64,000 bases of DNA from Escherichia coli (GTDB lineage Bacteria; Pseudomonadota; Gammaproteobacteria; Enterobacterales; Enterobacteriaceae): assembly GCF_003334785.1 (NCBI RefSeq), contig NZ_QOWV01000014.1; one strand, 5' to 3'. The notes beneath the pieces are model-generated. The model was not told where the DNA came from. It was given only the letters and a program-made list of their open reading frames with translations, and did no database searches. This document shows positions 1 to 64,000 of the stretch, one piece after another. The position numbers and the translations under genes are program-made. Position 1 is the first letter of the stretch; every line of letters begins with the position of its first letter.

Positions 1-230
1 GTGCGGGAGAGGATGAACGGCAGCGGGCCGGGCAGGGCGATGTCGGTTTCACCGGGAAGGACCTTTGCACCGAGCAGCGGATTGACCGGATGGCCGGACG
101 TCACCCCGCCGGGGCACACCGAACAGGCCACGCCGGTGGGGGCACCGATGCGTACCCCGGCTGAACCCTGGACAATGCTACCGCCATACTGCGTCATGTC
201 GCCCTGACGCGCCGCCGGTTTTCCGCTCAT
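1..230 (-). CDS. rhsC: Rhs-family polymorphic toxin protein, N-terminal 76 codons only (gene continues leftwards out of the window)
   Basis: Minus-strand translation from ATG at 230..228 reads MSGKPAARQGDMTQYGGSIVQGSAGVRIGAPTGVACSVCPGG..., the conserved Rhs N-terminus. No stop before the window edge, so absent from the ORF track. Position next to ybfA fits the rhsC locus; the paralog assignment is by synteny only. Confidence 0.8.
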   Translation of the reverse strand, partial: MSGKPAARQGDMTQYGGSIVQGSAGVRIGAPTGVACSVCPGGVTSGHPVNPLLGAKVLPGETDIALPGPLPFILSR

Positions 231-420
231 CTGCTCATCCTTGTTTTATCGGGTTATTTGTCTGCTGACAGGCGAAACCCTACAGATTTATAAGAAAGCC
301 TTAAGTGAGATATCTGTCAGATAAGAACAATTAGGAAAATATTTATATATATTTCATGAATATATGTTTCGATTGGTATAACGATGTCTAAATATTCCTC
401 TGAACATCTTCCTGATACAA

Positions 421-450
421 AAAACCGCCAGCGTTTCCGCTGGCGGTTTT
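421..450. terminator. Bidirectional intrinsic terminator downstream of ybfA (hairpin ccgccagcg/cgctggcgg flanked by A4 and T4)
   Basis: Perfect 9-bp stem at 425..446 with A-run before and T-run after, read directly from the sequence. Confidence 0.7.
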
Positions 451-472
451 CAATGTATTCAAAACTCAGCAA

Positions 473-679
473 TCAATAAAAATCACCAGTTGCCTTTTCG
501 GCCTGATCCATCCACACCGGTTTATCGCTGGTTTTCGACCAGACGCGATGCAGGTAGCTGTAAAAGCGGGCGCGGTCTTTCCAGAAAAGCATGAAAGGCA
601 GCGCCAGAACGCCCGCTGCAACCGCATAAGTACGGCGTAAAAAGATAAGCCATGCAGGATATTCTCTGTAGAGTTCCAT
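473..679 (-). CDS. ybfA: Small DUF2517-family protein YbfA (68 aa)
   Basis: ORF track 473..679 minus, [68 protein letters not shown]; recognised by sequence and by position divergent from kdpF. Confidence 0.85.
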
Positions 680-890
680 ACTTTTCTCCCCCTTTTGTAT
701 CTACCCGGTGAATGGCACCGGAAAAATGAATTTGTTTATCTGATGAAAATAGTACCGCCTTTTGTGTAATTTTACTACTCATCCGACCACTTATTTTTGC
801 TTATTGATGGTTTATTTACATTCATCCTGTAATTAAGTTACACAAAAGTTAAATTAATACTAAACATTAGTTAAATCATGGCTTTTGCCA

Positions 891-918
891 TTTTTATACT
901 TTTTTTACACCCCGCCCG
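891..918 (+). promoter_or_regulatory. KdpE response-regulator binding site of the kdpFABC promoter (TTTTTATACTTTTTTTACACCCCGCCCG)
   Basis: Exact match to the KdpE operator sequence as I recall it from the literature, lying about 75-100 bp upstream of the kdpF start. Confidence 0.75.
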
Positions 919-991
919 CAGATTTTTGCGAAATCTTTGCAGCCAGAATTCTACCCTTCCGGTATCACTTTTAGGCCACTGGAGGTGCACT

Positions 992-1081
992 GTGAGTGCA
1001 GGCGTGATAACCGGCGTATTGCTGGTGTTTTTATTACTGGGTTATCTGGTTTATGCCCTGATCAATGCGGAGGCGTTCTGA
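992..1081 (+). CDS. kdpF: K+-transporting ATPase small subunit KdpF (29 aa)
   Basis: GTG at 992; translation [29 protein letters not shown]; stop TGA 1079..1081 overlaps the kdpA ATG. It is the 3' part of track ORF 878..1081. Confidence 0.85.
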
Positions 1082-2754
1082 TGGCTGCGCAAGGGTTCTT
1101 ACTGATCGCCACGTTTTTACTGGTGTTAATGGTGCTGGCGCGTCCTTTAGGCAGCGGGCTGGCGCGGCTGATTAATGACATTCCTCTTCCCGGTACAACG
1201 GGCGTTGAGCGCGTACTTTTTCGCGCACTTGGCGTCTCTGACCGTGAGATGAACTGGAAGCAATATCTTTGTGCCATTCTCGGCCTGAACATGCTGGGGC
1301 TGGCGGTGCTGTTTTTTATGTTGCTCGGTCAGCACTATCTGCCGCTTAATCCACAGCAGTTGCCAGGGCTGTCGTGGGATCTGGCGCTGAATACCGCCGT
1401 CAGCTTTGTCACCAATACCAACTGGCAATCTTATAGCGGTGAAACCACGTTGAGCTATTTCAGCCAGATGGCGGGCTTAACGGTGCAAAACTTTCTTTCT
1501 GCCGCCAGCGGGATTGCGGTGATTTTTGCCCTCATCCGTGCGTTTACCCGCCAGAGCATGAGCACGCTCGGGAATGCCTGGGTCGATCTGCTACGCATCA
1601 CGTTATGGGTGCTAGTCCCTGTGGCGTTGTTGATTGCACTGTTTTTTATTCAACAAGGTGCGCTGCAAAACTTTCTGCCTTATCAGGCTGTGAATACCGT
1701 TGAAGGAGCGCAACAGCTGTTACCCATGGGGCCTGTAGCTTCTCAGGAAGCGATCAAGATGCTCGGTACTAACGGCGGTGGCTTCTTTAATGCCAACTCG
1801 TCGCATCCGTTTGAAAACCCAACCGCACTGACCAACTTCGTGCAGATGCTGGCGATCTTCTTGATCCCAACGGCGCTGTGCTTTGCCTTTGGTGAAGTGA
1901 CGGGCGATCGCCGCCAGGGGCGCATGTTGCTGTGGGCGATGTCAGTGATTTTTGTCATCTGCGTAGGCGTGGTGATGTGGGCAGAAGTTCAGGGTAATCC
2001 TCATCTGCTGGCACTGGGCACGGACAGCAGCATCAATATGGAAGGTAAAGAGAGCCGTTTCGGCGTGCTGGTCAGTAGCCTGTTTGCGGTCGTGACGACG
2101 GCGGCTTCCTGTGGCGCGGTGATTGCGATGCATGATTCGTTTACCGCTCTCGGTGGCATGGTGCCGATGTGGCTGATGCAAATTGGTGAAGTGGTGTTCG
2201 GCGGTGTCGGTTCTGGTCTTTACGGCATGATGCTGTTTGTCCTGCTGGCGGTGTTTATTGCCGGGCTGATGATTGGTCGTACACCGGAATATCTGGGTAA
2301 AAAAATCGACGTACGCGAGATGAAACTGACTGCACTGGCAATTCTGGTTACCCCGACGCTGGTGCTGATGGGCGCGGCGTTGGCGATGATGACCGACGCC
2401 GGACGTAGCGCCATGCTCAACCCTGGCCCGCATGGTTTTAGCGAAGTGCTGTACGCCGTGTCATCCGCCGCTAACAACAACGGCAGCGCCTTTGCCGGAT
2501 TAAGCGCCAACTCTCCGTTCTGGAACTGTTTACTGGCGTTCTGCATGTTTGTCGGTCGCTTCGGGGTGATTATCCCGGTGATGGCAATTGCCGGTTCGCT
2601 GGTGAGTAAAAAGAGCCAAGCCGCCAGCTCCGGCACGCTGCCAACGCACGGCCCGCTGTTTGTTGGCCTGTTAATCGGCACCGTGTTGCTGGTTGGCGCA
2701 CTGACCTTTATCCCTGCCCTGGCGCTTGGTCCGGTGGCGGAATATCTCTCCTGA
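1081..2754 (+). CDS. kdpA: K+-transporting ATPase subunit A
   Basis: Track ORF 937..2754 trimmed to ATG 1081 ([33 protein letters not shown]...), 557 aa; recognised KdpA sequence. Confidence 0.95.
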
Positions 2755-2776
2755 TGATATTGAGTGAGCACTGAAT

Positions 2777-4825
2777 ATGAGTCGTAAACAACTGGCGCTA
2801 TTCGAACCAACACTTGTCGTTCAGGCGCTGAAAGAAGCGGTGAAAAAATTAAACCCGCAGGCGCAATGGCGCAATCCGGTGATGTTTATCGTCTGGATCG
2901 GCAGTCTGCTGACCACCTGTATTAGCATCGCGATGGCAAGCGGTGCGATGCCCGGCAATGCGCTGTTTAGCGCGGCCATTAGCGGTTGGCTGTGGATCAC
3001 CGTACTGTTCGCTAATTTCGCCGAGGCGCTGGCAGAAGGCCGCAGTAAAGCGCAGGCCAACAGTCTGAAAGGGGTGAAAAAAACTGCCTTTGCCCGCAAG
3101 CTGCGTGAGCCGAAATATGGCGCTGCGGCGGACAAAGTTCCTGCCGACCAACTTCGTAAAGGCGATATCGTACTGGTAGAAGCTGGCGATATTATCCCCT
3201 GCGATGGTGAAGTTATTGAAGGGGGTGCATCGGTCGATGAAAGCGCCATCACCGGGGAATCGGCACCGGTGATCCGTGAATCCGGCGGCGATTTTGCCTC
3301 CGTCACCGGCGGCACGCGTATTCTTTCTGACTGGCTGGTGATTGAGTGTAGCGTTAACCCCGGCGAGACATTTCTGGATCGGATGATCGCGATGGTGGAA
3401 GGCGCACAGCGACGCAAAACGCCGAACGAAATTGCCCTGACCATTCTGCTGATTGCCCTGACTATCGTCTTTTTACTGGCAACCGCCACGCTGTGGCCGT
3501 TTTCCGCGTGGGGCGGTAATGCAGTCAGCGTAACGGTACTGGTGGCGCTGCTGGTCTGTCTGATCCCAACCACTATTGGCGGCCTGTTGTCAGCGATCGG
3601 CGTCGCCGGGATGAGCCGGATGCTAGGCGCGAATGTGATTGCCACCAGCGGACGTGCAGTTGAAGCGGCAGGTGACGTTGACGTTCTGCTACTGGATAAA
3701 ACCGGCACCATCACACTCGGTAACCGTCAGGCGTCGGAGTTTATCCCCGCGCAGGGCGTGGATGAAAAAACGCTGGCTGACGCCGCACAACTGGCTTCGC
3801 TGGCTGATGAAACGCCGGAAGGCCGCAGTATTGTGATCCTCGCCAAGCAGCGTTTTAACCTGCGCGAGCGCGATGTGCAGTCGCTCCATGCCACCTTTGT
3901 ACCGTTTACTGCGCAAAGCCGGATGAGCGGGATCAACATCGACAACCGCATGATCCGTAAAGGTTCTGTCGATGCCATTCGTCGCCATGTTGAGGCTAAC
4001 GGTGGTCACTTCCCTACCGATGTTGATCAAAAAGTCGATCAGGTTGCGCGTCAGGGAGCCACGCCGCTGGTGGTGGTGGAAGGTTCTCGTGTGCTGGGCG
4101 TTATTGCGCTGAAAGATATCGTCAAAGGCGGTATTAAAGAGCGCTTCGCCCAGCTGCGCAAAATGGGCATTAAAACGGTGATGATTACCGGCGATAACCG
4201 TCTGACTGCCGCCGCGATTGCTGCGGAAGCGGGTGTCGATGATTTTCTCGCCGAAGCGACACCGGAGGCCAAGCTGGCATTGATCCGTCAGTATCAGGCG
4301 GAAGGTCGTTTGGTAGCGATGACCGGCGACGGCACCAACGATGCTCCGGCGCTGGCGCAGGCAGATGTCGCGGTGGCGATGAACTCCGGCACCCAGGCGG
4401 CGAAAGAGGCGGGCAATATGGTCGATCTCGACTCTAACCCGACCAAGTTGATCGAGGTGGTGCACATTGGCAAACAGATGCTGATGACCCGTGGCTCGCT
4501 GACCACCTTCAGCATTGCCAACGATGTGGCGAAATACTTCGCCATTATTCCGGCGGCATTCGCGGCAACGTATCCGCAGTTAAATGCGCTGAACATCATG
4601 TGCCTGCATTCGCCCGACTCCGCAATCCTCAGTGCGGTGATTTTCAACGCCTTGATTATCGTCTTTTTGATTCCCCTGGCGTTAAAAGGCGTGAGTTATA
4701 AACCGCTTACCGCTTCTGCCATGTTGCGCCGTAACTTATGGATTTACGGTCTGGGTGGGCTGCTGGTGCCGTTTATCGGTATCAAAGTCATTGATTTACT
4801 GCTGACCGTTTGCGGTCTGGTGTGA
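2777..4825 (+). CDS. kdpB: K+-transporting P-type ATPase catalytic subunit B
   Basis: Track ORF 682 aa, [40 protein letters not shown]...; P-type ATPase motifs DKTGT and GDGTND visible. Confidence 0.95.
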
Positions 4826-4833
4826 GGTTTACC

Positions 4834-5406
4834 ATGAGTGGATTACGTCCGGCATTATCAACATTTATCTTTCTGTTATTGATTACTGGCGGCGTTTACC
4901 CGCTGCTGACCACCGTACTGGGGCAATGGTGGTTTCCCTGGCAGGCCAATGGTTCGTTGATTCGTGAAGGTGATACGGTGCGCGGTTCGGCATTAATCGG
5001 GCAGAATTTTACCGGCAACGGCTATTTTCATGGTCGCCCGTCGGCAACGGCAGAAATGCCCTATAATCCACAGGCTTCTGGCGGGAGCAATCTGGCGGTC
5101 AGTAACCCTGAGCTGGATAAACTAATAGCCGCACGCGTTGCTGCATTACGGGCCGCTAACCCGGATGCCAGCGCGAGCGTTCCGGTTGAACTGGTGACGG
5201 CATCGGCAAGCGGGCTGGACAATAATATCACCCCGCAAGCGGCGGCCTGGCAAATCCCACGCGTGGCGAAAGCGCGTAATCTCAGCGTTGAACAGCTCAC
5301 GCAACTGATCGCAAAATACAGCCAACAACCGCTGGTGAAATATATCGGCCAGCCGGTTGTCAACATTGTTGAACTCAATCTGGCGCTGGATAAACTTGAT
5401 GAATAA
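4834..5406 (+). CDS. kdpC: K+-transporting ATPase subunit C
   Basis: Track ORF 4810..5406 trimmed to ATG 4834 ([27 protein letters not shown]...), 190 aa; 3' end overlaps the kdpD start by 8 nt. Confidence 0.93.
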
Positions 5407-8083
5407 CGAACCCTTACGTCCCGACCCCGATCGTCTGCTGGAACAAACTGCCGCGCCGCATCGGGGGAAGCTGAAAGTTTTCTTCGGTGCCTGTGCAGGC
5501 GTCGGGAAGACCTGGGCGATGCTGGCAGAAGCCCAGCGACTGCGGGCGCAAGGGCTGGATATTGTGGTTGGCGTGGTAGAAACCCACGGGCGAAAAGATA
5601 CCGCCGCCATGCTGGAAGGGCTGGCTGTTCTGCCGTTAAAACGCCAGGCGTACCGTGGGCGGCATATCAGCGAGTTTGATCTCGATGCCGCCCTCGCCCG
5701 CCGCCCGGCGCTGATCTTAATGGACGAACTGGCGCACAGTAATGCGCCAGGTTCCCGTCATCCCAAACGCTGGCAGGATATCGAAGAACTGCTGGAAGCT
5801 GGCATTGATGTTTTCACTACCGTCAACGTTCAGCATCTGGAAAGTCTGAATGATGTGGTCAGCGGCGTCACCGGAATTCAGGTACGGGAAACCGTGCCCG
5901 ATCCTTTTTTCGATGCCGCCGACGACGTGGTGCTGGTGGACTTGCCCCCGGACGATCTGCGCCAGCGGCTGAAAGAAGGCAAAGTCTATATTGCCGGGCA
6001 GGCGGAGCGCGCCATTGAACATTTTTTCCGCAAAGGTAATCTGATCGCCCTGCGCGAACTGGCACTGCGCCGTACTGCCGATCGCGTTGATGAGCAAATG
6101 CGCGCCTGGCGGGGGCATCCTGGCGAAGAGAAAGTGTGGCACACGCGCGACGCGATCCTTTTATGCATCGGCCATAACACCGGCAGCGAAAAACTGGTCC
6201 GCGCAGCGGCGCGGCTGGCGTCACGGCTGGGTAGCGTCTGGCACGCGGTGTATGTTGAAACCCCTGCCCTGCACCGCTTACCGGAAAAAAAACGTCGGGC
6301 AATTCTCAGCGCCTTACGTCTGGCGCAGGAACTGGGCGCGGAGACGGCAACACTTTCTGATCCAGCGGAAGAGAAAGCGGTAGTGCGTTATGCCCGTGAA
6401 CATAATCTCGGCAAGATTATTCTCGGTCGCCCGGCCTCGCGCCGCTGGTGGCGTCGGGAAACGTTTGCTGACCGACTGGCGCGCATCGCCCCCGATCTCG
6501 ATCAGGTGCTGGTCGCGCTTGATGAACCACCCGCCCGCACGATTAACAACGCGCCGGATAACCGCTCTTTTAAAGACAAGTGGCGTGTACAAATTCAGGG
6601 ATGCGTGGTTGCCGCCGCGTTATGCGCCGTTATCACCTTAATTGCCATGCAGTGGCTGATGGCGTTTGATGCCGCCAACCTGGTGATGCTGTATCTGCTT
6701 GGCGTGGTGGTGGTGGCGCTATTTTATGGACGCTGGCCTTCAGTGGTTGCCACCGTCATTAATGTAGTGAGTTTCGATCTCTTTTTTATCGCCCCACGCG
6801 GCACGCTCGCCGTCTCTGATGTGCAATATCTGCTGACCTTCGCGGTGATGTTAACCGTCGGGCTGGTGATCGGGAACCTTACTGCTGGCGTGCGTTATCA
6901 GGCGCGGGTAGCCCGTTACCGCGAGCAACGCACACGGCACTTATATGAAATGTCGAAAGCTCTGGCGGTGGGCCGCAGTCCGCAGGATATCGCTGCCACC
7001 AGCGAACAATTTATTGCCTCCACGTTTCATGCCCGCAGTCAGGTGTTGTTGCCCGATGACAACGGTAAATTGCAGCCGTTAACACATCCGCAAGGAATGA
7101 CGCCGTGGGACGATGCCATCGCGCAGTGGAGTTTTGATAAAGGCCTGCCTGCGGGCGCGGGCACCGACACGTTACCCGGTGTACCGTACCAGATTTTGCC
7201 GCTAAAAAGCGGCGAGAAAACCTACGGGCTGGTGGTGGTGGAGCCGGGGAATCTGCGCCAGTTGATGATCCCGGAACAGCAGCGCCTGCTGGAGACGTTT
7301 ACGCTGTTAGTCGCCAATGCCCTTGAGCGGCTGACGCTAACCGCCAGCGAAGAACAGGCGCGGATGGCAAGCGAACGTGAACAGATCCGCAACGCCCTGC
7401 TGGCGGCGCTTTCGCATGATTTACGCACGCCGCTTACGGTGCTGTTTGGTCAGGCAGAAATCTTAACGCTCGATCTGGCAAGCGAAGGATCACCCCACGC
7501 CCGCCAGGCCAGCGAGATCCGTCAGCATGTGCTGAACACTACCCGACTGGTGAATAATCTACTGGATATGGCGCGAATTCAGTCCGGCGGCTTTAATTTG
7601 AAGAAAGAGTGGTTAACGCTGGAAGAAGTAGTCGGCAGCGCGCTGCAAATGCTGGAACCGGGTTTATCGTCGCCCATCAATCTTTCTCTGCCAGAACCGC
7701 TGACCTTAATCCACGTTGACGGGCCACTCTTTGAACGGGTGCTGATTAATCTGCTGGAGAACGCGGTGAAATATGCGGGTGCGCAGGCCGAAATTGGTAT
7801 CGATGCCCACGTTGAGGGCGAAAATCTACAACTGGATGTCTGGGATAACGGCCCCGGTCTTCCGCCAGGCCAGGAGCAGACGATATTTGATAAGTTTGCT
7901 CGCGGGAATAAAGAGTCGGCAGTACCGGGGGTAGGGCTTGGACTGGCAATTTGTCGGGCGATAGTGGATGTACACGGGGGCACTATTACCGCGTTCAACC
8001 GACCGGAAGGTGGTGCCTGTTTTCGTGTTACACTTCCCCAGCAAACTGCCCCTGAACTTGAAGAATTTCATGAGGATATGTGA
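5399..8083 (+). CDS. kdpD: Sensor histidine kinase KdpD
   Basis: Track ORF 5357..8083 trimmed to ATG 5399 ([38 protein letters not shown]...), 894 aa; histidine-kinase H box (LSHDLRTPL) and ATPase region visible. Confidence 0.95.
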
Positions 8084-8757
8084 CAAACGTTCTGATTGTT
8101 GAAGATGAACAGGCTATTCGTCGCTTTCTGCGCACGGCGCTGGAGGGCGACGGGATGCGCGTCTTTGAGGCCGAAACGCTGCAACGCGGCTTGCTGGAAG
8201 CGGCAACCCGTAAGCCAGATTTGATTATTCTCGATCTCGGCCTGCCCGATGGTGATGGGATTGAGTTTATCCGCGACCTGCGCCAGTGGAGCGCGGTGCC
8301 GGTGATTGTGCTTTCCGCACGCAGCGAAGAGAGCGACAAAATCGCCGCGCTGGATGCCGGAGCGGATGATTATCTGAGTAAGCCGTTTGGCATTGGCGAA
8401 TTGCAGGCCCGTCTGCGCGTCGCATTACGCCGCCACTCTGCCACCACCGCGCCCGATCCGCTGGTAAAATTTTCCGATGTTACCGTCGATTTAGCCGCCC
8501 GCGTGATTCACCGGGGTGAGGAAGAGGTGCATCTCACACCAATTGAGTTCCGCCTGCTGGCGGTGCTGCTCAACAATGCCGGAAAAGTACTCACCCAGCG
8601 CCAGCTCCTTAACCAGGTGTGGGGGCCAAACGCGGTCGAACACAGTCACTATTTGCGTATTTATATGGGACATCTGCGACAAAAACTGGAACAGGATCCC
8701 GCCCGCCCACGCCATTTCATTACTGAAACCGGTATTGGCTATCGGTTTATGCTTTGA
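8080..8757 (+). CDS. kdpE: Response regulator KdpE (OmpR family)
   Basis: Track ORF 225 aa starting GTG 8080 inside the sequence ATGTGA that ends kdpD; [37 protein letters not shown]... Confidence 0.95.
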   Translation: MTNVLIVEDEQAIRRFLRTALEGDGMRVFEAETLQRGLLEAATRKPDLIILDLGLPDGDGIEFIRDLRQWSAVPVIVLSARSEESDKIAALDAGADDYLSKPFGIGELQARLRVALRRHSATTAPDPLVKFSDVTVDLAARVIHRGEEEVHLTPIEFRLLAVLLNNAGKVLTQRQLLNQVWGPNAVEHSHYLRIYMGHLRQKLEQDPARPRHFITETGIGYRFML

Positions 8758-8792
8758 ATATTAATTTTAATACAGCCTGCCTTTTATTAATT

Positions 8793-8822
8793 AAAGCCGT
8801 AATAATAAATACGGCTTTTTAT
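8793..8822 (+). terminator. Intrinsic terminator after kdpE (stem aaagccgt/acggcttt followed by T-run)
   Basis: Inverted repeat 8793..8818 followed by ttttta, read from the sequence. Confidence 0.6.
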
Positions 8823-8990
8823 CTTAAACAACACACAAAAATAACAATTCAATATTTTATATTACTGAGTAAAAAGCTCATCATTAAATAAATTAAGATT
8901 GATCATTTTTTATTGATCACCTTCACAGTTCAACCGTATTTCCTGGATAGAATATCTTCACCTTCATTCACATCAGGAAAGGTAAATTAA

Positions 8991-9095
8991 ATGGAAAATA
9001 ACAGCCGCACTATGCCCCATATAAGGCGGACAACTCATATTATGAAGTTTGCTCATCGCAATAGCTTCGACTTTCACTTCTTCAATGCCCGTTAG
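8991..9095 (+). CDS. speFL: Ornithine-sensing arrest leader peptide of the speF operon (34 aa)
   Basis: Not in the ORF track (too short). ATG 8991 preceded by AGGAAAGG gives MENNSRTMPHIRRTTHIMKFAHRNSFDFHFFNAR, stop TAG 9093..9095; matches the speFL sequence as I recall it. Confidence 0.8.
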   Translation: MENNSRTMPHIRRTTHIMKFAHRNSFDFHFFNAR

Positions 9096-9352
9096 TCTAC
9101 CGACTAAGGGCACTTCAGCGTACAGGTCTTCCTGACTCTCTGTATTACAGGCATATGCCTGTATTCCGCAGTGCTCATTCTCTGTTAACCCTTGTATTAT
9201 CAGCCACCTGACTGGTAAGGGTTTCTGCATTCTGAAAAAAGCAATCTACCTGATTTATTTATCAGCGGGGTAACTTTGCTTTTTTCCGGCACGATCGATT
9301 TCTCATTCGAGAAATTGAGGACCTGCTATTACCTAAAATAAAGAGATGAAAA

Positions 9353-51845: not shown

Positions 51846-52823
51846 ATGATTTTCACGTCAAGTTGCTGCGATAATTTATCAATAGATGAGATTATCGAAC
51901 GTGCTGAAAAAGGCGATTGCGAGGCTCAATATATTGTTGGGTTTTATTATAATCGCGATAGCGCAATTGATTCTCCGGACGACGAAAAAGCCTTTTACTG
52001 GCTGAAGCTGGCCGCTGAGCAAGGTCATTGTGAAGCACAGTATTCCTTAGGGCAAAAGTATACCGAGGATAAAAGCCGTCATAAAGATAATGAGCAAGCC
52101 ATCTTCTGGCTGAAAAAAGCTGCCCTACAAGGCCATACTTTCGCTTCCAACGCCCTTGGCTGGACACTGGATCGTGGAGAAGCCCCCAATTATAAAGAAG
52201 CGGTTGTCTGGTATCAGATAGCCGCGGAGAGCGGAATGTCTTATGCGCAAAATAATCTTGGGTGGATGTACAGAAATGGCAACGGAGTCGCAAAAGACTA
52301 TGCGCTGGCATTTTTCTGGTACAAACAAGCTGCATTACAAGGCCATAGTGACGCGCAAAACAATCTGGCCGATCTTTATGAAGACGGAAAAGGCGTTGCT
52401 CAAAACAAGACACTCGCCGCATTCTGGTATTTGAAAAGCGCACAGCAGGGTAATCGGCACGCCCAGTTTCAAATTGCATGGGATTATAACGCTGGCGAAG
52501 GGGTGGACCAGGACTATAAGCAAGCGATGTACTGGTATCTGAAGGCTGCCGCTCAGGGGAGCGTCGGCGCTTACGTCAACATCGGTTATATGTATAAACA
52601 CGGACAAGGCGTTGAGAAAGATTATCAGGCTGCCTTTGAATGGTTTACGAAAGCCGCTGAATGCAATGACGCCACTGCCTGGTATAACCTGGCCATTATG
52701 TATCACTACGGAGAAGGAAGACCTGTCGATCTCCGACAGGCTCTCGACCTGTATCGTAAAGTTCAGTCATCCGGAACCAGAGATGTCAGTCAGGAAATTC
52801 GTGAGACTGAAGATTTACTGTAG
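51846..52823 (+). CDS. ybeQ: Sel1-repeat protein YbeQ
   Basis: Track ORF 51840..52823; start taken as ATG 51846 (MIFTSSCCDNLSIDEIIERAEKGDCEAQYIVGFYYN...), 51840 also possible; at least seven Sel1-like repeats by eye. Confidence 0.85.
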   Translation: MIFTSSCCDNLSIDEIIERAEKGDCEAQYIVGFYYNRDSAIDSPDDEKAFYWLKLAAEQGHCEAQYSLGQKYTEDKSRHKDNEQAIFWLKKAALQGHTFASNALGWTLDRGEAPNYKEAVVWYQIAAESGMSYAQNNLGWMYRNGNGVAKDYALAFFWYKQAALQGHSDAQNNLADLYEDGKGVAQNKTLAAFWYLKSAQQGNRHAQFQIAWDYNAGEGVDQDYKQAMYWYLKAAAQGSVGAYVNIGYMYKHGQGVEKDYQAAFEWFTKAAECNDATAWYNLAIMYHYGEGRPVDLRQALDLYRKVQSSGTRDVSQEIRETEDLL

Positions 52824-52829
52824 AGATAA

Positions 52830-52870
52830 AAACAAGGGCCGGGGAATTTCATTCGGCCCATATTCTCTTT
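52830..52870. terminator. Bidirectional terminator between the convergent ybeQ and ybeL (gggccg ... cggccc with A-rich and T-rich flanks)
   Basis: Read from the sequence. Confidence 0.6.
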
Positions 52871-52892
52871 ATTGCTGTGCGAAATCAGACTA

Positions 52893-53375
52893 TTACGGCT
52901 CAAACGGGCGTCTCTGGAACTGGTCATGACCACATTTCGGGCATAGCGTCAGCACTTCCGGTGTGTAGATCGGGAGATGGAAGTGACATTTCTCGCAGAC
53001 CAGATTTCCCAGCCCGACCACTTCTCCGCTGTGATAAACCCCATGATGATTGAGGTCCTGGAAAACTTCGCGCCATTCAAGCTGCGTTTTATCGGTGATG
53101 TCTGCCAGCTCCTGCCACAAGCTTTCTTTAATCACCCGCATAAAGACGCTGTCAGATTCTTCTTTCAGGCTCTCTTCATAGCTCATGGCGAACTCTTCCA
53201 GGTCACGTCTGACAGCTCGCGTCAGCTCATCGACCTCGGTTCGCGTTAACTCCCCTGTTTTTATTACGCGCTCGCGCGCCTGTTCCACCAGTGCGTCGAT
53301 ATCACGTTCGCCATTGCGCAGGCGTTCGCTCAGTGACGCAACCAGTTCACGGTAATATTGAGCAACCTTGTTCAT
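52893..53375 (-). CDS. ybeL: Zinc-ribbon-containing protein YbeL (DUF1451), 160 aa
   Basis: Track ORF, MNKVAQYYRELVASLSERLRNGERDIDALVEQ...; C-terminal CEKCHFHLP...CPKCGH zinc ribbon. Confidence 0.88.
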   Translation of the reverse strand: MNKVAQYYRELVASLSERLRNGERDIDALVEQARERVIKTGELTRTEVDELTRAVRRDLEEFAMSYEESLKEESDSVFMRVIKESLWQELADITDKTQLEWREVFQDLNHHGVYHSGEVVGLGNLVCEKCHFHLPIYTPEVLTLCPKCGHDQFQRRPFEP

Positions 53376-53609
53376 CGTTTCATCTCCCGGGTCGTTAACT
53401 GACTATAATAATAGACGTTCTTTGTTCCTTGCTTTGCTAATACGCCCACAAACTCTGTAAATTAATGTATGAATAATCCGGGCATCATTTCAACGTCGAG
53501 TGCGCGAAAGGCTGTTTTGACGCGGACGTTTGGGCTATGCTATGCGGATCTGAAAAACCACCTCAACGCTACATTTGTAGCCGTATTGAAAACAGGACCA
53601 CTGGCTGCC

Positions 53610-56192
53610 ATGCAAGAGCAATACCGCCCGGAAGAGATAGAATCCAAAGTACAGCTTCATTGGGATGAGAAGCGCACATTTGAAGTAACCGAAGACGAGA
53701 GCAAAGAGAAGTATTACTGCCTGTCTATGCTTCCCTATCCTTCTGGTCGACTACACATGGGCCACGTACGTAACTACACCATCGGTGACGTGATCGCCCG
53801 CTACCAGCGTATGCTGGGCAAAAACGTCCTGCAGCCGATCGGCTGGGACGCGTTTGGTCTGCCTGCGGAAGGCGCGGCGGTGAAAAACAACACCGCTCCG
53901 GCACCGTGGACGTACGACAACATCGCGTATATGAAAAACCAGCTCAAAATGCTGGGCTTTGGTTATGACTGGAGCCGCGAGCTGGCAACCTGTACGCCGG
54001 AATACTACCGTTGGGAACAGAAATTCTTCACCGAGCTGTATAAAAAAGGCCTGGTATATAAGAAGACTTCTGCGGTCAACTGGTGCCCGAACGACCAGAC
54101 CGTACTGGCGAACGAACAAGTTATCGACGGCTGCTGCTGGCGCTGCGATACTAAAGTTGAACGTAAAGAGATCCCGCAGTGGTTTATCAAAATCACTGCT
54201 TACGCTGACGAGCTGCTCAACGATCTGGATAAACTGGATCACTGGCCAGACACCGTTAAAACCATGCAGCGTAACTGGATCGGTCGTTCCGAAGGCGTGG
54301 AGATCACCTTCAACGTTAACGACTATGACAACACGCTGACCGTTTACACTACCCGCCCGGACACCTTTATGGGTTGTACCTACCTGGCGGTAGCTGCGGG
54401 TCATCCGCTGGCGCAGAAAGCGGCGGAAAATAATCCTGAACTGGCGGCCTTTATTGACGAATGCCGTAACACCAAAGTTGCCGAAGCTGAAATGGCGACG
54501 ATGGAGAAAAAAGGCGTCGATACTGGCTTTAAAGCGGTTCACCCATTAACGGGCGAAGAAATTCCCGTTTGGGCAGCAAACTTCGTATTGATGGAGTACG
54601 GCACGGGCGCAGTTATGGCGGTACCGGGGCACGACCAGCGCGACTACGAGTTTGCCTCTAAATACGGCCTGAACATCAAACCGGTTATCCTGGCAGCTGA
54701 CGGCTCTGAGCCAGATCTTTCTCAGCAAGCCCTGACTGAAAAAGGCGTGCTGTTCAACTCTGGCGAGTTCAACGGTCTTGACCATGAAGCGGCCTTCAAC
54801 GCCATCGCCGATAAACTGACTGCGATGGGCGTTGGCGAGCGTAAAGTGAACTACCGCCTGCGCGACTGGGGTGTTTCCCGTCAGCGTTACTGGGGCGCGC
54901 CGATTCCGATGGTGACGCTGGAAGACGGTACCGTAATGCCGACCCCGGACGACCAGCTGCCGGTGATCCTGCCGGAAGATGTGGTAATGGACGGCATTAC
55001 CAGCCCGATTAAAGCAGATCCGGAGTGGGCGAAAACTACCGTTAACGGTATGCCAGCACTGCGTGAAACCGACACTTTCGACACCTTTATGGAGTCCTCC
55101 TGGTACTATGCGCGCTACACTTGCCCGCAGTACAAAGAAGGTATGCTGGATTCCGAAGCGGCTAACTACTGGCTGCCGGTGGATATCTACATTGGTGGTA
55201 TTGAACACGCCATTATGCACCTGCTCTACTTCCGCTTCTTCCACAAACTGATGCGTGATGCAGGCATGGTGAACTCTGACGAACCAGCGAAACAGTTGCT
55301 GTGTCAGGGTATGGTGCTGGCAGATGCCTTCTACTATGTTGGCGAAAACGGCGAACGTAACTGGGTTTCCCCGGTTGATGCTATCGTTGAACGTGACGAG
55401 AAAGGCCGTATCGTGAAAGCGAAAGATGCGGCAGGCCATGAACTGGTTTATACCGGCATGAGCAAAATGTCCAAGTCGAAGAACAACGGTATCGACCCGC
55501 AGGTGATGGTTGAACGTTACGGCGCGGACACCGTTCGTCTGTTTATGATGTTTGCTTCTCCGGCTGATATGACTCTCGAATGGCAGGAATCCGGTGTGGA
55601 AGGGGCTAACCGCTTCCTGAAACGTGTCTGGAAACTGGTTTACGAGCACACAGCAAAAGGTGATGTTGCGGCACTGAACGTTGATGCGCTGACTGAAAAT
55701 CAGAAAGCGCTGCGTCGCGATGTGCATAAAACGATCGCTAAAGTGACCGATGATATCGGCCGTCGTCAGACCTTCAACACCGCAATTGCGGCGATTATGG
55801 AGCTGATGAACAAACTGGCGAAAGCACCAACCGATGGCGAGCAGGATCGCGCTCTGATGCAGGAAGCACTGCTGGCCGTTGTCCGTATGCTTAACCCGTT
55901 CACCCCGCACATCTGCTTCACGCTGTGGCAGGAACTGAAAGGCGAAGGCGATATCGACAACGCGCCGTGGCCGGTTGCTGACGAAAAAGCGATGGTGGAA
56001 GACTCCACGCTGGTCGTGGTGCAGGTTAACGGTAAAGTCCGTGCCAAAATCACCGTTCCGGTGGACGCAACGGAAGAACAGGTTCGCGAACGTGCTGGCC
56101 AGGAACATCTGGTAGCAAAATATCTTGATGGCGTTACTGTACGTAAAGTGATTTACGTACCAGGTAAACTCCTCAATCTGGTCGTTGGCTAA
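53610..56192 (+). CDS. leuS: Leucyl-tRNA synthetase
   Basis: Track ORF 53469..56192 trimmed to ATG 53610 ([56 protein letters not shown]...), 860 aa; HMGH and KMSKS motifs. Confidence 0.97.
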
Positions 56193-56206
56193 GCGCGGGA
56201 GGAAGC

Positions 56207-56788
56207 GTGCGATATCTGGCAACATTGTTGTTATCTCTGGCGGTGTTAATCACCGCCGGGTGTGGCTGGCATCTGCGTGATACCACGCAGGTTCCTTCCA
56301 CTATGAAGGTCATGATCCTGGACTCAGGCGATCCGAACGGGCCATTAAGCCGTGCGGTGCGTAACCAGTTACGTCTGAATGGTGTCGAGTTGCTTGATAA
56401 AGAAACCACGCGTAAGGACGTTCCATCCTTGCGTTTGGGTAAAGTGAGCATCGCGAAAGATACCGCATCGGTATTCCGTAACGGTCAAACAGCAGAGTAT
56501 CAGATGATCATGACGGTTAATGCGACCGTGTTGATCCCCGGCCGTGATATCTACCCGATTAGCGCCAAAGTCTTCCGTTCGTTCTTCGATAACCCGCAAA
56601 TGGCGTTAGCGAAAGATAACGAACAAGACATGATCGTAAAAGAGATGTACGACCGTGCTGCCGAACAGCTGATTCGTAAGCTGCCAAGCATCCGTGCTGC
56701 GGATATTCGTTCCGACGAAGAACAGACGTCGACCACAACGGATACTCCGGCAACGCCTGCACGCGTCTCCACCACGCTGGGTAACTGA
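56207..56788 (+). CDS. lptE: LPS-assembly lipoprotein LptE (RlpB)
   Basis: Track ORF 193 aa with GTG start, [30 protein letters not shown]...; lipobox ITAGC; stop overlaps the holA ATG. Confidence 0.93.
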
Positions 56789-57819
56789 TGATTCGGTTGT
56801 ACCCGGAACAACTCCGCGCGCAGCTCAATGAAGGGCTGCGCGCGGCGTATCTTTTACTTGGTAACGATCCTCTGTTATTGCAGGAAAGCCAGGACGCTGT
56901 TCGTCAGGTAGCTGCGGCACAAGGATTCGAAGAACACCACACTTTTTCCATTGATCCCAACACTGACTGGAATGCGATCTTTTCGTTATGCCAGGCTATG
57001 AGTCTGTTTGCCAGTCGACAAACGCTATTGCTGTTGTTACCAGAAAACGGACCGAATGCGGCGATCAATGAGCAACTTCTCACACTCACCGGACTTCTGC
57101 ATGACGACCTGCTGTTGATCGTCCGCGGTAATAAATTAAGCAAAGCGCAAGAAAATGCCGCCTGGTTTACTGCGCTTGCGAATCGCAGCGTGCAGGTGAC
57201 CTGTCAGACACCGGAGCAGGCTCAGCTTCCCCGCTGGGTTGCTGCGCGCGCAAAACAGCTCAACTTAGAACTGGATGACGCGGCAAATCAGGTGCTCTGC
57301 TACTGTTATGAAGGTAACCTGCTGGCGCTGGCTCAGGCACTGGAGCGTTTATCGCTGCTCTGGCCAGACGGCAAATTGACATTACCGCGCGTTGAACAGG
57401 CGGTGAATGATGCCGCGCATTTCACCCCTTTTCATTGGGTTGATGCTTTGTTGATGGGAAAAAGTAAGCGCGCATTGCATATTCTTCAGCAACTGCGTCT
57501 GGAAGGCAGCGAACCGGTTATTTTGTTGCGCACATTACAACGTGAACTGTTGTTACTGGTTAACCTGAAACGCCAGTCTGCCCATACGCCACTGCGTGCG
57601 TTGTTTGATAAGCATCGGGTATGGCAGAACCGCCGGGGCATGATGGGCGAGGCGTTAAATCGCTTAAGTCAGACGCAGTTACGTCAGGCCGTGCAACTCC
57701 TGACACGAACGGAACTCACCCTCAAACAAGATTACGGTCAGTCAGTGTGGGCAGAGCTGGAAGGGTTATCTCTTCTGTTGTGCCATAAACCCCTGGCGGA
57801 CGTATTTATCGACGGTTGA
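56788..57819 (+). CDS. holA: DNA polymerase III delta subunit
   Basis: Track ORF 343 aa, [40 protein letters not shown]... Confidence 0.95.
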
Positions 57820-57820
57820 T

Positions 57821-58462
57821 ATGAAATCTTTACAGGCTCTGTTTGGCGGCACCTTTGATCCGGTGCACTATGGTCATCTAAAACCCGTGGAAACGCTGGC
57901 GAATTTGATTGGTCTGACGCGGGTCACAATCATCCCTAATAATGTTCCTCCGCATCGTCCCCAGCCGGAAGCGAACAGCGTGCAGCGTAAACACATGCTT
58001 GAACTGGCGATTGCCGACAAGCCATTATTTACTCTTGATGAACGCGAGCTAAAGCGCAATGCCCCCTCTTACACTGCGCAAACACTGAAAGAGTGGCGGC
58101 AGGAACAAGGACCGGACGTGCCGCTGGCGTTTATTATTGGTCAGGATTCACTGCTGACCTTTCCGACCTGGTACGAATACGAAACGATACTCGACAATGC
58201 ACATTTGATCGTCTGTCGGCGTCCAGGTTACCCACTTGAAATGGCGCAACCGCAATACCAGCAATGGCTGGAAGATCATTTGACACATAACCCGGAAGAT
58301 CTTCACCTTCAGCCTGCCGGTAAAATTTATCTGGCTGAAACGCCGTGGTTTAACATCTCGGCGACCATCATCCGCGAACGTTTGCAAAACGGTGAATCAT
58401 GTGAGGATTTATTGCCGGAACCGGTACTGACTTACATTAACCAACAAGGCTTGTATCGCTGA
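57821..58462 (+). CDS. nadD: Nicotinate-mononucleotide adenylyltransferase
   Basis: Track ORF 213 aa, [32 protein letters not shown]...; (H/T)xGH nucleotidyltransferase motif. Confidence 0.95.
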
Positions 58463-58485
58463 TACCTGTCGTTACGGAGGGCATG

Positions 58486-59097
58486 ATGCGACTGTGGTTA
58501 ATTCGTCATGGTGAAACGCAAGCGAATATCGATGGTCTTTACAGCGGTCATGCGCCCACCCCCCTGACCGCGCGCGGTATTGAGCAAGCGCAAAATCTGC
58601 ATACGCTGCTACATGGTGTTTCCTTTGATCTGGTTTTATGCAGTGAACTGGAACGGGCACAGCATACCGCGCGACTGGTTCTCAGTGACCGCCAGCTCCC
58701 CGTGCAAATCATACCTGAACTCAACGAAATGTTTTTTGGCGACTGGGAGATGCGACATCATCGCGACCTCATGCAAGAAGATGCCGAAAACTATAGCGCG
58801 TGGTGCAATGACTGGCAGCATGCAATCCCCACGAACGGTGAAGGATTTCAGGCATTTTCGCAACGTGTGGAACGCTTTATCGCAAGGCTTAGTGAATTTC
58901 AGCACTATCAGAATATTTTAGTCGTCAGCCATCAGGGTGTACTGAGTCTGTTAATCGCCCGTTTAATTGGCATGCCTGCCGAGGCTATGTGGCATTTTCG
59001 CGTTGACCAGGGGTGTTGGAGCGCCATTGATATCAACCAAAAATTCGCGACGCTACGCGTCCTCAATAGCCGTGCCATCGGGGTCGAGAATGCATGA
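58486..59097 (+). CDS. cobC: Histidine-phosphatase family alpha-ribazole phosphatase CobC (PhpB)
   Basis: Track ORF 58483..59097; the second ATG (58486) gives MRLWLIRHGETQANIDGLYSGHAPTPL... (203 aa); RHGE catalytic motif. Confidence 0.9.
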   Translation: MRLWLIRHGETQANIDGLYSGHAPTPLTARGIEQAQNLHTLLHGVSFDLVLCSELERAQHTARLVLSDRQLPVQIIPELNEMFFGDWEMRHHRDLMQEDAENYSAWCNDWQHAIPTNGEGFQAFSQRVERFIARLSEFQHYQNILVVSHQGVLSLLIARLIGMPAEAMWHFRVDQGCWSAIDINQKFATLRVLNSRAIGVENA

Positions 59098-59338
59098 CTT
59101 TTCTGTTTTTTTACGGGTAAGCCGCAACGACCATTGACAGACCCGGGCAGGCTGATATTCTCCGCAGCCAGACTTTTTCCGCCAGACACGACTTTGTAGA
59201 AATTGTTTTACAAAAATGGCGATGCAATCTGCGGCGCGGGGTGGGATGATAGCCCACTTTCGAAAGCCGATTCGGCGACAATTGTCCCGAAATCGCCTCT
59301 GGTTCAGGTATACTGACAGACCATTTTTATCTATTTGA

Positions 59339-59674
<336 letters not shown>

Positions 59675-59677
59675 TGC

Positions 59678-60145
59678 GTGAAGCTGCAACTTGTCGCCGT
59701 GGGAACGAAAATGCCGGACTGGGTACAAACCGGTTTTACCGAGTACCTGCGTCGTTTTCCGAAAGATATGCCCTTCGAGCTGATTGAAATTCCGGCCGGA
59801 AAACGCGGCAAGAATGCGGACATCAAGCGCATACTCGACAAAGAGGGTGAGCAGATGTTGGCGGCCGCAGGCAAAAACCGCATTGTCACCCTCGATATTC
59901 CAGGCAAGCCCTGGGATACGCCGCAGTTAGCCGCTGAGCTGGAACGCTGGAAGCTGGATGGTCGCGACGTCAGTCTACTGATTGGCGGGCCTGAAGGGTT
60001 GTCGCCTGCCTGTAAAGCGGCGGCTGAGCAGAGCTGGTCGCTGTCGGCGCTTACCCTCCCCCATCCGCTGGTTCGCGTGCTGGTCGCAGAGAGTCTGTAC
60101 CGGGCGTGGAGCATCACCACCAACCATCCTTATCACCGTGAGTGA
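59678..60145 (+). CDS. rlmH: 23S rRNA (pseudouridine1915-N3)-methyltransferase RlmH (YbeA)
   Basis: Track ORF 155 aa with GTG start, [46 protein letters not shown]... Confidence 0.93.
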
Positions 60146-60175
60146 TAAGGGAGCTTTGAGTAGAAAACGCAGCGG

Positions 60176-62077
60176 ATGAAACTACAGAACTCTTTTCGCG
60201 ACTATACGGCAGAGTCCGCGCTGTTTGTGCGCCGGGCGCTGGTCGCCTTTTTGGGGATTTTGCTGCTGACCGGCGTGCTTATCGCCAACCTGTATAATCT
60301 GCAAATTGTTCGCTTTACCGACTACCAGACCCGCTCTAATGAAAACCGCATTAAGCTGGTGCCTATCGCGCCCAGCCGCGGCATTATCTACGATCGTAAC
60401 GGTATCCCTCTGGCCCTCAACCGCACTATCTACCAGATAGAAATGATGCCGGAGAAAGTCGATAACGTGCAGCAAACGCTGGACGCTTTGCGCAGCGTGG
60501 TAGATCTGACCGATGACGATATTGCTGCATTCCGAAAAGAGCGCGCACGTTCACACCGTTTCACCTCTATTCCGGTGAAAACTAACCTGACCGAAGTACA
60601 AGTAGCTCGCTTTGCCGTCAATCAGTACCGTTTTCCGGGTGTCGAAGTTAAAGGCTATAAACGTCGTTACTATCCTTACGGTTCGGCGTTGACCCACGTC
60701 ATCGGCTATGTGTCGAAAATCAACGATAAAGACGTCGAACGCCTGAATAATGACGGCAAACTGGCCAACTATGCGGCAACGCATGATATCGGTAAGCTGG
60801 GCATTGAGCGTTACTATGAAGATGTGCTGCACGGTCAGACCGGTTATGAAGAGGTTGAAGTTAACAACCGTGGGCGTGTTATTCGCCAGTTAAAAGAAGT
60901 ACCACCGCAAGCCGGACACGATATTTACCTGACGCTGGATCTCAAACTCCAGCAATATATTGAAACGCTGCTGGCGGGTAGCCGCGCAGCTGTGGTAGTC
61001 ACCGATCCGCGTACAGGTGGGGTGCTGGCGCTGGTTTCCACGCCTAGTTATGACCCAAACTTGTTTGTTGACGGTATCTCCAGCAAAGATTATTCCGCCT
61101 TGTTGAACGATCCGAATACACCGCTGGTGAACCGCGCCACACAGGGGGTTTATCCTCCCGCGTCTACAGTTAAACCCTATGTGGCGGTTTCGGCATTGAG
61201 CGCCGGGGTGATCACGCGCAATACGACGCTGTTTGACCCAGGCTGGTGGCAACTGCCAGGTTCGGAAAAACGTTATCGTGACTGGAAAAAATGGGGCCAC
61301 GGGCGTCTGAATGTCACAAGATCGCTGGAAGAATCTGCGGATACCTTCTTCTATCAGGTGGCCTACGATATGGGGATCGATCGCCTCTCCGAATGGATGG
61401 GTAAATTCGGTTATGGTCATTACACCGGTATCGACCTGGCGGAAGAACGTTCCGGCAACATGCCTACCCGCGAATGGAAACAGAAACGCTTTAAAAAACC
61501 GTGGTATCAGGGTGACACCATTCCGGTTGGTATCGGTCAGGGTTACTGGACAGCGACCCCAATCCAGATGAGTAAGGCACTGATGATCCTGATTAATGAC
61601 GGTATCGTGAAGGTTCCTCATTTGCTGATGAGCACCGCCGAAGACGGCAAACAGGTGCCATGGGTACAGCCGCATGAACCGCCCGTCGGCGATATTCATT
61701 CCGGTTACTGGGAGCTGGCGAAAGACGGTATGTACGGTGTTGCTAACCGCCCTAACGGTACGGCGCATAAATACTTTGCTAGCGCACCGTACAAAATTGC
61801 GGCGAAATCCGGTACCGCTCAGGTCTTCGGTCTGAAAGCGAACGAAACCTATAATGCGCACAAAATTGCCGAGCGTTTACGTGACCACAAACTGATGACC
61901 GCCTTTGCGCCATACAACAATCCGCAAGTGGCTGTCGCCATGATTCTGGAGAACGGTGGTGCGGGTCCGGCGGTTGGTACACTGATGCGCCAGATCCTCG
62001 ACCACATTATGCTGGGTGATAACAACACCGATCTGCCTGCGGAAAATCCAGCGGTTGCCGCAGCGGAGGACCATTAA
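60176..62077 (+). CDS. mrdA: Peptidoglycan D,D-transpeptidase PBP2
   Basis: Track ORF 633 aa, [58 protein letters not shown]...; STVK active-site motif. Confidence 0.97.
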
Positions 62078-62079
62078 TC

Positions 62080-63192
62080 ATGACGGATAATCCGAATAAA
62101 AAAACATTCTGGGATAAAGTCCATCTCGATCCCACAATGCTGCTGATCTTACTGGCATTGCTGGTTTACAGCGCCCTGGTTATCTGGAGCGCCAGCGGTC
62201 AGGATATTGGCATGATGGAGCGTAAAATCGGCCAAATCGCGATGGGTCTGGTCATCATGGTGGTGATGGCGCAAATTCCTCCACGCGTTTATGAAGGCTG
62301 GGCCCCCTATCTCTATATCATCTGTATTATTTTGCTGGTGGCGGTAGATGCTTTCGGTGCCATCTCTAAAGGTGCTCAACGCTGGCTGGACCTCGGTATT
62401 GTTCGTTTTCAGCCGTCGGAAATTGCCAAAATAGCCGTACCACTGATGGTTGCGCGCTTTATCAACCGCGACGTTTGCCCGCCATCGTTGAAGAACACTG
62501 GCATCGCGCTGGTGCTGATATTTATGCCCACGCTGCTGGTGGCTGCACAGCCTGACCTGGGAACATCAATCCTCGTTGCGCTTTCCGGTCTGTTTGTACT
62601 GTTCCTCTCTGGCCTTAGCTGGCGTCTGATTGGCGTCGCAGTAGTGCTGGTAGCGGCGTTCATTCCGATTCTGTGGTTCTTCCTGATGCATGATTACCAG
62701 CGCCAGCGCGTAATGATGCTCCTGGACCCGGAATCAGACCCACTCGGCGCGGGCTATCACATTATTCAGTCTAAAATTGCTATTGGCTCCGGCGGATTAC
62801 GCGGCAAAGGCTGGCTGCACGGCACTCAGTCACAGCTTGAATTTCTCCCCGAACGCCATACTGACTTTATCTTCGCGGTACTGGCGGAAGAGCTGGGATT
62901 AGTGGGCATTCTGATTCTGCTCGCTCTCTACATTCTGCTGATCATGCGCGGGCTGTGGATAGCCGCCAGAGCGCAAACCACCTTTGGTCGCGTCATGGCT
63001 GGCGGCTTAATGCTGATATTATTCGTTTATGTCTTCGTAAATATTGGTATGGTAAGCGGTATTCTGCCGGTTGTAGGGGTTCCGCTCCCACTGGTCAGTT
63101 ATGGAGGATCGGCGCTAATTGTGCTGATGGCTGGGTTCGGGATTGTAATGTCAATCCACACCCACAGGAAAATGTTGTCGAAAAGCGTGTAA
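62080..63192 (+). CDS. mrdB: SEDS-family peptidoglycan glycosyltransferase RodA
   Basis: Track ORF 370 aa, [52 protein letters not shown]... Confidence 0.97.
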
Positions 63193-63202
63193 GAGGTGCG
63201 CA

Positions 63203-64000: not shown

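Follow-up and report, generated by a model that had tools for sequence, protein, structure and literature searches.

The 64,000-nucleotide stretch of Escherichia coli DNA analyzed here, which we call the window, opens inside a gene. The minus strand of positions 1..230 translates without a stop into 76 codons (MSGKPAARQGDMTQYGGSIVQGSAGVRIGAPTGVACSVCPGGVTSGHPVNPLLGAKVLPGETDIALPGPLPFILSR), with a start ATG at 230..228 and a Shine-Dalgarno sequence, AAGGA, at 242..238. These codons are the 5′ end of rhsC, and to their right lie an intergenic spacer, ybfA and kdpF. The features are given below with their coordinates, strand and the basis on which each was assigned.

1..230, minus strand: rhsC codons 1-76, the coding sequence continuing past the left edge (translation and comparison with K-12)
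3..89, minus strand: first 29 residues (RhsC 48-76) of DUF6531, which plugs the Rhs cage at its N-terminal end (Pfam)
87..92, minus strand: predicted N-terminal autoproteolysis site H47/P48, codons 47-48 (alignment to the Tse5 shell chain 8cp6_B)
90..230, minus strand: predicted Rhs N-terminal fragment, residues 1-47, equivalent of Tse5-NT (position and length relative to Tse5-NT)
227..144, minus strand: single PAAR-like repeat, residues 2-29 (alignment to the last repeat of 9rce_c and 4jiv_D)
Residues 30-47 of the predicted N-terminal fragment, minus strand: Cys-containing tail
231..349, minus strand: Rhs leader common to the paralogs, 5′ UTR and probably promoter, including the Shine-Dalgarno sequence (alignment with rhsA)
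350..418, minus strand: island-borne, locus-specific AT-rich spacer, 29.9% GC (alignment with rhsA; missing from genomes with an empty site)
419..421, no strand: point where the RhsC accessory island (1..418) meets the conserved backbone (empty-site genomes)
419..450, minus strand: ybfA intrinsic terminator (9-bp GC-rich stem of 446..438 with 433..425, loop 437..434, U-tract of six U at 424..419)
451..472: ybfA 3′ spacer
473..679, minus strand as rhsC, and upstream of it: ybfA, 68 aa, DUF2517/YbfA family, a core gene (open reading frame list and annotation in all matching genomes)
992..1081: kdpF

A sequence-only reading of this DNA had proposed that the window starts inside the 5′ end of an Rhs polymorphic-toxin element, and comparison with known genomes bears this out and names the locus. 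Set against the RhsC element of K-12 MG1655 (rhsC b0700, ybfB, ybfO, ybfC and ybfQ/L/D), the present DNA shares the ybfA-ybgA site and 999 of the 1000 nucleotides of window positions 1..1000, the sole difference being a synonymous base at position 12. The comparison with the rhsA/B/C/D paralogs that the same reading had suggested was also run. All 76 residues are identical in K-12 RhsA, RhsB and RhsC, and 72 of the 76 in RhsD, so the N-terminus described as invariant is invariant within RhsA/B/C and only nearly so beyond them. At the DNA level, the identity over the 230 nucleotides is 229 to rhsC, 224 each to rhsA and rhsB, and 194 to rhsD. The fragment carries the conserved N-terminus (MSGKPAARQGDMTQYGG...) of the RhsA-B-C subfamily (NCBIfam NF041261, RHS_core), and its GC content of 68.3%, against 51.2% for the whole window, fits a GC-rich rhs core. 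A megablast search of 5426 complete E. coli genomes matched the stretch in 5424 of them and covered at least 80% of it in 3693, with the annotation rhsC / ybfA / kdpF; since paralogous loci repeat the Rhs 5′ end, it was found at a median of three places per genome. With ybfA and kdpF inside the window and the ybgA side observed in relatives, the gene at the left edge is rhsC specifically, between ybfA and ybgA and next to kdpFABC. This gene and its element have long been known and have been annotated in K-12 for decades; the recognition was correct but ordinary.

The 76 residues inside the window can be read against Tse5 (PA2684) of Pseudomonas aeruginosa (cryo-EM structure 8cp6), which is the best solved homologue of RhsC. 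The full-length protein of a close relative aligns with the Tse5 shell chain 8cp6_B at an E value of 1e-125, beginning at RhsC residue 48 and residue 1 of the chain. The two proteins are alike in having an N-terminal fragment of about 47 residues followed by PVNP..., a DUF6531 plug and a C-terminal aspartyl autoprotease motif. For Tse5, the N-terminal cut was mapped experimentally between K47 and P48 (PMC10684867). Its 5 kDa N-terminal fragment, Tse5-NT (residues 1-47), carries a PAAR-like module required for secretion and is fixed within the shell by its final 18 residues; the N-terminal plug is made by DUF6531 (PMC10684867). The shell chain starts PVNPMLGSKLLPEEVD, which aligns with RhsC from P48 onward (VNPLLGAKVLPGETD), and RhsC residues 48-75 (PVNPLLGAKVLPGETD) pair with chain residues 1-28. 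Pfam places DUF6531 (PF20148) on residues 46-76 with an E value of 7.2e-6, the first 30 model positions falling inside the window. By this alignment RhsC would be cleaved between H47 and P48. Immediately ahead of the site RhsC has His where Tse5 has Lys; His also occupies this position in RhsA of P. protegens (PMC10684867).

The residues ahead of the predicted cut are harder to assign by homology. Whereas canonical PAAR proteins (PF05488), V. cholerae 4jiv among them, contain three repeats, RhsC residues 2-29 (SGKPAARQGDMTQYGGSIVQGSAGVRIG) align only with the last PAAR repeat, that of 9rce_c at an E value of 0.0075 and that of 4jiv_D at 0.074. The Pfam PAAR_motif match is likewise partial, covering model positions 51-69 of 70 (19 of 70) with an E value of 0.018. 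Measured against a full PAAR domain (about 70-100 residues, three repeats and a score above the family threshold), the 76-residue fragment falls short with its one repeat. We therefore call the RhsC N-terminus only PAAR-like on the basis of these alignments. In a search of solved structures with the window fragment, the Tse5-NT chain was absent among the sequence matches, and the homology of residues 1-47 to Tse5-NT accordingly rests on position and length. By analogy with Tse5 and other solved effectors, this N-terminal module may bind VgrG.

Between rhsC and ybfA, the sequence-only reading had treated 231..470 as a single 240-bp upstream region with promoter character. That description does not hold, since the interval is a composite of a leader shared among the Rhs paralogs, a spacer peculiar to this island, and the terminator of ybfA with its own 3′ spacer. 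Positions 231..349 are identical at 110 of 120 aligned positions to the DNA upstream of K-12 rhsA, and window 1..348 matches the rhsB locus of one other genome at 96.8%. Over 350..418 the agreement with the rhsA upstream DNA drops to 42 of 71 aligned positions. The hairpin that follows begins 22 nucleotides past the ybfA stop codon and folds at -31.8 kcal/mol (z -6.98), with 0 of 200 shuffled sequences as stable. A consensus terminator scan overlooked this hairpin although its folding is very stable. A known RNA family in 1..1200 was considered and dropped: an Rfam search of that interval at E<=1 returned chance sub-threshold matches only, centred on the terminator hairpin.

The boundary is fixed by genomes without the element. 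In such genomes (for example, ST131 strain 4224 and ET350) homology with the window begins only at 419-421, the ybfA terminator is kept, and ybgA lies about 100 nucleotides from ybfA. Accessory DNA thus fills window 1..418, and the U-tract of the terminator marks the start of the core genome. The earlier expectation that the accessory content lies just outside the left edge is right for the variable cargo, which is indeed off that edge, but the island itself reaches into the window to about 418. From empty and occupied sites, the island measures 9188 bp in strain LR-64-2 and about 8.7 kb in strain ECCTRSRTH03, and no target-site duplication was seen at its ends in this comparison. A different situation was observed in QA-1986 83, where homology with the window breaks at 471 and not at 419.

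The composition of the spacer had also been read as strongly AT-rich and typical of a silenced promoter. The AT-richness is real but ordinary for E. coli intergenic DNA. Positions 231..470 have a GC content of 35.8%, against 51.2% for the window, which puts them in the lowest 1.8% of 240-nucleotide windows; the window has nine separate stretches with at least this much AT, namely this one and eight others, including the adjacent ybfA-kdpF spacer. The AT run singled out earlier corresponds to 339..366, most of it within 350..418. A strict scan for the sigma-70 consensus gave 0 sites against 1.8 expected. The best hit of a looser -35/-10 scan of 472..225 on the minus strand is an unconvincing 9 of 12 match with a 19-nucleotide spacer (TCGAAA/TATAAA, 372..342). 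Genomic SELEX performed in vitro placed a peak of the RpoE (sigma-24) holoenzyme in the ybfA-rhsC spacer and RpoH and RpoE peaks inside rhsC (PMC5493296); a simple regular expression for a sigma-E-like motif found none in that spacer. Because a strong terminator separates rhsC from ybfA, transcription of rhsC would be expected to start within the island-borne 231..418.

AT content alone does not identify a silenced promoter, because about 50 nucleotides of the interval are the ybfA terminator and spacer, AT-rich spacers are common, and no sigma-70 promoter was found. Silencing as such is plausible on other grounds. Published occupancy and RNA data for K-12 show, at regional resolution, that the DNA in and around rhsC is highly occupied and transcriptionally silenced, and the silenced, highly occupied domains of K-12 are AT-rich, 72% of them being rich in H-NS. 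One H-NS paper names rhsC, but only for an incidental mutation. The K-12 data suggest that the region may be silent in the present strain as well.

What lies to the left of the window was extrapolated from the genomes of relatives and not from the window's own. The best proxy is ECCTRSRTH03, which has 6 mismatches in the left 25,047 nucleotides and keeps collinearity across the right 25 kb. Only one other genome likewise matches the 14 kb in the middle in one unbroken collinear piece that includes an unusual five-gene tRNA operon. Following the leftward extension that had been recommended, the Rhs core, C-terminal tip, ybfB, orphan rhs and ybfC could all be annotated in relatives. The ECCTRSRTH03 element comprises an intact rhsC (1397 aa, identical to K-12 RhsC), ybfB with one substitution, an orphan rhs fragment, ybfC and ISAs1 remnants. 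LR-64-2, VE-F10 and PEC399 have intact elements in the same arrangement that are 99.7% identical to K-12 over 8 kb. In all four strains, the rhsC gene is intact at 4194 nucleotides and is accompanied by the K-12 tip (ETLKCIKPLHSMGG... in K-12 RhsC) with ybfB next to it. The full-length relative scores 2683 bits against a cutoff of 2000 as an RHS_core equivalog (NF041261), contains YD repeats, and has PISNIDPLGL, an instance of the PxxxxDPxGL motif, at residues 1238-1247. Relative to LR-64-2 and VE-F10, K-12 itself has one additional 380-bp direct repeat within its H-repeat/ISAs1 segment, ybfQ-ybfL (9303..10062 of the compared locus). From these genomes, the element to the left of the window is probably an intact one of the K-12 type.

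Two other parts of the window drew attention during the comparison with relatives. The metT tRNA operon at 32680..33162 has five genes (Met, Leu, Gln-ttg, Met, Gln-ctg), against seven in K-12-like relatives, and the 221-bp difference in length arises because each Gln gene is tandemly duplicated in those relatives. This collapsed arrangement is common to only two complete genomes among the top-ranked ones and could reflect either recombination between tandem copies or collapse during assembly. The other part is 12958..14401, with an AT-rich stretch at 13040..13360 between potE and pgm; in the proxy genome this interval is annotated with a winged-helix fragment, a DUF2625 protein and a lipoprotein, and it may be another small accessory patch.

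The claim that rhs loci are hot spots of intraspecies variation is supported at this site, which is strongly polymorphic across E. coli. Altered versions occur even in genomes that share the window's first 1 kb exactly or are nearest to it over 25 kb: in ML35, which is among the closest genomes over 25 kb, ISKpn26 is inserted in the tip; C1 has lost about 2.6 kb inside the rhs core; and MB06233 carries a frameshifted and shortened rhs together with extra orphan modules. Other genomes have the empty sites described above. A further state is seen in QA-1986 83 (1..2325 of the locus), where the ybfA-adjacent site holds ISEc1, a DcrB-related protein and a larger Rhs gene of 4665 nucleotides; a different Rhs family therefore uses the same hot spot. 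In a set of 30 genomes that share every base of window 1..1000, the annotation is RhsC in 20, "RHS element core protein" in four, "DUF6531 domain-containing protein" in four and "RHS repeat-associated core domain-containing protein" in two.

This variation bears directly on whether rhsC is whole in the present strain. The window could hold the 5′ stump of a pseudogene, with the rhs gene to its left decayed by deletion, frameshift or insertion sequence. A truncated or pseudogenised rhs, the outcome named in advance as counting against a toxin-bearing element, is in fact found in about a third of the genomes with an identical first kilobase. The six genomes of the 30 with fragmentary annotation (the four DUF6531 and two RHS repeat-associated core entries) and the broken genes of C1, MB06233 and ML35 all favor such a remnant. 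ECCTRSRTH03 and the three other close relatives carry the intact 4194-nucleotide gene, however, and 20 of the 30 identical-edge genomes are annotated with RhsC, which makes a remnant rather unlikely here. Since about a third of the identical-edge genomes carry a broken rhs, intactness in the window's own genome is probable but uncertain.

The core might alternatively be intact and end in a different tip, for example, after an orphan tip had recombined onto it with loss of the RhsC tip and ybfB. A model for this is strain L9, which is identical over the first 1 kb and has a full-length 4200-nucleotide "RHS element core protein" gene (7031..11230 of the locus) followed directly by ybfC, without ybfB. 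This is what an orphan tip would produce on recombining onto the main core and deleting the original tip with ybfB. The four identical-edge genomes annotated "RHS element core protein" point in the same direction, as does the count of the ybfA-rhs junction in 3693 genomes against the K-12 tip with ybfB in 2536 of the 5426. The K-12 tip with ybfB is present in each of the four close relatives whose element is intact, and an exchanged tip is very unlikely in the present strain. The most likely continuation off the window is as in K-12: rhsC (1397 aa), ybfB, an orphan rhs fragment, ybfC and ISAs1/H-repeat remnants.

With both comparisons in hand, we regard window 1..418 as very probably the promoter-proximal end of a K-12-type RhsC element, a type VI secretion system (T6SS) Rhs effector by homology, an inserted island of roughly 8.7-9.2 kb that separates the ybfA terminator from ybgA. 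Its 230 coding bases would supply a 47-residue, one-repeat PAAR-like module and the H47/P48 site, and they end 29 residues into DUF6531, the plug that shuts the Rhs cage. On the model of homologous T6SS Rhs effectors with solved structures, Tse5 being the closest, the N-terminal module would dock on the VgrG spike, the YD-repeat shell would enclose a C-terminal toxin of about 150 residues, and aspartyl autoproteolysis after the PxxxxDPxGL motif would free that toxin. YbfB would be the cognate immunity protein that guards the producer. Transcription would begin in the island-borne leader and spacer, in a region that is transcriptionally silent in K-12.

The RhsC tip, RhsC-CT (residues 1248-1397, about 150 in all), is rich in Cys and is encoded with ybfB at 15869..16647 of the LR-64-2-type locus, and the orphan tip with ybfC occupies 13752..15838 of the same relative's locus. 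YbfB has 108 residues, is very hydrophobic and is probably embedded in the membrane. Pfam found no significant family for RhsC-CT, YbfB, the orphan tip or YbfC; NCBIfam gave no match for YbfB, YbfC or YbfA; and a search of a limited literature collection found no paper characterising RhsC-CT or YbfB. The toxin tip is unrelated to that of Tse5, where Tse5-CT is a pore former and RhsC-CT is Cys-rich with no family match. Both RhsC-CT and YbfB lie outside the window, and their roles as toxin and immunity protein are putative.

Whether an intact RhsC could be delivered is a separate matter. The gene has no adjoining vgrG or T6SS gene in the relatives or in K-12. The aspV T6SS island of ECCTRSRTH03 (31974..43023 of the locus) is a remnant with truncated tssH and tssA, tssM, hcp, and a truncated Rhs core adjoining the truncated tssH, and that of LR-64-2 (32287..38803 of the locus) is a remnant reduced to hcp, IS elements and fragments of tssM and an Rhs gene, the truncated Rhs core adjoining the tssM fragment. 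No tssB/C or vgrG is annotated in either aspV island, which covers one T6SS site in two relatives. The arrangement suggests that an Rhs-associated deletion removed most of the T6SS core genes at aspV. Delivery of RhsC may thus be impossible in the present lineage, because the aspV T6SS is a remnant in both relatives checked. A helpful comparison is with Salmonella Typhimurium, whose SPI-6 also has a main rhs followed by a downstream orphan tip with an immunity gene, and whose orphan tips can recombine onto the core in a way comparable to L9. The Salmonella rhs is inside a T6SS island, whereas E. coli rhsC is away from vgrG and T6SS genes. In Salmonella the full-length rhs is silent, and tips are expressed from internal promoters and act as type II toxin-antitoxin modules (PMC7043789).

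These observations raise the possibility that RhsC is no deployable T6SS weapon in this strain but a silent gene that persists either as a selfish or addiction-like module, its tips and immunity genes driven by internal promoters, or as a substrate for recombination. Besides the aspV remnants, the silenced rhsC region of K-12 and the Salmonella precedent, two findings fit: the tip and ybfB occur at 99% identity or above in about half of E. coli genomes (tip matches reach that level in 2695 of the 2778 genomes with any tip match), and the median of three Rhs 5′ ends per genome would offer substrates for recombination. The T6SS evidence is confined to that single site in two relatives, and the open, conserved frame of 1397 codons argues for selection on the whole protein. 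We consider this explanation a serious contender, albeit one that is somewhat doubtful. A more specific proposal is that RhsC-CT and YbfB are an uncharacterised toxin-immunity pair with a T6SS-independent role, either addiction-like maintenance or another export route. The grounds for it are that the pair is at least 99% identical in about half of E. coli, including lineages with a decayed aspV T6SS, and we think it quite improbable. Were it true, the 47-residue single-repeat PAAR-like N-terminus would be a minimal adaptor of some further partner. The T6SS effector assignment by homology is the reading that we prefer for the element as a whole.

Detailed comparison of a well-known gene with its relatives has changed how its immediate surroundings are drawn. 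The boundary between accessory and core DNA is now placed inside the window, at 419-421, and not at the window edge, and the interval that looked like an AT-rich promoter is shown to be in part the terminator of ybfA. At this site in E. coli, a conserved Rhs 5′ end does not reveal which cargo follows it: at least five states of the element exist among genomes that are identical over the first 1 kb.

Follow-up and report, generated by a model that had tools for sequence, protein, structure and literature searches.

The speFL leader open reading frame and its structured spacer upstream of speF-potE in an Escherichia coli contig

The interval 8991-9095 of the Escherichia coli DNA analysed here (the window, a stretch of 64,000 nt from contig NZ_QOWV01000014.1) is identified as speFL, the leader open reading frame (ORF) of the speF-potE operon. 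The 257 nt gap that follows is assigned to the remainder of a structured mRNA leader, and the locus is taken to operate by the published mechanism of ornithine-dependent arrest and Rho termination; the probability of this reading is put at about 0.97. Nothing contradicts the speFL identity, and the finding is a correct rediscovery of a known, characterised and annotated gene.

The reading frame, its start signals and the operon genes are positioned as follows.

8948..8960, + strand: putative −10 element TAGAAT (8948-8953) and putative transcription start at about 8960
8975-8982, + strand: speFL Shine-Dalgarno region AGGAAAGG, read directly from the sequence, 8 nt 5′ of the ATG
8991..9095, + strand: speFL coding sequence, 34 codons, with the UAG stop at 9093-9095
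9018..9038, + strand: codons 10-16, the HIRRTTH ornithine sensor motif (codon listing; 10.1101/604074)
9353-11551, + strand: speF, 732 aa, inducible ornithine decarboxylase (ORF list, RefSeq)
11548-12867, + strand: potE, putrescine-ornithine antiporter, overlapping the end of speF (ORF list, RefSeq)

The genes kdpD and kdpE are upstream of speFL, with the end of kdpE at 8757. The speFL frame reads ATG ... CGT TAG and its translation is MENNSRTMPHIRRTTHIMKFAHRNSFDFHFFNAR. A preliminary description made from the sequence had pointed out a 34-codon ORF with a Shine-Dalgarno sequence upstream of speF, and both are present at the positions above; the gap to speF was given there as 258 nt, but the untranslated spacer, 9096..9352, measures 257 nt, as it also does in 10.1101/604074. 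The same description held that the ORF track misses speFL as a frame of fewer than 60 codons, and the track minimum is indeed 60 aa. The gene is nevertheless present in the current curated RefSeq annotation. At the position of the speFL Shine-Dalgarno sequence a purine-rich GGA/AGG block is also found in the 30-species alignment.

The putative transcription start is placed at about 8960 because the mapped start in Salmonella puts the AUG of the corresponding frame, orf34, at +32. The TAGAAT block ends 7 nt before this position and is invariant in a three-way alignment with the second E. coli leader form (described below) and E. albertii. A consensus scan of the speFL leader for a sigma-70 promoter found no match.

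Comparison with annotated speFL sequences shows that the peptide is identical at 34 of 34 residues to the chain ‘SpeFL’ of PDB entries 6TBV and 6TC3, and that RefSeq has a CDS, ‘speFL: leader peptide SpeFL’, at exactly 8991-9095. Residues 8-33 match the Pfam family PF10940.13, ‘Leader peptide SpeFL’ (DUF2618), with an i-Evalue of 4.6e-05 and a score of 23.6; an NCBIfam HMM scan of the peptide returned no family at E≤1. The counterpart in K-12 MG1655 is b4803, which is likewise flanked by gaps of 233 nt and 257 nt. From the kdpE stop to the speF start (8758-9352) the DNA is identical base-for-base to that of K-12 MG1655, and the 8.5-kb neighbourhood shows 4 base differences from K-12, none of them within the leader. 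Megablast of 8760-9420 against complete E. coli genomes gave 1709 matching genomes, with the position annotated as speFL. Within the peptide, residues 10-16 are H-I-R-R-T-T-H and conform to the HIRRXXH ornithine-recognition motif, the rare Arg codons AGG and CGG (codons 12-13) are at 9024-9029, and the C-terminal effector residues F20, F26, F28, F30, F31 and N32 are all present. The PDB, Pfam and RefSeq matches and the conserved position thus bear out the earlier suggestion that the ORF encodes the ornithine-sensing arrest peptide.

A degenerate DNA scan, in which back-translated HIRRTxHIM was compared with one genome per species from 100,044 species, matched at least 120 loci. A speF homologue (41-100% identity) is found downstream on the same strand in 108 of the 120 loci listed, 9 loci end too soon after the motif for speF to be judged, and 3, from MAGs of Clostridia, Muribaculum and Jorgensenbacteria, have neither an ATG-initiated ORF nor speF. 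These three fit chance, as about 20 chance matches are estimated from the information content of the pattern. Conservation in relatives that carry speF had been proposed as a check, and the peptide is kept upstream of a speF homologue in 108 of the 108 informative real loci listed, with a gap of 148-381 nt (median 256 nt). The real matches listed are from Enterobacterales, Pasteurellaceae, Shewanella and Vibrio. The invariance of HIRRT.HIM itself cannot be used as evidence since the motif was the search pattern; outside the pattern, the listed loci of the 34-codon class all have R23 and F26. Among these loci the commonest codon 12 is AGG (70 of 115) and the commonest codon 13 is CGG (46 of 115). 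It should be noted that 91 ORFs of at least 25 aa overlap positions 7500-14500, and therefore the length of speFL is unremarkable alone. The case for speFL rests on identity to the solved and annotated peptide and on conservation, not on length.

The region between speFL and speF is strongly structured. The 396-nt leader folds better than all of 100 shuffled sequences (z=−3.15). Helices of the E. coli centroid structure were counted on the 30-species alignment, and controls were made by sliding the partners by 1-3 columns. Pairing is kept in 86.3% of cells, compared with 38-52% in the slid controls, and compensatory double changes occur in 22 pairs, compared with 10-15 in the slid controls; since the structure was taken from a single one of the aligned sequences, the comparison with the slid controls is tilted in its favour. 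Several helices were recovered independently by RNAalifold. The structural elements are listed here.

9086..9112, + strand: pause hairpin, formed by the last codons and the UAG of speFL, found by both MFE and centroid folding; 82-92% of cells paired
9121..9163, + strand: a pair of short conserved hairpins, 9121-9135 (89% of cells paired) and 9146-9163 (92%)
9187..9223, + strand: covarying helix AACCCTT/AAGGGTT around an inner hairpin at 9200-9211; 6 of 7 outer pairs with compensatory changes
9234..9286, + strand: A-tract/T-tract helix GAAAAAAGCAA...TTGCTTTTTTC, terminator-like, from the fold; paired in 82% of cells
9295..9318, + strand: hairpin TCGATTTCTC/GAGAAATTGA, conserved, with 98% of cells paired; it precedes the speF ATG by about 35 nt

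The hairpin at 9146-9163 is a perfect palindrome, TACAGGCATATGCCTGTA, and the helix counted for the 9121-9163 hairpins (helix 5) has 3 pairs with compensatory changes. For the inner hairpin at 9200-9211, RNAalifold gives 11, 15 and 7 double changes. The inner hairpin CTGA...TCAG of the A-tract/T-tract helix is invariant across the alignment, and a scan for terminator-like sites matched the leader at 9264-9280 with its T run. In the hairpin nearest to speF, 5 of 10 pairs show compensatory changes. The best-supported helices are those at 9187-9223, 9295-9318 and 9146-9163.

Folding and alignment show a spacer made up of successive covarying hairpins that are conserved, and not unstructured RNA for Rho loading. 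A search of Rfam with 8700-9500 at E≤1 gave only a chance snoRNA match, of 21.9 bits compared with a gathering score of 60. The six conserved hairpins, present in 30 enterobacterial species, might carry a second regulatory input independent of SpeFL and Rho, but this is doubtful and we give it little weight; candidates for such an input could be the induction of speF at acid pH or a second attenuation step.

The E. coli leader peptide is the subject of a preprint by Herrero del Valle et al., which was reportedly published later in Nature Microbiology (2020). The speFL sequence studied in that work is identical to that of the window (10.1101/604074). Toeprints with codon 33/34 in the P site were obtained with ornithine and not with putrescine, and cryo-EM shows L-ornithine held between 23S rRNA and the HIRRXXH sensor (residues 10-16) (10.1101/604074). 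A compacted C-terminal effector domain, which includes Phe26, other aromatic residues and Asn32, displaces U2585 and blocks RF1 at the UAG; mutants show that effector residues are required, and mutations in HIRRXXH also matter (10.1101/604074). Expression of a speF-lacZ fusion carrying speFL and the 257-nt spacer is ornithine-inducible and bicyclomycin-sensitive, the E. coli reporter being rendered constitutive by bicyclomycin (10.1101/604074). In the model of these authors the ORF overlaps a predicted rut site, and its 3′ end forms part of a pause hairpin; this hairpin is conserved between Salmonella and E. coli and comes just before the point of Rho-dependent termination, and the rare codons of Arg12-Arg13 are proposed to keep following ribosomes off the rut site (10.1101/604074).

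In Salmonella, loss of the orf34 start codon or stops introduced at codons 11 or 26 lower speF transcription by about 100-fold, and bicyclomycin restores speF transcription in the mutants (PMC6386406). The attenuated Salmonella RNA is 157 nt, which puts its end about 21 nt past the orf34 stop (PMC6386406). This 3′ end was found by RACE on a transcript that is degraded by PNPase (PMC6386406), and the real termination point could therefore be further downstream. A CU-rich 12-mer at mRNA nt 112-124 was proposed both as the rut site and as an anti-Shine-Dalgarno sequence for the speF ribosome-binding site (RBS); sequestration of that RBS, and a further arginine- and RNase G-dependent layer acting on the orf34 leader, were reported (PMC6386406). 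It should be noted that the rut site is a prediction in both papers (10.1101/604074; PMC6386406). The suggestion that the arrest peptide masks a Rho loading site, put forward in the preliminary description, agrees with the mechanism published in these two papers.

At the locus described here the mechanism would run as follows. Without ornithine, the translating ribosome would terminate and depart, and a C-rich, G-poor tract over the 3′ two-thirds of the ORF would be exposed. Rho would load at the core of this tract, a CU tract at 9071-9083, and would halt RNA polymerase paused just beyond the stop-codon hairpin (9086-9112), with a predicted 3′ end at about 9119. By slowing the ribosomes that follow, the rare AGG-CGG codons (9024-9029) may leave the tract fully exposed when the operon is uninduced. 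With ornithine, stalled and queued ribosomes would cover the tract and melt the hairpin, Rho would be excluded and speF-potE would be transcribed. A ribosome at the speFL stop may also free speF translation, as shown in Salmonella, since the CU tract can pair with the speF RBS at 9341-9351.

The leader may in addition, or mainly, sense arginine, with pausing at Arg codons 12-13 selecting between downstream folds as was proposed for Salmonella orf34; uninterrupted translation would then lead to an RNase G-sensitive fold in which the speF RBS is occluded. This would be a layer added to SpeFL and not an alternative to it, and we hold it as a tentative possibility at somewhat less than even odds. 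Arginine repression, RNase G dependence and the effects of Arg-codon mutants have been shown in Salmonella (PMC6386406), AGG-CGG is present here and predominates among the loci listed, and the spacer structure is conserved with covariation. However the K-12-type leader is without the approximately 110 nt that Salmonella has after the equivalent of 9192, so that neither the ‘ring-like’ structure nor the RNase G site (near nt 388-400) can be taken for granted here. The rare codons also have another explanation, namely the spacing of ribosomes so that the rut site is exposed (10.1101/604074).

The placement of the Rho loading region was considered from base composition and from the elements mapped onto the leader.

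9030..9195, + strand: C-rich, G-poor zone from codon 14 to about +100 of the spacer (base composition, 30 species)
9071..9083, + strand: CU-rich tract CTTTCACTTCTTC, proposed core Rho-binding element and anti-Shine-Dalgarno sequence, placed by correspondence with Salmonella
9109..9120, + strand: match to the pause element G−11 G−10 ... Y−1 G+1 (GGN8YG), consensus from 10.1101/604074 Supplementary Fig. 4
9341..9352, + strand: speF ribosome-binding region AAGAGATGAAAA, directly before the speF ATG at 9353

In windows of 78 nt, the C/G ratio is 1.83 at 9005-9082 and 1.79 at 9065-9142. A calculation of C/G skew over 9096..9352, which had been proposed as a check on the spacer, gives C 29% and G 19% (C/G 1.53) in the first 100 nt (9096-9195) and C 19% and G 19% (C/G 1.0) in the rest (9196-9352). 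Across the 30 species, ORF codons 14-34 have means of 26% C and 15% G with C>G in 30/30 species, the first 100 nt of the spacer have means of 31% C and 20% G with C>G in 30/30 species, and the rest of the spacer has means of 18% C and 19% G with C>G in 9/30 species. The lowest G content thus falls in ORF codons 14-34, where both papers place the rut site. The CU tract is 10-24 nt before the stop codon, and the leader has a C-rich, G-poor tract that can be covered by a ribosome at the leader stop, as in a TnaC-like attenuator.

The duplex between the CU tract and the speF RBS in the window's allele is weak, with a predicted −7.0 kcal/mol and two mismatches. The pairing is kept in 90% of cells over the 30 species without covariation, as both sides are constrained for other reasons; TAAAGAG in the speF RBS is nearly invariant across the 30 species. 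The pause-element match at 9109-9120 sets the predicted 3′ end at 9119. The strict pause consensus was rejected as a conserved feature, being exact in only 2/30 species, and support for the element is accordingly weak. No terminator-like hairpin with a T run was found by the scan at 9086-9120, the sole such site in the leader being that at 9264-9280.

Rho might instead load mainly in the first approximately 100 nt of the spacer (9096-9195), with the stalled ribosome blocking it indirectly or at the 5′ edge only. The composition of this stretch (C/G of 1.53 compared with 1.0 after it, C>G in all 30 species) and the ratio of 1.79 in the window 9065-9142 are in its favour. The 3′ ends of Rho-terminated transcripts are also commonly trimmed back to a hairpin. 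As PNPase acts on the short Salmonella transcript (PMC6386406), the end of the 157-nt RNA does not strictly fix the termination point. We nevertheless consider loading mainly in the spacer unlikely. Both papers have the predicted rut site overlap the ORF in its 3′ part (10.1101/604074; PMC6386406), the Salmonella end about 21 nt past the stop would leave Rho without spacer RNA, and G is lowest inside the ORF, at 15%. In addition, 9086-9163 holds three conserved hairpins that are 82-92% paired, whereas rut sites are typically unstructured, and a ribosome stalled at the stop covers just about 15 nt downstream. The early description of the first part of the spacer as rut-like therefore stands for the C>G bias, which extends to about +100 in 30/30 species, but not for the character of the stretch, which holds conserved covarying hairpins. 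Base composition is compatible both with a site inside the ORF and with one reaching into the spacer. In our reading, Rho loads in the C-rich zone, whose centre is the 3′ part of the ORF; pausing and termination take place in the first 25 nt of the spacer, and what follows is structured leader. For the early spacer, the terms pause/termination zone and structured leader are more fitting than main Rho loading site.

The mode of selection on the reading frame was assayed with the 25 remaining codons of 81 distinct 34-codon sequences listed, the codons of the search pattern being excluded. Synonymous and nonsynonymous differences number 21521:19618 in the speFL frame, and 3547:35290 and 1812:35312 in the two shifted frames; the synonymous share of differing codons is 52% in the speFL frame compared with 9% and 5%. 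Pairwise diversity at codon positions 1/2/3 is 0.19/0.14/0.40. This substitution pattern is the signature of a translated and constrained SpeFL peptide.

The longest ORF that overlaps the speFL interval is an antisense frame of 85 aa, 8973..9230 on the − strand. That this frame is the true gene is very improbable, since a frame that long is open in only 2/30 species (the longest being mostly 36-60 codons) and it is unannotated in current RefSeq records, including that of K-12 MG1655. Least credible of all, and already refuted by the mutants and toeprints of the two papers, is that the speFL ORF is a chance frame in a leader that acts purely as RNA, riboswitch-like or protein-bound: short ORFs are abundant (the 91 noted above in 7 kb) and the spacer is strongly structured (z=−3.15), but coding-type substitutions are confined to the speFL frame, the peptide has been seen in the ribosome tunnel by cryo-EM, published start-codon and stop mutants abolish regulation (PMC6386406), toeprints have been obtained (10.1101/604074), and 8700-9500 has no Rfam match, the family of alphaproteobacterial speF leaders included.

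The E. coli genomes carry two forms of this leader. A further 3352 E. coli genomes carry a second, diverged form, an example being NZ_CP101274.1; its peptide is MENNNRLMPHIRRTTHIMKFAHRNSFDFHFFNAR and its spacer measures about 310 nt, and in these genomes pgm directly follows potE. In the K-12-type form, a 145-nt copy of the kdpE 3′ end, 90% identical, comes after potE (8614-8758 compared with 12949-13093); this copy is the K-12 pseudogene ybfI. The count of matching genomes (1709/5426) and the 145-nt repeat had prompted the idea that speFL-speF-potE was inserted as a cassette and occurs in just 31% of E. coli; this idea is rejected as stated. The count is low because megablast did not bridge the two diverged forms, and a contiguous ‘empty site’, with kdpE joined directly to the downstream DUF2625 gene, was found in 2 genomes only.

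The longer spacers of relatives have their extra 49-121 nt all after 9192, in the loop of the helix at 9187-9223. Insertions at this point are seen in E. albertii, the second E. coli form, Salmonella, Citrobacter and Kluyvera. IS1 has struck the speFL locus in some strains, and the genome H12, seemingly without the locus, has lost speFL and the 5′ end of speF through a deletion mediated by IS1.

The speFL finding adds no new biology, since RefSeq already annotates the gene, and publications of 2019-2020 describe it together with the ribosome structure and the regulatory logic. Its additions are modest: the covarying structure of the spacer is quantified, the C>G zone is seen to extend beyond the ORF, and two E. 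coli leader forms and one insertion hot spot are described. SpeFL illustrates in textbook fashion how a nascent peptide and a ribosome jointly form a small-molecule sensor, and it ties the availability of ornithine to putrescine synthesis and to acid-stress adaptation in enteric pathogens. The preliminary description shows that a functional gene of 34 codons can be recognised from raw sequence.

Among known systems, speFL of E. coli K-12 (b4803) is the same gene with no difference, its 34-aa peptide, leader DNA and 257-nt spacer being identical. The Salmonella Typhimurium orf34 of Ben-Zvi et al. 2019 (PMC6386406) is an ortholog, with 34 codons, the HIRRT.HIM core, the rare AGG-CGG pair and a position upstream of speF. 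Its Rho-dependent attenuation is likewise lifted by translation, and its CU tract also serves as an anti-Shine-Dalgarno sequence (PMC6386406). The peptide of S. enterica subsp. arizonae, MENNNRFMPHIRRTTHIMMFAHRNSFDFHFFNAR, differs from SpeFL of the window at 3 of 34 positions. A UGA stop codon is reported for orf34 of S. Typhimurium (PMC6386406), compared with UAG here, and the Salmonella spacer is about 378-379 nt, compared with 257 nt here, with about 110 extra nt after the equivalent of 9192. The arginine and RNase G layer is demonstrated in Salmonella only.

The speF RNA motif of Alphaproteobacteria (Rfam) forms a structured, conserved 5′ leader in front of an ornithine decarboxylase gene. 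It differs in being a non-coding RNA that is not known to have a SpeFL-type ORF, and it has no Rfam match in 8700-9500, even at E≤1. The upstream ORFs of eukaryotic ODC, AdoMetDC and antizyme inhibitor likewise put enzymes of the polyamine pathway under the control of a short ORF within a leader that is long and structured, an analogy noted by Ben-Zvi et al. (PMC6386406). However these are unrelated in sequence, operate by translation reinitiation and not by Rho termination, and respond to the polyamine product instead of ornithine.

TnaC, the leader peptide of tnaCAB, has no sequence relationship to SpeFL and is outside PF10940; its ligand is tryptophan, it acts on RF2 at a UGA codon, and its sensor residues and pocket are different. 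The logic is nevertheless the same, in that a free amino acid is sensed in the exit tunnel, the release factor is blocked at the leader's own stop codon, and the stalled ribosome hides a Rho loading site, which leads to read-through into catabolic genes. This comparison between TnaC and SpeFL is drawn explicitly in 10.1101/604074, and also in PMC8429421 and PMC8450073.

Upstream of the speF leader, directly downstream of kdpE, is a hairpin followed by a run of T residues. The kdp operon probably has its intrinsic terminator in this hairpin, which would set the 5′ limit of the speFL promoter region. Its position is listed here with two other features of the speFL region and the RNA genes found elsewhere in the window, the latter being Rfam matches at gathering level.

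Features of the speFL region and RNA genes elsewhere in the window
8793-8818, hairpin and T run directly downstream of kdpE
8973-9230, minus strand, 85-aa open reading frame on the strand opposite speFL, extending over half of the spacer (the speFL-proximal half)
9234-9286, conserved A-tract/T-tract helix, GAAAAAAGCAA...TTGCTTTTTTC, approximately 70 nt upstream of the speF ATG
30312-30354, minus strand, ES036 (CssrF) sRNA (Rfam)
32680-33159, plus strand, five clustered tRNA genes (Rfam)
41550-41712, plus strand, sroC sRNA (Rfam)

The reading frame antisense to speFL is open at its 85-aa length in only two of the 30 related species aligned, and it has no annotation in current RefSeq. The A-tract/T-tract helix has an invariant inner CTGA/TCAG hairpin and looks like a terminator; the published work found on the leader gives it no function.

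SpeFL homologues are also present beyond the Enterobacterales, in Pasteurellaceae (loci L010, L014, L020, L040, L043 and L063), Shewanella (L009 and L050) and Vibrio (L068 and L103). Among the matches listed, these keep the M-x-HIRRTRHIMMP core and have a C terminus 3-9 residues longer, i.e., they are 37-43 residues in length when numbered from the position-1 equivalent. Thus the stop codon lies away from the position of arrest in E. coli SpeFL. The arrest point may be different in these three groups. In Kluyvera genomosp. 3 (locus L079, CP022114.1) the motif is found without a surrounding ATG-initiated open reading frame, and the match to speF downstream does not begin until residue 130; speFL-speF may have decayed at this locus.

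Within E. coli the locus is broken by IS1 in some genomes, at 3098-5639 of locus L002 (NZ_AP027759.1) and in NZ_AP022177.1 (H1). In one disrupted strain IS1B stands in place of speFL together with the 5′ part of speF, and a speF pseudogene remains, and another strain has IS1A inside the kdpE-speF interval.

The window also carries a direct repeat of 145 nt with 90% identity, at 8614-8758 and 12949-13093. The downstream repeat is a second copy of the kdpE 3′ end, found just downstream of potE, and corresponds to a truncated winged-HTH pseudogene in RefSeq and to ybfI (b4636) in K-12. The downstream DUF2625 gene directly adjoins kdpE in only 2 of 5426 complete E. coli genomes, and this junction looks like a deletion between the two repeats.

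The E. coli kdpE-speF intergenic region, together with the speFL leader, exists in two diverged forms (window 8758-9352; example locus L123, 7301-8057). The K-12-type leader, present in 1709 of the 5426 genomes, has a spacer of 257 nt and a peptide with ...NNSRTM..., and ybfI-ybfG-ybfP separate potE from pgm. The second type, present in 3352, has a spacer of approximately 310 nt and a peptide with ...NNNRLM..., and potE is followed directly by pgm. RefSeq places a coding sequence for a 44-aa “hypothetical protein” over the speFL start, in a different frame, in genomes with the second form (L123, 7462-7596); this is probably an annotation artefact.

The spacer has a single insertion hot spot, at window position 9192/9193, where lineage-specific DNA of 49-121 nt is found in E. 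albertii, Salmonella, Citrobacter, Kluyvera and the second E. coli form, always within the loop of a covarying helix (9187-9223). The second E. coli form is similar to E. albertii.
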